NCBI GenBank assembly: GCA_017621655.1
Contig: JAGASS010000016.1
Span: forward strand, 79,961-143,960
Direction: 5' to 3'
DNA from: Clostridia bacterium
Lineage (GTDB): Bacteria; Bacillota; Clostridia; Oscillospirales; CAG-272
Length of the DNA: 64,000 bases
Both the position numbers and the translations under genes were made by a program. Below the pieces are notes generated by a model, which did not search any database, was not told the origin of the DNA, and worked only from the letters and a program-made list of their open reading frames with translations. This document shows, piece after piece, positions 1 to 64,000 of the stretch. Each line of letters begins with the position of its first letter. The stretch's first letter is position 1.

Positions 1-528
1 GGTGTTGTATTGAAGCTTGAACTCTATACCGTGGACGAGCTTGCAACAATAGTAAAGAGAAGCGCGGGAATACTTAATATCCCGATAGACGAATACGGCG
101 CAAGGGAGATCGCCTCGCGTAGCCGCGGTACGCCGCGTATAGCAAACCGACTTCTCAAGCGCGTTCGTGACTTCGCGCAGGTCAAGGGAAGCGGAGTTAT
201 TGACAGAGATATAGCCGACTACGCGCTCAACCGACTTGAAATTGATAAGCTCGGTCTTGACGCTGTCGACAGAAGAATGCTTGAGGTCATAATCAAGTTC
301 TACGGCGGCGGTCCCGTCGGTCTCGATACCCTTGCCGCAACAGTCGGTGAGGAGGCAATAACGATCGAGGACGTCTACGAGCCGTACCTTATGCAGATCG
401 GCTTCTTGAGCCGTACACCTCGAGGCAGATGCGTAACGCGTCTTGCATATGAGCACCTTGGTATACCTTACGGAAACAATACAGTAAGCGGAAACCAGCT
501 CGACATCTTTAATACACAAGAGGACTAA
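1..528 (+). CDS. ruvB: Holliday junction branch migration helicase RuvB (5'-truncated by window edge)
   Basis: [43 protein letters not shown] motifs of the RuvB C-terminal half; frame is open from base 1. Confidence 0.97.
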
Positions 529-531
529 AAT

Positions 532-1392
532 ATGTGGTCAGCTGACAACTGGAAGGATTATTCGCTTCTTGACTGCTCCGACGGATGCCGTCTTGAAAAG
601 TGGGGAGACTATACACTGATACGCCCCGATCCGCAGGTCATCTGGAAAAACTGCCGAGCTCATTCGGCATGGAAAAAGGCGGATGCAGTATACAATCGAT
701 CTAAAAGCGGCGGCGGAAGCTGGAACGAAAATAAGCTTCCCGAGGAATGGAAGATAAATTACCGCGATCTCACCTTCTCGATAAAGCCGATGGGCTTCAA
801 GCATACGGGACTTTTTCCCGAGCAGGCGGTAAACTGGGATTGGTTCTCCGAGCTTATTAAGAACGCGAACCGTCCGATAAAGGTCCTTAACCTCTTCGCT
901 TATACGGGCGGAGCGACGGTCGCGGCGGCTAAGGCAGGCGCATCGGTCTGCCACGTTGACGCATCAAAGGGAATGGTGCAGAGAGCCAAGGAAAACGCGG
1001 CGCTCAGCGGTCTATCCGACGCACCGATAAGATATATAGTCGACGACTGCTTCAAATTCTGCGAAAGAGAAAAGAGAAGAGGCAATACCTACGATGCGAT
1101 CATAATGGATCCGCCTTCATACGGACGCGGACCGAACGGCGAAAAATGGACGCTTGAGGATAATATCGACAGCTTCGTCGCCCTTGCGTCAACTCTTCTT
1201 TCCGATGATCCGCTGTTCTTCCTGCTGAATTCCTATACGACGGGGCTTTCTGCTTCGACGATGGGATATATAGTCGGAAAGAACATAATACCGAAGCACG
1301 GCGGAAGGGTGATCTCGGACGAGATCGGACTTCCCGTAAAACAGACGAGTTGGTCGCTTCCTTGCGGAGCGTCCTCGAGATGGACTAAATAA
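532..1392 (+). CDS. Class I SAM-dependent methyltransferase, RlmI/RlmK-like
   Basis: HTGLFPEQ, VLNLFAYTGG (SAM motif I) and MDPPSYG motifs; GAGGA RBS upstream. Confidence 0.85.
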   Translation: MWSADNWKDYSLLDCSDGCRLEKWGDYTLIRPDPQVIWKNCRAHSAWKKADAVYNRSKSGGGSWNENKLPEEWKINYRDLTFSIKPMGFKHTGLFPEQAVNWDWFSELIKNANRPIKVLNLFAYTGGATVAAAKAGASVCHVDASKGMVQRAKENAALSGLSDAPIRYIVDDCFKFCEREKRRGNTYDAIIMDPPSYGRGPNGEKWTLEDNIDSFVALASTLLSDDPLFFLLNSYTTGLSASTMGYIVGKNIIPKHGGRVISDEIGLPVKQTSWSLPCGASSRWTK

Positions 1393-1409
1393 AAGCTAAA
1401 GGATATAAA

Positions 1410-2273
1410 ATGTCAGTACCTTTTATAAAGGTCGAAGATCTTATCTTCACCTATGATGATGAAGACAGTATAGATAAGCATTACGTGCTGAAAAATCTCT
1501 CCCTTGAAATTGAAAAGGGATCGTTCGTTTGTGTCCTTGGACATAACGGATCTGGAAAGAGCACCTTTGCGAAGCTTCTTAACATGATACTGTCACCCGA
1601 TGAAGGAAAAATATATATAGACGGACTTGATATTACCGATCCCGAAATAACCGAAGACGATCTTTTTGAGATAAGAAGAAAGGTCGGAATGGTCTTCCAG
1701 AATCCAGATAATCAGCTTGTCGCAACGATAGTTGAGGAGGACGTGGCATTCGGACCCGAAAACCTCGGCGTTGAGCCGTCTGAAATAAGACGCCGCGTCG
1801 ACAGCGCTCTTGAGACTGTCGGAATGTCTGAGTATGCAACGCACGCGCCTCACCGTCTTTCGGGCGGACAGAAGCAGAGAGTAGCTATCGCCGGAATTAT
1901 TGCGATGCAGCCGGAATGTATCATATTCGACGAATCAACGGCAATGCTCGACCCTCAGGGCAGAGCAGAGGTCATGAATACGATCGCCAAGCTTAACCGT
2001 GAGCAGGGAATTACCGTCATCCATATTACTCACAATATGGACGAAGCGGTAAAAGCTGACCGTGTCGTCGTTATCAACGAGGGCGAGGTGTTCCTTGACG
2101 GTACGCCGAAGGAAGTCTTTTCAAACGTTGAAAAGCTTCGCCGCGCAGGTCTTGACGTGCCTCAGGTGACTGAGCTGTTTTACGATCTGTCGAATCACGG
2201 CGTAGATCTCCCTTCCGATATTCTTTGCGAAGAGGAGGGTGCGGAAATTCTTTCCGCGTGGCTGAAAAAATGA
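1410..2273 (+). CDS. ecfA1: Energy-coupling factor transporter ATPase EcfA1
   Basis: Walker A GHNGSGKS, FQNPDNQ Q-loop, LSGGQKQR, FDESTAMLDP; first gene of ecfA-ecfA-ecfT-truA. Confidence 0.93.
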   Translation: MSVPFIKVEDLIFTYDDEDSIDKHYVLKNLSLEIEKGSFVCVLGHNGSGKSTFAKLLNMILSPDEGKIYIDGLDITDPEITEDDLFEIRRKVGMVFQNPDNQLVATIVEEDVAFGPENLGVEPSEIRRRVDSALETVGMSEYATHAPHRLSGGQKQRVAIAGIIAMQPECIIFDESTAMLDPQGRAEVMNTIAKLNREQGITVIHITHNMDEAVKADRVVVINEGEVFLDGTPKEVFSNVEKLRRAGLDVPQVTELFYDLSNHGVDLPSDILCEEEGAEILSAWLKK

Positions 2274-3133
2274 CGAAATTAAAGCTTGTAGACGTAAACT
2301 ATACCTACAGTGAAGGTACGCCCTTCCGTAAGGACGCTTTGCGTAATATCAATATCGAAATTGAGGATAACTGCATAACGGGACTTATAGGACATACGGG
2401 ATGCGGTAAGTCGACGCTTGTTCAGCTGCTAAACGGTCTTCTTTTTCCGACGTCGGGCGAGGTCATGTTCGACGGAAAGAACATAAAGGAAAAGGGATAT
2501 GATCTTAAGACTCTGCGTCATAAGGTCGGTCTTGTATTCCAGTATCCTGAGTATCAGCTTTTTGAGGATACTGTATACGACGATATCGCGTTCGGACCGA
2601 AAAATATGGGACTCGATAAAGACGAGATCGACCGCCGTATTAGAGAAGCGGCGCTGTTCGTCGGTCTTGAGGAAAGATACTTTGAGGTTTCTCCCTTCGA
2701 TCTTTCGGGAGGACAGAAAAGACGCGCGGCTATTGCGGGAATAATGGCAATGGATCCCGACGTTCTTATCCTCGACGAGCCGGCGGCGGGACTTGATCCG
2801 ATCGGACGCGAGGAGATACTCGGAGGTATCTATTCGTACCAAAGAAAGCGTAAGAACGCTGTCGTTATCGTCAGCCACAGTATGGAGGACATGGCGCGCT
2901 ATTCCGATAAGCTCATCGTTATGAACGGCGGTGAGGTATTTATGCAGGGAAATTGCCGCGAGGTATTCTCTGAGACTGATAAGCTTCTGTCGGTCGGACT
3001 TGACGTTCCGCAGATAACGAAGTTCATGCGTGAGCTGAAGAGCAAGGGCGTTGACGTGAGGACCGATATTTTCACAGTCGACGAGGCAAGAGCCGAGATC
3101 CTTTCAAAGATAGGAGGACGCGGCAATGCTTAA
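2270..3133 (+). CDS. ecfA2: Energy-coupling factor transporter ATPase EcfA2
   Basis: GHTGCGKS, FQYPEYQLF, LSGGQKRR, LDEPAAGLDP; ATG at 2270 overlaps ecfA1 stop (ATGA). Confidence 0.93.
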   Translation: MTKLKLVDVNYTYSEGTPFRKDALRNINIEIEDNCITGLIGHTGCGKSTLVQLLNGLLFPTSGEVMFDGKNIKEKGYDLKTLRHKVGLVFQYPEYQLFEDTVYDDIAFGPKNMGLDKDEIDRRIREAALFVGLEERYFEVSPFDLSGGQKRRAAIAGIMAMDPDVLILDEPAAGLDPIGREEILGGIYSYQRKRKNAVVIVSHSMEDMARYSDKLIVMNGGEVFMQGNCREVFSETDKLLSVGLDVPQITKFMRELKSKGVDVRTDIFTVDEARAEILSKIGGRGNA

Positions 3134-3947
3134 AGATATAACCCTCGGACAGTTTTTTCCGGGAAGATCATTCCTTCACAGGATCGACCCCAGAACGAAG
3201 ATAATAGCGGCGCTTCTTTATATCGTTGCGGTATTTCTTTGCGATTCAATAATGTCCTTTATTATACTTTTGGCGGCGACGCTGGCGCTGATCGCGCTGT
3301 CGGGTGTCCCGGTAAAGATAATAGTAAAGGGACTTAAGCCGCTGATATTTATTTTGGCATTTACGACGATATATAACGTGTTTTTCTATAAAGGCGACCA
3401 TATCCTTGTCCATTGGAAGTTTATCACGATATATCTCGAGGGCGTTGTTTTCGCTCTGATCATGGGACTGCGCATAATATGTCTTCTGACCGGAAGCTCG
3501 GTACTTATGACTTATACTACGTCTCCGATCATGCTGACCGACGGTATCGAGCGTCTGCTGTCGCCTCTGAATAAGATAAAGGCACCCGTACACGAGTTTG
3601 CGATGATGATGTCGATAGCACTGCGCTTTATACCGACTCTCGTTGAGGAGACGGACAAGATAATGTGTGCGCAGAAGGCGCGCGGAGCCGACTTCTCGTC
3701 AGGCGGACTTATTAAGAGAGCTAGGGCGCTTATACCTGTTCTCGTACCGCTGTTTATTTCAGCGTTCCGCCGTGCGAGCGACCTCGCGGTTGCGATGGAG
3801 TGCCGATGCTACAGAGGCGGAAGCGGAAGAACGAGAATGACTAAAACGCATTTCGGTGCGCGTGACGTTATCCTCTTCACTGCCACGGTAATTCTCGGGA
3901 CGGTAATAGTACTGTCAAATATTTATTTCCCGATATGGATGATATAG
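3126..3947 (+). CDS. ecfT: ECF transporter transmembrane component EcfT
   Basis: DPRTK, IALRFIPTL, AQKARG and AMECRCY motifs; hydrophobic helices. Confidence 0.93.
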   Translation: MLKDITLGQFFPGRSFLHRIDPRTKIIAALLYIVAVFLCDSIMSFIILLAATLALIALSGVPVKIIVKGLKPLIFILAFTTIYNVFFYKGDHILVHWKFITIYLEGVVFALIMGLRIICLLTGSSVLMTYTTSPIMLTDGIERLLSPLNKIKAPVHEFAMMMSIALRFIPTLVEETDKIMCAQKARGADFSSGGLIKRARALIPVLVPLFISAFRRASDLAVAMECRCYRGGSGRTRMTKTHFGARDVILFTATVILGTVIVLSNIYFPIWMI

Positions 3948-3958
3948 GAAGATAAGCT

Positions 3959-4693
3959 GTGAAGTACCTACTGACAATTTCATACGACGGCAGAAGCTAC
4001 TGCGGCTATCAAAAGCAGAAAAACGGCGTGTCTGTTCAGGAAAAACTGACCGATGCCGCTTCCGCGCTGTTTGGTGACGGTACGAAAATTACGGGTTGCT
4101 CGCGTACCGATAGCGGAGTTCACGCCGTCGCGTTCAAGGCAACGCTTGAAAGCGAAAACGCTAAGATCAAGCCGGAAAAGCTGCCGTCGGCACTTAACGC
4201 GCATCTTCCGCCCGATATATCGGTAAGAGATGCGTCGGAATCCGACGCGGACTTTCATCCGCGCTATTCCGTCAAGGAAAAGGAGTACAGATATATTATC
4301 TGTAATTCATCTACACGCGATCCGTTCAGCGAGGGAAGAGCATACTTTTTCCCGAAAAAGCTAGATGCCGAAATAATGAATGAAGCCGCGCAGTCTCTTG
4401 TCGGAAAGCACGATTTCAGAGCGTTTATGGCGTCGGGATCAAAAATTGAAGATACCGTAAGAGAAGTCTATTCTTGTACCGTTACAAGAGAGGGCGATAA
4501 TATAACCGTCTCGGTCCGCGGAAACGGATTTCTCTACAATATGGTAAGAATAATCGTCGGAACGCTTATCGCAGTTTCCGACGGCAAGATCGCAAAAGAC
4601 GATATTGCGAAAATAATAGAAAGCAAGGACCGTAAAAACGCAGGTCCGACTGCTCCGGCAGAAGGACTGTATCTATACGACGTAAAGTATTGA
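3959..4693 (+). CDS. truA: tRNA pseudouridine(38-40) synthase TruA
   Basis: SRTDSGVHA catalytic motif, GFLYNMVRIIVG, TAPAEGLYL. Confidence 0.96.
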   Translation: MKYLLTISYDGRSYCGYQKQKNGVSVQEKLTDAASALFGDGTKITGCSRTDSGVHAVAFKATLESENAKIKPEKLPSALNAHLPPDISVRDASESDADFHPRYSVKEKEYRYIICNSSTRDPFSEGRAYFFPKKLDAEIMNEAAQSLVGKHDFRAFMASGSKIEDTVREVYSCTVTREGDNITVSVRGNGFLYNMVRIIVGTLIAVSDGKIAKDDIAKIIESKDRKNAGPTAPAEGLYLYDVKY

Positions 4694-4707
4694 GAAAGGA
4701 GGCAAAA

Positions 4708-5994
4708 ATGGAGGAAAAGAAAAAGCCACAGGTTCCGTCTGAAAATGATAAACCGGAAAAACGCGGATACAAGCTTATAAAAAAGAGAAGCTCGGTCGTT
4801 ATGCCTAAAGCAAAATACGACGGTGCGTTTGAAAAAGAAAACCCATATTATATAAAGATAGCTAATAAATATGCTATCCTAAAGTATATATCTATTCTGC
4901 TGACCTTCGTTTTTGCCGTAACGATGCTGACTGCATTCAGCTCTGACATAACGCCGGAGAATTTTCAATATCTATTAAAGGACCTCGATATTACAGGTGT
5001 CCTTTCGGGAAGCAAGTTCGACTCGGTAATATATAACGGCGGTTCGACCTCGTCCTTCGGTATCTACAGAGGAGAGCTGGCAGTTATAAACGCCGGTTCG
5101 ACGATGCTGTATAAGCCGTCGGGTGCGCTGTCGTACAGTGATACTAATAAGTTTTATAATCCTCGCCTTGTTATATCGGATAAATATATGCTGATATACG
5201 ACAGAGGCGATACGACGCATACCTACTCGGTACATAATTCCTTTGCAAAGCTGCATGAGGAAAGATATGAATATCCAATAACTCTTGCAGATATGTCAAA
5301 TAAGGGAAGCTACGCAGTTGTAACGCGTGACGACAGCTTCCGAAGCATCGTGTATATATACGATGAGAACTTTAATCTGAAAAATACCGTTAAAAAGGAT
5401 AAATACGTTCTTTCGATAAGTATGAATGACGCAGGCAATAAGCTTGCGATCGCATCGGTCTACGATAAGGAAGGCGCCTTTGAGAGCGAAATACTCGTTC
5501 TCGGAATATCTAGCGAGAAGCCCGATTTTACCGTGACCGAAGAGGGAAAGATACCGCTAAAAAGCGAGTGGCTGAAAAACGGAGACCTGGCTGTTGTTTA
5601 TTCCGACTGCGCGGTGATCTATTCGCCTAAGGGCGATAAACGGGCAACGCTTCAGCTCAGCGGTCATTCGTCACATAATCTCGAGCTTAACTCGTCGCTG
5701 ATCGTTTCGGTGTATAATACGACGGTCCTCGGTTACGATAAAACGGTAAACGTTTACGACGTGAACGGAGAGCTTATAATGACGTCCTCGATCGAGGGAG
5801 AGCTTATAAAAATTCTTCCCGGAAGCGACAAGGTTTGTCTGCTTTTTGAAGACAGAGCAGTGCTTATCGACGTAGTTTCAAAGACCGTAAAGGAAGCGCC
5901 CGTTAAGCCGAACGCAAAGGACGTAGCGTTCTATGAGGATAGCGTAATAGTTTGTTATTCCGGCGGAGCCGAGCCGCTTGATTTCGGCAAATAG
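4708..5994 (+). CDS. Membrane-anchored beta-propeller-like protein (DUF5711-like)
   Basis: One N-terminal TM helix then beta-rich repeats; AAGGAGG RBS before ATG 4708; lies upstream of a CvpA gene as such proteins often do in Clostridia. Confidence 0.55.
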   Translation: MEEKKKPQVPSENDKPEKRGYKLIKKRSSVVMPKAKYDGAFEKENPYYIKIANKYAILKYISILLTFVFAVTMLTAFSSDITPENFQYLLKDLDITGVLSGSKFDSVIYNGGSTSSFGIYRGELAVINAGSTMLYKPSGALSYSDTNKFYNPRLVISDKYMLIYDRGDTTHTYSVHNSFAKLHEERYEYPITLADMSNKGSYAVVTRDDSFRSIVYIYDENFNLKNTVKKDKYVLSISMNDAGNKLAIASVYDKEGAFESEILVLGISSEKPDFTVTEEGKIPLKSEWLKNGDLAVVYSDCAVIYSPKGDKRATLQLSGHSSHNLELNSSLIVSVYNTTVLGYDKTVNVYDVNGELIMTSSIEGELIKILPGSDKVCLLFEDRAVLIDVVSKTVKEAPVKPNAKDVAFYEDSVIVCYSGGAEPLDFGK

Positions 5995-6015
5995 TAGTTT
6001 TGAAGGGGTATAGCA

Positions 6016-6711
6016 ATGTCACTTTTAATTGACGTTATTGTAATAGCCGCGTTTGCAGGTTGCCTGATCCGCGGAATAAAAAAGGGCTTTATCAAGAGCA
6101 TTATCGGAATCGTCATTGTAATCGCAGCAATAATCGGCAGCGTTCAGTTCAGTCCCGCATTGGGTAATACGCTGAACGATAAGTTCGTTCACAAGTCTGT
6201 GGTCTCGGCTGCAAAAGATTCGATACCCAAAGTTGATACCGATACGCTCATTAACGAAATGCCGACTGCGTTCAAAAAGTCTCTTGACCGATTCAGAACA
6301 GATCCCGAAGACGTAAAAGAGCTGTTTGAAAACAGCGACATAGAGGAGACCGAGGAGCAAAAGCGCGCAAGAATTGCCGAGAAAATGGCTTCGCCTCTTT
6401 CAAAGGCAATATCAAGAGCACTTGCATTTCTGATAATCTTCGTCGTTTTGTATCTTGTACTCTTTATAATTTCGATAATAGTATGCGCGGTCGTAAAGCT
6501 TCCGCTTCTCAGAACTGCCGATAAGCTTCTCGGCGCACTTCTGGGAGGCGTTTCGGGAATACTTCTTGCGTGGGGAGTCAGTCTCGCAATATGCGCTCTG
6601 CTTCCTCACCTTTCGGTCCTTTACGACGGAGTCGTACCCGAAACGGTCATCGATAATTCGATAGTAGTAAAATTCATCGGTAAATTCGATCCCTTTAACC
6701 TTATAAAATAA
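6016..6711 (+). CDS. CvpA (colicin V production) family membrane protein
   Basis: N-terminal IDVIVI..GIKKGFIKS and C-terminal ADKLLGALLGGVSG motifs; 4 TM helices. Confidence 0.8.
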   Translation: MSLLIDVIVIAAFAGCLIRGIKKGFIKSIIGIVIVIAAIIGSVQFSPALGNTLNDKFVHKSVVSAAKDSIPKVDTDTLINEMPTAFKKSLDRFRTDPEDVKELFENSDIEETEEQKRARIAEKMASPLSKAISRALAFLIIFVVLYLVLFIISIIVCAVVKLPLLRTADKLLGALLGGVSGILLAWGVSLAICALLPHLSVLYDGVVPETVIDNSIVVKFIGKFDPFNLIK

Positions 6712-6737
6712 GCGAAAACCCAGTTTGGAGAAATAAT

Positions 6738-9023
6738 ATGCAGCTTTGCTCAAAATGCCACAAGCGGCTTGCGGTCGTCTTTGTCGGCAAAATGATAAAC
6801 GATAAAATTGAAAACGAAGGCTATTGCCTGCGCTGTGCCAAGGGACTTGGTATTGCACAGGTCGACGCCCTTATGAATCAGTACGGTATCTCGGAGGACG
6901 ATCTCGACCGTCTTGAGCCGGATATCGACGAAAATGATCTTCCCGCAGTAATTGATGAAGCGGACGACGAGGGAAAAGCTCCCGCAATCGACTTTATGAA
7001 GATCCTCGGCTCGGTCGGCGGAATGCCGCCCATGAGGGGCAGACCCGAAAAGAAGCCGAACGAAAAGAACGAAAAGAACAAAAAAGAGAAGGAAAAGAAG
7101 TTCCTTTCTCAGTATTGCACCTCGCTTACCGATAAGGCGAAAAACGGACTTCTCGATGCTATAATCGGACGTGACCGCGAGCTTCAGCGCGTTATGCAGA
7201 TACTATGCCGCCGTCAGAAGAATAATCCTTGTCTAATCGGTGAGCCGGGTGTCGGAAAGACTGCGGTTGCAGAAGCACTTGCTTCCAAGATCGCATCGGG
7301 CGACGTTCCTTTCCGTCTCAAGGATAAGGAAGTGTATCTCGTTGATATGACCGCGCTCGTTGCAGGTACGCAGTTCAGAGGTCAGTTTGAAACGAGAATG
7401 AAGGGACTTATCGACGAGGTAAAGGCGCTCGGTAACGTTATTCTGGTTATCGACGAGGTCCATACTATCGCGTCCGCAGGCGACGCTGAGGGCAGTATGA
7501 ATGCCGCAAACATCCTCAAGCCCGCCCTTTCTCGCGGTGAGATCCAGGTCATCGGCGCAACGACACTGACCGAATACAGGAAATTCATCGAAAAGGACGC
7601 TGCGCTCGAACGTCGCTTCCAGCCCGTTATGATCGACGAGCCGTCGTTAAGCGACTGCGTTGAGATACTCAAGGGCATCAAAAATTATTATGAAAATTTC
7701 CACGGTATAACCGTCTCGAACGAGCTTCTTTATAAGGCGGTAAACCTTTCGGAGAGATATATAACTGACAGATACCTGCCCGATAAGGCAATAGACCTTC
7801 TTGACGAGGCACTTTCTTACGTTGCGCTTAAGTCAAAGGCGCTTAATGAATTCAGAGCAGCCGAGAAGGAAGCGATCGACGTTGCTACTCGCAAAGCCGA
7901 AATAGAGGCGCGCGAGGAGACCGAGCAGGAAGCACAGAATAAGAAGTACGAGGAGCTTGCAGAGATAAAGGTCAAGGAGATAAACCTTAATCAGCGTCTC
8001 GACTCGCTCCGCGAGGAGAAGGAAAAGCTCGCGCTTACAGGCGCAGACCTCGCAAGAGTTATCGAAATATGGACGGGAGTTCCTGCGTCCTCGATAATGG
8101 AAAACGATTTTGCCAAGCTCGAGCGCCTTAAGGAAAGCATATCGGGTAAGATCATAGGACAGGATCACGCAGTTGACGCTGTCGTCCGCGCGATAAGAAG
8201 AAACCGCGCGGGAGTAAGCGCGAAGCGTAAGCCCGTTTCCTTTATATTTGCAGGACCGACGGGCGTTGGTAAGACTGAGCTTGTAAAGGTGCTCGCTTCA
8301 GAGCTTTTTGATTCGCCCGAAACGCTTATACGCCTTGATATGTCGGAATTTATGGAGAAATTCTCAGTATCGAGGATAATAGGTGCTCCTCCCGGATACG
8401 TCGGCTACGATGAGGCAGGACAGCTGACCGAAAAGATCCGCCGTAAGCCGTACAGCGTAGTGCTTTTCGATGAGATCGAAAAGGCACATCCCGACGTAAT
8501 GAATATTCTTCTGCAGATCCTCGACGACGGAAGAATCACCGACGCGCAGGGAAGAACTGTCAATTTTGAAAATACCGTTATAGTTATGACGACGAACGCC
8601 GGCTCGGAGGTATCTTCATCCTCTGCGGGCTTTTCTGCAAGCCGTCACGATTCAGATAAGGAACGCACCGAAAAGGCACTTTCTACCTTCTTGCGCCCGG
8701 AGTTTATTAACCGTGTAGACGAAATAATCGTATTTAACCGCTTAAGTAAAGAAAACTTCGCGGAAATTGCGAAGCTTATGCTTAACGATCTCGTTAGAGC
8801 TTTGGCTGAAAAGGATATCAAATTCGTCTATACCGATAAGGCGGCGAAAGCTATTGCCGATGCGTCGTTCAGCGATAAATACGGTGCGCGTAATATGCGC
8901 AGATATATTGAAAAAGAGGTCGAGGATAAGCTTGCAGATAAGCTTATCAGCGGCTATACCGAGAATATTTTCGGTATTTCTCTTGATCACGACGGCGAAA
9001 AGCTGACCGTTGAAACTATTTAA
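6738..9023 (+). CDS. ATP-dependent Clp protease ATP-binding subunit, ClpE/ClpC-like with N-terminal zinc finger
   Basis: CSKC..CLRC N-terminus, two AAA+ modules (GEPGVGKT, IDEVH; GPTGVGKT, FDEIEKAH), GAPPGYVGY pore loop, AGF ClpP-docking-type loop. Confidence 0.93.
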   Translation: MQLCSKCHKRLAVVFVGKMINDKIENEGYCLRCAKGLGIAQVDALMNQYGISEDDLDRLEPDIDENDLPAVIDEADDEGKAPAIDFMKILGSVGGMPPMRGRPEKKPNEKNEKNKKEKEKKFLSQYCTSLTDKAKNGLLDAIIGRDRELQRVMQILCRRQKNNPCLIGEPGVGKTAVAEALASKIASGDVPFRLKDKEVYLVDMTALVAGTQFRGQFETRMKGLIDEVKALGNVILVIDEVHTIASAGDAEGSMNAANILKPALSRGEIQVIGATTLTEYRKFIEKDAALERRFQPVMIDEPSLSDCVEILKGIKNYYENFHGITVSNELLYKAVNLSERYITDRYLPDKAIDLLDEALSYVALKSKALNEFRAAEKEAIDVATRKAEIEAREETEQEAQNKKYEELAEIKVKEINLNQRLDSLREEKEKLALTGADLARVIEIWTGVPASSIMENDFAKLERLKESISGKIIGQDHAVDAVVRAIRRNRAGVSAKRKPVSFIFAGPTGVGKTELVKVLASELFDSPETLIRLDMSEFMEKFSVSRIIGAPPGYVGYDEAGQLTEKIRRKPYSVVLFDEIEKAHPDVMNILLQILDDGRITDAQGRTVNFENTVIVMTTNAGSEVSSSSAGFSASRHDSDKERTEKALSTFLRPEFINRVDEIIVFNRLSKENFAEIAKLMLNDLVRALAEKDIKFVYTDKAAKAIADASFSDKYGARNMRRYIEKEVEDKLADKLISGYTENIFGISLDHDGEKLTVETI

Positions 9024-9036
9024 GCTTGATTTTATT

Positions 9037-9061
9037 CGGCGGGAGCAAGCCCCCGCCCTAC
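9037..9061 (-). repeat. GTAG-type REP-like palindrome
   Basis: Minus strand GTAGGGCGGGGGCTTGCTCCCGCCG: GTAG followed by GC-rich imperfect hairpin. Confidence 0.65.
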
Positions 9062-9113
9062 AAAAACGTGGTAAAAATCTGTAAAATAGCGATTAGACTG
9101 AGCGGAGGAGCAG

Positions 9114-9140
9114 CGGACCGTCGAGGACGCCGGTCCCTAC
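9114..9140 (-). repeat. GTAG-type REP-like palindrome
   Basis: Minus strand GTAGGGACCGGCGTCCTCGACGGTCCG: GTAG followed by GGACCG..CGGTCC hairpin. Confidence 0.7.
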
Positions 9141-9246
9141 AAATCACGTGGCGTAGCTTCGTTGCGTTCTATTGGATTCCCCTTTGTCGGGCTTGGCTCA
9201 GGATGACCGCAGAATGCTTCTAAATCTCAAAGAAAGGAGAGCAGAT

Positions 9247-12039
9247 ATGGCTGAAAAATGGTATGATAAATCTGCCGTGCAGACTGCAACTATTCTCGGC
9301 ACGAACGTCGGAACGGGACTAGACCGTGAAGAAGTACGCAGACGAAGAAAGCTTGACGGTGAAAACGATATATACCCGACACCAAAGAAAAACTATAAGA
9401 CATATCTTGCTCACCTTCTGACGGATTTTAATTCGCTTCTCATGCTGACTGTGCTTCTCATAGCCGCAATATTTGAGGAGACTGAAAACCTGTTCGTTAT
9501 GTTCGCGGTGCTTATTACCTACTATATCGTCGCAATGGTAACGTATATGAAGTCGCAAAGCGTCCTTGACGATATGGGTAAGGGAGCGCTTCCGAACGCA
9601 AAGGTGCTTCGCGAGGGAAGAGTATATATGATCAAGCAGCGGCGTCTTGTCCGCGGCGACGTTATTTATATTTCTGCAGGCGATATCGTGCCGTGTGACG
9701 CGCGTCTTATTGAAAGTAATGACCTTGAAGTTCTTGAGGTGAACGTAACGGGTGTTACTCACGCTGTGCGTAAATCATCGCGCTTCGAGGAGTACCACGA
9801 TATTGCCCCTGCAAATCAGAAGAATATGCTCTTCGCGTCGTCTATCGTAACAAAAGGTAACGCAAAAGCTATCTGCTGTGAGATCGGCGGCGAGACGCTG
9901 GTCTGCAAGATGAAGAAAAATCAGCCGATCGTTTCTCACGAGCGACTGCAGGTGTTCGAGCGCATAGCGGTATTCTGCCGCCGTTGGACGCTTGCAATGA
10001 CGACGGGCGTTTTCATTTTGACCGCATTGTCGCTTCTTGTCGAATCAACGAATAACGGCATCTTCCCGTCGTTTATGACAGGCGTTTCTCTTGCTGTATC
10101 GTCTATGAGCGAGTTTTATACCGCGTTCGGCTATATAGTCCTCGCCTGCGGCATATTCGGTGCGCTCAACCGCAAAAAAGAGGTAAACAGAGGCGCGCTG
10201 ATAAAAAACAGCTCAAAGCTTGAGGACCTTAAAAACCTCACTTGCCTGATTGTGCCTAAGGAAGGCGCATTCAATATACGCGGAATGTCGCTCGAAAAGG
10301 TGTTTGCAAACGGAGACGTATATGCAAAGGAAGACCGCGGCTTCAAGAAAAACGCCGCAAGAGTTCTACGATACGCGCTTATCTCAACGGGTAAGTACGG
10401 AGCAGGAATGCTCACGCGTAACAATATGCTCGGCGAGAACATATATACCTCTGAAGAGGACGCAATAATCAAGGCGGCAGAGGGGCTGAGCGAATATAAT
10501 ATAGGTCTTGAAAAACGCTACCCGATGGTCGAGCACGTCGACCGCGGAACGCGTGGCTCTGCCTTCGATACAACTCTCGTTCACTATGAAAACGGCTTTT
10601 TCGTAAGCTTGCGCGGCGACTATTCAAGTATTCTTCCTCTTTGCCGCTACTATACTGAGGACAGCCGAGTTTATACCATGACCGACGAGAAGCTGAATAA
10701 CTTCTATATCGAAGCGGAAAAGCTTGCCCGTCAGTCATACAGAGTAATAGCGATAGCGTCAAAGGATACCGTTTATAATAATCTCAGGCGTGTAGCCAAC
10801 TGTCATACCGAGCTTACCCTCGAGGGTCTGCTCGCGATAAGAGAGCCGATTCTTCCTGATGCGGCAAAGAACGTTCTGCGCTGTAAGAACGCAGGAATTA
10901 AGGTAATTATGCTCTCGCCCGACGAAAGCGAAAATAACGCGGTAGTTGCCGAATCTCTCGGTATTGCTGCGGGACCCGATCAGCTTGTGACCGGAAGGGC
11001 GCTTTCGGGAATGAAGGAAGGAATTATCAGAGCCGATCTTGATAAATATACTGTGTATCAGGGCTTGTCACTGACTCAAAAACGAATGATAGTCCGCTAT
11101 TTGCAGGAAAAGGGTGAAAAGGTCGGCTATCTCTGCTCGGAGCTTGACGAGATAATTCTTATGAAGGAAGCCGACGTCGGCTTTGCGCAAAGTGTAACGC
11201 TTTCGGATCGTATGGGCGGTAGCGGCGTTGACCTATCAAGACATAATATCCCTATTTACAGTAAAGACGCAAATTCGGGGCAGATCGGCTGCGAGGCGCT
11301 GAAATTTGTATCAGACGTTATCGTTTCCGAACCCGATTCCTCGGGAACGGGCGGCTTTAACGCAATCGTCGATTCTTTCCTTTGCTCAAAATCTGTGTAT
11401 TATAATCTGCACAGAATGCTTAAATATATGATAAGCACGCAGATAGCTCGGCTTCTGCTTGTATTCATATCACTTCTTTGCGGATTTACCGCGCTTATTC
11501 CCTCACAGATTCTTTTCCTTGGTCTTGTAACCGACTTCGCGGCGATAATCATAATCGCCTTTGAAAAGCCCGATTATTCGCTTGTAAAAGCATCAGCGAA
11601 CGTCGGCGGTAAGCTGCATAATCCCTTTATTAAGAATCCCGAAGCCGCGCTGATGGGCATTCTTTGGGCGGTTGTTACCGCGGTCAGCGCTATGCTGTTG
11701 ACTAAGAACTCAGTAATGCCCGAATCAGCCGTTACTGCATATTGCTTCGTAAGCTTCATTATTGCGCAGATAGCGATGCTGAACGAATGTAAACGAGAGC
11801 AGAGCGTTTTCGATAAGAACGTAAGAGTGAACGGCGCGTATGTTACGATGCTTGTAGTTGTCGTTGGGTTCATCGCATTCGCATTTGCTTTGCCAAGCTT
11901 TGGAAAGCTGTTTGGAATTGTTCGTATGTCGCCATATGCGGCTCTTGCGGCTTTGATTCCTGCCGTGATCCTGACGGCGGCTTACGAGATCTTCAAGGCG
12001 ATCACGCGTCCGAAAAAAGATAAAAAAGTGCATAAATAA
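9247..12039 (+). CDS. P-type (P2/Ca2+-ATPase-like) transporter homologue lacking all catalytic motifs
   Basis: Cation-ATPase N-terminus, A-domain LVRGDVI..AGDIVPCDARL, about 10 TM helices, QILFLGLVTD; but DKTGT is PKEGA, TGES is TGVT, TGD is SPD, GDGVND is CSELDE. AGAAAGGAGA RBS before ATG 9247. Confidence 0.88.
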   Translation: MAEKWYDKSAVQTATILGTNVGTGLDREEVRRRRKLDGENDIYPTPKKNYKTYLAHLLTDFNSLLMLTVLLIAAIFEETENLFVMFAVLITYYIVAMVTYMKSQSVLDDMGKGALPNAKVLREGRVYMIKQRRLVRGDVIYISAGDIVPCDARLIESNDLEVLEVNVTGVTHAVRKSSRFEEYHDIAPANQKNMLFASSIVTKGNAKAICCEIGGETLVCKMKKNQPIVSHERLQVFERIAVFCRRWTLAMTTGVFILTALSLLVESTNNGIFPSFMTGVSLAVSSMSEFYTAFGYIVLACGIFGALNRKKEVNRGALIKNSSKLEDLKNLTCLIVPKEGAFNIRGMSLEKVFANGDVYAKEDRGFKKNAARVLRYALISTGKYGAGMLTRNNMLGENIYTSEEDAIIKAAEGLSEYNIGLEKRYPMVEHVDRGTRGSAFDTTLVHYENGFFVSLRGDYSSILPLCRYYTEDSRVYTMTDEKLNNFYIEAEKLARQSYRVIAIASKDTVYNNLRRVANCHTELTLEGLLAIREPILPDAAKNVLRCKNAGIKVIMLSPDESENNAVVAESLGIAAGPDQLVTGRALSGMKEGIIRADLDKYTVYQGLSLTQKRMIVRYLQEKGEKVGYLCSELDEIILMKEADVGFAQSVTLSDRMGGSGVDLSRHNIPIYSKDANSGQIGCEALKFVSDVIVSEPDSSGTGGFNAIVDSFLCSKSVYYNLHRMLKYMISTQIARLLLVFISLLCGFTALIPSQILFLGLVTDFAAIIIIAFEKPDYSLVKASANVGGKLHNPFIKNPEAALMGILWAVVTAVSAMLLTKNSVMPESAVTAYCFVSFIIAQIAMLNECKREQSVFDKNVRVNGAYVTMLVVVVGFIAFAFALPSFGKLFGIVRMSPYAALAALIPAVILTAAYEIFKAITRPKKDKKVHK

Positions 12040-12077
12040 AAAATGACCGAAAACGTTAGGTTTTCGGTCATTTTTTT
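12038..12077. terminator. Bidirectional intrinsic terminator
   Basis: AAAAAATGACCGAAAAC-gttag-GTTTTCGGTCATTTTTT between convergent genes. Confidence 0.9.
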
Positions 12078-13116
12078 ACTGTATTTCGTCTATGAAGTAA
12101 GCTCTTGAATACGCCTTGTATCCTTGTGCATCTGTAACTGTCACGCGGATATATGCAGGCGGATCGGTCTTTAGCTTGTGCGCTGAATCGGCGATGTAGG
12201 ATTTGAGGTCAAATACCGCTTCTGTGTGCGGCACTCCGTCCTTGGATCTTACGCATCTGTTGTGACGTCTTTCGGTTGCAACTTCAACTGACACTGCAGG
12301 AGAGGTTTTGACGGTGAGTATGCCGTCCTCAATATAGAGATCGTGTATCTCGGTACCTGTCGACGAATAAAAATCGCCGTTTTCAAGCGCGGTCATAACG
12401 GTGGTATAATCAAGCTTGTCTGCCTTGATCATTACCCAGCCACCGAAATAGTCCCAGAAGGTGTCCTTTTTGCCGTGCGCGTCGTCTGTAGCGAGAGGGA
12501 AGACGTTTTCACCGAGAGCGAGAAGATCGTCAAGCGGCTGAACTGTATCGGGATAGCCGCTTCTTGCGCACCCTGCGTTATACACCTCAACGCCCCAAAC
12601 GCCCTTAAGCTTTGAATAGAACGGGTAGTGGTTGAGCGACCATACGGGATGATTGTAGGAGACGATAAAGCCGTCTTCCTTAGCGGCTGCAATTACCTCG
12701 TTCATTGACTCGGGAGTAAAGGTCCTCTTGAAGTCGATCTCCTTCATTTCATCAGCCATATACTGTTCGGCATGAGCAGGCCAAAGGCGTGACTTCGAGT
12801 ATACAGAGCAGACCGTCTTGTTTGGGTCCTTGGCATAGAGATTCATGTGACAGGTCTCGCGGTAGCTGTACGCACCGTGAGTGATCTCGGCGTTTGTCGC
12901 GAGCTCAACGGCGGTTATCGCAAGAAACTCATCGTCGTCAAGGTCCTTGTGCGGCACCATCGCTTCGTGGTCGGTAAAAGCGACGACGGAATATCCGCGC
13001 TTCTTGTATTCTTCCTTTATCTCCTCGGGGGTAAGCGATCCGTCGGAGATCGTCGTGTGAACGTGAAGATTCGCCTTATAATAATTACCTTTTTCGGGTA
13101 AAAGGTGCTTTTTCAT
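12076..13116 (-). CDS. PHP-domain metallohydrolase
   Basis: NLHVHTTISDG, FTDHE, YNHP, ATDDAH metal-ligand motifs. Confidence 0.85.
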   Translation of the reverse strand: MKKHLLPEKGNYYKANLHVHTTISDGSLTPEEIKEEYKKRGYSVVAFTDHEAMVPHKDLDDDEFLAITAVELATNAEITHGAYSYRETCHMNLYAKDPNKTVCSVYSKSRLWPAHAEQYMADEMKEIDFKRTFTPESMNEVIAAAKEDGFIVSYNHPVWSLNHYPFYSKLKGVWGVEVYNAGCARSGYPDTVQPLDDLLALGENVFPLATDDAHGKKDTFWDYFGGWVMIKADKLDYTTVMTALENGDFYSSTGTEIHDLYIEDGILTVKTSPAVSVEVATERRHNRCVRSKDGVPHTEAVFDLKSYIADSAHKLKTDPPAYIRVTVTDAQGYKAYSRAYFIDEIQ

Positions 13117-13120
13117 AGGA

Positions 13121-13678
13121 TCACTCCATTACAGTTCCGTCGGGATGGAAAAGCGGAAGCTTTTCAAGGTATACGATATCGGGGCGCTCCTGAGCGTCGC
13201 CCTCAGCAAGTATACATGCCTTTCCTACGATGATTCCGCCTGCCTGTTCAACGAGGACAGCAAGTGCGTTAAGGGATTCACCTGTCGAGATAACGTCGTC
13301 AACGAGCAGGATCTTTTTGCCCTTCATTCTCTCGGCATCCATGCCGTCAAGATACAGGTGCTGATCTGCATCGGTAGTGATCGAACGGACGGGAACGTCA
13401 AAGACGCTCGTCATATAGAGCTTCGGGTGCTTACGCGCGACGAAATAGAAATCGTCCTCGCGCTGTCTTGCCATTTCGTGTGCAAGCGGAATACCCTTTG
13501 CCTCTGCGGTTATAAGGTAGTCGTATTCGGGAACGATCTTAAGGAGGTCGCGTGCGCAGGCAACAGTAAGCTCTGCGTCACCGAAAATTACGAATGCGCC
13601 GATACTGAGGTTTTCGTTTACGGGGCAGATAGGAAGATGTCTTTGAAGCCCCGCGATTGTCATTTTATGAGTGAGCAT
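13121..13678 (-). CDS. Purine phosphoribosyltransferase family protein (APRT-like)
   Basis: TAEAKGIPLA and PRPP-binding LLVDDVISTGES; start chosen at ATG best spaced from GAAAGGA RBS. Confidence 0.85.
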   Translation of the reverse strand: MLTHKMTIAGLQRHLPICPVNENLSIGAFVIFGDAELTVACARDLLKIVPEYDYLITAEAKGIPLAHEMARQREDDFYFVARKHPKLYMTSVFDVPVRSITTDADQHLYLDGMDAERMKGKKILLVDDVISTGESLNALAVLVEQAGGIIVGKACILAEGDAQERPDIVYLEKLPLFHPDGTVME

Positions 13679-13712
13679 GATAGTCATCCTTTCCATAATA
13701 ACTCTACTATAG

Positions 13713-13809
13713 ATTATATCTCAAAAATGCAAAAAGTCAAGATAATTTACTTCTATTCTTATAATAATCAATAAAAATACTTGAATTATTCAGAAAGGTC
13801 TGCTATAAT
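13713..13809. promoter_or_regulatory. Divergent sigma-A-type promoters
   Basis: Plus: TTGAAT-17-TATAAT with extended TG (13781-13809); minus: TTGACT-16-TATAAT (13740-13713). Confidence 0.65.
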
Positions 13810-13845
13810 ATATTATGTATAATTGTATAATGGGAGTATTATCTG

Positions 13846-14970
13846 ATGAATATAGGACTGCTCGGCTTCGGAGCTATGGGAAAGACGCATACCTATTCGG
13901 TTAAAAACCTGCCGTTCTTCTACGGAGCCGGATATGAAAACGATAAAATAGTCGCTCTCTGCTCGGGGCATTATGAGAACGCTGTCAAAGCAGTTAATGA
14001 GTTTTCCCTTGGACGCGCCTGCAAAAGCGAGGACGAGATCATAAACGATCCGAATATTGATATAGTCGATATTTGCACGCCGAATATTTATCACTATGAA
14101 ACCGTTAAAAAGGCACTTAATGCGGGTAAACACGTTTACTGCGAAAAACCGCTTGCGGTCACTTACGAAGAAGCAAAGGAGCTTTGCAATCTAGCCGAAG
14201 GCAAGGGACTTACTTGCCGTATCGTATTCAATAACCGCTTTATGCCGGCAGTAATGAGAGCGAAGGAAATTGTGGAAAGCGGACGGCTCGGAAACGTGAT
14301 AACCTTCCGCGTCGCTTATCTTCACGCAAGCTGTATTGACCCAAACAAAAAGGCGGGCTGGAAGCAGGATCGCGACATCTGCGGCGGCGGAGTTCTTTTC
14401 GACCTCGGCTCGCACGCTATCGACCTCGTCCGTCACCTTTGCGGCGAGATAGCTTCGGTCAGCGGCAGAAGTCAGATATATCATAAGAACCGTCTCGGCG
14501 TTGACGGCAAAGCGTGGGAAACCAACGCTGACGAAGCGTTTTACATTACAGCTGAGCTTGAAAACGGCGGTATGGGAACTATCGAAGCAAATAAGCTCGC
14601 TATCGGAACGAATGACGATCTCTCGTTTGAAATATACGGTGAAAAGGGTGCGCTCAAGTATTCGCTTATGCAGCCGAACTATCTGCGGTATTACGACGGA
14701 GATAGAGCAGGAGGCGTTTTAGGCGGAGACGGCGGATTTACCGATATCGAATGTGTCGGCAGATACCCAGCGCCGGGCGGAATTTTCCCGTCGTTCAAAG
14801 CCCCCGTCGGCTGGCTTATGGGACACGTTGAGTCTTACCGCGACTTCCTTGACGCGATAAAGAAGGGAAGCGTATCGAAGCCGGATTTTAAGGACGGAGC
14901 GAGAGTACAGCTTATAATGGAGAAGGCATACGAGTCGGCTGATAACGGCTCGGTAGACATTCGCGTTTGA
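13846..14970 (+). CDS. Gfo/Idh/MocA family oxidoreductase
   Basis: GLLGFGAMG Rossmann motif, AGKHVYCEKP, GGGVLFDLGSHAID. Confidence 0.92.
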   Translation: MNIGLLGFGAMGKTHTYSVKNLPFFYGAGYENDKIVALCSGHYENAVKAVNEFSLGRACKSEDEIINDPNIDIVDICTPNIYHYETVKKALNAGKHVYCEKPLAVTYEEAKELCNLAEGKGLTCRIVFNNRFMPAVMRAKEIVESGRLGNVITFRVAYLHASCIDPNKKAGWKQDRDICGGGVLFDLGSHAIDLVRHLCGEIASVSGRSQIYHKNRLGVDGKAWETNADEAFYITAELENGGMGTIEANKLAIGTNDDLSFEIYGEKGALKYSLMQPNYLRYYDGDRAGGVLGGDGGFTDIECVGRYPAPGGIFPSFKAPVGWLMGHVESYRDFLDAIKKGSVSKPDFKDGARVQLIMEKAYESADNGSVDIRV

Positions 14971-15008
14971 CCGACCGACGGCGGTTTTCCGTCGGAGAAT
15001 GAGGAACT

Positions 15009-15626
15009 ATGCTTACAGTAGGACTGACGGGCAGCTCGGGAAGCGGTAAGGGTTACGTATCCGACATAATGAAGAGCGTCGGAATACCTTGCCTTGATAC
15101 CGATAAGGTCTGCCGTGACGTCTATATGAAGGGAAACGAGTGCTACGACGATCTTGTGCGCAATTTCGGAGATATTATTCTCGGAGATGACGGCGAGATC
15201 GACCGAAAGAAGCTCTTTAACCTTACCTTTACGGATAAAGAAAAATACGAGCAGTTAAATTCTATCGCTTTTTATCACATAATGCGTCAGACGAAAAAAT
15301 GGCTCGATGAGCGCGAGAGCGAGGGCGAGAAGATAGTCGTTATCGACGCGCCGATGCTTTACGAAAGCGGATTTGATAAGATGTGTCAAAAGGTAATTTG
15401 CGTGACCGCCGACACACCGACACAGGTCAGCCGTATCATGAAGCGCGACGGTATCTCAGAAGAAGAGGCGCGCGTTCGCCTGAGCAAGCAGAAGGCGAAT
15501 ATTTACTATACCTCAAAGGCGGATTACGAGCTTAATAACTCGATCCGTAACGAGCACAATATTTACACCGAAACTACGCGTCTTGTCGGCGTTTTGCGCC
15601 GCCACGAGGCGAGGATTAATAAGTAA
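15009..15626 (+). CDS. coaE: Dephospho-CoA kinase
   Basis: VGLTGSSGSGKG, IDRKKL, IDAPMLYESG, RIMKRDG motifs. Confidence 0.92.
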   Translation: MLTVGLTGSSGSGKGYVSDIMKSVGIPCLDTDKVCRDVYMKGNECYDDLVRNFGDIILGDDGEIDRKKLFNLTFTDKEKYEQLNSIAFYHIMRQTKKWLDERESEGEKIVVIDAPMLYESGFDKMCQKVICVTADTPTQVSRIMKRDGISEEEARVRLSKQKANIYYTSKADYELNNSIRNEHNIYTETTRLVGVLRRHEARINK

Positions 15627-15653
15627 ATTATAATTCCGAAGGAGAATTTGAAA

Positions 15654-17042
15654 ATGGACGTAAAAGAACTTAAATCACAGCTCGAATACAAGAACAAAAA
15701 CGTATTCGACATTATTTCCGAGGACGAGCTTGAAAGATCGTTTGCATATGCTGAAGCATATAAGCTTTTCCTTGACAATGCAAAGACCGAAAGAGAAGCG
15801 GTAAAGTACGCTATCGCTATGGTCGAAAAGAAGGGCTATACCGAGTACCACTTCGGCGACGAGCTTCAGGTCGGCGGTACTTACTACTATAACAACAGAG
15901 GCAAGATGCTCATCGTATTCAAGGTCGGCGAAAACGACATTGAAAAGGACGGCGCGTATATCGTTGCCGCACATATTGATTCTCCCCGTATCGACCTCAA
16001 GCAGAATCCTCTTTACGAGGCAGACGGCTTCGGTATGTTCAAGACCCACTACTATGGCGGTGTTAAGAAGTATCAGTGGACGACCGTTCCGCTTGCGCTT
16101 CACGGCGTAATGGTCAAGCGTGACGGCGAGGTCGTTGACATCTGCATCGGTGAAGACGAGGAGGATCCGATCTTCTATATTTCCGATCTTCTTCCTCACC
16201 TTGCAAAGGATCAGATGACGAAGACTCTCGCAGAGGGAATCACGGGCGAAGGTCTTAACATTATCGTTGGAACAGAGCCATACCGCGAGGAAGAGACCGA
16301 CGGTGCTATCCGTCTCAACCTTCTCCGCATTCTTAATGAAAAGTACGGCATTACCGAGGAGGACTTCATCTCCGCGGAGCTTACCGCAGTTCCCGCACTC
16401 AAGGCAAGAGACATCGGTCTTGACCGTTCTCTTATCGGCGGCTACGGTCATGATGACCGCGTTTGCGCTTACCCTGCAGTAACCGCACTTCTTGACAATC
16501 CCGACACCAAGAAGACCGTATTTGCCATCCTTGCCGACAAGGAAGAGGTCGGATCTGACGGCGTAACCGGTATGCAGAGCTTGGCGTTTACCGACATTCT
16601 TGAAGAGGTCTGTGACGCTCTCGGCGCAAATTACCGCAAGGTTAAGGCAAATTCGAAGTGCCTCTCCGCTGACGTTAACGCAGCGTTTGACCCGAATTTC
16701 CCCGAGGTTCTCGAAAGAAAGAACGCTTGCTACGCTAACTGTGGTGTCGTTCTCTCCAAGTTTACCGGCTCGAGAGGTAAGTCCGGCACGTCCGACGCTA
16801 CCTCCGAGTTTACCGCTTACGTAAGAAATATGCTTAACGAGGCAGGTGTTGAGTGGCAGATGGCAGAGCTCGGTAAGGTCGACCAGGGCGGCGGCGGAAC
16901 CGTTGCAAAGTTCATTGCTAATCACAATATAGACACCCTTGACGTTGGCGTTCCGGTCATCTCGATGCACGCTCCCTATGAAGCAATTTCGAAGCTTGAC
17001 CTCTATATGACCTATAAGGCATTTGCCGCGTTTGTAAAATAA
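15654..17042 (+). CDS. M18 family aminopeptidase
   Basis: AHIDSPR, HYYGGVKKYQW, GHDDR, DKEEVGS, SMHAP motifs. Confidence 0.93.
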   Translation: MDVKELKSQLEYKNKNVFDIISEDELERSFAYAEAYKLFLDNAKTEREAVKYAIAMVEKKGYTEYHFGDELQVGGTYYYNNRGKMLIVFKVGENDIEKDGAYIVAAHIDSPRIDLKQNPLYEADGFGMFKTHYYGGVKKYQWTTVPLALHGVMVKRDGEVVDICIGEDEEDPIFYISDLLPHLAKDQMTKTLAEGITGEGLNIIVGTEPYREEETDGAIRLNLLRILNEKYGITEEDFISAELTAVPALKARDIGLDRSLIGGYGHDDRVCAYPAVTALLDNPDTKKTVFAILADKEEVGSDGVTGMQSLAFTDILEEVCDALGANYRKVKANSKCLSADVNAAFDPNFPEVLERKNACYANCGVVLSKFTGSRGKSGTSDATSEFTAYVRNMLNEAGVEWQMAELGKVDQGGGGTVAKFIANHNIDTLDVGVPVISMHAPYEAISKLDLYMTYKAFAAFVK

Positions 17043-18112
17043 TGCTTGACAAGCTGAAGGAGGCGGAGCTTTATTACAGCGGCGTCTGTCATAAGCTTTC
17101 GACTCCCGAGGCACTTACCGATCCCTCGGAGCTCCGTCGGCTTATGCAGGAGGAGAGAAAGCTCTCGCCAATAATCGAAAAATACCGCGAATATAAGTCG
17201 GTCACCTCTCGCCTTGAAGAAGCGCTTATTCTTCAGGGTGAGAGCGACCAAGAGCTTCAGGAGCTGGCAGACGAGGAAATAAAGCTCTGCCGTCCGCTTA
17301 TCGAGGAGATCAAAAAGGAGCTTACCGTGCTTTTGCTTCCGCAGGACCCGAACGATGAAAAGAACGTCGTCGTTGAGATAAGAGCAGGAGCAGGCGGTGA
17401 GGAGGCGGCACTGTTCGCCTACGATCTTTACCGTATGTACAGTATGTATGCCTCTCAAACCGGCTTTAAGCTTGAGACCGCATACGTCAACGAGACCGAG
17501 CTTGGTGGATATAAGGAAATATCATTTACCGTTGAGGGAAACGGCGCATATTCACGACTTAAGTACGAAAGCGGTGTTCACCGCGTCCAAAGAGTTCCCG
17601 ATACCGAGTCGCAGGGAAGAATACACACATCGACCGTTACCGTCGCAGTCCTTCCCGAGGCGGAGGAGGTCGAGCTTGAGATCAATCCTGCCGATATCGT
17701 CGTTGAGACTATGAAAAGCTCGGGCGCGGGCGGTCAGCATATCAATAAGACCGAAAGTGCCGTGCGACTTATCCATAAGCCGTCGGGAATGGTAATTGAA
17801 TGCCGCGAGGAAAGATCGCAGTACAAGAACCGTGACAAGGCGATGAAGCTTCTTCGTACGCGTCTGTACGATCAGATGTGTCGCGAGCAGGAGGGCAAGC
17901 TTGCCGATGCGCGCCGCACACAGGTCGGTACGGGTGACAGAAGCGAGAAGATCAGAACCTATAATTTTCCGCAAAGACGCGTGACGGATCACCGTATCGG
18001 TTATACCGTCCATACTCTCGACGCGTTCCTTAACGGAAGCATCGGCGGGCTGATAGATGCGCTCGCCGCGGCAGATACTGCCGAGAAACTAAAAAATTCA
18101 GGTGAAAAATGA
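17042..18112 (+). CDS. prfA: Peptide chain release factor 1
   Basis: GGQ motif (SSGAGGQHINKT), RF1-specific PxT (VPDTE), RSEKIRTYNFPQ. Confidence 0.96.
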   Translation: MLDKLKEAELYYSGVCHKLSTPEALTDPSELRRLMQEERKLSPIIEKYREYKSVTSRLEEALILQGESDQELQELADEEIKLCRPLIEEIKKELTVLLLPQDPNDEKNVVVEIRAGAGGEEAALFAYDLYRMYSMYASQTGFKLETAYVNETELGGYKEISFTVEGNGAYSRLKYESGVHRVQRVPDTESQGRIHTSTVTVAVLPEAEEVELEINPADIVVETMKSSGAGGQHINKTESAVRLIHKPSGMVIECREERSQYKNRDKAMKLLRTRLYDQMCREQEGKLADARRTQVGTGDRSEKIRTYNFPQRRVTDHRIGYTVHTLDAFLNGSIGGLIDALAAADTAEKLKNSGEK

Positions 18113-19122
18113 AAACTCTGATAATTCGGTATGAGGGCAAGGATTCTCTTATACCGGCGGCGGAGATAATCAAAAAGGGCGGAATCGTCGCTTTCCCGAC
18201 TGAGACTGTATACGGTCTTGGCGGTAATGCGCTAGACCCAAGCGCGGCGTCAAAGATATACGCTGCAAAGGGGCGCCCGTCCGATAATCCGCTGATAGTA
18301 CATTTAGACAAATATGAAAACGCAGGTATTTATGCGCATACGACGCCTCTGTTTTTTGAAATTGCAGACGCGTTTATGCCGGGACCTATCACCGTTATTC
18401 TGAAGAAGCGAAGCTTTATTCCCGATAGCGTGACCGGCGGGCTTGATACCGTTGGCTTGCGCGTTCCGTCGAACCATATCGCAAGAGAGCTTATCGAGCT
18501 TTCGGGCGTTCCGATAGCGGCGCCGTCTGCGAATATTTCGGGCAAGCCGAGTCCGACGTCGTTTGAGCACGTATATCACGATCTTAACGGCAAGGTAGAC
18601 GCGATAATCGACGGCGGTAGCTGTGATTTCGGTGTTGAAAGCACGATCGTAAAGCTTGAAAACAAGACGATACAGCTTCTCCGTCCCGGTGCGGTAACGC
18701 TTGAAATGCTGTCACTCTTCGGTGACGGGCTTTGCGTTGATCCTGCAGTTACCGAAAAATTCGACGGCACGCCCCTTGCGCCAGGTATGAAATACCGTCA
18801 CTACGCGCCGTCAACTCCGCTTACCGTTCTCGACGGAAGCGATAAGGAAGTTTATTCGTATCTTTCCGACCGAGAGGACGTCGGAGTTATTTGCTTCGAC
18901 GAGGACCTGCCGTATATAAATAACGCTTACGTTATCTCGTGCGGCTCGGTGTCCGATACTCTTACACAGGCGAAAATGCTCTTTGAATGCCTGCGCAAGA
19001 TGGACGGTAGGACTGATCTTAAACATATTTACGCAAGAATGCCGTCAAAGATCGGCATCGGTCTTGCGGTATTCAATCGGCTGATAAAAGCAGCCGGATT
19101 CAGCGTAGTTACGCTTAAATAA
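18109..19122 (+). CDS. sua5: L-threonylcarbamoyladenylate synthase (Sua5/TsaC2)
   Basis: FPTETVYGLG, KGRPSDNPLIVH, APSANISG, PGMKYRHYAP linker plus SUA5 domain. Confidence 0.95.
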   Translation: MKTLIIRYEGKDSLIPAAEIIKKGGIVAFPTETVYGLGGNALDPSAASKIYAAKGRPSDNPLIVHLDKYENAGIYAHTTPLFFEIADAFMPGPITVILKKRSFIPDSVTGGLDTVGLRVPSNHIARELIELSGVPIAAPSANISGKPSPTSFEHVYHDLNGKVDAIIDGGSCDFGVESTIVKLENKTIQLLRPGAVTLEMLSLFGDGLCVDPAVTEKFDGTPLAPGMKYRHYAPSTPLTVLDGSDKEVYSYLSDREDVGVICFDEDLPYINNAYVISCGSVSDTLTQAKMLFECLRKMDGRTDLKHIYARMPSKIGIGLAVFNRLIKAAGFSVVTLK

Positions 19123-19143
19123 AAAAGAACAGGATAAGAAAAA

Positions 19144-21393
19144 ATGGCAAAGAAAAAAGCCGCTTCCCGAATTTCGGTTCCGACTGTTCAGGCGGAGATC
19201 CGCCCGCAGCTCATAACCGAAACGATCGAAAAAAACTTTATGCCTTACGCGATGAGCGTTATCGTGTCGCGTGCGATTCCCGATATTGACGGCTTCAAGC
19301 CGGCACACAGAAAGCTCCTTTATACGATGTATAAGATGGGACTTCTTACGGGGCAGAAGGTCAAGAGCGCGACCGTCGTCGGTGAGACGATGAAGCGCCA
19401 CCCTCACGGTGACCAGGCAATATACGCAACGCTCGTCCGTCTGACGAGAGCTAACGAGTCGCTTCTGCATCCCTTTATTGATTCAAAGGGAAGCTTCGGT
19501 AAGCACTATAGCTCCGATATGGACTACGCTGCGCCCCGTTATACCGAGTGTAAGCTCGATAAGCTCAGCGCCGAGATATTCGCAGGAATAGATAAGAACG
19601 CAGTTGACCTCGTTGACAACTACGATAATACGCTGAAGGAGCCGACGTTGCTCCCGACGGCGTTCCCGAATATTCTCGTTTCGCCGAACCTCGGTGTTGC
19701 AGTCGGTATGGCGTGTTCGATCTGCTCGTTCAACCTTGCTGAAATATGCGACGGAACGATACAGCTCCTTAAAAATCCGAATACCGATACCGAGCGCCTT
19801 ATGAGCATTATCAAGGCACCCGATTTCCCGGGCGGCGGTAATCTCATATACGATAAAGAGAAATACAAGGAGATCTTCGAGACAGGTCACGGTTCACTTA
19901 AGGTAAGAGCAAAGTACGTATACGACAAGAGCGCAAACTGTATTGACGTTCTTGAAATTCCGTATTCGACCACTATCGAAGCGATAATCAAGAAGATAAC
20001 GGGTTACATCAAGGAAGGAAAGCTCAAGGAGATCGTTGACGTCCGTGACGAGATCGACCTTCAGGGCTTCAAGCTGACAATTGACCTTCGCCGCGGCGTT
20101 GATCCTGATAAGCTTATGACTAAGCTTTACAAGATGACGCCCCTTGAGGATTCCTTTGAATGTAACTTCAATATACTCGTTCACGGCACGCCGCGTCTGC
20201 TCGGAATCAAAGAGATACTTAACGAGTGGATCGACTTCAGAATGACGTGCCTGCGCCGTGAGCTTACCTACGACCTCGGAAAGAAGAAGGATAAGCTTCA
20301 TCTTCTTCTCGGACTCGGCAAGATCCTTCTCGACATCGACAAGGCGATAAAGATCGTCCGCGAGACTGAAAAGGAAGCGGACGTTGTGCCAAACCTTATG
20401 AAAGGCTTCTCGATCGACGAGATCCAGGCGGAGTATATCGCTGAGATCAAGCTCCGTTATCTCAACCGAGAGTATATCATCAGCCGTATAAAGGAGATCG
20501 AATCTCTCCAGAAGGAGATCGCGGATCTCGAGCAGCTTATCGCGTCCGATACGAGAATGAAGAACCGCATCGCATCTCAGCTTAAGGAGATAAAAGAGAA
20601 GTACGGTAAGGAAAGAAAGACACAGCTTATCGGTGCCGACGATGTCGAGGTATATGACGAAAGCGAGCATATCGAAGACTATAACGTCAAGCTTATCTTT
20701 ACAAAAGAGGGCTATTTTAAGAAGATCACTCTCCTTTCGCTCCGCGGAAACGACGAGCAGAAGCTTAAAGATGGCGACTTCCTCGTTGATTCAATCGACG
20801 CGTCGAACACAGACGAGCTGATATTCTTCTCGGATAAGGCGCAGGTCTATAAGACGAGAGTTTGTGACTTTGATACGACGAAGGCGTCGCTTCTCGGTGA
20901 CTATATTCCCGCAAAGCTCGGCTTTGATGAGGGCGAAAAGGCGATAGCTATGAAGAAGCTCGATAAGAGCGATCTTTACGGCGGACACGCTGTCGTTATA
21001 TTCAAAAACGGTAAGGGCGTTAAGATACCGCTTTCCGCATATGAAACAAAGGGTAACAGACGTAAGCTTACCGCGGCGTATTCCTCCGCTTGCGAGCCGG
21101 CAGGCGTCGTTATATGCGAGAAGGGCGAGGATAAGGATATACTGCTAGTTGCAGATAACGGCAGGGTAATGACCATATCGACCTCTCTTGTTCCCGAAAA
21201 GGCAACGAGAACCTCTCAGGGCGTAACGCTCATGCAGGTGAAGAACGCAAACGTCGTATTCGTTACGACGGATATAGCAGCTTTTACTCCATCGGGTAAG
21301 AGCTACAAGAAAAACAAGCTTCCGACTACAGGTTGGACTATTTATGATGAAGATGCTGCGGCAATGCCCGACAGCGTAAAAGCAAATCTATAA
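19144..21393 (+). CDS. Type IIA topoisomerase subunit A (ParC/GyrA family, probably topoisomerase IV-like)
   Basis: SRAIPD.DGFKP, HPHGD, catalytic AAPRYTE, APDFPGG; no GyrA-box recognised in C-terminal domain. Confidence 0.9.
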   Translation: MAKKKAASRISVPTVQAEIRPQLITETIEKNFMPYAMSVIVSRAIPDIDGFKPAHRKLLYTMYKMGLLTGQKVKSATVVGETMKRHPHGDQAIYATLVRLTRANESLLHPFIDSKGSFGKHYSSDMDYAAPRYTECKLDKLSAEIFAGIDKNAVDLVDNYDNTLKEPTLLPTAFPNILVSPNLGVAVGMACSICSFNLAEICDGTIQLLKNPNTDTERLMSIIKAPDFPGGGNLIYDKEKYKEIFETGHGSLKVRAKYVYDKSANCIDVLEIPYSTTIEAIIKKITGYIKEGKLKEIVDVRDEIDLQGFKLTIDLRRGVDPDKLMTKLYKMTPLEDSFECNFNILVHGTPRLLGIKEILNEWIDFRMTCLRRELTYDLGKKKDKLHLLLGLGKILLDIDKAIKIVRETEKEADVVPNLMKGFSIDEIQAEYIAEIKLRYLNREYIISRIKEIESLQKEIADLEQLIASDTRMKNRIASQLKEIKEKYGKERKTQLIGADDVEVYDESEHIEDYNVKLIFTKEGYFKKITLLSLRGNDEQKLKDGDFLVDSIDASNTDELIFFSDKAQVYKTRVCDFDTTKASLLGDYIPAKLGFDEGEKAIAMKKLDKSDLYGGHAVVIFKNGKGVKIPLSAYETKGNRRKLTAAYSSACEPAGVVICEKGEDKDILLVADNGRVMTISTSLVPEKATRTSQGVTLMQVKNANVVFVTTDIAAFTPSGKSYKKNKLPTTGWTIYDEDAAAMPDSVKANL

Positions 21394-21416
21394 TTAAGAA
21401 TCGAGGTTATAACAAC

Positions 21417-22691
21417 ATGTCAAACGTACTTGAACTCATTAATTCACTTAAAGGACCCTGCTCATGCGGAATGTGCCACGATACCGCAATTAAGGACATA
21501 GTTATTGAATCCGGCGCCGTCAACACCGTCGGTGAGGTTCTCAAGAGAAACGGCTTCCCGAAGAAGCTCCTTCTCGTTGCCGATAAGGATACTCTTAAGG
21601 CGGCTGACGGAATCGTTGAGTCCCTTAAGGATTTTGATATTGAATATAAAATATACGACACCCTCCGCGTTGCTACGATGAAGGAGGTAAACGAGGTAGA
21701 AGACCTTATTAAAGACCGCGAGATCGGCGTTCTTTCCGTTGGTACGGGTTCTATTAATGACCCCTGCCGTCTTGCTGCAGCAAGACAGGATAAGCTCCTT
21801 TGTATCTTCGGTACAGCTCCCTCTATGGACGGCTTCGCTTCTTACGGTGCGCCGATCGTAGACAAGGGCTTCAAGTTCAGCTACTCTGCTAAGAGTCCTG
21901 AGGTTATAATAGGCGATACTAAGATCCTCGCATCATCACCTTCTGATCTTAAGTCTGCGGGATTCGGTGATATGATCGCTAAATACGTCGGCCTTGTTGA
22001 CTGGAAGATATCAAGTCTTCTTACAGGGGAGCTTTATTGTGAGAAGGTAGCTAAACTTACCAGAGACGCAGTTGACGAGCTTGTTGAGCTTGCTGACAAG
22101 GTCACCGTTAACGACGAGAAAACTGCAGGTAAAATATTTGAAGCACTGCTTAAAACAGGCGTAGGAATGTCGTTTATGCAGAACTCCCGTCCCGCAAGCG
22201 GCGCTGAGCATATCGTTTGTCATATTCTCGAGTGTAAGGAGCTTGTTGACGGAATCATCCCGAACTACCACGGACACGACGTCGGTGTTTCTACTCTCAA
22301 CCTGCTCAAATATTACGCGAAGCTCGCTTCTATCGAAAAGATAAGCGCAAAGTATGAAAACGTTGACTGGGACGACGTGTATGCCTTCTACGGCGATCTT
22401 GCCGATGACATCAAGGCAGTCAATTTCCCCGAAAACATAGTCGACGGAATCACCCCCGAGTCGATCGAGGAAAACTGGGATAACATAAGAAAGATCATAA
22501 GAGAAGTTCCTTCCTACGAGGAATGTAAGGAAGCAATGAGAAAGGCGGGCTGTCGCCTTACCGTAGACGACATAGGAAAGGACAGAAAGCTGTTCAACGA
22601 CTGTACGAGGTATTCGCCGTTTATGAGAAAACGTTTAACGCTTTTGCGTCTTAGCGGTATGATTGGCATATACCCCGAGGACGCCGATTAA
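21417..22691 (+). CDS. sn-glycerol-1-phosphate dehydrogenase (AraM/EgsA family)
   Basis: VGTGSIND, TAPSMDGFAS, AGFGDMIAK, SRPASGAEH, HGHDVG motifs; N-terminal CSCGMCH. Confidence 0.85.
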   Translation: MSNVLELINSLKGPCSCGMCHDTAIKDIVIESGAVNTVGEVLKRNGFPKKLLLVADKDTLKAADGIVESLKDFDIEYKIYDTLRVATMKEVNEVEDLIKDREIGVLSVGTGSINDPCRLAAARQDKLLCIFGTAPSMDGFASYGAPIVDKGFKFSYSAKSPEVIIGDTKILASSPSDLKSAGFGDMIAKYVGLVDWKISSLLTGELYCEKVAKLTRDAVDELVELADKVTVNDEKTAGKIFEALLKTGVGMSFMQNSRPASGAEHIVCHILECKELVDGIIPNYHGHDVGVSTLNLLKYYAKLASIEKISAKYENVDWDDVYAFYGDLADDIKAVNFPENIVDGITPESIEENWDNIRKIIREVPSYEECKEAMRKAGCRLTVDDIGKDRKLFNDCTRYSPFMRKRLTLLRLSGMIGIYPEDAD

Positions 22692-22704
22692 TTCGGAGGA
22701 ATTT

Positions 22705-23208
22705 ATGAAAAAACTCAAGAAATCCGCAATAATCTTCGTTATGATTATAACGATACTTACCTTCGGTGTTTCTGCCGACGAGGCGTATTCGAGCAAAAAC
22801 GATCCGCTTGTTTCGCTCAGCTACGTCAACGACGTGCTCGGACCGCAGATAATGTCGCAGGTGCTTGAGAAGATCGAAAGTCAATATGTCAAAATCAGCG
22901 ATATTACCGACATGATGTCGGGAGAGCTGACGCTTGTTACCCTCAGTAAGGGAGATACACTGATGTCAAAGGGCGTTTGTGAGATCGTTCTGCTTTCGGG
23001 TAATGCGACGACTCTTATTACCGCTTCGTCAAATATCGAAGCGGGGCAGGGACTTGTTGACGTGACAGATGGCACGGTCGTAACTAACGGCTCGCTTATC
23101 AAGGCAAACCATAAGATAATAATTCCGAAGGCGGACGGCAGAGGAATTATTGTTACGGGTGACAGCGTAAGCTTGCTCGTGAGAGGAGCGTATTCAATTG
23201 CGGACTGA
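22705..23208 (+). CDS. Secreted hypothetical protein
   Basis: Signal peptide MKKLKK..VSA; DPLVSLSYV motif; GGAGGA RBS; overlaps the SpoIID-like gene. Confidence 0.75.
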   Translation: MKKLKKSAIIFVMIITILTFGVSADEAYSSKNDPLVSLSYVNDVLGPQIMSQVLEKIESQYVKISDITDMMSGELTLVTLSKGDTLMSKGVCEIVLLSGNATTLITASSNIEAGQGLVDVTDGTVVTNGSLIKANHKIIIPKADGRGIIVTGDSVSLLVRGAYSIAD

Positions 23209-25585
23209 TAACGGTACAAAAAAGAAGAGGTTAAAGCTTGATTCGCGTTTTTGGGCGCGGGTCTTGGTCGTGCTTCTCGCCTTATCAATGCTCGTCGGAA
23301 CGTTTTATTACGTGCTGATATTCTTTGCGCCGAGGTCACATGCGGCTGAAAATGAAGCTTCGGATGACAGCTCCTGGAATATCAACTTGCGCGTCGGCAT
23401 ATGCTACGACGAATATATAACCGTTTCCGTTAAGCTTACAGCCGAATACGGATTTGACGTTGTTTATTCAACCATGGGACGCAATACGATCAACCTCGGA
23501 TATTTACCCCAGACCGAGGTGCACGTTGCGCGCCACGTTAACCTGAAATACGCTTCCTCCAAATATCAGAAGGCATCAAATGCCGCTGAAACGAAGGTCG
23601 GATCGTATCATATTGACGTTCTTTCCGATGACAACTATCTTGAGGATATAGATGAAATAAAGAAGGTCTTTCCTGAGTATAACGTATTTCCCGCATATCT
23701 GCACGCTGAACGTCACGTGTTCATAGGACAGTTCGCAACGGCAGAAGAGGCGGAGGCGGCGCTTTCGCTGATAAAGGAGGCGTTGACTCCACCGCCGCCA
23801 CCCGAAACGACTCCGGAGCCGGAGACCACACCCGAGCAGACAGAGGGCGATACAACTCCCGAAGTATCGGATACGACAGCAGAAGACACCGCGACAGATA
23901 CAGTCGATACGTCTGAAGTCACATCAGAAGAAGATACTTCCCAAGACATTACTACTGAAGCTGGTGCTTCCGACAGTAAGACTGAAGACGATACAACCGT
24001 TGAGGACACCACCGTTGAGGACACCACCGTTGAGGATACAACCGTTGAGGATACAACCGTTGAGGATACAACCGTTGAGGATACAACCGTTGAGGATACG
24101 ACCGTTGAGGATACGACTGCACCTGAAGTAACTGATCCACCCTTTGTATCACCGCTTTCGGGTGAGCTTACGGAAGCAGTGCTCGCTTCAAGTGTGCGCG
24201 CTCCTCTTAACAACGATATGATCGTAATTGATCCGTCTACCCATAATATTATTTGGCTTCACGGATCTCCGCAGACATACGTGCTTCTCGGTCTTGGCGC
24301 ACACCGTATTGACCCGGACGTTAACGTCACTATGCGTATGAAGCATAAGTACAGCAGTGGCGAGACCACGCGTACTTACGACGGATATATGGAGTTTTCA
24401 CATCATTGTCCGACCGAGTATTACGGAATAGAGATCGTCAATCTTGTTCGTCTCGAAAACTATATTGCAGGAGTTTGCGCAGCCGAGATACATACGTGGT
24501 GGCCGATTGAAACCTTAAAAGCGTTTTCAATCGCAGTCAGAAGCTTCTCGATAAAGAGACTGAACGGACACGGCGGTTTTTCAGGGGATCTGTGCAACGA
24601 GGCGTGCTGTCAGGTATTTAACGGCTACGGTCCGACTGACGAGCGAGTTTGGCGAGCAGTTGTTGAGACCAAAGGAATAATAGCGACCTCAAACGGCGTT
24701 CTGTGCGGAACGTATTATTCCTCGAGTACAGGCGGATGTACTGCCAACTGTACAGATGTCTGGGGAAGCAGTCTTGCTACCTATCCGTACCTCAAAGCGG
24801 TTGCGACACCTTGGGAGAAATACGAGACGTACTCAAGAGGTCAAAAGACCTATACGGTTACGGGAACAGCCCTTTATAACAGACTTGTAGATAAGGGATA
24901 TAAGAATCTTAAAGGTCCTGTAACCGATATAAAAATAACCAAAACAGGTAACAATACGACCTATGTTACCGAGATCAAATTCTATGATGCAAACGGCAAT
25001 TGTCAGACCGTCACCCGCGCGGACAAGATCAAAAAGCTGCTTTCAAGCTATGTTGACTCTGCTAACTTTGTAGTTGCAAAATCGGGTGAAAGCGTTGATC
25101 GCATTAAGTACACAATGCTTGGCTTCGGTGCAACAAATCCAAATCCGCCCGAGGGAGTTGACGTGCTCGGAAATCCGTTTTTGAATACAGTAACGGGTCG
25201 TCAGCAGTTCTCGGTCATTACAGCAGACGGAATAAAGACCTTCTACGACAGTCAGAGCGAGAAAGTCATGACCGGAAGCGGACTTAAGGACTTCGATATG
25301 TCCTTTGCTCTTGACTCTCAGATATATCCGACGATAATCGGTATAAACGGCGAGGTTCTCCCTGATATTTCAAAGCTTTCGCCAATAATCGAAAGCGAAA
25401 CCCTGACAACTACCGCGGCAGCTAACAGCTTTACGTTTATAAGCCGCGGCTGGGGACACGGTGTCGGAATGAGCCAATACGGAATATATGAGCTTGGAAA
25501 TCTCGGATACGACTACAGATATATTCTTAAAGCATATTATTCGGGCATCAGCTATACGACTTACAAAGAATATTTAGGCAAATGA
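23198..25585 (+). CDS. SpoIID/LytB-domain peptidoglycan lytic transglycosylase-like protein
   Basis: N-terminal TM; SPOR-like IGQFATAEEA; LENYIAGVCAAEI, YYSSSTGG, GWGHGVGMSQYG, ILKAYYSG. Confidence 0.9.
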   Translation: MRTDNGTKKKRLKLDSRFWARVLVVLLALSMLVGTFYYVLIFFAPRSHAAENEASDDSSWNINLRVGICYDEYITVSVKLTAEYGFDVVYSTMGRNTINLGYLPQTEVHVARHVNLKYASSKYQKASNAAETKVGSYHIDVLSDDNYLEDIDEIKKVFPEYNVFPAYLHAERHVFIGQFATAEEAEAALSLIKEALTPPPPPETTPEPETTPEQTEGDTTPEVSDTTAEDTATDTVDTSEVTSEEDTSQDITTEAGASDSKTEDDTTVEDTTVEDTTVEDTTVEDTTVEDTTVEDTTVEDTTVEDTTAPEVTDPPFVSPLSGELTEAVLASSVRAPLNNDMIVIDPSTHNIIWLHGSPQTYVLLGLGAHRIDPDVNVTMRMKHKYSSGETTRTYDGYMEFSHHCPTEYYGIEIVNLVRLENYIAGVCAAEIHTWWPIETLKAFSIAVRSFSIKRLNGHGGFSGDLCNEACCQVFNGYGPTDERVWRAVVETKGIIATSNGVLCGTYYSSSTGGCTANCTDVWGSSLATYPYLKAVATPWEKYETYSRGQKTYTVTGTALYNRLVDKGYKNLKGPVTDIKITKTGNNTTYVTEIKFYDANGNCQTVTRADKIKKLLSSYVDSANFVVAKSGESVDRIKYTMLGFGATNPNPPEGVDVLGNPFLNTVTGRQQFSVITADGIKTFYDSQSEKVMTGSGLKDFDMSFALDSQIYPTIIGINGEVLPDISKLSPIIESETLTTTAAANSFTFISRGWGHGVGMSQYGIYELGNLGYDYRYILKAYYSGISYTTYKEYLGK
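23990..24118 (+). repeat. In-frame 15-bp minisatellite encoding (DTTVE)8
   Basis: 8 full copies of GAYACNACCGTTGAG plus a partial copy. Confidence 0.95.
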
Positions 25586-25606
25586 TGTAATTAAGAGGTA
25601 ATTATT

Positions 25607-26563
25607 TTGAAAATCACAGTTATAGGATGCGGTAGATGGGGTTCGTTTATCGCGTGGTATCTTAACAATCAGAAGCACGACGTCACCGTATACGGTCTAA
25701 GTGACGCCGAAAGCTTTATTCAGCTTCGCGACACGAGAACGAACGGACTTATCACGTATCCCGATGAGATCAAGCTGACGACCGATATAACGGCTGTGCA
25801 TGACGCGGAAACCGTTATAATCTCTATTGGATCGCAGGGACTTCGCGCGCTTGTTGCACAGCTTAACGGGCTTGGTGTTAAGGGCAAAAACTTCGTTCTC
25901 TGTATGAAGGGAATCGAGATTGGTACGGGCAAGCGCCTAAGCGAGATAGTTGAAGAAGGACTTGATCCTTCCAATACCGTTTCGGTTTGGATCGGACCGG
26001 GTCACGTTCAGGAATTCGCTCGCGGAATACCGAACTGTATGGTTATCGACAGTAAAAATGACGAGATCAAAAAGAAGCTCGTAGAGGAGTTTTCAAGCCC
26101 TGTTATCCGTTTCTATTACGGATCTGATCTTATCGGTAACGAAATAGGAGCCGCATCAAAAAACGTTATAGGAATCGCGGCAGGAATGCTTGACGGACTG
26201 GGTTTGTCGTCGCTCAAAGGCGCACTTATGTCGCGTGGCACAAGAGAAATTTCGCGTCTTATCGAGGCGTTCGGCGGTAATCCATTTTCGGCATACGGTC
26301 TTTGCCATCTCGGAGATTACGAGGCGACCGTTTTCTCAAAGTATTCGCATAACCGCGGCTACGGTGAAATGTTTGTCAAGGGTGAGCACTTCGATAAGCT
26401 TGCAGAGGGATATTATACCGTTAAGGCGCTTATGGATATGAGCGAAAAAAGCGGTGTTGAGCTTCCTATATGCGAGGCGGTATACAAGGTGCTTTACGAA
26501 AACGGCGATCCCAAATCGACGCTATATTCACTCTTTGAAAGAAGCTTGAAGCAGGAATTTTAA
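25607..26563 (+). CDS. gpsA: NAD(P)H-dependent glycerol-3-phosphate dehydrogenase
   Basis: VIGCGRWGS, MKGIE, ASKNVIGIAAG, LGDYEAT..SHNR, AEGY motifs. Confidence 0.9.
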   Translation: MKITVIGCGRWGSFIAWYLNNQKHDVTVYGLSDAESFIQLRDTRTNGLITYPDEIKLTTDITAVHDAETVIISIGSQGLRALVAQLNGLGVKGKNFVLCMKGIEIGTGKRLSEIVEEGLDPSNTVSVWIGPGHVQEFARGIPNCMVIDSKNDEIKKKLVEEFSSPVIRFYYGSDLIGNEIGAASKNVIGIAAGMLDGLGLSSLKGALMSRGTREISRLIEAFGGNPFSAYGLCHLGDYEATVFSKYSHNRGYGEMFVKGEHFDKLAEGYYTVKALMDMSEKSGVELPICEAVYKVLYENGDPKSTLYSLFERSLKQEF

Positions 26564-26564
26564 T

Positions 26565-27392
26565 ATGCGCACAAATTTTTACGATATACTTTCTTCACAT
26601 TCACGTGCCTACCCCAAGATGATGGCGGAGGATTACTACACGCTCGCTTATGAAAGCGAATACGGCGAGGTCTTTGACGGCGATAATGACGCTCAGGTAT
26701 TGCTTGACGAGCTGAATAAGACCAAGACGGACGTGCTTGAGCCGTTTACGGTTACAATAGGCGGCGGATATGCGCGTCTTAATCTCGCGCCGATAAAGGC
26801 GTATCTTTCGGTCGATAATATTCTTTCCGTTATGTCGCTGACGCCAAAGGAGGGAAGCACCGACGGTCTTGAGCGCAAAATATCTCTTATTCGCCGTTCC
26901 GGCGTTATGGGAATACTTCCGCAGAACGCACGCGACGTTGATAAGTGCGAGGGGAGCGTGACGCACAGCGCGCTGTATAAGCGTCTTTACGGTGCATCAT
27001 ACCGCATTATTTCTTCTGACATTTCGCCCGTTATCCCGGGTCTTTGCCTTATATCAGAGGCGCTCGGGAAGACGGAAAAGGTAACTGTCGCTCTTGACGG
27101 AAGAAAGGCATCGGGCAAAAGCTTTGCGTGCAAGGTCATATCTACTGTATTCGCCTCCGAGATGGAGACAGGGAAGCTCGTTATCAATGACGGCTTCGGC
27201 TCGTTCGGAAGCGGAAATTACGACATAAAGCTCTATTTCGATACCGACGAAGAAAGCAGAAAAATGAGGATCGTAGAAGCAGGCGGAGATATCGCTTGGG
27301 TAAAATATGAAAGCGAATCTCGCCCCGAGGAGGACGCGTATATAGAAAAATACGAGCCGGCAATTAACTGCGACCTCGTAATAAGAACGTAA
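26565..27392 (+). CDS. Hypothetical protein: uncharacterised N-terminal domain plus shortened uridine-kinase-like P-loop domain
   Basis: ALDGRKASGKS P-loop; N-terminal domain resembles ORF 56234-56905. Confidence 0.6.
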   Translation: MRTNFYDILSSHSRAYPKMMAEDYYTLAYESEYGEVFDGDNDAQVLLDELNKTKTDVLEPFTVTIGGGYARLNLAPIKAYLSVDNILSVMSLTPKEGSTDGLERKISLIRRSGVMGILPQNARDVDKCEGSVTHSALYKRLYGASYRIISSDISPVIPGLCLISEALGKTEKVTVALDGRKASGKSFACKVISTVFASEMETGKLVINDGFGSFGSGNYDIKLYFDTDEESRKMRIVEAGGDIAWVKYESESRPEEDAYIEKYEPAINCDLVIRT

Positions 27393-27454
27393 AAAAGGTG
27401 CTGTCCGTTATTGACCGTTAGGAAAGGCATTATTAACACGTTATATATTGCAGC

Positions 27455-27487
27455 TAAGGACAGAGAACGCATATTTCTCTGTCCTTA
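27455..27487. terminator. Inverted repeat, probable terminator of the long plus-strand gene run
   Basis: Perfect 13-bp stem TAAGGACAGAGAA / TTCTCTGTCCTTA with 7-nt loop. Confidence 0.65.
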
Positions 27488-27554
27488 AAATTTTTAAAAC
27501 TGATGCAACCAAATTCAAAAACGCCACACTATATGGATGAAAGGAGGCGAGGAA

Positions 27555-29147
27555 ATGCAAAAAGCGAGCGAGATGCGTGATCGGCTTACAAATGAATTTA
27601 CCGAAAGCTATGCGGAAGATCTGACGCAAGATATTGCGTTTCAGATAATTGCGGCTTTGAATAAAGGCACTATCCCAACGAGTTTTTCGGCGTGGGTCTG
27701 GAAAATCGCGCGTAACCGTTATTCGGCATGGGCAAAGGAAAAGCATAATAGAAACGAATCGGTAACCGGTTCCGATATCGGCGATTATGAAATTGAAGAC
27801 GAAAGCGAAAATATCCTTGATGAAATGATACATACGGAGCAAATGGCTCTGCTTCGGCGCGAGCTGGCGTTCATCAAAAGTGATTATCGTAACATCGTCG
27901 TTGCCTACTACATAGAAAACAAAAGCGTTCGTGAAATTGCAGAATCGCTCTCGCTTTCAGTAAACTCGGTGAAGTCTCGGCTTCTCCGTGCAAGACAAAT
28001 TTTGAAAGAAGGTATGGATATGGCAAGAGAATTTGGTGTAAGAAGCTATAAGCCGGAGGAGATTGATTTCAGCTGTAGCTGTGATTCCTTTGGAGAATTT
28101 GGCCAACCATGGACAATTCTCAACCACAAAATCTACAAAAACATTTTACTTGAAGCCTATGGTAATCCCTCCACCGCAGGGGAGTTGTCCCTCGAACTCG
28201 GGGTGGCACTTCCTTATATGGAGGACGAGTTAAGGTATCTGGTCGAGCAGACAATGCTCGTTCATAATGGAAACAAATATGAGACTGCTTTTCCCATCTT
28301 GAGTAGTCATGCACAGGAAAAAACATGGGCATACAACGAACGCATGATACCGCAGCTCACGAGGTTGTTTACCAAGCTCATCGATGGATTTACTCAGGCC
28401 TGTGAAGCCCATGGCATCAGCTGTTTTGGAAAGTATCAAACGTACGAGGATGCCAAGTGGACGCTCTTGATGCGTGCATTTGATATGCTCGCGTTCTCTG
28501 CTTCTCCCGAGGGTTATTACAAAAAAGGCTACACCAAGCGTCCCAACGGAGGATGTTGGGACATCGTAGGCTATCAAAAAGCGGACATTCCCGATATTCC
28601 CTGGGTAGGCCTTCACGGTTGCCCAAAGGAGCGGATGGATCAGCCCGCTGTGTATTTCCAACAATTCAAATACAAGCATGACGATATTTGGATGAAGACC
28701 CCCGAGTATCTGACTCACGACGAGGCATTGACCCTAAAAGCGGTTGTCGAAGGAAAGTGGGAAGCATGTGAGGCATATTGGATGGATCGTCTGCTTTCAT
28801 ACGGCTATATCAAAAAGACCGAGACGGGATACGAGCCTACCATCGTCGTGTTTGAACAGGGTGCAAAGGAAAGATATCTTGAATCGTTCACCGATGAAGA
28901 AAAGAAGTCGTTGATGGATACAGCAACGGAAATCAAGAAAATGCTCCGAGAAGCCAAGGACTTCTCCTATAAGATCATTGTGGAGGATCTTCCCGATAGT
29001 ATTGCAAGCAATGAAAACTTAAGGTTCATTGCTTTTCAGGAGAACGGAGCCGATCGGCGCTATGTGCTTGAGCAGGCTTTGAAGGATGGTTGGCTCGTTT
29101 ACGATGACAAGACCTCCCCTGTCATTGGTGCGTATATGTATCTGTAA
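27555..29147 (+). CDS. ECF sigma-70 factor with long C-terminal extension
   Basis: AEDLTQDI, FSAWVWKIARN (region 2), SVREIAESLSLSVNSVKSRLLRAR (region 4), then about 375 aa extension; GGAGG RBS. Confidence 0.85.
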   Translation: MQKASEMRDRLTNEFTESYAEDLTQDIAFQIIAALNKGTIPTSFSAWVWKIARNRYSAWAKEKHNRNESVTGSDIGDYEIEDESENILDEMIHTEQMALLRRELAFIKSDYRNIVVAYYIENKSVREIAESLSLSVNSVKSRLLRARQILKEGMDMAREFGVRSYKPEEIDFSCSCDSFGEFGQPWTILNHKIYKNILLEAYGNPSTAGELSLELGVALPYMEDELRYLVEQTMLVHNGNKYETAFPILSSHAQEKTWAYNERMIPQLTRLFTKLIDGFTQACEAHGISCFGKYQTYEDAKWTLLMRAFDMLAFSASPEGYYKKGYTKRPNGGCWDIVGYQKADIPDIPWVGLHGCPKERMDQPAVYFQQFKYKHDDIWMKTPEYLTHDEALTLKAVVEGKWEACEAYWMDRLLSYGYIKKTETGYEPTIVVFEQGAKERYLESFTDEEKKSLMDTATEIKKMLREAKDFSYKIIVEDLPDSIASNENLRFIAFQENGADRRYVLEQALKDGWLVYDDKTSPVIGAYMYL

Positions 29148-29152
29148 ATAAC

Positions 29153-29199
29153 ACCGCCGAGAGTAACCGTTTGGTCGCTTTCGGCGGTTTATCTTTTTT
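29153..29199. terminator. Intrinsic terminator
   Basis: ACCGCCGAGAG..CTTTCGGCGGT stem followed by T-rich tract, between convergent genes. Confidence 0.7.
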
Positions 29200-29207
29200 G
29201 TATTGAA

Positions 29208-29627
29208 TTATTTGAACTGCTTTTTGTAAGTCGTTTTCTTTTCATCGGGCTTTTTCGGAGATACCTTGCGGACTATCAAGGCAACAAGGGCACCAATGAG
29301 ATAAAGGATCGAAAAGGCGATAAGAGTTCCGACTACGTTTTGTCTTTGCTCAAGGATGATAAACGAGATCAGTACATTAAAAAGGAAGATGATGTAATGA
29401 ATGAAATGCGCGGCAGGGAAAGACATTTTTCTGTTGCGGAAAACCTCGTTCGACCAGCTTAAGATCAGGGAAAACACAATGAAAGGAAGAAGCGTCTTAG
29501 GCGTCAACACATAAGGCATAGTGAAGTCCATAAGTGCGTTCAAAACTGAAAACGAAAACACTATGACCGTGAATATAAAGCAGGCAGGGTAAAGTATATT
29601 ATTAACGAATTTCTTGAATCCTTCCAA
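29208..29627 (-). CDS. Small 4-TM hypothetical membrane protein
   Basis: Four hydrophobic segments, basic C-tail, GGAGGA RBS before TTG, upstream TTGAAA-17-TATAAT. Confidence 0.7.
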   Translation of the reverse strand: MEGFKKFVNNILYPACFIFTVIVFSFSVLNALMDFTMPYVLTPKTLLPFIVFSLILSWSNEVFRNRKMSFPAAHFIHYIIFLFNVLISFIILEQRQNVVGTLIAFSILYLIGALVALIVRKVSPKKPDEKKTTYKKQFK

Positions 29628-29698
29628 AGCCGTTCCTCCGAATTTTGATAAGTATATTATACATTATTCGCTACGGAATTTCAAGATATAATTATAAA

Positions 29699-30685
29699 TT
29701 AATCTGGCATATCGTAAATAATTACGTCCTTTTCGGCGACTCGATCCTTACCGTCAGTTGAAACGACGACGCCCATTCTGTTTTGCGAAAGGAATTTTGT
29801 CAGCTCGTAGCAATCGATCCATATTTGATTATAGCCGTCCTTTTGGCTTGGGTCGAAAATGAGCTGGATGCCGAAATGAAGATGCGGCGTTTTAATATTG
29901 TTCACGTTCTCCTTTGCGCTGTAGCCGGTCATTCCGAGATAGCCAATGACCTGACCCGCGTTTACCATGTCGCCCTCCTTGAGATCGCTAACGTAAGGGT
30001 GATCTTTTCGTAGATGCGCGTAGTAATAGTAACGCTTGTTATCAAATGATCGTATGCCGATCCGCCATCCGCCGTACTGATTCCAGCCGAGGGCTTCAAC
30101 GTAGCCACTTTCGATAGCGATAACGGGCGTGCCGACGGATCCCATAAGGTCGTGACCGAGGTGCTTGCGGTTGTATCCGTAGCTTCTTGAAGCACCGAAA
30201 TCATCGGAATGATTATAGTAGTATCCTTTTGCAATCGGGGAAAAAGCGCGAAGCCCGTAATACTGCTTCCCGTCGATATAAAACTCACCGACGTATTCGC
30301 TTAAAACTGCGCCGTAAGCTTCAAGATAATAGGGATAGTAGTTGTATTTTGCGCCTATAGTATCGAGCTTTTCGCCGTTTTTTATCTTGTCGTAAATATC
30401 GGTCAGATCCTTCTTTTTGTAGTGTCTGAAATCACCGCCGTATTTTGCGCCGAGGTAGGAAAGAAGCTTGACGAAGTCGGCGTCGTAGCCCTTTTTGTAT
30501 GCGTCAAGAGATATATTAAGCGCGTCATTCATTGCTTCTGCGGTGACATCGAAATCTACCCATTTTATGTATTCGCCGCTTGTCATTCTGTACATTTTTT
30601 CGTGACTGAGGAGCCGCGCGACACCGAGCATAATAACTGATACCGCTATTAAAAACGCGCCGAAGCGCAGTCTTCTTTTTATCAT
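29699..30685 (-). CDS. M23 family metallopeptidase
   Basis: HLGHD (HxxxD), YYYYAHL, PHLHFGI (HxH); N-terminal TM. Confidence 0.92.
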   Translation of the reverse strand: MIKRRLRFGAFLIAVSVIMLGVARLLSHEKMYRMTSGEYIKWVDFDVTAEAMNDALNISLDAYKKGYDADFVKLLSYLGAKYGGDFRHYKKKDLTDIYDKIKNGEKLDTIGAKYNYYPYYLEAYGAVLSEYVGEFYIDGKQYYGLRAFSPIAKGYYYNHSDDFGASRSYGYNRKHLGHDLMGSVGTPVIAIESGYVEALGWNQYGGWRIGIRSFDNKRYYYYAHLRKDHPYVSDLKEGDMVNAGQVIGYLGMTGYSAKENVNNIKTPHLHFGIQLIFDPSQKDGYNQIWIDCYELTKFLSQNRMGVVVSTDGKDRVAEKDVIIYDMPD

Positions 30686-30822
30686 ACATTTTTCCGCCTA
30701 AAAAAGAATATTCACAGTTATGTATATGGCTTGCATTATTCATATATTCCCATTCAAAAATGAGTATATAATATATAACTATATATAAGATGTAATTTTT
30801 TAAGTTAAATACCCTAATTCCG

Positions 30823-30851
30823 TTGACAAAGTAAGGAAAAAAAGGTATAAT
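30823..30851 (+). promoter_or_regulatory. Consensus sigma-A promoter of the nusB operon
   Basis: TTGACA-17 bp-TATAAT. Confidence 0.85.
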
Positions 30852-30921
30852 GTATAATTACAGTAATAGTAGTGTATATACTGCATATTCATTCTACTAA
30901 TCGACTTGAAAAGGAACAGTT

Positions 30922-31326
30922 ATGGAAAGACGCAAAGCACGAGAGGCGGTAATGGAGCTTCTTTTTGAGAAGGAATTTAATATGGACGTAACGGCAGAGG
31001 AGACCTACCGTCTTGCCGAGGAGAGCAGAGAGCTTGAAAACGACAAGTATCTTACCGAAACTTATTTCGGTGTTCTCGATAATCTAGGTGAGATCGATGA
31101 TATAATTTCTCAGCACGCTATCGGCTGGAAGACGAAGAGAATGAGCAAGGTGTCTCTTTCTGTTATGAGAATCGCAGTTTACGAAATGATGAAGACCGAC
31201 GTTCCTTTCACCGTTTCGATAAACGAGGCAGTCGAGCTTTCAAAGAAGTTTGACGACGATAAAGCACCCGCATTTGTAAACGGCGTGCTTAACGCAGTTG
31301 CAGAGCAGCTCGGACTTAAAAAATGA
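30922..31326 (+). CDS. nusB: Transcription antitermination factor NusB
   Basis: RRKARE, RIAVYEM, VSINEAVELSK, FVNGVL. Confidence 0.96.
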   Translation: MERRKAREAVMELLFEKEFNMDVTAEETYRLAEESRELENDKYLTETYFGVLDNLGEIDDIISQHAIGWKTKRMSKVSLSVMRIAVYEMMKTDVPFTVSINEAVELSKKFDDDKAPAFVNGVLNAVAEQLGLKK

Positions 31327-32237
31327 ATCCCTGCCTCGGAATAGATACAAGTAACTATACGACCTCGCTCGCGACGTCGCGTAGCGGCAGAGTGGAGAAT
31401 AATCTCAGGATCCTGCTTTCCGTCGGCGAGGGCGAACGGGGACTGCGTCAGAGCGACGCGGTGTTTCAGCATACGGTAAATCTGCCGAAGGTATTTGAAA
31501 CGATCGGTGAGGTTTCCCCAAGAGCAGTCGGAGTGTCTGCTACACCGAGAGACGTTGACGGCTCGTATATGCCGTGCTTTCTGTCGGGAATTGCGGTGGC
31601 AACTGCCGTTGCATGCACGCACGGAGTTCCGCTATACCGCTTCAGCCATCAGCATGGACATATAGCGGCGGCGCTATACAGTTGCGGACGTGAGGATCTT
31701 CATCATTCGTCGTTCCTTGCCTTCCATGTTTCGGGCGGAACGACGGAGCTGACATTGGTTGAAAACGGCAAGATAACACTTCTCGGCGGTACGAAGGACA
31801 TTTCCTGCGGTAAGGCGATAGACCGTATCGGAGTCTTGATGGGACTTAAGTTCCCGTGCGGAAAAGAGCTTGATGCACTATCGAACGATCCGTCGGCGGT
31901 CAAGCCGGGCAAGATTACGGTCGACGGCTTTGACTTCAACCTTTCAGGACTTGAAAACAAGGCGGAGAAGCTTATTCACGACGGCGCCGAGAAGAGCTAC
32001 GTAGCAGATTTCGTCCTTTCGCATATAACCGCGGTGCTGAGTAAGCTCACCGAAAACGCGCTTGAAAAGTACGGCGAGATGCCGATAATATACGCAGGCG
32101 GCGTTATGAGTAACAGATATATAAATAAAACGCTTACCGAGCGCTTCGGCGGACTTTTCGCTGAAAATCAGTATTCCTGCGATAATGCCGCAGGTATCGC
32201 TCGGCTTACTGAAATGAAGATTATGGGAGAACTGTAA
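31323..32237 (+). CDS. TsaD/Kae1-like (M22/ASKHA) family protein
   Basis: LGIDTSNYTTS, GLRQSDAVFQH, SHQHGH, HVSGGTTE, AGGVMSN, CDNAAG. Confidence 0.85.
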   Translation: MNPCLGIDTSNYTTSLATSRSGRVENNLRILLSVGEGERGLRQSDAVFQHTVNLPKVFETIGEVSPRAVGVSATPRDVDGSYMPCFLSGIAVATAVACTHGVPLYRFSHQHGHIAAALYSCGREDLHHSSFLAFHVSGGTTELTLVENGKITLLGGTKDISCGKAIDRIGVLMGLKFPCGKELDALSNDPSAVKPGKITVDGFDFNLSGLENKAEKLIHDGAEKSYVADFVLSHITAVLSKLTENALEKYGEMPIIYAGGVMSNRYINKTLTERFGGLFAENQYSCDNAAGIARLTEMKIMGEL

Positions 32238-32238
32238 A

Positions 32239-33450
32239 ATGCCCGATGAATCGAGGATACTGACCGTCCACGGCTTAAATGAATATGTCAAGATGCTGAT
32301 CGACGGCAATCCCGTTCTATCAAACGTCTACGTTCGGGGTGAGATCTCCAACCTGAATTATCACTCCTCGGGGCACTATTATTTCTCGCTCAAGGACGAG
32401 AACGCAAGAGTATCGGCGGTGATGTTCAAAAGCGCCGTTATCAAGCTCAAATTCCGTCCTGAAAACGGAATGAAGGTCGTTCTTCACGGGCGCGTTTCGG
32501 TCTATCCGCGCGACGGCGCATATCAGCTTTACGCGACCTCCCTCGAGCCGGACGGGGTCGGCGCATTGACGCTGGCTTACGAGCAGCTTAAAAGAAAGCT
32601 CGAAGCGGAGGGCTTGTTCAGAGCAGACCTTAAAAAGCCGCTTCCGAAGATACCGTCGGCAGTCGGTATAATCACGTCGCCGACAGGCGCGGCAGTGCGT
32701 GATATTATAAACGTGTGCGGTAGACGCTTCCCGTTTGCAAAGCTCGTGCTTTTTCCGTCGCTCGTGCAGGGCGAGGGAGCGGAAGCAGACCTTATTCGCG
32801 GAATTAAGTATTTTAACGAAACCGGAACCGTTGACGTAATAATAATCGGTCGCGGCGGCGGCTCGATCGAGGACCTTTGGGCGTTTAACAGTGAATCGCT
32901 CGCAAGGGAAATATTCAAGTGCGACATTCCCGTTATTTCGGCTGTCGGTCACGAGACTGACTTTACGATATGCGACTTTGTCTCAGACAAACGCGCGCCG
33001 ACACCGTCTGCCGCGGCAGAGCTTGCAGTGCCTGAGAGCGAGGAGCTTAAAAGAAAATTCGGTAACGTCGTTTCGCGTATGCAGACGCTGACCGAAGCGA
33101 AGCTTAAGAGTCACCGTCAGATGCTGAAAATGCTTTCCGAGCGGCGCGCGCTAACACAGCCGTCGGCATATATAGACGACAAGCGTATGATGCTCATATC
33201 GCTTACAAAGGAGCTTGAAAGCTCAGTTAATTATAAATTGACGACCGAAAAGCAAAAGTTTGCTCGGCTTTCGTCGGTGCTTGAAGCGGTCAGTCCGCTA
33301 AAGGTTATATCAAAGGGCTATTCGGCAGTATTCAAGGACGGCGGAAAGCTCGTTAAAAGCGTTGATGACTTAAACGAGGGCGATGACGTTTCCTTTAAGC
33401 TGACAGACGGAAGCATAAATGCCAAGGTAGTTTCAAAACAGAAAGCGTGA
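32239..33450 (+). CDS. xseA: Exodeoxyribonuclease VII large subunit
   Basis: GEISN..SGHYYFSLKD, GRGGGSIEDLWAFN, SAVGHETD, APTPSAAAE. Confidence 0.97.
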   Translation: MPDESRILTVHGLNEYVKMLIDGNPVLSNVYVRGEISNLNYHSSGHYYFSLKDENARVSAVMFKSAVIKLKFRPENGMKVVLHGRVSVYPRDGAYQLYATSLEPDGVGALTLAYEQLKRKLEAEGLFRADLKKPLPKIPSAVGIITSPTGAAVRDIINVCGRRFPFAKLVLFPSLVQGEGAEADLIRGIKYFNETGTVDVIIIGRGGGSIEDLWAFNSESLAREIFKCDIPVISAVGHETDFTICDFVSDKRAPTPSAAAELAVPESEELKRKFGNVVSRMQTLTEAKLKSHRQMLKMLSERRALTQPSAYIDDKRMMLISLTKELESSVNYKLTTEKQKFARLSSVLEAVSPLKVISKGYSAVFKDGGKLVKSVDDLNEGDDVSFKLTDGSINAKVVSKQKA

Positions 33451-33686
33451 ATGATATGGATAAAAAAGAAATTAAATTTGAAGAGGCGCTATCCCGCCTT
33501 GAAGAAATAGTAAGAGAGCTTGAAAGCGGTACGGCGGAGCTTGATAAATCCCTTGATATGTTTGAGGAGGGCGTTGCCCTTGTTAAGCTTTGCTCCTGTA
33601 AGCTCGACGAAGCAGAGAAGCGCATAAACATTCTCGTTAATAACGGAAACGGTGGCTACGATGAAAGACCTTTTACTGACAATTAA
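33447..33686 (+). CDS. xseB: Exodeoxyribonuclease VII small subunit
   Basis: FEEALSRLEEIVRELESG..LDKSL..FEEG; start may be ATG 33456. Confidence 0.95.
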   Translation: MNDMDKKEIKFEEALSRLEEIVRELESGTAELDKSLDMFEEGVALVKLCSCKLDEAEKRINILVNNGNGGYDERPFTDN

Positions 33687-34509
33687 AGAAAATGCGGAGC
33701 TGATCGGCTCGGCTATTGATGAATACCTTTCGGGAAGCATTGATGAAATTTCGGTGCTTACCGATTCGATGAAATACAGCGCATCCTCGGGCGGAAAGAG
33801 AATAAGACCCTTCCTTACTCTTGAGGTCGCGAAAATGCTCGGCGGAAAAAAGGAGGCGGCGCTTCCTTATGCCTGCGCTATTGAGATGATACACACCTAT
33901 TCTCTTATCCACGACGATCTGCCTTGTATGGATAACGATGATATAAGACGCGGTAAGCCGACGAATCATGTAGTTTTCGGCGAAGCAAACGCGCTCCTTG
34001 CGGGCGACGCGCTTCTCACGAAGGCGTTTGAGGTCCCGGCAATGAATGAGCACGTTTCAAGTGACAACAAGGTCGCGGCAACTATTCTTCTCGCTCAGAA
34101 TGCCGGTGCCGACGGAATGATCGGCGGTCAGGTGCTTGACCTTGCAGGTGAAAAAGAGCGCTTGAGCGAAAAGACGCATCTTATGATGAACCGCATGAAA
34201 ACGGGTTGCCTCATTCGTACAGCGGCACTTCTCGGTTGCCTTTCTTCGGGATACGGAGAGGGAACTGACGAGTATGCCGACGTGAAAAAATACGCTGAGA
34301 ACATAGGTTTGGCATTCCAGATTGAGGACGATATTCTTGATTACGGCACAGAGGACAATAAAACGACGTTCCTTTCGTTTATGACTATTGACGAGGCAAA
34401 GGCAAAGATCGACGAGCTGACAGGCGAGGCGATCTCGGTCATTTCAAAATACGATGGTAGCGAAACGCTTACTCAGTTCGCGCGCTATCTCTCAAATAGA
34501 GAAGTATAA
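33661..34509 (+). CDS. ispA: Farnesyl/geranylgeranyl diphosphate synthase
   Basis: GGKRIRP, HTYSLIHDDLPCMDNDDIRRGKPT, GMIGGQ, KTG, FQIEDDILD. Confidence 0.92.
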   Translation: MKDLLLTIKENAELIGSAIDEYLSGSIDEISVLTDSMKYSASSGGKRIRPFLTLEVAKMLGGKKEAALPYACAIEMIHTYSLIHDDLPCMDNDDIRRGKPTNHVVFGEANALLAGDALLTKAFEVPAMNEHVSSDNKVAATILLAQNAGADGMIGGQVLDLAGEKERLSEKTHLMMNRMKTGCLIRTAALLGCLSSGYGEGTDEYADVKKYAENIGLAFQIEDDILDYGTEDNKTTFLSFMTIDEAKAKIDELTGEAISVISKYDGSETLTQFARYLSNREV

Positions 34510-35264
34510 TGCGCCTCGATCAATTTTTGACCGAAAAGGGTTATTCCGAAACGCGCACGAAAGCAAAGAATCTGATCGAAAGCGGATCGGTGACTGTAAA
34601 CGGCAAGTTTATATTAAAGCCCGCCTTTGACGTAAGTGAGGATGATGAAATATCCTGCCGAACCGATCTTGTCTGTCCCTATGTCAGCCGCGGCGGACTC
34701 AAGCTTGAGGGCGCGCTCCGCGAGTTTGGAATCGACCCTACGGGCGCCGTCTGCCTTGATATAGGCGCATCGTCTGGTGGCTTTACGGATTGTTTGCTCA
34801 AGCATGGCGCGAGTAAGGTATACGCGGTAGATTCGGGAAGCGGTCAGCTTCATAAGTCGCTTCTCTCTGATAGTCGCGTTATCTCACTTGAAAACGTAAA
34901 CGCGCGTTATCTGAGCGAAAAAGAGATACCCGAAAAAGCGGATATAACGGTAATGGACGTCTCGTTCATTTCGCAAACGAAGCTATATTCCGCGATTGTA
35001 CCGCTTATGAAAGAAAAGGGAATATTAATTTCCCTTATCAAGCCGCAGTTCGAGGTCGGACGGAGCGGCGTCGGCAAGGGCGGTATCGTCCGTGACGAAA
35101 AGAAACGCAAAGAAGCGGTTGATGACGTTATTAACTGCGCCGCTTCATTTGGACTTAAAAATATAAATACCGTGCTTTCGCCGATCAAGGGCGGAGACGG
35201 TAATATGGAATTTTTGGCATATTTCATTTTAGATAACGAAAGGAGGCAGGATAGTGAAGATTGA
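34509..35264 (+). CDS. tlyA: TlyA family rRNA 2'-O-methyltransferase
   Basis: S4 domain, YVSRGGLKL, DIGASSGGFTD, DVSFIS, LIKPQFE. Confidence 0.95.
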   Translation: MRLDQFLTEKGYSETRTKAKNLIESGSVTVNGKFILKPAFDVSEDDEISCRTDLVCPYVSRGGLKLEGALREFGIDPTGAVCLDIGASSGGFTDCLLKHGASKVYAVDSGSGQLHKSLLSDSRVISLENVNARYLSEKEIPEKADITVMDVSFISQTKLYSAIVPLMKEKGILISLIKPQFEVGRSGVGKGGIVRDEKKRKEAVDDVINCAASFGLKNINTVLSPIKGGDGNMEFLAYFILDNERRQDSED

Positions 35265-36096
35265 AGTTGCATCAACAGTAATAAAGGATCCGGGTCTTAA
35301 ATATACCTCGGAGCTTATCGCGACTCTCAAGGAACGCGGAGACGATATATGGCTCGACTGCGATGCGGATACGACTATAGACGGCGTTAATAAAGGCGTT
35401 TCGTCCTGCCCCGATATGATAATCGTTCTCGGCGGTGACGGCTCGATCATGAGAGCCGCAAGGAGAGGTGCGGTGATCGGTGTACCGATACTCGGTATCG
35501 ACCTTGGACGCGTCGGCTATCTTGCAGAGCTTTCGCCCGACGACAACGAAGGACTTAACGCAGTCCTCAGCGGCGAATACTATATCGAGAAGCGCGCGCT
35601 TCTTGAGGTATCTACCGTAAAAAACGGACTTGAATTGGAAGAAAAGATGGTCGCGATAAACGACGTCGTTCTTTCACACGGAACTGTTTCGCGTCTGCTT
35701 GAAACCGAGGTATACTGCGACGGAAGCTCACTCGGACGCTATCGCTCCGACGGATTTATCGTTGCTACACCAACGGGATCAACGGCGTATTCTCTCTCGG
35801 CAGGCGGCCCCGTGCTTTCCCCAAAGCTCAAGGGTATATGCCTAACGCCTATATGTCCGCATTCGCTTACCGCAAGACCGATAATAGTACCCGAGGATTC
35901 TCATATAGAGATCAAATACCTTTCACCTCAGCCGTCACCGTCACATCTGACAGTTGACGGTAACGAAGCCGATATGCTCTACTGCGGTGACTCGGTAATG
36001 GTACGCCGTTCAAGCGTGAGCGCAGATTTTATTCGCTTGAATAAAAAGCGTAACGTCAGCTTTTATGATATTTTAAGAGAAAAAATGTCTGATTGA
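35254..36096 (+). CDS. nadK: NAD kinase
   Basis: LGGDGS, GRVGYL, INDVV, DGFIVATPTGSTAYSLSAGG. Confidence 0.95.
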   Translation: MKIEVASTVIKDPGLKYTSELIATLKERGDDIWLDCDADTTIDGVNKGVSSCPDMIIVLGGDGSIMRAARRGAVIGVPILGIDLGRVGYLAELSPDDNEGLNAVLSGEYYIEKRALLEVSTVKNGLELEEKMVAINDVVLSHGTVSRLLETEVYCDGSSLGRYRSDGFIVATPTGSTAYSLSAGGPVLSPKLKGICLTPICPHSLTARPIIVPEDSHIEIKYLSPQPSPSHLTVDGNEADMLYCGDSVMVRRSSVSADFIRLNKKRNVSFYDILREKMSD

Positions 36097-36106
36097 GGAA
36101 ACGGAA

Positions 36107-36562
36107 ATGAAGTATAAGAGACATAATAAAATAATCGAGATCATAACGGAATTCGACATAGAAACGCAGGACGAGCTTATAAGCAAGCTCCGTGAGTCGG
36201 GCTTTGACGTAACTCAGGCGACGGTATCGCGCGATATTCGCTCGCTCAAACTCGTTAAGGTTTCAACCCCCGATCACCGTTATAAGTACGCGCTCTCACC
36301 ACGTGACGATATTCACATCTCGGCAAAGTACAGAAATATTATAAGAGAGACGATAATAAAGGTCGATTTCGCCAATAACTTCGTTGTTCTTAAGACCTAC
36401 GCAGGTATGGCTCAGGCGGCTGCTGCCGCAATCGACGGAATGGGCTGGTCGGAGCTTGTCGGAAGCATCGCGGGCGACGACACGATTTTCGTCATGATGC
36501 GCGATAACACGGGCGCAATTGAATTTTCCGAAAAACTTAAGCAGATAACGAGAGGGAACTGA
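36107..36562 (+). CDS. argR: Arginine repressor
   Basis: TQATVSRDI, GSIAGDDTI. Confidence 0.96.
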   Translation: MKYKRHNKIIEIITEFDIETQDELISKLRESGFDVTQATVSRDIRSLKLVKVSTPDHRYKYALSPRDDIHISAKYRNIIRETIIKVDFANNFVVLKTYAGMAQAAAAAIDGMGWSELVGSIAGDDTIFVMMRDNTGAIEFSEKLKQITRGN

Positions 36563-38262
36563 TGTTATCATCACTTCACATTGAAAATATCGCCGTCATA
36601 AAGCACGCCGATATTGATCTTGAAAGCGGCTTTCAGGTACTGACGGGTGAAACGGGCGCAGGTAAGAGTATTCTTATCGACTGTATAAATTTGCTTCTCG
36701 GTGCTCGTCCGAGTAAGGACTTGATCCGAAACGGCGAAACGAGAGCGACTGTATCGGGACTATTTACCGATATTGACGCGCCGCTTTCGCGCCTGCCTTC
36801 GGAGCTTGATATAACAGCGGACGAGGACGGATGTATAATGCTTACGCGCACTTTTGACCTTGACGGCAAGGCGCAAACGAAGCTGAACGGCAGAACTATC
36901 CCCGCGTCTCTCCAAAGGGAAATAATGCCGTACCTGATCAATATTCACGGTCAGAATGACAACAGAATACTAATGTCGCTCTCGGCTCAGCTTTCGTATC
37001 TTGACGGATATGCAGGTAACGATGAGCTGTTGAATGAATATTCGGCAGTTTACGATCAGCTCGAAAACTGCCGTAAGAAGATGCTTTCACTCAAGCGCGA
37101 CGAAAGAGAAAAGGCGCGAATGAGCGAGCTTCTTCGCTATCAGGTAAACGAAATTGACGAAGCGAAATTAAAGCTCGGCGAGGAAGAGGAGCTTGAGAAA
37201 AGACGCGAAAAGGTAAAGAACGCAGAAAAAATACTTAAGCAATCGCGTCTTATAACAAAAGCTCTTTACCGCGGAGAAAAAGCACTTCCCGCATATGAGC
37301 TTATAAAGAAGTCAGCATCCGCTCTTGAAAGCATTTCTGAATACGTGCCGAATGCGGAAGAGTATATAGAAAAGCTCAATAATATGACGTACGAGCTTGA
37401 AGAGATAGGTCTTACCGTTTCGGATATAGCAGAGGCGGATTACGACGATCCCGAAAGTGAGCTTGACGGTATAGAAACGCGTCTCGACCTTATTTCAAAG
37501 CTTGAAAAAAAGTACGGAATCGGTATTGAAGAGATTCTCTCCTTCCGTGATAAAGCGGCAAAGGAGCTTAAAGAGATCGAGCAGGCGGACGAGCTTCTTG
37601 ATGAGCTTAGAATTGAATATTCAAAGCACAAAAAGAAAGCGACCGATCTTGCTTCGCGTCTGACGGAGAACCGTCAGAGGGCGGCGACAACACTTGAAAA
37701 GATCGTTGTAGATGAGTTATCGTATCTTGAAATGCCGAAGGTGCGCTTCAAGGTAGAGATCAAGCCGTCACTCGACGAAAACGGCAAAACGAAGTTGATA
37801 AAGCAGGGCGCTGACACTATCGAATTCCTTTTATCTGCAAACCCGGGCGAGCCGCTTAAGCCGCTGTCGAAGATCGCGTCGGGCGGTGAGCTTTCAAGAA
37901 TAATGCTCGCGCTCAAGAATATAAACTCTTACGGAAGTGAGGGCGAAACGCTGATATTCGACGAGATAGATACGGGCGTATCTGGTAAGACCTCGCAGAA
38001 GATCGGAATACGGCTTCGCGCACTGTCCGAAAAGAATCAGGTAATATGCGTTACTCACTCGGCGCAGATAGCCGCAGAGGCACATGAGCATTATCTGATA
38101 AAGAAACAGGAAATTGACGGTAGGGTAGAAACCTCCGTAACTCCTCTTAACCGAGAGGGAAGAATAAACGAGCTTGCCCGTATAATGGGCGGCGTAAACA
38201 TCACAGATAAGCTTCTTCAGTCGGCGGCAGAAATGCTTGATACGGCAGGAAGCGACGCATAA
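36562..38262 (+). CDS. recN: DNA repair protein RecN
   Basis: TGETGAGKS, IHGQN, coiled coil, ASGGELSR, FDEIDTGVSG, CVTHSAQIA. Confidence 0.96.
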   Translation: MLSSLHIENIAVIKHADIDLESGFQVLTGETGAGKSILIDCINLLLGARPSKDLIRNGETRATVSGLFTDIDAPLSRLPSELDITADEDGCIMLTRTFDLDGKAQTKLNGRTIPASLQREIMPYLINIHGQNDNRILMSLSAQLSYLDGYAGNDELLNEYSAVYDQLENCRKKMLSLKRDEREKARMSELLRYQVNEIDEAKLKLGEEEELEKRREKVKNAEKILKQSRLITKALYRGEKALPAYELIKKSASALESISEYVPNAEEYIEKLNNMTYELEEIGLTVSDIAEADYDDPESELDGIETRLDLISKLEKKYGIGIEEILSFRDKAAKELKEIEQADELLDELRIEYSKHKKKATDLASRLTENRQRAATTLEKIVVDELSYLEMPKVRFKVEIKPSLDENGKTKLIKQGADTIEFLLSANPGEPLKPLSKIASGGELSRIMLALKNINSYGSEGETLIFDEIDTGVSGKTSQKIGIRLRALSEKNQVICVTHSAQIAAEAHEHYLIKKQEIDGRVETSVTPLNREGRINELARIMGGVNITDKLLQSAAEMLDTAGSDA

Positions 38263-38278
38263 GAAAGGAAAAAACATT

Positions 38279-39505
38279 ATGACACTTTACGACGAACTTA
38301 TTGCAAGAGGTCTTATCGCTCAGGTAACTAACGAGGATGAGATCAAGACTATGATTAACGAAGGCAAGGCGACCTTCTATATCGGATTTGACTGTACTGC
38401 TGACAGCTTGACAGCAGGTCACTTTATGGCGCTCACTCTTATGAAGCGTCTTCAGATGGCAGGCAATAAGCCGATAGCTCTTATCGGCGGCGGTACCACC
38501 ATGATCGGTGACCCCTCGGGAAGAACTGATATGAGAAAGATGCTTACCAAAGAGGACATCGACCATAACGCCGAATGCTTCAAGCGTCAGATGGAGAGAT
38601 TCATCGACTTCTCCGAGGGCAAGGCACAGATGATAAATAACGCTGACTGGCTGCTCAAGCTTAACTACGTTGAGCTTCTTCGCGAGGTCGGCGCGTGCTT
38701 CTCGGTTAATAATATGCTCAGAGCAAAGTGCTACGAGCAGAGAATGGAAAAGGGACTTTCCTTCCTTGAATTCAACTACATGATCATGCAGTCCTACGAC
38801 TTCTATTACCTCTTTAAGGAATACGGCTGTAATATGCAGTTCGGCGGTGACGACCAGTGGTCGAATATGCTTGGCGGTACCGAGCTTATCAGAAGAAAGC
38901 TCGGCAAGGACGCACACGCTATGACGATAACGCTGCTTACCGACTCCCAGGGCAAGAAGATGGGTAAGACCGCAGGTAACGCAGTTTGGCTCGACGCTAA
39001 GAAGACGAGTCCCTACGACTTCTTCCAGTACTGGCGTAACGTCGCTGATTCCGACGTTCTTAAGTGCATCAGAATGCTTACCTTCCTCCCGATCGAAGAG
39101 ATCAACGAGATGGACAAGTGGGAGGGCGCACAGCTCAATAAGGCAAAGGAGATCCTCGGCTACGAGCTTACTAAGATGGTTCACGGTGAAGAGGAAGCAA
39201 ATAAGGCACTTGAAGCATCAAGAGCAGTATTTGTAAACGGCGGTGTTTCTGCCGATATGCCTACGACCGAGCTTACTGCTGAAAACTTTGTTGACGGCTC
39301 TATTCTCGTTTCCGATCTCCTCGTTCTCGGCGGTCTTGCACCCTCAAAGGGCGAAGCAAAGCGTCTTATTCAGCAGGGCGGTATTCTCGTAAACGACGAA
39401 AAGGTAGTACAGTTCAACGCAAGCGTAGCGCTTGATGCCTTCGGTGACGGACTTATCGTTAAGAAGGGTAAAAAGGTATTCCACCGCTTCACCGTTAAGA
39501 ACTGA
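38279..39505 (+). CDS. tyrS: Tyrosine--tRNA ligase
   Basis: YIGFDCTADSLTAGH, IGDPSGR, QFGGDDQW, KMGKT, C-terminal S4 domain; GAAAGGA RBS. Confidence 0.96.
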   Translation: MTLYDELIARGLIAQVTNEDEIKTMINEGKATFYIGFDCTADSLTAGHFMALTLMKRLQMAGNKPIALIGGGTTMIGDPSGRTDMRKMLTKEDIDHNAECFKRQMERFIDFSEGKAQMINNADWLLKLNYVELLREVGACFSVNNMLRAKCYEQRMEKGLSFLEFNYMIMQSYDFYYLFKEYGCNMQFGGDDQWSNMLGGTELIRRKLGKDAHAMTITLLTDSQGKKMGKTAGNAVWLDAKKTSPYDFFQYWRNVADSDVLKCIRMLTFLPIEEINEMDKWEGAQLNKAKEILGYELTKMVHGEEEANKALEASRAVFVNGGVSADMPTTELTAENFVDGSILVSDLLVLGGLAPSKGEAKRLIQQGGILVNDEKVVQFNASVALDAFGDGLIVKKGKKVFHRFTVKN

Positions 39506-39560
39506 TAACACATTACGGCATATTTCATATAATATGTAAAAAACGAAAGGAGCAGATAAT

Positions 39561-40496
39561 ATGCTCTCAAACTCAAGTATTCTTGAGCAATATATCGAGG
39601 AAGCCGAAAGAGAGGGGCGTCTGACGTTCAGACGCGATTTTCCTCTCTCCTCGCTCTCGTCATTCCGCATAGGCGGCAACGCGTCTTACGTGATATATCC
39701 GTCGACGCCCGACGAGCTTGCGTCGCTTTCGGCTCTTTGCCACAGTATAAGTATCCCGAATATCGTTATCGGTAACGGCTCAAATCTTCTCTTTTCCGAC
39801 AGCGGATACGAGGGCGCTGTTATCGTTACGACGCAGATAAAGGATATAAAGATCGACGGAAATACCGTTAAGGTCGGATGCGGAGCTTCGCTTACTCATC
39901 TTGCTTCGGTAGTAGCAGAAGCTTCGCTTACAGGACTTGAATTCGCATATGGTATACCCGGTACAGTCGGCGGTGCGGTCTATATGAACGCAGGCGCTTA
40001 CGGCGGAGAGATCAAGGACGTTTGCGTTTCCGTCAAGGTATACGACGGCGTAAACGACGAGATATACGATATTAAGGCAGAGGACTGCTGCTTCGGCTAC
40101 CGTGAAAGCGTTTTCCAGGATAGCGATAAGATAATTCTCGGAGCAAAGCTCGCTTTGAACGAGGGCGTGAATGCTGAAATTACCGAGAAAATGAACGGTC
40201 TTATGCAGCAGCGTATCGACAAGCAGCCGCTAAACTATCCCTCGGCTGGCAGTACATTTAAGCGTTACCCCGGATATTTCTCGGGCAAGCTTATAGAGGA
40301 AGCAGGTCTTAAGGGCTATACAATCGGCGGCGCGCAGGTGTCGGAAAAGCACGCGGGATTCGTTATCAACGTTGGTAACGCAACCGCGTCTGACGTTCTT
40401 GCGCTTATCGACCATATTCGTGAAGTAATTAAGGAAAACGTCGGAATCGAGCTTCAGACCGAAGTAAAATATATAGAGAATCCGGCAGATAAATAA
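39561..40496 (+). CDS. murB: UDP-N-acetylenolpyruvoylglucosamine reductase
   Basis: IGNGSNLL, GIPGTVGGAVYMNAGAYG, FGYRES, PSAGSTFK, SEKHAGF. Confidence 0.96.
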   Translation: MLSNSSILEQYIEEAEREGRLTFRRDFPLSSLSSFRIGGNASYVIYPSTPDELASLSALCHSISIPNIVIGNGSNLLFSDSGYEGAVIVTTQIKDIKIDGNTVKVGCGASLTHLASVVAEASLTGLEFAYGIPGTVGGAVYMNAGAYGGEIKDVCVSVKVYDGVNDEIYDIKAEDCCFGYRESVFQDSDKIILGAKLALNEGVNAEITEKMNGLMQQRIDKQPLNYPSAGSTFKRYPGYFSGKLIEEAGLKGYTIGGAQVSEKHAGFVINVGNATASDVLALIDHIREVIKENVGIELQTEVKYIENPADK

Positions 40497-40497
40497 T

Positions 40498-41373
40498 ATG
40501 TACGAGTCATTTTCACAATATGTCAAAAACGAAATAGCATCCTCGCACATAAAGAATAAGTGCTGTAAAAAGGCGTTTTTGCGCGGAATGATATTCGGCA
40601 CGAACGCTCCTGACGGTAGTGCGCTTTATCTTGAAAGCGAAAATCCGTCGGTTGTAATGCACTACGCGAAGCTTATTAAGGAGATAACGGGGCGGCGCAA
40701 GGAAAGCGATATTTCGTTTACCGCGATAACAGACCCAGACCGCTTAAAAGAGCTTTGCGAGCTACTCGAAATTTCATCCGTCGTTGACACGCAAACAGAG
40801 ATAAACGGCTGTGAGGAATGTGTCAGAGCGTTTGTCAGGGGCGCGTTTCTCACCTGCGGAACGGTTACTTATCCCGAGAACTCATATCACATGGAGTTTC
40901 TCGTCCGCGGTAACGAGAGGGCAGAAATGCTGATGTCGCTTCTTGACGGAATCGGTACGAATCCGAAGCTGATCGAACGCAGAAGCGGTTTTTACGGCGT
41001 TTATTTCAAGGACAGCGAAAGCGTGCTTGATATGTTTGGTATTTTGGGAGCTAATAAGGCGACCTTCAAAATGCTTGACGTAAAAATGTACAAGGATTTC
41101 AGAAACAATATAAACCGCCTCAATAACTGCGAAATGGCTAATATGGGAAAAACGGCGGCGGCATTTGAAGCACAAATGCGAGCGATAGAAAAGATCGTTT
41201 CGGCAGGAAAGCTGGACGAGCTTCCCGACGAATTAAAGATAACTCTCGATCTTCGCGCGGCATTCCCGAGCGCGACCTTAAAGGAGCTTGCCGAAATGCA
41301 TACTCCGCCGATAACTAAGTCGGGTGTAAACCACAGATTACAGAAAATTCAGCTTTTTGCTGAAAAATTATAA
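40498..41373 (+). CDS. whiA: DNA-binding protein WhiA
   Basis: SFSQYVKNEI, RAFVRGAFL..G, NRLNNCEMAN, TKSGVNHRL. Confidence 0.93.
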   Translation: MYESFSQYVKNEIASSHIKNKCCKKAFLRGMIFGTNAPDGSALYLESENPSVVMHYAKLIKEITGRRKESDISFTAITDPDRLKELCELLEISSVVDTQTEINGCEECVRAFVRGAFLTCGTVTYPENSYHMEFLVRGNERAEMLMSLLDGIGTNPKLIERRSGFYGVYFKDSESVLDMFGILGANKATFKMLDVKMYKDFRNNINRLNNCEMANMGKTAAAFEAQMRAIEKIVSAGKLDELPDELKITLDLRAAFPSATLKELAEMHTPPITKSGVNHRLQKIQLFAEKL

Positions 41374-41383
41374 GGAGACCGTT

Positions 41384-42112
41384 ATGAAATATACTTATGG
41401 GATTCAGCTTTACAGTGTTCGCGACATTACGGAGAAGAATCTCTCCGAAGCGCTTGAGCAAGTTGCCTCTCTCGGCTACAAGGAGGTCGAGTTTGCGGGC
41501 TTCTTCGGTCACACGGCAGAAGAAGTAAAGAAAATGCTTGATAAAAACTGTCTTACCGTTTCGGGTACTCATTCGAGTTGGGATGAGCTTACCCCCGATA
41601 GGATCGAGGAAACAGTAAAATATCATAAAGCTATCGGAAACCGTAACTTTATCGTTCCGGGCGCCGATCTTACTACACTCGAGAAGATCGAAAAATTCTG
41701 CGAGGTAATGAACTTCGCTCAGCCGATATTGAATAAAGAGGGAATTACGCTTTCCTATCATAATCATTCACATGAGTTTGAAGTTTGCTCATGGGGCTCA
41801 ACGATCCATTCCGAGCTTGAAAAGAGAACGAATATTGATTTTGAGATAGATACCTATTGGGCGTTCAACGCAGGATGCGACCCGATTCAGGTCATGGAGC
41901 GCTTGAAGGACAGGATCAAGGTTATTCACCTTAAGGACGGCTTCAAGGGCGGAGTCGGAAAGACTCTCGGCAAGGGCGAAGCACCCATTAAAGAGGTCCG
42001 CGATTATGCCTATGAGCACGGCTTCGGCATCGTAGTTGAGAGCGAAACTCTCACTCCAGACGGAATTACCGAGGCAAAGGAATGTATCGAATTCCTTAAA
42101 ACTATAGACTGA
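41384..42112 (+). CDS. Sugar phosphate isomerase/epimerase (TIM barrel)
   Basis: GIQLYSVR, EVEFAG, YHNHSHEF, EIDTYW, HLKD; AAGGAG RBS. Confidence 0.88.
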   Translation: MKYTYGIQLYSVRDITEKNLSEALEQVASLGYKEVEFAGFFGHTAEEVKKMLDKNCLTVSGTHSSWDELTPDRIEETVKYHKAIGNRNFIVPGADLTTLEKIEKFCEVMNFAQPILNKEGITLSYHNHSHEFEVCSWGSTIHSELEKRTNIDFEIDTYWAFNAGCDPIQVMERLKDRIKVIHLKDGFKGGVGKTLGKGEAPIKEVRDYAYEHGFGIVVESETLTPDGITEAKECIEFLKTID

Positions 42113-42147
42113 TTATTTTGAAAATTCACTGAAAGGAGGATAAGGCG

Positions 42148-45100
42148 ATGTCCGATTTCGTGCATCTGCATCTGCATACCGAATACAGCCTGCTTGATGG
42201 CGCTTGTCGCTTGAGCGAGATACCGAAGCGAGCAAAAGAGCTTGGGCAAAGTGCGGTTGCTATAACCGACCACGGCGTGATGTACGGAGTCGTCGGATTT
42301 TATAACGCTTGTAAGGACGCAGGTATCAAGCCGATCATCGGCTGTGAGGTCTACGTTGCGTCAAAATCGCGCTTCGATAAAACGGGAAGCGGCGAAAACG
42401 AGCCGAATCACCTTGTTCTTCTTGTTAAAAATGAAGTTGGATATAAGAATCTGACTTATATGGTCTCCTGCGCTCATACGGAGGGCTTCTACCGTAAGCC
42501 GAGGATCGACCTTGATCTGCTTTCCGAGCACGCAGAGGGACTTGTCTGCCTCTCTGCCTGCCTTAGCGGTATGATCCCGCGCCTTGTTATGTCAGGTAAC
42601 GTGAGCGAAGCGGAGGAATACGCGAAAAAGCTAGATAGCATCTTCGGCAGAGGCAACTTCTACCTTGAGCTTCAGGACGAGGGCATCGAGGGGCAGAGAA
42701 TTGTAAACGAGTGCATCGCGGGAATTTCAGAACGAACGGGAATTCCGCTTGTAGCTACGAACGACGTCCATTATCTGCGTAAGGAAGACGCATTTACGCA
42801 ATCGGTAATGATGTGTATTCAGACGAATAACGTCATCTCAGACGGCAGACCCATCGGCTTTGAGACTGATGAGTTTTATATGAAAAGCGGAGACGAAATG
42901 ACGAAGCTTCTCGGCAGATACGACGGTGCTGTCGAAAACACCGCTAAGATCGCAGAGATGTGTAACTACGATTTCGTTTTCGGAAAGACGTTTCTTCCGC
43001 GCTTTGATCCGCCCGACGGTATGAACGCGAAGGAATATCTGCGTCAGCTTGCCTACGAGGGGCTTGAGCGCCGTGAAAGGGACGGCAGTATAGTTTACGG
43101 CGAAGGGCTCAAACGCGAGGATTATAAGCTTCGTATCGACTACGAGCACGTCGTAGTTACCTCAATGGGCTACGCGTCCTATTACCTCATAGTTTCCGAT
43201 TTCGTAAACTATGCAAAATCAAAAATGATACCTACTGGCCCCGGACGAGGATCGGGCGCAGGAAGCTTGATAGCTTATCTGCTCGGAATAACCGAGGTCG
43301 ATCCCGTCAGATACGGACTGCTCTTTGAGTCTTTTCTCAATCCTCAAAGAGTCAGTATGCCCGACTTTGATATAGACTTTTGTTACCGCCGACGCGACGA
43401 GGTCATCGACTACGTTGCTCGCCGCTACGGTGCCGACCACGTCTCGCAGATAGTGACCTTCGGTACGCTTGCGGCAAAAGCGGCTCTCCGTGACGTCGGA
43501 CGCGCGCTCGGTATGGCATATTCAAAGGTCGACAGCGTAGTGCGCGCGCTTCCCGAGCATAAGGGCGGCGTGTCGCTTACCGAGGCGGTAAACGATAAAT
43601 CGTTCCGCGCGCTATGCGACGGTGACGATGAGATAAGAGAGCTTGTACGCATTGCAACGGCGCTTGAGGGCATGCCTAGAAATTCCTCTACTCACGCGGC
43701 AGGCGTCGTAATTACCGACAAGCCGGTTCACGAGTACGTTCCGTTATCGGTAAACGGCGATACCGTCGTTACGCAGTTTGATATGGATACCGTAGCGAAG
43801 CTTGGACTTCTTAAGTTCGACTTTCTTGCGCTTCGTTATCTTACCGTTATCGATGATACCGAAAAGCTCGTCAGAGTAGAAAAGGATTCATTCCGCGTCT
43901 CCGAAATACCTTTTGATGACGAGGCGACCTACGAGCTTATATCGACGGGTAGAACAGACGGACTTTTTCAGCTTGAGAGCGAGGGAATGCGTCAGCTTCT
44001 TATACAGATGAAGCCGAGAAGCATAACCGATATAATGGTCGCCATCGCCCTTTACAGACCCGGACCGATGGACGCGATACCGAGATTCCTCGAAAATCGT
44101 GCTGACAGAAGCAAGATTAAGTACAAGATACCGTGTCTCAGTGAAATTCTTGACGAGACCTGCGGATGTATCGTTTATCAGGAGCAGGTAATGCAGATAT
44201 TCCGTTCGGTTGCGGGATACAGCTACGGCAAGGCAGATATAGTCCGTCGAGCGATCGCAAAGAAAAAGCCGGGCGTTATCGAAAAAGAGCTTGATAATTT
44301 TATCAAGGGCGCGCTTGAGCAGGGTTATTCCGAAGAAGATGCTCGCGAGCTTTACGGTCAGATGACTGATTTCGCGAATTACGGCTTCAAAAAGAGCCAC
44401 GCGGCAGCGTATGCCTTCATTTCTTATCAGAGCGCATATCTCAAGACCCATTACGCGCCGATGTATTACGCATCGCTGATCTCGTCGGTATTCGGCAATC
44501 AGGCGAAGATGGGCGAATATATAACGGAATGCGCGAAAATGGGAATAAAGACGCTCCCGCCCGATATTAACGAAAGCGGAACGGGCTTCTCCGTCAGCGG
44601 AGGTAATATCCGTTACGGACTTCCCGCGATAAAGAACGTCGGTGCGCAGTTCATTCAGCGAGTCGTTGATGAAAGGCGGCTAAGACCGTTTAAGTCCTTT
44701 TATGATTTTGCTTCCCGTATGCAGGGAAGCGACCTCAATAAGCGTCAGATAGAGTCGCTTATTAAGGCGGGAGCATTTGATAGCTTGGGCGTATACAGAA
44801 GCCGACTGCTATCTGCGTATTCCGAGATAATCGAATCACTTAACCGCAAGGCACACGGAAGTGTTGCCGGTCAGTTAGATATGTTCTCGTCCGATACTGT
44901 TGAGGTAAGGTATCCCGATATTCCGGAGTTTACACTTCGTGAAAAGCTTCGCTTTGAAAAGGAAAGCGCGGGAATGTATTTCTCGGGACATATTCTCGAC
45001 GATTACGGAAAGAACATTTCCGATATACCGCATGCAGATATCCGCACCGTCCTTGAGCATGAATATAAGGAAAAGCAAACTGTTACCGTCGTTGGCGCAA

Positions 45101-45594
45101 TCACATCGGTTACTAAAAAGGTAACGAAAAACGGTGATCTCATGCTGTTTATATCTCTTGAAGACAGAAGCGGCGAGATCGAGGTCCTTGTTTTCCCAAA
45201 AACAGTTACGGAATTCGGACAGATTCTCACTCTTGATAACGCGATCGCGATTGAAGGCGAGGTCTCATATAAGGACGACGAAGTAAAGCTCCTAATGAGA
45301 CGAGCAAAGCCGCTTGTAAGCGACGATAAGTACGTTGGAACACCAAAGGAAGAGCCGATCAAAATGCAAGAGGACAAGCCGAAAAAGCTATATTTGAAGG
45401 TCGATAGCATGTCCTCGCCACTCTTCAAAAGAGCGATTGCCTTTTGTGAGATATTCGAAGGGAAAACGCCTGTCGTTATCTATGAAAGCGAGAGCAAGCG
45501 ATACGTTTCTTCATCAATAATGACAGCTACGACCGATTTCGTTATCAACGAATTGATCGAAATTCTCGGTGCGGGCAGTGTTGTTATAAAATAG
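42148..45594 (+). CDS. dnaE: DNA polymerase III subunit alpha (DnaE)
   Basis: HLHLHTEYSLLDG PHP domain, GRGSGAGS, MPDFDIDF, LKFDFL, YGFKKSHA, OB fold. Confidence 0.97.
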   Translation: MSDFVHLHLHTEYSLLDGACRLSEIPKRAKELGQSAVAITDHGVMYGVVGFYNACKDAGIKPIIGCEVYVASKSRFDKTGSGENEPNHLVLLVKNEVGYKNLTYMVSCAHTEGFYRKPRIDLDLLSEHAEGLVCLSACLSGMIPRLVMSGNVSEAEEYAKKLDSIFGRGNFYLELQDEGIEGQRIVNECIAGISERTGIPLVATNDVHYLRKEDAFTQSVMMCIQTNNVISDGRPIGFETDEFYMKSGDEMTKLLGRYDGAVENTAKIAEMCNYDFVFGKTFLPRFDPPDGMNAKEYLRQLAYEGLERRERDGSIVYGEGLKREDYKLRIDYEHVVVTSMGYASYYLIVSDFVNYAKSKMIPTGPGRGSGAGSLIAYLLGITEVDPVRYGLLFESFLNPQRVSMPDFDIDFCYRRRDEVIDYVARRYGADHVSQIVTFGTLAAKAALRDVGRALGMAYSKVDSVVRALPEHKGGVSLTEAVNDKSFRALCDGDDEIRELVRIATALEGMPRNSSTHAAGVVITDKPVHEYVPLSVNGDTVVTQFDMDTVAKLGLLKFDFLALRYLTVIDDTEKLVRVEKDSFRVSEIPFDDEATYELISTGRTDGLFQLESEGMRQLLIQMKPRSITDIMVAIALYRPGPMDAIPRFLENRADRSKIKYKIPCLSEILDETCGCIVYQEQVMQIFRSVAGYSYGKADIVRRAIAKKKPGVIEKELDNFIKGALEQGYSEEDARELYGQMTDFANYGFKKSHAAAYAFISYQSAYLKTHYAPMYYASLISSVFGNQAKMGEYITECAKMGIKTLPPDINESGTGFSVSGGNIRYGLPAIKNVGAQFIQRVVDERRLRPFKSFYDFASRMQGSDLNKRQIESLIKAGAFDSLGVYRSRLLSAYSEIIESLNRKAHGSVAGQLDMFSSDTVEVRYPDIPEFTLREKLRFEKESAGMYFSGHILDDYGKNISDIPHADIRTVLEHEYKEKQTVTVVGAITSVTKKVTKNGDLMLFISLEDRSGEIEVLVFPKTVTEFGQILTLDNAIAIEGEVSYKDDEVKLLMRRAKPLVSDDKYVGTPKEEPIKMQEDKPKKLYLKVDSMSSPLFKRAIAFCEIFEGKTPVVIYESESKRYVSSSIMTATTDFVINELIEILGAGSVVIK

Positions 45595-45682
45595 CTTTAT
45601 GAATTTTTATATAATTCATACTGTGTTCAAATGTTGGGTTTAATATAAGAGTAGTAGTTTTGAAAGGAACAAGCTTCATACT

Positions 45683-48286
45683 ATGAATAAAAATAAAAAG
45701 AAGATAAATTGGAACGATGAGTTCGCAAAAAGCGTAGGCGTTCTCGGCAAGGCGCTTCTTAAGGGCCTTGGCTGGGCGTTCAGTATATTTATAACTATCG
45801 GTCTTATCGGAGTTATAACCGGCGTTATAGTCGGCGGTGCTTTCTTGCTTTACGTAAAGAATCATCTTGATACGAGCGTTGACAACTTTTCGATCATGGC
45901 TCAGGAGCGCAGTCTTACAACTACGATCAGCTACGTAGACGCAGACGGCAACATCGTCGAATATGAGCAGCTCAGTGCCGCAGAGAACCGTACCTGGGTC
46001 TCTTATTCCGATATGGGCGATTACCTTCCGCAGGCATTTATTGCTATTGAGGACAAGCGTTTTGAGAGCCACGACGGTGTCGACTGGGTCAGAACTGTAA
46101 AGGTCACGCTTGATTACTTCCTCGGCGGTGGCTCGCAGGGCGGATCTACGATCACTCAGCAGCTTATCAAGAATATTACCGGTGACGATGACGTTACGAT
46201 CCAGCGTAAAGCACAGGAGATCTTTAAGGCGCTTAACCTTGAAAAGAGATACGATAAGACAGAGATACTTGAGATGTATCTCAATAATATATATCTCTCG
46301 CAGTCGTGCTACGGAGTCGGTGCCGCATCCTACGCTTACTTCGGAAAGGAGCCGTCGGATCTTACACTGATCGAGGCGGCGGCAATTGCGGCGATAACGC
46401 AGAACCCGTCTAAATGGGACCCGATAATCCATCCCGAGAATAATGCTATGCGCCGTAATCAGGTCATAAAGCTGATGTACGAGCAGGGAAGAATCACTCA
46501 GGAGGAGTACACTGCCGCATATAAGCAGGAGCTTGTGCTCAATCCGCAGGATAAAGACTCGGATACGGGTCTTTCTATAAATTCCTGGTATACCGATGCA
46601 GCTCAGCAGGAAGCAAAGCAGCTACTTATTGACCAATTCGGTTATTCGGAGAGCTATGCTTCAAAGATCCTCTTGACAAGCGGTTTTAATATCGTTACCG
46701 CTATGGATCCCAAAGTACAGCAGGTTCTCGAAAAATACTATGAAAACGATTCAAACTGGCCTCGTTACGACGAGTCGCCTATTCAGCCGAAGTCTTCTGC
46801 AGTCGTAATTGACCCCGAAACGGGTAACGTTCTCGGACTTGTCGGAGACCGCGGACAGAAAACGCTCAACCTCGGTCTTAACTATGCAACACAAACAAGA
46901 CGTCCGTCGGGATCGTCTATTAAGCCGCTTTCCGTATACGGACCGGGACTTGAATTTGGCGTTCTCACCTACGGTTCTGTGTTCGACGATGTTCCGATAA
47001 ACTTCGGCAATCAGGTCGTTGACCCCGAAACTGGAGCTATAAGCTATTCGAGAAAGACGGGCTATCCTCATAATACTCCTAACCGTTATGCAGGCCTTCA
47101 GACTGTTCACGAAGGCGTCAGAGTATCGAAAAACACTATCGCATGGAGAGCACTCGATGAAGTAGGACTCCAGAACTCCTTTGACTATCTGACCGAGAAG
47201 CTCGGTCTTACGACACTCGTTGATAGACGTGTGAACTCCGCAGGAGTTATTTACTCGGATATTTCTTACGCACCGCTTGCGATGGGTGAATTTACCTACG
47301 GCGTAACGGTCAAGGAAATGACCGCGGCGTATCAGATATTTGCTAACGGCGGTATATTTAATGATGAGCGAATCGTTCTCCAGATACTCGATGCAAATGG
47401 AAACGTGGTCGTTGAAAACACTAGAAAGAGCGAGATCGTAATGAGCGCTGAAAACGCGGCTATCATGACGAAGATGCTCGAAGAGGTCGTTGATTCCGGT
47501 ACTGCTACAGAGGTTACCTTGAGAAGCAAGATCGACTGTGCAGGTAAGACCGGTACGACAAGCTCTCAGAAGGACCAGTGGTTTGTAGGATATACGCCGT
47601 ATTACGTATGCGGCATTTGGTTCGGTTACTCAATGCCTCGTTCGCTTGAGAAGTTCAGCGGCGTTCCCGAGACGATGTGGAACAAGATAATGGGCGAGCT
47701 TGTAGCCGATAAGATCGAAGAATCCAAAAACGGCGGAGAAAAGCTTAAGACCTTTACCGTTCCAAGAAGCGTTACGACAGCGACCTACTGTAAGGATTCC
47801 GGTAAGCTTCTTACAGATGCCTGCAAGAAGGATCCGCGCGGAAGTCGCGCCGAGATCGGTTACTTTGTACGCGGAACAGAGCCGACAGAATACTGCGACG
47901 TACATTTCCTTGCAGACAGAGACGGAAAAACAAACGGTATGTTTACCCCGTACTGTCCTCAGGAAAACCTCGTTAAGGTCGGTCTGCTTAACGTAATGCG
48001 TCAGTTCCCGTATAATATATACGTTGATGACGCTGAATACACGGGACAGATACTTCCGGATGACTATTCCTTTGTCGGAATAAATTATTCGGTTTGTTAT
48101 TATCAGAATCTGCTTCCGACGGGATTCTATACCGGAACACACCGAGATTCAAGCCGATACAATCTCGCTTGTATGTGGCACATTCTCCATCCCGATGAGG
48201 GTGCAACGGGCGGCACGACCGACTCGGGTCAGCTTCCGTCTACCGAGTCAAGCGTCCGTGATGCTTTGAACGATCTATATTCATAA
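45683..48286 (+). CDS. Class A penicillin-binding protein (PBP1A family)
   Basis: GT motifs EDKRF, GGSTITQQL, RKAQE; TP motifs SSIK, SKN, KTGT. Confidence 0.95.
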   Translation: MNKNKKKINWNDEFAKSVGVLGKALLKGLGWAFSIFITIGLIGVITGVIVGGAFLLYVKNHLDTSVDNFSIMAQERSLTTTISYVDADGNIVEYEQLSAAENRTWVSYSDMGDYLPQAFIAIEDKRFESHDGVDWVRTVKVTLDYFLGGGSQGGSTITQQLIKNITGDDDVTIQRKAQEIFKALNLEKRYDKTEILEMYLNNIYLSQSCYGVGAASYAYFGKEPSDLTLIEAAAIAAITQNPSKWDPIIHPENNAMRRNQVIKLMYEQGRITQEEYTAAYKQELVLNPQDKDSDTGLSINSWYTDAAQQEAKQLLIDQFGYSESYASKILLTSGFNIVTAMDPKVQQVLEKYYENDSNWPRYDESPIQPKSSAVVIDPETGNVLGLVGDRGQKTLNLGLNYATQTRRPSGSSIKPLSVYGPGLEFGVLTYGSVFDDVPINFGNQVVDPETGAISYSRKTGYPHNTPNRYAGLQTVHEGVRVSKNTIAWRALDEVGLQNSFDYLTEKLGLTTLVDRRVNSAGVIYSDISYAPLAMGEFTYGVTVKEMTAAYQIFANGGIFNDERIVLQILDANGNVVVENTRKSEIVMSAENAAIMTKMLEEVVDSGTATEVTLRSKIDCAGKTGTTSSQKDQWFVGYTPYYVCGIWFGYSMPRSLEKFSGVPETMWNKIMGELVADKIEESKNGGEKLKTFTVPRSVTTATYCKDSGKLLTDACKKDPRGSRAEIGYFVRGTEPTEYCDVHFLADRDGKTNGMFTPYCPQENLVKVGLLNVMRQFPYNIYVDDAEYTGQILPDDYSFVGINYSVCYYQNLLPTGFYTGTHRDSSRYNLACMWHILHPDEGATGGTTDSGQLPSTESSVRDALNDLYS

Positions 48287-48290
48287 AAAC

Positions 48291-48325
48291 AAAAAGGTGT
48301 TATCCATACGGATAACACCTTTTTT
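48291..48325. terminator. Bidirectional intrinsic terminator
   Basis: AAAAAGGTGTTATCC-atac-GGATAACACCTTTTT. Confidence 0.9.
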
Positions 48326-48332
48326 GATGGCA

Positions 48333-48863
48333 TCAGTGGGCGTAGTATCTCTCGTAGCGGTCGATAGATTCTTGAATTATCTCGAGCGCCTCGGAATGAC
48401 CGAACAGATCACGCACAGCGGTCTCTTTGTTTTCAAGCTGCTTATATACCTTGAAGAAATGTACCATTTCCTCAAAAATATGATTCGGAAGCTCGGAGAT
48501 GTCTCTTATCGTATTATAGTTAGGATCAGAAAAGGGAATTGCGATTATCTTGTCATCGTTCTTACCGCCGTCAAGCATTCGCATAACGCCAATAGGATAT
48601 ACCTGAACGAGAGTCATAGGATTTATCGGCTCGGCGCAAATAACGAGAACGTCAAGCGGGTCGTCGTCATCGGCAAAGGTGCGCGGAATGAAGCCGTAGC
48701 TTGCAGGATAGTGAGTTGACGTATAAAGAACTCTGTCAAGACGAAGCAGACCCGTTTCCTTGTCAAGCTCATATTTGTTTTTACCGCCCTTAGGGATTTC
48801 GATAACGGCGGTAAAGTTATCCTTATTAATAAATTTAGGATTAATATCGTGCCAGATGTTCAT
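48333..48863 (-). CDS. ppa: Inorganic pyrophosphatase, family I
   Basis: EIPKGGKNKYE, YGFIPRT, DDDPLDV, DDKIIA, FFKVYKQLE. Confidence 0.95.
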   Translation of the reverse strand: MNIWHDINPKFINKDNFTAVIEIPKGGKNKYELDKETGLLRLDRVLYTSTHYPASYGFIPRTFADDDDPLDVLVICAEPINPMTLVQVYPIGVMRMLDGGKNDDKIIAIPFSDPNYNTIRDISELPNHIFEEMVHFFKVYKQLENKETAVRDLFGHSEALEIIQESIDRYERYYAH

Positions 48864-48895
48864 AAAATATCCCCCTTCTTATTAGAAGCATGAAT

Positions 48896-48966
48896 ATTAT
48901 ATCACATCATATTTCTGCCGTCAACAGAAAAGAATTCTTGACAAAAGCATACCGAAATGGTAATAT
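48896..48966. promoter_or_regulatory. Back-to-back sigma-A promoters for ppa and MATE
   Basis: Minus TTGACG-17-TATAAT (48924-48896); plus TTGACA-17-TAATAT (48938-48966). Confidence 0.7.
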
Positions 48967-48993
48967 ATTTGAAGATCAAATTTTGGAGAAAAT

Positions 48994-50385
48994 ATGACTG
49001 ATATTAAAAATGCAACGACAAAAAAGGCGATGATCGCCCTCATATTTTCGCTTGCATGGCCGACAATGCTTGAACAGCTTATGCAAACGGCGGTGCAGTA
49101 CGTAGACCTTGCAATGGTTGGCTCACTTGGTACTGATGCCGCAGCAACGGTCGGCTCAACGACGACGGTAAACTGGCTTCTAGGTAGCACTATATCTGCT
49201 CTTGGCGTTGGCTTCCTCGCCATAATAGCAAAGGCAATAGGCGCTTCGGATAGACAGCTGGTAAAGCGTGCATCTGCTCAGACTGTATTCGTAACGCTTG
49301 TAGCGGGAGGTATTTTCACCGTCCTTCCGCTTGCGTTAAGTCCCATCGTTCCGACGCTAATGAACGTCGAGCCGCGTTTGCGTGACAGTGCTGCACTGTA
49401 TTTCTTTATTCTGTATACGCCGATGCTATTTAGAGCAGCAAGCGTTATATTCGGTACAGCACTTCGCGCATCGGGAGACACCAAGACCCCGATGAGAGTA
49501 GGAGTTCTCGTCAATATCCTAAACGTCGTTCTCAATTTCTTTATGATATATGACACGAGAACTGTTGAAATTTTCGGTACGAATATAAAGATGTTCGGCT
49601 TCGGATTGGGAGTAATAGGCGCGGGTATTGCGAGCGCAATTGCATTTGCAGTTGGCGGGATCCTCATTACCGTGGCGCTGTTTAAGCATCCGATGCTATC
49701 CCCTCGCGGCGAAAGCATAAAGCCCGATATGGAGGTTCTTCGTCCATGTCTTAAGGTAGCTCTGCCGAATATGCTGCAGAGATTCTGTACGTCCTTTGGA
49801 TACGTCTGCTTCGCTTCAATGATCAATTCTCTCGGCGAGGTCGCAACGGCGGCTCACACCTTTGCAAACACCGTAGAATCCGCCTTTTATATTCCGGGCT
49901 ACGGAATGCAGACGGCAGTAGCTACACTTGCAGGCAACGCATACGGCGCTAGAGACAACATGAAAATGAAGCAGATGACGTCTATGATAATCAAGATCGA
50001 AATACTGCTTATGATAGCGTCGGGTGGACTTCTTTTTGCCTTTGCGCCGACGCTTATGGACCTTTTCTCAAACAATCCCGACGTTATACGGCTTGGCGCG
50101 ACGGTTTTGCGAATGGTCGCGCTTTCCGAACCGTTTTACGGCGTTTCGATAATAATCGAGGGAATGCTTCTCGGCGTCGGACGTACGCTAACGCCATTCA
50201 AATTCAACGTAATAGGAATGTGGGGAGTCAGGATACTCGGTACTTTTATCGTAACGGTATTTTTCTCGCAGGGGCTTGAAGCAGCGTGGGGCTGTATGAT
50301 AGCACATAATCTGCTTATATTCGTCTTATACGTTATTCACTATAAAAAAGGGAAGTGGAATCCTCTTGAAGCAAAAAAAGCTTGA
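48994..50385 (+). CDS. MATE family efflux transporter
   Basis: LAWPTMLEQL, VDLAMVGSLG, LRASGDTKTPM, 12 TM in two repeats. Confidence 0.93.
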   Translation: MTDIKNATTKKAMIALIFSLAWPTMLEQLMQTAVQYVDLAMVGSLGTDAAATVGSTTTVNWLLGSTISALGVGFLAIIAKAIGASDRQLVKRASAQTVFVTLVAGGIFTVLPLALSPIVPTLMNVEPRLRDSAALYFFILYTPMLFRAASVIFGTALRASGDTKTPMRVGVLVNILNVVLNFFMIYDTRTVEIFGTNIKMFGFGLGVIGAGIASAIAFAVGGILITVALFKHPMLSPRGESIKPDMEVLRPCLKVALPNMLQRFCTSFGYVCFASMINSLGEVATAAHTFANTVESAFYIPGYGMQTAVATLAGNAYGARDNMKMKQMTSMIIKIEILLMIASGGLLFAFAPTLMDLFSNNPDVIRLGATVLRMVALSEPFYGVSIIIEGMLLGVGRTLTPFKFNVIGMWGVRILGTFIVTVFFSQGLEAAWGCMIAHNLLIFVLYVIHYKKGKWNPLEAKKA

Positions 50386-50405
50386 CCGATCGGTCAAGCT
50401 TTTTT
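50374..50405. terminator. Bidirectional terminator (perfect 32-bp palindrome overlapping MATE stop)
   Basis: AAAAAAGCTTGACCGATCGGTCAAGCTTTTTT. Confidence 0.85.
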
Positions 50406-50408
50406 ATG

Positions 50409-53400
50409 TTATTTTTTCGCGCCTGATGACGTTAGCTGCTTTTTTGAGCTGACCTCATCCGGAAGCGCCTGATTTCCGCTTCTGTCACGGGTTGCGATCA
50501 GGATGATCGAAATAGTGATAATAGCACCTATGAGGAGTACGACGAAGATTATCATTATGATGAGTATCGTCTTGATCGTGTCAAGGGAGAAGCTGCCGAA
50601 ATTGAGACCGTCGTTTTTGCTGGGAGGAACTACGTCTTCCTCAAGACCTCCGATAAGGAAGCCTGGCTGCTTAGGTCCGGTAAGAGGAACGGAGTGTCCG
50701 CATTCGCAGGAGTAATATTCATTGCCCTCAGCGTCAGTCTTCGTGTCGCCGTAGTTGTGAGCGATTTCATCGGAAAGCGGCTTTTCACATCCGACACAGG
50801 CGGTGAAGTGGTTGTTACCGTCGTGAACGGTTACGCCTTCTCCTATATGCTTGTTGCTTGCCTTCGGTATCACAACCGACTCTCTTGTGATCTCGGTTAT
50901 TGCTTTATCATCATTAAAGAGCTTAAGGCATCCGTTACAGAAATAATGTGTCTTTACGCCTTCCTTAGAGCAGTCGCTTGCAACTCCGATCACTTCGACG
51001 AGCGAGTGCCCCGTCATTTCCAGCTCAATTTCAGACTTAGCCGAGCAATTCTTACATTTGCCGACGATGCTTCCGTCGGTAAGGCACGTAGGAAGTGTCA
51101 CCGTTGCATTTCTGTTGTCGATATTGTGTTCGATCTTAGCAAAGGTGCAGGAAAGGATAACGTTGTCTCCGCTTTCTGTTATGGTTACCGCATGTCCGTT
51201 TATTGTTGCGGACTCAAGAGCGAAGGCGTATCCGTCCTTTGACGCGAGCGTAACGGTAACGGTGTATTCCTTGCCGCAGGTGAACTTGGTCGCCTTGCTG
51301 CCGCCCGTCGAGAATTCAATGCTCTTTACGGTGCAGTTTGCGTCTACTGTTGCGCCGGAAGTCTTAGCGGATGCACCTGCAACCGGCTCAACGATTCCGA
51401 GTACCTTAACGCTTCTTATGTATTTGTCGGCGGTCTTAGTGATGAAGCACGCCGAGGCAAATCCGTATTCACCGCTCACTATCGACGTTGTGTGAGGAAC
51501 GGCGTTTGTCAAGGTCACCTTGTTTTTGTCTATCTGGTTACCGGGGGTTACACTCCAGTTTACACGAATGTAGTAGACGCTGTCAGCTTCAAAGGTGTGC
51601 GTCAGGAAGTCGATTCCGTCATTAGGATCATAATCGTGATCCGTCTCGGTCTCATTTGCGTAATCGCAGTACCCGATCTTTTTCCCGTCCTTGTACCAAT
51701 GAACGGTTGCGGAGCCGTAAATGTTTATATTCGCTTTCGAGATCTGCTCACCGATCTTAACCGTCGGAATATATATTTGTCTTTCGCCGATAACGGTGGT
51801 AGAAACCGAATATTGAACGGTAAGCTCGGTTTTATCATCGTTCAGCGTAATTGCCGAAACGGAATGATGAACTGACGAAGCGATAGTCGATTCGGAGAAT
51901 ACGTTATTGTCGGGATCGTTAAGCTTGAATACAACTGTCAGGACGTATTTGCCTCCGAGAGCAAACTTTGTGAAATTCGCGCCTGTATTCGTCTTCCAAG
52001 TGTAGCTGTCAATAACGACCTTCGAACTGTCGGGGGTAGAGGCGATCGTCGGTTTTGCCGGAGCCGAGGCATCAGTAGGAGTTCCGAAATCCACCTTGAC
52101 CTCGTAGATCGGAGTCTTCTCGTTATCGACGGGAGCGAATACAGCCGAGCTTTCCTTGTGCGAGCAGACGGTGCATTTTCTCGACATAGGAACGGTTATG
52201 CCTGCCGTACCGTCTTCTGCCCAATCGGAATAGGTGTGCTTTGCGCTTGAAATAACGTGACCGCAAACCGTGCAGACCTTATCGTGAGAAAAGGCGTTCG
52301 TTACGTATTCGGTGCTGCTGTGAGAGCAAGCTGTGAATATCCAGGCGGATACTGTTGCGCTTTTGCCGTCAACAGACGGAGCTATGGAAGAATAGGATGC
52401 GCCGGGGAGGAACGAGATCCTCGTGTCACTTGTGAAGATGTAGCTTCCCTTGGAAGAAAGCTGGAATACGACGAAATAGCTGGTATTTTCCTTGAAGGTA
52501 ACTGGGGAAGCCATTTCGGTAACGGAGTTTCTTTCGTACCACTTGACGCTGTCTATCTGGTAATTTACGTTTGACGGCACTTTGAAGGTCGGAGCGTTTC
52601 CGACATAATAATGGTTGTTGTCATCAATTGTAGAAGGGGTAAGAGAGACTGCCGCGAGAATGTTTTTATTAGTCGTGTCAAGATTAAGAGTTCTTGAAAT
52701 CGTCGTTAATTTGTAGTTGCGGTACGTTTCGGTTATAACGCAGGCAAAGGAGTATCTGCTTCCGATCGAAAGGGTAACACCGTTGCTTGAAAGTTTAGCG
52801 AGATTAAGAGACGTGCTGTTGGAATTGGAAATAGGAGTTACGCTTCCGTCAATGGAGATCGCGTACCACGAATACGAGATCTTGCTGTCGGATGCGGTAA
52901 AGTAAGGAGTGTAGCCGGAGGAAAGAGTGGCTTTTGCTCCGGGTGTATAGCTTCCCGAGGTAAGGGAAGACGTTACGCTTGCAAAATCTGCCGTGTTCGG
53001 AATGAGATAAACGGTAGCGCCGTCGACAGCGTCAGCGGTTTTTTCAATAGCGGCACCGTTCTGATAGAGATTCTTGCGTGAATTTCCGGGGATGAATACA
53101 GTCGGAAGATTGAGCTTGCCGTAGTATTTGCTGACGTTTACCGCCGCAAAATCCATATAATCGGCAACGCGTTCGTTAGTTGAGGGTGTTGTCTCGAATC
53201 TTCCCGCCTTAATGCTGCTTTTTGACGTAGCGTCAAGAGCGAATACGTCAGCACCGTGTGCACCGACGAAGTTACCGTCGTTAACAACGACGTTTGCCTT
53301 CGACTCGGCTCTGATACATACAGAAGCCGGTCTTTCCTCATTCCAACCCTTGAGGTTGGGAAGTATGTTCTGACGCTTTCTGCCGTTTGCCTCAAAGTTA

Positions 53401-54065
53401 CCGCCGTTAACTGTAACGGTAGATTTTGTAGAAGCGGTTATGACTGTGCCGCATACGGTATTCTCGGCAAAGCCGGTATAGTACTCGAATTTCTTGTCAA
53501 TTACACCTGCGGCTCTGTGAAGCCATTCCTTCTCGGTATTTCCGGCGATGAAGTTACCGCCGTTAACCGTGAGAGCAGCACCTTCGGAAAGGTATATAAG
53601 ATGTCTTCCGGTCACGACCTTGAAGTCTTTATATTCCTCGTCCTCGGAGTAAATATGTATTCCGCCGACGTAGGAAAGAGTACCCGTTTCATTCTCTGAA
53701 GAATCGCTTATCGTGAGCTTTCCGCCGTTTTCAATCTTTATAAGCGTAGAATCGTTTGTGTTGTCAGCGAGGTTAGCGGTGTTTTTGACGGTTACCTTGT
53801 GACCGTTAAGGTCAATAGAGACCGTCTTTTTTACCGTATAGCGATATTCCTCGTATTCGGCAACTGAGATAGCTATATCGGAGGAGAGGGAATAGCTGCC
53901 TCCGTTTCCCTCCAGTGCGGAACGGAATTCCGCCTCGCTTTCTATTGACGTTGCACCTTCTTCCGCGTTTACTCTATACTGAAAGGGAAGAGCAAAGGCG
54001 ATAGACGTGAATACAGTCAGCACTGCTACGACAAACGCAGTGATCTTGCTTAGTTTAACCGACAT
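50409..54065 (-). CDS. Large modular cell-surface protein (1218 aa)
   Basis: Signal peptide, beta-helix-like N-terminal region, repeated Ig-like modules, Cys/His-rich repeats, C-terminal TM anchor; AAGGAG RBS; promoter TTGAAA-17-TATACT at 54135-54107. Confidence 0.8.
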   Translation of the reverse strand: MSVKLSKITAFVVAVLTVFTSIAFALPFQYRVNAEEGATSIESEAEFRSALEGNGGSYSLSSDIAISVAEYEEYRYTVKKTVSIDLNGHKVTVKNTANLADNTNDSTLIKIENGGKLTISDSSENETGTLSYVGGIHIYSEDEEYKDFKVVTGRHLIYLSEGAALTVNGGNFIAGNTEKEWLHRAAGVIDKKFEYYTGFAENTVCGTVITASTKSTVTVNGGNFEANGRKRQNILPNLKGWNEERPASVCIRAESKANVVVNDGNFVGAHGADVFALDATSKSSIKAGRFETTPSTNERVADYMDFAAVNVSKYYGKLNLPTVFIPGNSRKNLYQNGAAIEKTADAVDGATVYLIPNTADFASVTSSLTSGSYTPGAKATLSSGYTPYFTASDSKISYSWYAISIDGSVTPISNSNSTSLNLAKLSSNGVTLSIGSRYSFACVITETYRNYKLTTISRTLNLDTTNKNILAAVSLTPSTIDDNNHYYVGNAPTFKVPSNVNYQIDSVKWYERNSVTEMASPVTFKENTSYFVVFQLSSKGSYIFTSDTRISFLPGASYSSIAPSVDGKSATVSAWIFTACSHSSTEYVTNAFSHDKVCTVCGHVISSAKHTYSDWAEDGTAGITVPMSRKCTVCSHKESSAVFAPVDNEKTPIYEVKVDFGTPTDASAPAKPTIASTPDSSKVVIDSYTWKTNTGANFTKFALGGKYVLTVVFKLNDPDNNVFSESTIASSVHHSVSAITLNDDKTELTVQYSVSTTVIGERQIYIPTVKIGEQISKANINIYGSATVHWYKDGKKIGYCDYANETETDHDYDPNDGIDFLTHTFEADSVYYIRVNWSVTPGNQIDKNKVTLTNAVPHTTSIVSGEYGFASACFITKTADKYIRSVKVLGIVEPVAGASAKTSGATVDANCTVKSIEFSTGGSKATKFTCGKEYTVTVTLASKDGYAFALESATINGHAVTITESGDNVILSCTFAKIEHNIDNRNATVTLPTCLTDGSIVGKCKNCSAKSEIELEMTGHSLVEVIGVASDCSKEGVKTHYFCNGCLKLFNDDKAITEITRESVVIPKASNKHIGEGVTVHDGNNHFTACVGCEKPLSDEIAHNYGDTKTDAEGNEYYSCECGHSVPLTGPKQPGFLIGGLEEDVVPPSKNDGLNFGSFSLDTIKTILIIMIIFVVLLIGAIITISIILIATRDRSGNQALPDEVSSKKQLTSSGAKK

Positions 54066-54148
54066 TTTTCATAACTCCTTACGTGATGAAAATATACATT
54101 CATATCAGTATATCACGTTTTAAGATATATTTCAATAGGAAAGAAATG

Positions 54149-54173
54149 AAAAAAGCCGCTGAAAAGCGGCTTT
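54149..54173 (-). terminator. Intrinsic terminator of the AraC gene
   Basis: AAAGCCGCT-gaaa-AGCGGCTTT with U-tract on minus strand. Confidence 0.75.
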
Positions 54174-54180
54174 GGTTTGT

Positions 54181-55062
54181 TTAATTTGCGATTTCGGTAT
54201 CACGTGCCGAGGTTGGTGAGATCCCCTTAAGCTTTTTATACATTGCAGAAAAATACGCTATATTGTTATATCCGCATTCCATTGCGATCTGAGTGACGGA
54301 CTTGGAGGTTGAGCGAAGCTTCATCTCTGCGTTGTTGATCCGCGTTATGTTCAAGAAGTCCTTAAAGCAACGCCCCGTTACCCGTTTGAAGTTACGGGAA
54401 AAGTATGAGTAGGACATAAAAAGTCGCTCCGACATTGATGCAACGGTAAGGTCTTCGCTGTAATGCTCGTTTATGTAAAGGATGGCGTCGTCCATCTTCT
54501 TCGACAAGCTCTCAGAGCTGTCGGCAAATACCTCGTCAGCGTTCGACTGCTCTGAAAGATCCTTCAGCACTGCCGAGATAATGATCGCGGCGTTTGCCTT
54601 CATCAAAATGTCTTTTCCGAGGAAGGATTCGGCAGATAGCTTCTTAAGCTCATTGAAACGCTCTTTTATACCGAGAGAAGCGCATTCTTCCTTTTTCCAT
54701 ACAGTTTTGTTTGTGGCATGAAAACGGGAGAGTAGCATGGAATATCTCATGCCGTCCTCTTTGTAGGCATAAGAAATTACGTGCGGTATCGAGATGAACA
54801 ATACCGAAAATTCGCACTTATCATTCGGATAAATGCTGTGTACGGCGTTTGCTCTGAAAAGCACCATGTCGCCCGACGATACGTTACACTGCGTATCGTC
54901 GCTCACGATGAGTGCGCTTCCTGACGTTACGTAGAGAAGCTCTACGAGCTGGTGAATATGTGGCGAGGCAGGACTCTTATGCTCGAGCACATCAGTAAAA
55001 AAATGAATACCGTCGTGCATCGCCTGCGGGTTTTGCTCGCTTCGAATATCTTTGTTCTCCAT
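54181..55062 (-). CDS. AraC family transcriptional regulator
   Basis: Cupin HIHQLVELLYVTSG..NAVH, C-terminal double HTH SYFSRNFK..IAMECGYNNIAYFSAMYKKLKGISP. Confidence 0.93.
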   Translation of the reverse strand: MENKDIRSEQNPQAMHDGIHFFTDVLEHKSPASPHIHQLVELLYVTSGSALIVSDDTQCNVSSGDMVLFRANAVHSIYPNDKCEFSVLFISIPHVISYAYKEDGMRYSMLLSRFHATNKTVWKKEECASLGIKERFNELKKLSAESFLGKDILMKANAAIIISAVLKDLSEQSNADEVFADSSESLSKKMDDAILYINEHYSEDLTVASMSERLFMSYSYFSRNFKRVTGRCFKDFLNITRINNAEMKLRSTSKSVTQIAMECGYNNIAYFSAMYKKLKGISPTSARDTEIAN

Positions 55063-55274
55063 AATTAGTTCCTATGACAAATTATTGATAATGTTAGTGC
55101 TAATTAATTATAGCACAATGTTTATCAAAATGCTATACTATTTTTGAAATTAATTAAAATTTTTTTCAATATTGAACAACTTGTTATCAATTTTATGACA
55201 TTTTTTATTCTATTTGACGTATTGATGGAATAAATTGTTGGCAAAAAGTTCAAAATCAATGTTTGGAGGCAAAT

Positions 55275-56165
55275 ATGAAAAAATTCAGTCGCATTTTTGC
55301 AGCAGCCCTTATGTTTATGATCCTGGTTACCGGTTTGGTTTCCTCATTCGGCGTTTCAGCAGCAACCGCTTCTTATCAGTGTGATCTCGATGTCGGAAAT
55401 ATAAAGAGCGGACAGTTTGAGTTCATGGCTTATGATATTGCCAATCAGATGTTCTATGAGCTTGAATCTACCTCGAAGGCAACCTGGAGTCCCGATTGGC
55501 CCGGTCACTTTGTCCCCGGCAAGGAAATATATACTGTTAGTAAGAGTGAGATACCCGAGGCAAAATTGGACCTTATGTGTGACCCCGCAAATAACTGGGG
55601 TGCCGCAGTAGTCTTTACTGCACCTGCTGCCGGCAAGTATAATATCGTTGTAAACCTTAATAAGTACTCGGGCATCGATGCAAACGGTAAGGTTTGCTAT
55701 GTTGACGTTGTGCTCGTTAAGGGCGGAGACGGCTCTATTCTTCGCGAAGAGAAAAAGCTTGAGTACGGTACGCTTGATTGGAAGAAGCTTAACGTTCAGC
55801 TCGCGGCAAATGAAAAGGTATACATACTCGTAACCGGGAATGCTGAGTCTACGAAGTCGTCCTCGCAGAACGTGGCTCTCAACATGTTCCTTGTAAACGA
55901 GGCACCTCAGCAGTCTACTAAGCCCAATACTACAGATCCCGATACTACAGATCCCGATACTACAGATCCTGATACTACCACTCCCGATACCACTAAGCCG
56001 GGTGTGACCGAGCCTGATCCTGACAACAATAGCGGCAATAAGGGCGATAACGGCGATTCCTCCGGCGTTAATCCTATTGTTATCGTTGCGATAGTAGGTG
56101 GCGTGCTTGTTCTTGCAACTGTAATAGTTGTGGTTGTACTTAACGCAAAGAAAAAGAAGAATTAA
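55275..56165 (+). CDS. Membrane-anchored surface protein with beta-sandwich-like domain and Thr/Asp/Pro stalk
   Basis: Signal peptide, FTAPAAGKY-containing beta domain, TTDPD repeats, C-terminal TM plus KKKKN; GGAGG RBS. Confidence 0.8.
   Translation: MKKFSRIFAAALMFMILVTGLVSSFGVSAATASYQCDLDVGNIKSGQFEFMAYDIANQMFYELESTSKATWSPDWPGHFVPGKEIYTVSKSEIPEAKLDLMCDPANNWGAAVVFTAPAAGKYNIVVNLNKYSGIDANGKVCYVDVVLVKGGDGSILREEKKLEYGTLDWKKLNVQLAANEKVYILVTGNAESTKSSSQNVALNMFLVNEAPQQSTKPNTTDPDTTDPDTTDPDTTTPDTTKPGVTEPDPDNNSGNKGDNGDSSGVNPIVIVAIVGGVLVLATVIVVVVLNAKKKKN
55929..55988 (+). repeat. In-frame 15-bp tandem repeat encoding TTDPD
   Basis: ACTACAGATCCCGAT x2, ACTACAGATCCTGAT, ACTACCACTCCCGAT. Confidence 0.9.
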
Positions 56166-56178
56166 TATATCGTAATAA

Positions 56179-56208
56179 CAAAAACGCTCCGTAACGGGGC
56201 GTTTTTGT
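56179..56208 (+). terminator. Intrinsic terminator
   Basis: CAAAAACGCTCCG-taa-CGGGGCGTTTTTG. Confidence 0.8.
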
Positions 56209-56233
56209 TCCATATTAAAAGAAAAGTGGAATT

Positions 56234-56905
56234 ATGTACACAAATAAGAAAACAAAAGATCTGTTGATTTCCCATTATAGAAAATATCCCGAGCTTAAAA
56301 TACAGGATCTGTTCAAATTCATTTTTCACAGCTCATTCGGATGCGATCATCTCGTGTCGTCATTTGATAACGCGATTTTGTATATTGAAAATGAGTATGA
56401 AGGCGTATCAAAAACGGACAAACCGTTGATCGAAGAGCTGGACGGCGACTATGTAAGAGTACATCTTTCATATTTGAACGTCGGACTTAAAGCGAAGACC
56501 CTTGGAAAGCTTTTTTGCCTGTCTGCAAAAAAAGAGGACGGCTTATCTAAGCTGAAGGAAAAGCTTGAGGTCGCAAGAACACTTATTACTGACGGAGAGA
56601 TAAAGCTTGACGTTAATGAATTCGACGAAGCGATGTTGGAGTGGGAGAAATGCGGATATTCGGCAGTCAGACACTCAGATGCGTTCAGGGAAAAATATTC
56701 CCCTGCATACAGGGTAATAGCAAAAAAATATGCGCGCTATTTACCTGTTTTTGCTCAGATTGACAGAGAAATCAGTGATGGGAAAGTCAAGCTATCGGTT
56801 TCGGAATATGACGCAGTAGAGCTTTCTGACGTTATAAAAGCCGTGTACGGCGGCTCTGTTTTGGTAGTTGATGACGCGATGTATGTTTTTCCGTCAGAAA
56901 TCTAA
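56234..56905 (+). CDS. Hypothetical protein, paralogous to the N-terminal domain of 26565-27392
   Basis: HYRKYPEL..QDLFK..FGCDHL, YVRVHL, HSDAFREKYSPAYRVI. Confidence 0.75.
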   Translation: MYTNKKTKDLLISHYRKYPELKIQDLFKFIFHSSFGCDHLVSSFDNAILYIENEYEGVSKTDKPLIEELDGDYVRVHLSYLNVGLKAKTLGKLFCLSAKKEDGLSKLKEKLEVARTLITDGEIKLDVNEFDEAMLEWEKCGYSAVRHSDAFREKYSPAYRVIAKKYARYLPVFAQIDREISDGKVKLSVSEYDAVELSDVIKAVYGGSVLVVDDAMYVFPSEI

Positions 56906-56914
56906 GATAATATA

Positions 56915-56949
56915 AAAAATAAAAACGCCCCATGGGGCGTTTTTATTTT
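56915..56949. terminator. Bidirectional terminator (palindrome)
   Basis: AAAATAAAAACGCCCCATGGGGCGTTTTTATTTT between convergent genes. Confidence 0.85.
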
Positions 56950-57574
56950 AAAATTCAATATCGTCTGCCTGACCCGTTGCGACCATGACCCACATCATGG
57001 TGATCTCGTCGTTTACCTGATCGATAGACTCGGGAAAATTCATCCAGTTATCCTTGCCGTGACGGTCGGTAGGGCAGGGGTAAAGGTGCTTTTTAATGTT
57101 CTTCGGCATATAAAGGTCAGCGATCATCTTGCTTCTGCGCAGGTGCAGCGGCGAGCTGACGATAAATACGTCACAAGTTGTACCGTTCCCGTAATAGCGG
57201 TTGATCTCAAGCTGCGAGCATATCATATTTTCTATTGTCGTCGTGGCGTTGTTTTCGAGAATTATATCTTCTTTTTTTACGCCAAGCTTTATCATCTCCT
57301 CAGCCATATACTCGGCTTCTGTTATGCGTTTCTCGGGAAGAAGATCGGCAATCACGCTACCTGTCGGCATGAGCTTATCGATTCTGCCGCTTTTGTAAAG
57401 CTCAACGGCACCGTTGATCCTTTCTTCCATATACGGAACGTATGAGCATCCGAGAACGATTCCGACGGGCGCTTTTCCGCCGTCATCGTCATAAACGGTA
57501 TCGAAAAGCAGGCGAGTCTTTTCTTCAACGCTTAGATTTTTGAGGTCTTCCTTTTTGAATTGAGACAGTAGCAT
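56948..57574 (-). CDS. YdcF/DUF218 (SanA/ElyC-like) family protein
   Basis: IVLG, ERINGAVELY, TEAEYM, ENNATTTIEN, SSPLHLRRS motifs; AGAGGA RBS. Confidence 0.88.
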   Translation of the reverse strand: MLLSQFKKEDLKNLSVEEKTRLLFDTVYDDDGGKAPVGIVLGCSYVPYMEERINGAVELYKSGRIDKLMPTGSVIADLLPEKRITEAEYMAEEMIKLGVKKEDIILENNATTTIENMICSQLEINRYYGNGTTCDVFIVSSPLHLRRSKMIADLYMPKNIKKHLYPCPTDRHGKDNWMNFPESIDQVNDEITMMWVMVATGQADDIEF

Positions 57575-57658
57575 TTTACATCCTCTGTAAAAGTGTGACA
57601 CAATAATATTAACACGGTAAAAATCCATTGTCAATACAGATCAAAGGGTAACAAGCAA

Positions 57659-57688
57659 TAAAAAACCGACAGGCAATGCCTGTCGGTA
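57659..57688 (-). terminator. Terminator downstream of tRNA-Leu
   Basis: ACCGACAGGCA-TGCCTGTCGGT stem with U-tract on minus strand. Confidence 0.85.
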
Positions 57689-57773
57689 TGGTGCGGGAAA
57701 CGGGACTTGAACCCGTACAGTGTGAACTACACGCCCCTCAAACGTGCGCGTCTGCCAGTTCCGCCACTCCCGC
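57689..57773 (-). tRNA. tRNA-Leu (anticodon GAG)
   Basis: Minus strand GCGGGAGTGGCGGAACTGGCAGACGCGCACGTTTGAGGGGCGTG..GGGTTCAAGTCCC..TTCCCGCACCA; long variable arm, encoded CCA. Confidence 0.96.
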
Positions 57774-57807
57774 GTATTTTGTATTCCGCATCCGCAGAAC
57801 ATGATAG

Positions 57808-57836
57808 ATTATATCACTACTTTTGCACTTTGTCAA
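57808..57836 (-). promoter_or_regulatory. Consensus sigma-A promoter of tRNA-Leu
   Basis: TTGACA-17-TATAAT on minus strand with AT-rich upstream tract. Confidence 0.88.
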
Positions 57837-57899
57837 TACCTAATTTCAAATTTTTTTAAAAAATTTCTCCTTGCCGATTTTCTCGGCAAGGAGAAGGGA

Positions 57900-59252
57900 T
57901 TATTCACAAATTACAGTCGTTTTTTCAAAAGACAAAATTGCGTTTTTGACCGCGCATACTGCGTCGGAGAAGGGAAGCGTGTTCTGCTCACCGGTCTTCA
58001 TGTTCTTGACGGTTGCGCTTCCGTTTGCGATCTCGTCTTCACCGAGGAATACCGCGTAGGGAATATTAAGCTTGTCTGCGTAACCGATCTTTGCCTTGAA
58101 CTTCTTTTTCTCGGTATAGATCTGCGCACGAACACCGTTTTCACGGAATTCGGTAGCGAGCTTAACGGCAGGAGCCATATCGTCTGTCATCGGAATGATA
58201 AGCACGTCGCTAACAGATGCGGGGTATTCGGGGTTAAGCAGGTTTCTGTCGCCAAGCACGAAGAACAGACGCGTAAGTCCTATCGAAATTCCTACACCAG
58301 GAAGCTTTCTGTCGGTATAATACTCAGCAAGGTTGTCGTAGCGTCCGCCTGAGCAAACCGAACCGATCTCGGGATGATCGAGCATAACCGTCTCATAAAC
58401 TGTACCGGTATAATAGTCAAGACCGCGAGCGATCGTGAGGTCGACGGTAAAGAAGTCATCGGGAACGCCGAAACCGCGCATATTGGTAACGACCGTTTCA
58501 AGCTCGGACGCACCGAGGTCGAAAAGCTCGTTCTGTCCCTTATATTTGTTGAGAGACTCAATAACTGCCGCACTGTCGCCGGTCGTACCGATAAACTCGA
58601 TTATTTTAGCGGCATTCTCGTTGCTTACTCCCATCTCAAGAAGCATAGCTGTGACCTTTTCTGCGCCGATCTTTTCGAGCTTGTCGATGGTGCGCATGAT
58701 CTCGGGTGCGATCTCCGAAAGACCCAGAATGGCAAAGAAGCCGTTAAGAATCTTACGGTTGTTTATACGGATCCTGAAACGGCGCAAGCCGAGCTTAGTG
58801 AATGCACGGTAGATGATGGACGGAATTTCCGCTTCGTTCATTATATCGAGCTTTTCGTCGCCGATTATATCAATATCCGCCTGATAGAATTCGCGGAAAC
58901 GTCCTCTCTGCGCTCTTTCGCCACGGTAGACCTTTCCGATCTGATAACGGCGGAAGGGGAAGGTAAGCTCTGCGGAATGCTGTGCAACGTATCTTGCAAG
59001 CGGCACTGTAAGGTCGAAGCGAAGAGAAAGGTCGCTGTCTCCCTTGGTGAAGCGATATATCTGCTTTTCGGTTTCACCGCCGCCTTTTGCAAGAAGAACG
59101 TCCGATGCCTCGATAAGAGGCGTATCAAGAGGCGAGAAGCCGTATAGCGAATAGGTTTCTTTTAAAATGCTTACCATCTCTTCAAAAAGCATCTGTTCCT
59201 TGGGTAGAAGCTCCATGAAGCCGGATAGCGTGCGAGGTTTGATCTTTTCCAT
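57900..59252 (-). CDS. hisS: Histidine--tRNA ligase
   Basis: LRFDLTVP, YRGERAQRGRFREFYQ.DID, ARGLDYYTG, GGRYDNL; start at ATG 59252 after GGAGA. Confidence 0.97.
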   Translation of the reverse strand: MEKIKPRTLSGFMELLPKEQMLFEEMVSILKETYSLYGFSPLDTPLIEASDVLLAKGGGETEKQIYRFTKGDSDLSLRFDLTVPLARYVAQHSAELTFPFRRYQIGKVYRGERAQRGRFREFYQADIDIIGDEKLDIMNEAEIPSIIYRAFTKLGLRRFRIRINNRKILNGFFAILGLSEIAPEIMRTIDKLEKIGAEKVTAMLLEMGVSNENAAKIIEFIGTTGDSAAVIESLNKYKGQNELFDLGASELETVVTNMRGFGVPDDFFTVDLTIARGLDYYTGTVYETVMLDHPEIGSVCSGGRYDNLAEYYTDRKLPGVGISIGLTRLFFVLGDRNLLNPEYPASVSDVLIIPMTDDMAPAVKLATEFRENGVRAQIYTEKKKFKAKIGYADKLNIPYAVFLGEDEIANGSATVKNMKTGEQNTLPFSDAVCAVKNAILSFEKTTVICE

Positions 59253-59279
59253 AGTTTTCTCCGTAATTATGATGCCAAC

Positions 59280-59387
59280 AGTATAACACACTAAAGCGCC
59301 AATGTCAATAAACGTACAACTTTTTTGATAAAACTTCAAAATATATTCTCAATTATACTTGAAAAAATAATTAAAGTGTGTTACAAT
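59280..59387. promoter_or_regulatory. Divergent sigma-A promoters for hisS and cmk
   Basis: Minus TTGACA-17-TATACT (59308-59280); plus TTGAAA-17-TACAAT with TG (59359-59387). Confidence 0.75.
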
Positions 59388-59428
59388 AATACGGATGTGT
59401 GACCAAAACAGTTTGATCGGAGAATGTG

Positions 59429-60097
59429 ATGATAAATATAGCAGTTGACGGCCCTGCGGGTGCAGGAAAAAGCTATCTTGCAAAGGAAATAGCGCGCAGA
59501 CTCGGATATATTTACGTTGATACGGGCGCACTTTACCGCGCCGTTGCGTATTGCGTTACCGAAAAGGGAATTGACCCCTCTGACAGCGAAGCCGTTATCA
59601 AGCTTCTTCCGTCGGTTGACGTGTCACTTAGCTACGCTGAGGACGGCACGCAGCACGTTTATCTCTCGGGCAAGGACGTGAGCGCCGAGATACGAATGCC
59701 GAATATTTCTATGGCGGCGTCGGTGGTTTCCGCGATTCCGGAGGTCAGAGCATTCCTTCTCGATCTTCAGAGAAATATGGCTAAGACGAATAACGTCGTA
59801 ATGGACGGACGCGATATCGGAACTGTTATCCTTCCGAATGCAGACGTTAAGATCTTCCTTTGCGCAAACGAAAAAGCACGTGCAAAGCGCCGCTATCTCG
59901 AGCTTACCGCAAAGGGCGTTGAAACGACGCTTGAGGCGGTCGAAAGCGAAATGTTTACCCGCGATAAAAACGATTCCACGCGCAAGGTCGCGCCTGCTGT
60001 TGCGGCGCTTGACGCTGTTATTCTCGATAATTCTGAGCTCGATAGAGAAGGAACCGTCGAGGCGGCTCTTGCGATAATCAGGAGCAAGATATCATGA
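59429..60097 (+). CDS. cmk: Cytidylate kinase
   Basis: IAVDGPAGAGKS, DTGALYRA, VMDGRDIGTV, RDKNDSTR. Confidence 0.96.
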   Translation: MINIAVDGPAGAGKSYLAKEIARRLGYIYVDTGALYRAVAYCVTEKGIDPSDSEAVIKLLPSVDVSLSYAEDGTQHVYLSGKDVSAEIRMPNISMAASVVSAIPEVRAFLLDLQRNMAKTNNVVMDGRDIGTVILPNADVKIFLCANEKARAKRRYLELTAKGVETTLEAVESEMFTRDKNDSTRKVAPAVAALDAVILDNSELDREGTVEAALAIIRSKIS

Positions 60098-60693
60098 GCT
60101 TTTATTCTAAGGCAAAATTCCTTCTCGCAGGTCTTATCCGTAAGCTCTGGAGAGTTCAGGTTATAGGCAAAGAAAACGAGCGTCCCGAAAAGACTTACGT
60201 TATCTGCGCTAACCACATGTCAATGGTCGATCCTATCGTTATCGGTGCGGCCATCAAGCATAATCCGAAATATATGGCTAAGGCAGAGCTGATGCGTATA
60301 CCGCTTCTGAGTTTGCTTTTCAAGGCGCTCGGCGCATACTCGGTCGACAGAAAAGGTTCAGACGTAGCCGCAATTAAAAAGACGATAAATATGCTTAAGG
60401 AAGGCGAATCCATTATGATGTTCCCGCAGGGAACCCGTCATAAGGGAGTTGACCCTAAGACTACGAAGGTCAAATTCGGCTGCTCGATGATCGCGCATAA
60501 GGCGGAGGTCGGCGTATTGCCGATATATATCAAGGTCAAAAATCACAAGGTCAAGCTCTTTCGCAAGACCGTAATAATAATAGGCAAAGAGATCACGTTC
60601 GACGAGCTTATGGCGATCTCCGGCGGCGATGATCATAAAAAGTCTGCCGAATACATCTTCTCGAAGATCACAGAGCTTGGTGACGAAGCATGA
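60094..60693 (+). CDS. plsC: 1-acyl-sn-glycerol-3-phosphate acyltransferase
   Basis: NHMSMVD (HxxxxD), MAKAEL, FPQGTR. Confidence 0.92.
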   Translation: MSFYSKAKFLLAGLIRKLWRVQVIGKENERPEKTYVICANHMSMVDPIVIGAAIKHNPKYMAKAELMRIPLLSLLFKALGAYSVDRKGSDVAAIKKTINMLKEGESIMMFPQGTRHKGVDPKTTKVKFGCSMIAHKAEVGVLPIYIKVKNHKVKLFRKTVIIIGKEITFDELMAISGGDDHKKSAEYIFSKITELGDEA

Positions 60694-62693
60694 AGATCAC
60701 CGTAGCTGAGAGCGCGGGATTTTGCTTTGGAGTTTCAAGAGCAGTTGAGAAGGTATATGAGCTGACTCGCGATCCCAAGAACGGCAAGATATATACGGTC
60801 GGCGCGCTTATACATAATAAGCATATCGTAAACGAGCTTGAAGAACGCGGAGTTTCGGTTATAGACGAAACGGATTTCGATAGGATCTTTTCTCAAACGA
60901 CCGAAAATGATCCCTGTACCGTCGTTATAAGAACTCACGGCGCTACCAAGGAGATAACCGATAAGCTTTTATCGCTTGAAAAGCAGAATCCTTTTTTCAA
61001 GGTCTGTGATATGACCTGTCCATACGTTAAGAAGATACATAAAATAGTATCGGAAAATACATACGACCGCCTCGTCGTCTTCGGAGACGAAGCACATCCC
61101 GAGGTGAAGGGAATAGTCAGCTACGCAAACAGCGAAGCCGTCGTTATTTCCTCCCCCGAGGACGCGGAAAAACTCGAAATAGGGTCTTTTTCAACAATTG
61201 CGGTTGCGCAAACGACACAAAATACCGACAAATGGAAAAAAACTCAAAAAATTCTTAAAAAGGTATGTACAAATCCGATAATATTTGATACAATATGCAG
61301 TGTTACCGAGAAAAGGCAGACTGAGGCAGGCGAGCTTGCCAAGGTATCCGATCTTATGCTGATAGTCGGTGGCAGAAACAGCTCTAACACAAATAAGCTT
61401 TACGAAACAGCGAAGAAGGAGCTTCCTAATACCTTCTTCATCGAAAGCCCGTCAGAGCTTGATTTAATTCAGTTTTCACCCTTCTCAAAGGTGGGAATAA
61501 CCGCAGGGGCGTCAACACCCGGCGGGATAATACAGGAGGTTATAAAACACATGAGCGAAATTGAGACCAAAAACACAGTGGCGGAGGAATCCGCAAGCGA
61601 GAACTTTGCAGAAATGCTTGAAAGCTCGCTGAAAACTTTAAATACAGGAGAAACGGTAACGGGTGTTATTACATCTGTATCTTCCGGAGAGCTTCACGTC
61701 GATCTCGGCGCAAAGTTTACCGGCATAATCGCATACGACGAAGTAACAGACGATCCTACCCTTAAGCTCACCGAAGCGTTCAAGCCCGGTGACGAGATCA
61801 AGGCAGTCGTTATCAAGGTAAGCGACCGCGACGGCGTTGCTACTCTCTCTAAGAAGAGAATAGACAATAAGCTTCGCTTCAGTAAGATCCTCGACGCTTA
61901 CAACGAAGGCACCGTTATCGAAGGTACCGTATGCGAAGTTATCAAGGGCGGCGTTCTTCTTAACTACGACGGAAACCGTATCTTCGTTCCCGCATCGCAG
62001 ACCGGAACCCCCAAGGACTTCGACCTTAATGAGCTTGTCGGCACTGTACAGCAGGCAAAGATCATCGAAGTAAGAGAGGACAGAAAGCGCGCTGTTGCTT
62101 CTATCCGCAAGGCAAAGAACGAGGCAAGAAAGCAGCTTGAAGCTGACTTCTGGGCAAACGTTGAGGTTGGTAAGCAGTACGAGGGCGAAGTTAAGTCTAT
62201 CACATCTTACGGCGCATTCGTAGATCTCGGCGGCGTTGACGGTATGGTACATAGAACCGAGCTTTCCTGGACCAGAATCAAGAGCCCTGCTGACGTAGTA
62301 TCCGTTGGTCAGGTGATCAAGGTATTCGTTAAGGAGTTCGACGCTGAAGCAAAGCGTATCTCTCTCGGCTACAAGACCGAGGAGACCAATCCTTGGAACG
62401 TATTTACCTCTAAGTACTCCGTAGGCGACGTTGCTGAGGTTAAGATCGTTAGTCTTATGCCCTTCGGCGCATTCGCTGAGGTAGTTCCCGGAGTTGATGG
62501 ACTTATCCACATCTATCAGATCACCGATAAGAAGATTGCTGCTCCTTCCGACGTTCTTAGTGTTGGCGACGTAGTTAACGCAGAGATCACTGCAGTTGAT
62601 ACCGAGAATCACAAGATCAGTCTCTCGATGCGCACTCTTCTTGAGGCAACCGAAGCTCCCGCTGAGGAGACAGAGGCACCCGTCGAGGAGTAA
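60690..62693 (+). CDS. ispH-rpsA: Fused HMBPP reductase IspH / ribosomal protein S1
   Basis: GFCFGV, TCPYV, HPEV, TICSVT, SSNT, TAGASTP followed by four S1 repeats (YGAFVDLGGVDG, FGAFAEVVPGVDG). Confidence 0.95.
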   Translation: MKITVAESAGFCFGVSRAVEKVYELTRDPKNGKIYTVGALIHNKHIVNELEERGVSVIDETDFDRIFSQTTENDPCTVVIRTHGATKEITDKLLSLEKQNPFFKVCDMTCPYVKKIHKIVSENTYDRLVVFGDEAHPEVKGIVSYANSEAVVISSPEDAEKLEIGSFSTIAVAQTTQNTDKWKKTQKILKKVCTNPIIFDTICSVTEKRQTEAGELAKVSDLMLIVGGRNSSNTNKLYETAKKELPNTFFIESPSELDLIQFSPFSKVGITAGASTPGGIIQEVIKHMSEIETKNTVAEESASENFAEMLESSLKTLNTGETVTGVITSVSSGELHVDLGAKFTGIIAYDEVTDDPTLKLTEAFKPGDEIKAVVIKVSDRDGVATLSKKRIDNKLRFSKILDAYNEGTVIEGTVCEVIKGGVLLNYDGNRIFVPASQTGTPKDFDLNELVGTVQQAKIIEVREDRKRAVASIRKAKNEARKQLEADFWANVEVGKQYEGEVKSITSYGAFVDLGGVDGMVHRTELSWTRIKSPADVVSVGQVIKVFVKEFDAEAKRISLGYKTEETNPWNVFTSKYSVGDVAEVKIVSLMPFGAFAEVVPGVDGLIHIYQITDKKIAAPSDVLSVGDVVNAEITAVDTENHKISLSMRTLLEATEAPAEETEAPVEE

Positions 62694-62706
62694 TCAAAAT
62701 CGACAT

Positions 62707-62740
62707 ATACCCCCGAGGAAGCTATCCTCGGGGGTATTTA
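62707..62740 (+). terminator. Intrinsic terminator
   Basis: ATACCCCCGAGGA-agcta-TCCTCGGGGGTAT followed by T-rich bases. Confidence 0.85.
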
Positions 62741-62824
62741 TCTTAATAGTACATAAATTATGCCGATTTTTGTTCATTTGTTATATACGTTTCGTTTTTA
62801 TTTACAAAAAACGCGACAAAAAAC

Positions 62825-62853
62825 TTGACAAATATGCAAAATTATTGTATTAT
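62825..62853 (+). promoter_or_regulatory. Sigma-A promoter upstream of rsmE
   Basis: TTGACA-17-TATTAT. Confidence 0.65.
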
Positions 62854-62922
62854 ATTATATAAGAATTATCGTATTATACGGTATAGACCTAAATGATGTC
62901 GGATACGGGTGGCTTTTCGTTT

Positions 62923-63654
62923 ATGCAGAGATTTTTTGTTGACTCAAGCGCGTATAGCGGAAATACTGTTACAATAAGCGGAAAAGATGCCTATCATATC
63001 TCTCGCTCGCTTCGTATGAAAAAAGGCGAGGAAATATCCGTGTGTCTGCCAGACGGAACGTTGCTTCACTGTGAGCTTGTTTCCTTTTCGGATGATGAGG
63101 TCATGGCGGAGGTCGTGTCGGTGGGGAAGTGTCTTTCGGAATCGCCCGTTAAGATACGTGTTTATATCGCGCTTCCGAAGGGTGATAAGTTCGATACCGT
63201 CGTTCAGAAGGCAGTCGAATGCGGAGCATATTCCGTTACGCCGTTTATGAGCGAAAGATGTATCGCTAAGGCGGGCGACGGCTTCGAGCGCAAGCTTGAG
63301 CGCCTTAACCGTATCGCATACGAGGCGGCTAAGCAGTGCGGAAGAGGAATCGTTCCGACTGTTACGCCTATTCTTACTTACGAGCAGATGCTTGATGAAG
63401 CCATGAAAGCCGATCTTCCGCTTTTCTGCTACGAGGCAGACGGGACGCTTCCTCTCGGAAAGCTTCTTAGAAAAGACGTAAGCGAAGTATCAGTAATCGT
63501 TGGCTCCGAGGGCGGATTTTCCGAAAAGGAAGCCGCGCTCGCAAAAGATAAGGGCTTGCTTCTTACGGGACTCGGACCTCGCATACTTCGTTGCGAGACC
63601 GCGCCGACGTTCGTTCTGTCGTGTCTGTCGCTCTATTATGAGCTTGGCATATAA
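62923..63654 (+). CDS. rsmE: 16S rRNA (uracil-1498-N3)-methyltransferase
   Basis: HISRSLRM, QKAVECG, EAAKQCGR, VGSEGGFS, LGPRILRCETA; start at MQRFF assumed. Confidence 0.95.
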   Translation: MQRFFVDSSAYSGNTVTISGKDAYHISRSLRMKKGEEISVCLPDGTLLHCELVSFSDDEVMAEVVSVGKCLSESPVKIRVYIALPKGDKFDTVVQKAVECGAYSVTPFMSERCIAKAGDGFERKLERLNRIAYEAAKQCGRGIVPTVTPILTYEQMLDEAMKADLPLFCYEADGTLPLGKLLRKDVSEVSVIVGSEGGFSEKEAALAKDKGLLLTGLGPRILRCETAPTFVLSCLSLYYELGI

Positions 63655-63689
63655 ATTATTTCTATTTAACTAATTTTGGAGGGCAAAAT

Positions 63690-64000
63690 ATGTCTAACCG
63701 CTTGTTTCAGGGAATAATTCATCAGATGAAGGATGCTGTTGACCGAGTTATCGGTGTCATCGATAGCAACGGGATCATCATCTCCTGCAGTGACTTAACG
63801 AAGATCGGAGGTATTCGTCAGGGAATTCGCGACGAGCTTTCTTATACCTCGGATACCGTTATGACAGGCGGATATACCTACCGTCCTCTCGATACCGGTG
63901 TAAGAGCTGAATTCGTTGTATTCGTTGAGGGTGAGGACAAGCAGGCAGAGCGCCTTGCCTCTATTCTCGCTGTATCTCTGAGCAGCGTAAAGAGTCTTTA
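63690..64000 (+). CDS. CdaR/PucR family transcriptional regulator (3'-truncated by window edge)
   Basis: Own translation MSNRLFQGIIHQMKDAVDRVIGVIDSNGIIISCSDLTKIG.. resembles the sugar-diacid recognition N-terminus; GGAGG RBS; open to window end. Confidence 0.75.
   Translation, partial: MSNRLFQGIIHQMKDAVDRVIGVIDSNGIIISCSDLTKIGGIRQGIRDELSYTSDTVMTGGYTYRPLDTGVRAEFVVFVEGEDKQAERLASILAVSLSSVKSL

Follow-up and report, generated by a model that had tools for sequence, protein, structure and literature searches.

The window, a stretch of 64,000 nucleotides from the genome of a Clostridia bacterium, carries a gene whose product (the window protein) is built like a P2-type ATPase in which most of the residues used for catalysis have been replaced. 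The gene lies at the end of a collinear block on the plus strand, with the following features around it.

4690..5994, plus strand: DUF5711 protein, in the same collinear block
6016..6711, plus strand: CvpA-family membrane protein, in the same collinear block
6738..9023, plus strand: ClpE-type AAA+ unfoldase of the double-ring kind, lacking Clp_N and carrying an N-terminal CxxC...CxxC zinc ribbon, the upstream neighbour
9024..9246, plus strand: spacer between clpE and the ATPase gene in the window, 223 nt with two GC-rich hairpins
9233..9239, plus strand: ribosome-binding site AAAGGAG, 7 nt 5' of the ATG at 9247, conserved in relatives
9247..12039, plus strand: coding sequence of the motif-less P2-type ATPase homologue (P0001), 930 aa, by open reading frame, translation, Pfam, alignment and model
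12043..12077, no strand assigned: terminator hairpin with 12-nt arms and a 5-nt loop, an A-run on one side and a T-run on the other, just past the TAA

The reading frame of the motif-less ATPase is open from a TTG at 9172 through to 12039, and both the ribosome-binding site and the ATG are kept in all eight aligned relatives. The terminator sits between this gene and a convergent PHP-domain gene. GC content is 0.478 for the gene and 0.475 for the window, and codon usage correlates at 0.86 with that of 14 pooled neighbour genes. An intact P2-type reading frame of 930 aa with its own ribosome-binding site, terminator and host-like codon usage had been described in the original prediction, and the AAAGGAG, the 12043..12077 hairpin and the codon correlation all agree with it. 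An Rfam scan of 8800-12300 returned nothing above chance, with six sub-threshold matches that all fall on the terminator. In public records, the motif-less genes are labelled “cation-transporting P-type ATPase”.

By fold and homology, the window protein belongs to the P-type ATPase superfamily. Three Pfam models score over their cut-offs (E1-E2_ATPase 77.1, Cation_ATPase_N 31.0 and Cation_ATPase_C 57.7 bits), and the high-confidence AlphaFold2 model (pLDDT 89.2, pTM 0.88) shows the A, N and P domains still in place, together with 10 membrane helices, the number that had been estimated from the letters. This model is matched by Foldseek at E 1.8e-45 and aligns in VIA-align with Z 33-35 over 825-862 residues to E1 states of SPCA1, SERCA and LMCA1; the best rmsd is 4.5 Å, to SERCA-phospholamban. 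Habits of the predictor may, however, account for this E1-like shape. ESM Atlas matches comprise generic P-type ATPase clusters only. Among 15 long members of the family examined with Pfam, 12 have C-terminal extensions that are disordered, acidic and free of Pfam domains. With models that describe the working enzyme the outcome is different: the window protein stays below the cut-off of all 17 listed NCBIfam models, including the generic P-type model TIGR01494 (53.4 bits for a cut-off of 62.3, where an intact paralogue scores 311.8), the equivalog TIGR01522 (172.1 vs 798.3) and TIGR01116 (141.8 vs 703.4), and the Pfam Hydrolase model gives 18.7 for a cut-off of 26.4.

The positions of the catalytic motifs come from a HMMER alignment whose reference is LMCA1, the Listeria Ca-ATPase of solved structure (6zhf, E 4e-43). 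This alignment places the altered segments of the cytoplasmic domains as follows.

9748..9759, plus strand: A-domain loop TGVT for TGES, with the dephosphorylation Glu changed to Val (LMCA1 alignment)
10243..10272, plus strand: former phosphorylation site, CLIVPKEGAF for C(S/T)DKTGTLT, residues 333-342 (LMCA1 alignment)
10294..10806, plus strand: homologue of the N (nucleotide-binding) domain, residues ~350-520, RGD replacing KGA (alignment, dN/dS, model)
10915..10923, plus strand: SPD for TGD (LMCA1 alignment)
11134..11151, plus strand: CSELDE for GDGVND, first Asp changed to Ser, last position still acidic (LMCA1 alignment)
11194..11286, plus strand: P-domain insertion of ~31 aa, residues 650-680, after ADVGFAQS (alignment, model)

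In this alignment, Pro337 occupies the position of the phosphorylated Asp, RGD stands at the KGA position (LMCA1 itself has KGG) and EPIL at that of DPPR. The replacements had been located correctly from the letters, the interval 10255-10269 corresponding to residues 337-341, and an intact DKTGT elsewhere in the protein, named as something that would speak against the prediction, does not exist, as no DKTG string was found from one end to the other. The claim that every catalytic motif had been replaced goes slightly too far: the Asp, the Glu of TGES and the first Asp of GDGxND are gone, but K338 directly after the Asp position, D559 (the Asp of TGD), K612 and E635 are kept and conserved near the old catalytic site. 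K612 is the counterpart of SERCA K684. The insertion after ADVG, put at roughly 25 aa in the original prediction, is in fact longer at about 31 aa, and is the sole long stretch of low confidence in the model.

The losses are shared by the relatives. In 121 close sequences, the phospho-Asp column holds P in 99, H in 14, N in 8 and D in none, and the Asp is missing from all 120 listed homologues, which range from 96 to 40% identity. Among 110 representatives of the wider clade, 18 different residues occur in this column and D is found in four, compared with 24/24 in intact pumps. The TGES Glu is present in 18/121 close homologues, 10/110 representatives and all 24 intact pumps. GDGxND occurs in none of the 121 close sequences, and the column of its first Asp is dominated by S (35) and R (26) among the 110 representatives. 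DKTG strings do exist at residues ~657-699 of five of the 121 homologues, where they lie inside the variable insertion and do not align to the catalytic site.

A single branch separates 110 motif-less representative clusters, reaching down to ~23% identity, from the 24 intact pumps, with a FastTree support of 100; the same split receives an SH-aLRT of 100 in an IQ-TREE analysis of 44 of the 110 with the 24 intact pumps. Judged from these trees, the motif-less proteins form one old clade with shared losses, and the window protein falls inside it. The gene is found in 18/18 other genomes of the genus, with no internal stop in any of them, although the copy in genome G014 is divided between two contig ends. 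Of 301 genomes in the order, eight contain the close family, defined by at least 697 bits with the A3 profile, and these eight belong to one family; in a sample of 399 genomes spanning the class, it is absent from all but that of the window itself. Below 697 bits the profile is not diagnostic, since intact pumps and deep motif-less members both score 480-540 bits: of 15 matches fetched from this range, 14 were intact and one was motif-less. Two matches from the class at ~570 bits proved to be intact pumps. With the deep member P0190 as query, nothing was found at E 1e-90 in the 399 class genomes. The scan pattern derived from alignment A2 caught intact pumps as well, so that the 80 loci kept are made up of 11 motif-less and 68 intact ones, with locus L020 being unreadable.

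Loss of catalysis has not been accompanied by loss of constraint. The motif-less ATPase has a dN/dS of 0.036-0.064 in 21 within-genus pairs with dS < 1.5; the values are 0.033-0.079 for the intact P2 paralogue, in the same five genome pairs, and 0.024-0.044 for the C-terminal part of ClpE, used as a control. Purifying selection on the motif-less ATPase is as strong as on the intact pump of the same genomes. The clade-wide loss of the Asp, together with a dN/dS equal to that of the intact paralogue, indicates that the gene is not decaying. Both a clade consistently devoid of the Asp and a dN/dS well below 1 had been named in the original prediction as checks, and both were found. Its main inference, that selection for a role other than pumping is a better explanation than decay, is supported by the clade-wide loss, dN/dS, the intact paralogues and the model. 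Kept intact under selection across a group of gut-type Clostridia even though the residues for ATP use are lost, the gene would have to do something other than pump.

A second set of changes concerns the membrane domain, where the residues that bind the cation in P2A pumps have been exchanged.

10102..10119, plus strand: M4 ion-site segment SMSEFY for IPEGL, Glu289 kept and Pro lost (LMCA1 alignment, model)
11440..11451, plus strand: M5 segment QIAR, Gln732 and Arg735 at the Ca-site Asn and Glu positions (alignment)
11521..11535, plus strand: M6 segment GLVTD, Gly759 for the Ca-site Asn, Asp763 kept (alignment)

In M4, the Glu is retained in 91/110 clade representatives and the Pro in 6/110, compared to 24/24 for both in intact pumps; the helix break nevertheless persists at residues 286-287 of the predicted model. 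The Glu column of M5 contains R in 97 and K in 9 of the 110 representatives, against E in 23/24 intact pumps, and R or K is present in 120/121 close homologues. The Asn column of M6 is G in 109/110 representatives vs N in 24/24 intact pumps, while the M6 Asp is kept in 107/110 and D763 shows no variation in alignment A1 or A3. Nine switches are fixed in the clade relative to intact pumps (Y100, M287, K320, G702, G703, Q732, R735, G759 and A766), all of which are present in the window protein and five of which lie in M4-M6. As read from these alignments, the ion site of the motif-less clade has been rebuilt and then fixed.

The search for conserved neighbours that had been suggested earlier led to the ClpE-type unfoldase, which the original prediction had not seen. 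The motif-less ATPase lies directly downstream of clpE in 20/23 assessable loci (9/11, 6/6 and 5/6 in the three sets), a count that omits locus L120, which matches L105 and is not motif-less; no ClpE is found upstream at three motif-less loci, L022, L029 and L172. Gaps between the two genes are usually operon-like, from -4 to 92 nt in 14/15 correctly read loci of relatives, and in some genomes the start and stop codons of the pair overlap. What follows clpE otherwise varies, with unrelated genes at 24 loci that lack the ATPase. ClpE orthologues occur in 60/61 genomes of the order and the ATPase follows clpE at only 6/30 loci, which shows that ClpE does not need the ATPase. The wider block ecfA-ecfA'-ecfT-truA-DUF5711-cvpA-clpE mixes unrelated functions and is conserved as a whole, so membership in it does not prove that the ATPase and ClpE are functionally tied. 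Neither the ATPase nor the DUF5711 or CvpA protein was matched by PADLOC. A working link between the motif-less ATPase and ClpE is possible.

Taken together, the gene product is probably a pump-derived pseudoenzyme; the best guess at its role is a scaffold or sensor in the membrane that does not transport and that would work with a ClpE-centred module. The mechanism could be as follows. Without an E1P/E2P cycle, the motif-less ATPase would not pump. The basic side chain of M5 would sit where the cation used to bind and, like the Arg of the Arg/Asp pair in plasma-membrane H+-ATPases, act as an internal counter-ion to the M6 Asp, a predicted Arg735-Asp763 contact that is placed by alignment to the Ca-site positions. 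This would keep the membrane domain in an E1-like conformation, as if occupied. The conserved A domain and the N domain, highly constrained within the genus, would then serve as a cytoplasmic platform. The clpE module and the motif-less ATPase would be expressed from one transcription unit and act together, with the scaffold or sensor reporting, or making use of, the condition of the membrane or that of the Asp-Arg site, such as whether the latter is protonated.

A more specific version is that the motif-less ATPase, with its pump-like body locked, acts as a membrane receptor that recruits ClpE (with ClpP), perhaps also passing membrane proteins on for extraction by way of a lateral cavity. 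This is compatible with the clpE-ATPase pair being kept across the depth of the clade, with the overlaps of start and stop codons, with the variability of what follows clpE and with a contrast in the N-terminal linker motif of ClpE, which is of the AP-x-I-D-F type in 14/20 genomes with the ATPase and of the FPFL type in 14/24 without it, a contrast that is confounded by relatedness. Such a role would bear a loose resemblance to that of P5A ATPases, which dislocate helices, except that a separate AAA+ motor would supply the power, and in this detailed form the idea is unlikely to be right.

The remodelled ion site can also be read by itself, as belonging to a passive conduit or a stand-alone sensor of ions or protons in which the Glu, Arg/Lys and Asp of M4-M6 conduct or sense without ATP and independently of ClpE. 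The most strongly fixed clade-specific residues are indeed in the membrane core, the break of M4 at the Glu is retained in the model, and in P3A pumps, according to an excerpt of PMC10654040, the proton-handling centre consists of an Arg/Asp pair at these positions. A conduit would have no need for the A, N and P domains, yet within the genus their dN/dS is below that of the membrane helices, with the N domain showing the lowest value of any part (0.009-0.027) and TM5-10 reaching 0.06-0.13. A conduit or lone sensor is a rather unlikely explanation for this pattern.

A regulatory or structural partnership with an active pump has to be considered as well, as a pseudoenzyme-enzyme pair could be formed with one of the two intact P2-type pumps of the same genome. 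These two, with three CPC-type pumps, make up the five other PF00122 matches of the genome, and TGES and DKTGT are kept in 5/5, which settles the earlier suggestion to look for an intact paralogue. Dimers of P-type pumps are known among the structural matches of the model (the MgtA dimer). However, the intact P2 genes are on contigs other than that of the motif-less gene and no intact pump gene stands beside a motif-less gene at any locus examined, so such a partnership is judged improbable.

The old active site itself has kept some order. K338, E339, D559, K612, D634 and E635 are conserved in the close family (E339 being acidic in 109/121), as is R456 at the position of the KGA Lys, in 121/121, and the site may therefore still bind a ligand of some kind. 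Catalysis by other means, with a nucleotide or phosphoester bound and perhaps hydrolysed by a chemistry that does without the canonical Asp, would also fit the N domain being the most constrained part within the genus. Against it, the site is not conserved across the clade, given the 18 residues in the Asp column, and the P domain has undergone the largest loss of conservation (mean pairwise identity of 0.24 vs 0.59 in intact pumps, where the A domain, the least relaxed, has 0.34 vs 0.42); with TGES and the first GDGxND Asp gone too and the Pfam Hydrolase model below its cut-off, a surviving enzyme is very improbable. The idea of a neutral relic, a dead pump gene drifting towards loss, can draw on the lost hallmarks and on a divergence between families (23-35% identity) that is much faster than that of the neighbouring ClpE (57-62%), but it is scarcely credible for a gene with the dN/dS of its intact paralogue, free of internal stops in the 18 other genus genomes with one copy split between contig ends, in an old clade with its own fixed signature residues.

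The reading of the motif-less ATPase as a pseudoenzyme scaffold or sensor has consequences beyond this locus. The aspartyl-phosphate cycle is what defines P-type ATPases. A bacterial clade, large and old, in which the machine has outlived its chemistry under selection as strong as that on a working pump would mean that the P-type scaffold has a second use, and a P-type ATPase that nature has “locked”, its cation built in, lets one ask what the domains do when they do not cycle. It may also provide a membrane partner for ClpE-type unfoldases. As the motif-less genes are annotated as cation transporters, the predicted ion-transport capacity of gut and rumen Clostridia genomes is inflated.

Among known systems, the P2A Ca2+-ATPases LMCA1, SPCA1 and SERCA are nearest both by sequence and by fold. 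They share with the window protein the order of domains, the N- and C-terminal Pfam domains, the 10 membrane helices, the M4 Glu and the M6 Asp. By contrast, the window protein is devoid of the phosphorylatable Asp, the TGES Glu, TGD and GDGxND, has lost the M4 Pro, has Gln/Arg for the M5 Asn/Glu and Gly for the M6 Asn, and carries the 31-aa insertion in the P domain. The FUPA families (functionally uncharacterised P-type ATPases in the Transporter Classification), a list of which is reportedly found in Chan et al. 2010, are likewise prokaryotic P-type ATPase homologues of unknown role, and one of them may correspond to the motif-less clade. One such family, FUPA 24, is mentioned in an excerpt of PMC3573892. 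The original prediction knew of no characterised bacterial family of this kind and called the novelty unverified; in the literature searches made, neither a bacterial precedent nor an account of a clade of bacterial P-type ATPases without the Asp came up.

The P3A H+-ATPases such as AHA2 and Pma1 resemble the motif-less clade in what appears to be a basic M5 residue facing the M6 Asp instead of a metal site; the pair in AHA2 is Asp-684/Arg-655, according to a section of PMC10654040, and Pma1 is among the structural matches of the model (Z 29.4). P3A pumps, unlike the motif-less proteins, are active enzymes with all motifs, and the motif-less clade branches with P2-type pumps, its M5 Arg being a putative counterpart of the P3A Arg. 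The P4-ATPase-guanylate cyclase of alveolates (P4GC), finally, also retains a P-type ATPase module despite altered catalytic residues, the DKTGT Asp and the A-domain Glu being changed in some lineages, for example in Cryptosporidium and in P4GC-beta, as described in parts of PMC13466520. P4GC is eukaryotic, of the P4 lipid-flippase type, fused to a cyclase and degenerate in some lineages only, whereas the window protein is bacterial, P2-type and stand-alone, and shares its loss with a whole clade.

Judged from its sequence, the motif-less ATPase P0001 is a full-length homologue of P2-type ATPases that would be unable to form an aspartyl-phosphate. It falls in an old clade whose ion site is rebuilt and fixed; purifying selection on it is strong, and its gene is linked by position to clpE, the gene for a ClpE-type AAA+ unfoldase.

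Features of the locus (window positions)
9172-12039, + strand: open reading frame of the motif-less ATPase
9247, + strand: ATG start, with the ribosome-binding site AAAGGAG 7 nt before it
12043-12077, 3' of the stop: terminator hairpin with 12-bp arms and an A-run and a T-run at its flanks
9024-9246: spacer of 223 nt between clpE and the ATPase gene
6738-9023: ClpE-like unfoldase of 761 aa, a double-ring Clp ATPase that lacks a Clp_N domain and carries a CxxC...CxxC zinc ribbon at its N terminus

The gene is as intact as originally predicted: its translation gives 930 residues, the ribosome-binding site and ATG are kept in 8/8 aligned relatives, including those with a different spacer upstream, it has its own terminator, and it matches its host in GC content (0.478 vs 0.475) and in its choice of codons (r = 0.86 with 14 neighbouring genes pooled). 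Three Pfam models score over their cut-offs (E1-E2_ATPase 77.1 bits, Cation_ATPase_C 57.7, Cation_ATPase_N 31.0), while the HAD Hydrolase model stays below (18.7 vs 26.4), as do all 17 listed NCBIfam models, including the generic P-type TIGR01494 (53.4 vs 62.3). Motif positions were set by aligning P0001 with HMMER to LMCA1, the Listeria Ca-ATPase of known structure (E 4e-43).

Catalytic positions of P0001 in the LMCA1 alignment
Phospho-accepting Asp: Pro337
TGES: TGVT
KGx: RGD
DPPR: EPIL
TGD: SPD
GDGVND: CSELDE

Each replacement listed in the original prediction was found where it had been placed. Its insertion after ADVG is also present, with a length of about 31 residues instead of about 25, and its claim that every catalytic motif is replaced holds for the motifs but not for all residues of the site, of which K338, D559, K612 and E635 are retained.

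The loss is shared by a whole clade, a point that the original prediction had left to an alignment of homologues. A word-indexed search scored 7999 candidates, 495 of them with E up to 0.001; among P0001 and the best 120 listed (96 to 40% identity), DKTG at the phosphorylation site and GDGxND both occur in 0/121. The Asp column reads P in 99, H in 14 and N in 8, and the motif that took its place, TCL(I/L)VPKE-x-AF, shows conservation of its own among these close homologues. An exhaustive search of 50%-identity representatives gave 1474 proteins at E up to 1e-30; from P0001 and the best 150, 134 sequences of 800-1300 residues were kept, 16 fragments or fused forms being dropped, and divided by motif into 110 without motifs, with identity to P0001 down to about 23%, and 24 with them. 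P0232 (DTTGT, but with TGES and GDGVND) was assigned to the intact 24 by eye. FastTree unites the 110 in a single group (support 100), P0232 alone lying outside, and in IQ-TREE (44 of the 110 plus the 24) one branch parts motif-less from intact sequences (SH-aLRT 100). As the trees are unrooted and the intact 24 sample just the closest part of a very large family, these data are compatible with one origin of the clade and do not prove it.

P0236, P0259 and P0260 belong to the motif-less clade and lack TGT, TGES and GDGxND, yet D-K survives at their former phosphorylation site (SVMCDK.., VICADKN..); such sequences could represent intermediate stages or decay that took place independently. In twelve family members (P0115, P0134, P0124, P0136 and 8 others) the C terminus extends into a disordered, acidic tail of 100-370 aa in which Pfam finds no domain; two of these proteins share a GIGYLFS-type motif. 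Among the intact matches, P0221, P0243 and P0256 are P-type ATPases of 1543-1643 aa, and the two DKTG motifs in two of the three suggest tandem fusions.

To judge from the residues that fill it, the ion site has been rebuilt rather than eroded. The positions below are labelled after SERCA residues.

Ion-site columns in 110 motif-less and 24 intact representatives
M4 Glu: kept in 91/110; 24/24 intact
Pro preceding M4 Glu: kept in 6/110; 24/24 intact
M5 Asn position: Gln in 81/110; Asn in 23/24 intact
M5 Glu position: Arg in 97 and Lys in 9 of 110; Glu in 23/24 intact
M6 Asn position: Gly in 109/110; Asn in 24/24 intact
M6 Asp: kept in 107/110; 23/24 intact

Nine positions are at least 70% conserved in each group but differ between them, and five of the nine lie in M4-M6. 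Of the 121 close sequences, 120 have Arg or Lys at the M5 Glu position and 120 keep the M6 Asp, and D763 is among only ten invariant columns of a 93-row alignment. The AlphaFold2 model built from that alignment (mean pLDDT 89.2, pTM 0.88) has ten membrane helices, in line with the roughly ten expected; M4 is broken at residues 286-287, immediately before Glu289, and the insertion at 650-680 and the final residues are the only low-confidence parts. P2-type pumps are the top-ranked structural matches (Foldseek E 1.8e-45; VIA-align Z 33-35 over 825-862 residues), the SERCA-phospholamban complex giving the lowest rmsd (4.5 A). The better fit to E1-type states (TM-score 0.72-0.77) than to E2 states (0.50-0.56) is weak evidence for an E1-like shape, because the predictor may favour one state.

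The reading preferred here, and a reasonably probable one as a whole, is that of a non-pumping scaffold or sensor. The basic M5 side chain would, by analogy, occupy the old cation site and neutralise the M6 Asp within the membrane, holding the protein in an occupied E1-like form; the protein would not pump, and its cytoplasmic headpiece would be a platform for binding or signalling. The strongest competitor, still an unlikely one, is a passive path for protons or cations, or a stand-alone sensor.

Members of the family come from Clostridia, Oscillospiraceae, Ruminococcaceae, Eubacteriales and similar metagenome-assembled genomes, and all are annotated as cation-transporting P-type ATPases; for P0001 the fitting name is P2A-derived pseudo-ATPase rather than cation pump. 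The close family, defined by at least 697 bits against the A3 profile (from the 93-row alignment), occurs in 8/301 sampled genomes of the order, all of one family, and, the window's own genome apart, in 0 of 399 sampled class-wide; deeper motif-less members and intact pumps are inseparable by profile score. The search for an intact paralogue was answered in the window's genome (2.1 Mb, 96.7% complete), which encodes five further P-type ATPases with TGES and DKTGT, three of them with CPC and two with PEGL. That P0001 serves as partner of an active pump is rather improbable, and a non-canonical enzyme is slightly more so.

The gene is present in 18/18 other genomes of the genus (48-96% identity) and none of these copies has an internal stop, one being split between two contig ends. 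Nei-Gojobori dN/dS, computed with our own script for the 21 of 66 possible pairs among 12 genes with dS <1.5, is 0.036-0.064, a rough figure, as dS is high (0.6-1.5), yet far from 1. The final 400 codons of the adjacent clpE gave 0.024-0.044 as a control, and an intact P2-type paralogue (884 aa, TIGR01494 311.8 bits), encoded in the genome that carries P0001, gave 0.033-0.079 against 0.036-0.064 over the same five genome pairs, which agrees with the original prediction of selection for a non-pumping role rather than decay. Of its parts, the N domain has the lowest values within the genus (0.009-0.027), and membrane helices 5-10 have the highest (0.06-0.13). Over deep time the pattern is different: when motif-less are set beside intact sequences, mean pairwise identity has fallen furthest in the P domain (0.24 vs 0.59) and least in the A domain (0.34 vs 0.42), a contrast that fits release of catalytic constraint with retention of the scaffold. 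A neutral relic is contradicted by the selection data and is highly improbable.

The motif-less ATPase ends a co-directional run of methyltransferase, ecfA, ecfA', ecfT, truA, DUF5711, CvpA-family membrane protein and ClpE-like genes; its terminator and a convergent PHP-domain gene follow. Conserved neighbours, also left to be sought, proved to centre on clpE. Among the 23 assessable loci, found via the ATPase and with enough upstream DNA (L169 had too little), ClpE lies directly upstream in 20: 9/11 from species genomes (exceptions L022 and L029), 6/6 from genomes of the order, with the intact-pump locus L120 left out, and 5/6 metagenome loci found via a deep-branch alignment (L172 without), where ATPase identity to P0001 is only 22-29%. 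The distance from ClpE stop to ATPase start is -4 to 92 nt in 14/15 correctly read loci and 489 nt in one. The window's longer spacer is expanded by a pair of GC-rich hairpins, both of which precede a copy of CCCTACAAA(1-2 nt)ACGTGG; as close relatives have 25-30 nt or other inserts, the unit looks like a small inserted repeat, and the 17-nt pattern has only one further, looser occurrence within the window. One record, L019, is collinear with the window over nine genes (ATPase 63% identical) and yet labelled Selenomonadaceae, which suggests a binning or labelling problem.

A ClpE orthologue is present in 60/61 sampled genomes of the order, and a ClpC-like paralogue of about 820 aa exists separately. 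At 30 ClpE loci of the order the motif-less ATPase comes next in 6 (families f1, f8 and f17), an intact pump in none, and assorted unrelated genes in 24; the slot is therefore a synteny break-point in general, and it is a stable home for the motif-less ATPase wherever that gene exists. The adjacency makes co-transcription and a joint function more likely without proving them, since the block as a whole combines unrelated functions and is passed on together. Its DUF5711 and CvpA-family genes (4690-6711) form, with clpE, a group conserved also in genomes without the ATPase, and the DUF5711 protein has one predicted membrane helix followed by a long repeat-like region. The N-terminal linker of ClpE reads [AT]P-x-[ILMFVA]-D-[FLIM] in 14/20 loci with the ATPase and 1/24 without, and is FPFL-type in 0/20 and 14/24, respectively, a contrast that relatedness can explain. 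A real working link with ClpE is a tentative proposal, carrying about half the weight of the scaffold-or-sensor reading itself.

Searches of the full-text literature found no bacterial case, and word searches of a 2023 review (PMC10654040) likewise yielded no bacterial pseudo-P-type ATPase. The main reservation about novelty is that the clade may already be one of the uncharacterised families in the survey of prokaryotic P-type ATPases by Chan et al. 2010. The 2023 review describes the Arg-655/Asp-684 pair of the plant H+-ATPase, which the fixed basic residue opposite a retained Asp in the P0001 clade recalls. The nearest precedent found is eukaryotic: according to PMC13466520, the P4-ATPase modules of guanylate-cyclase chimeras in some alveolate lineages lack both the DKTGT Asp and the A-domain Glu, whereas the P0001 clade is bacterial.
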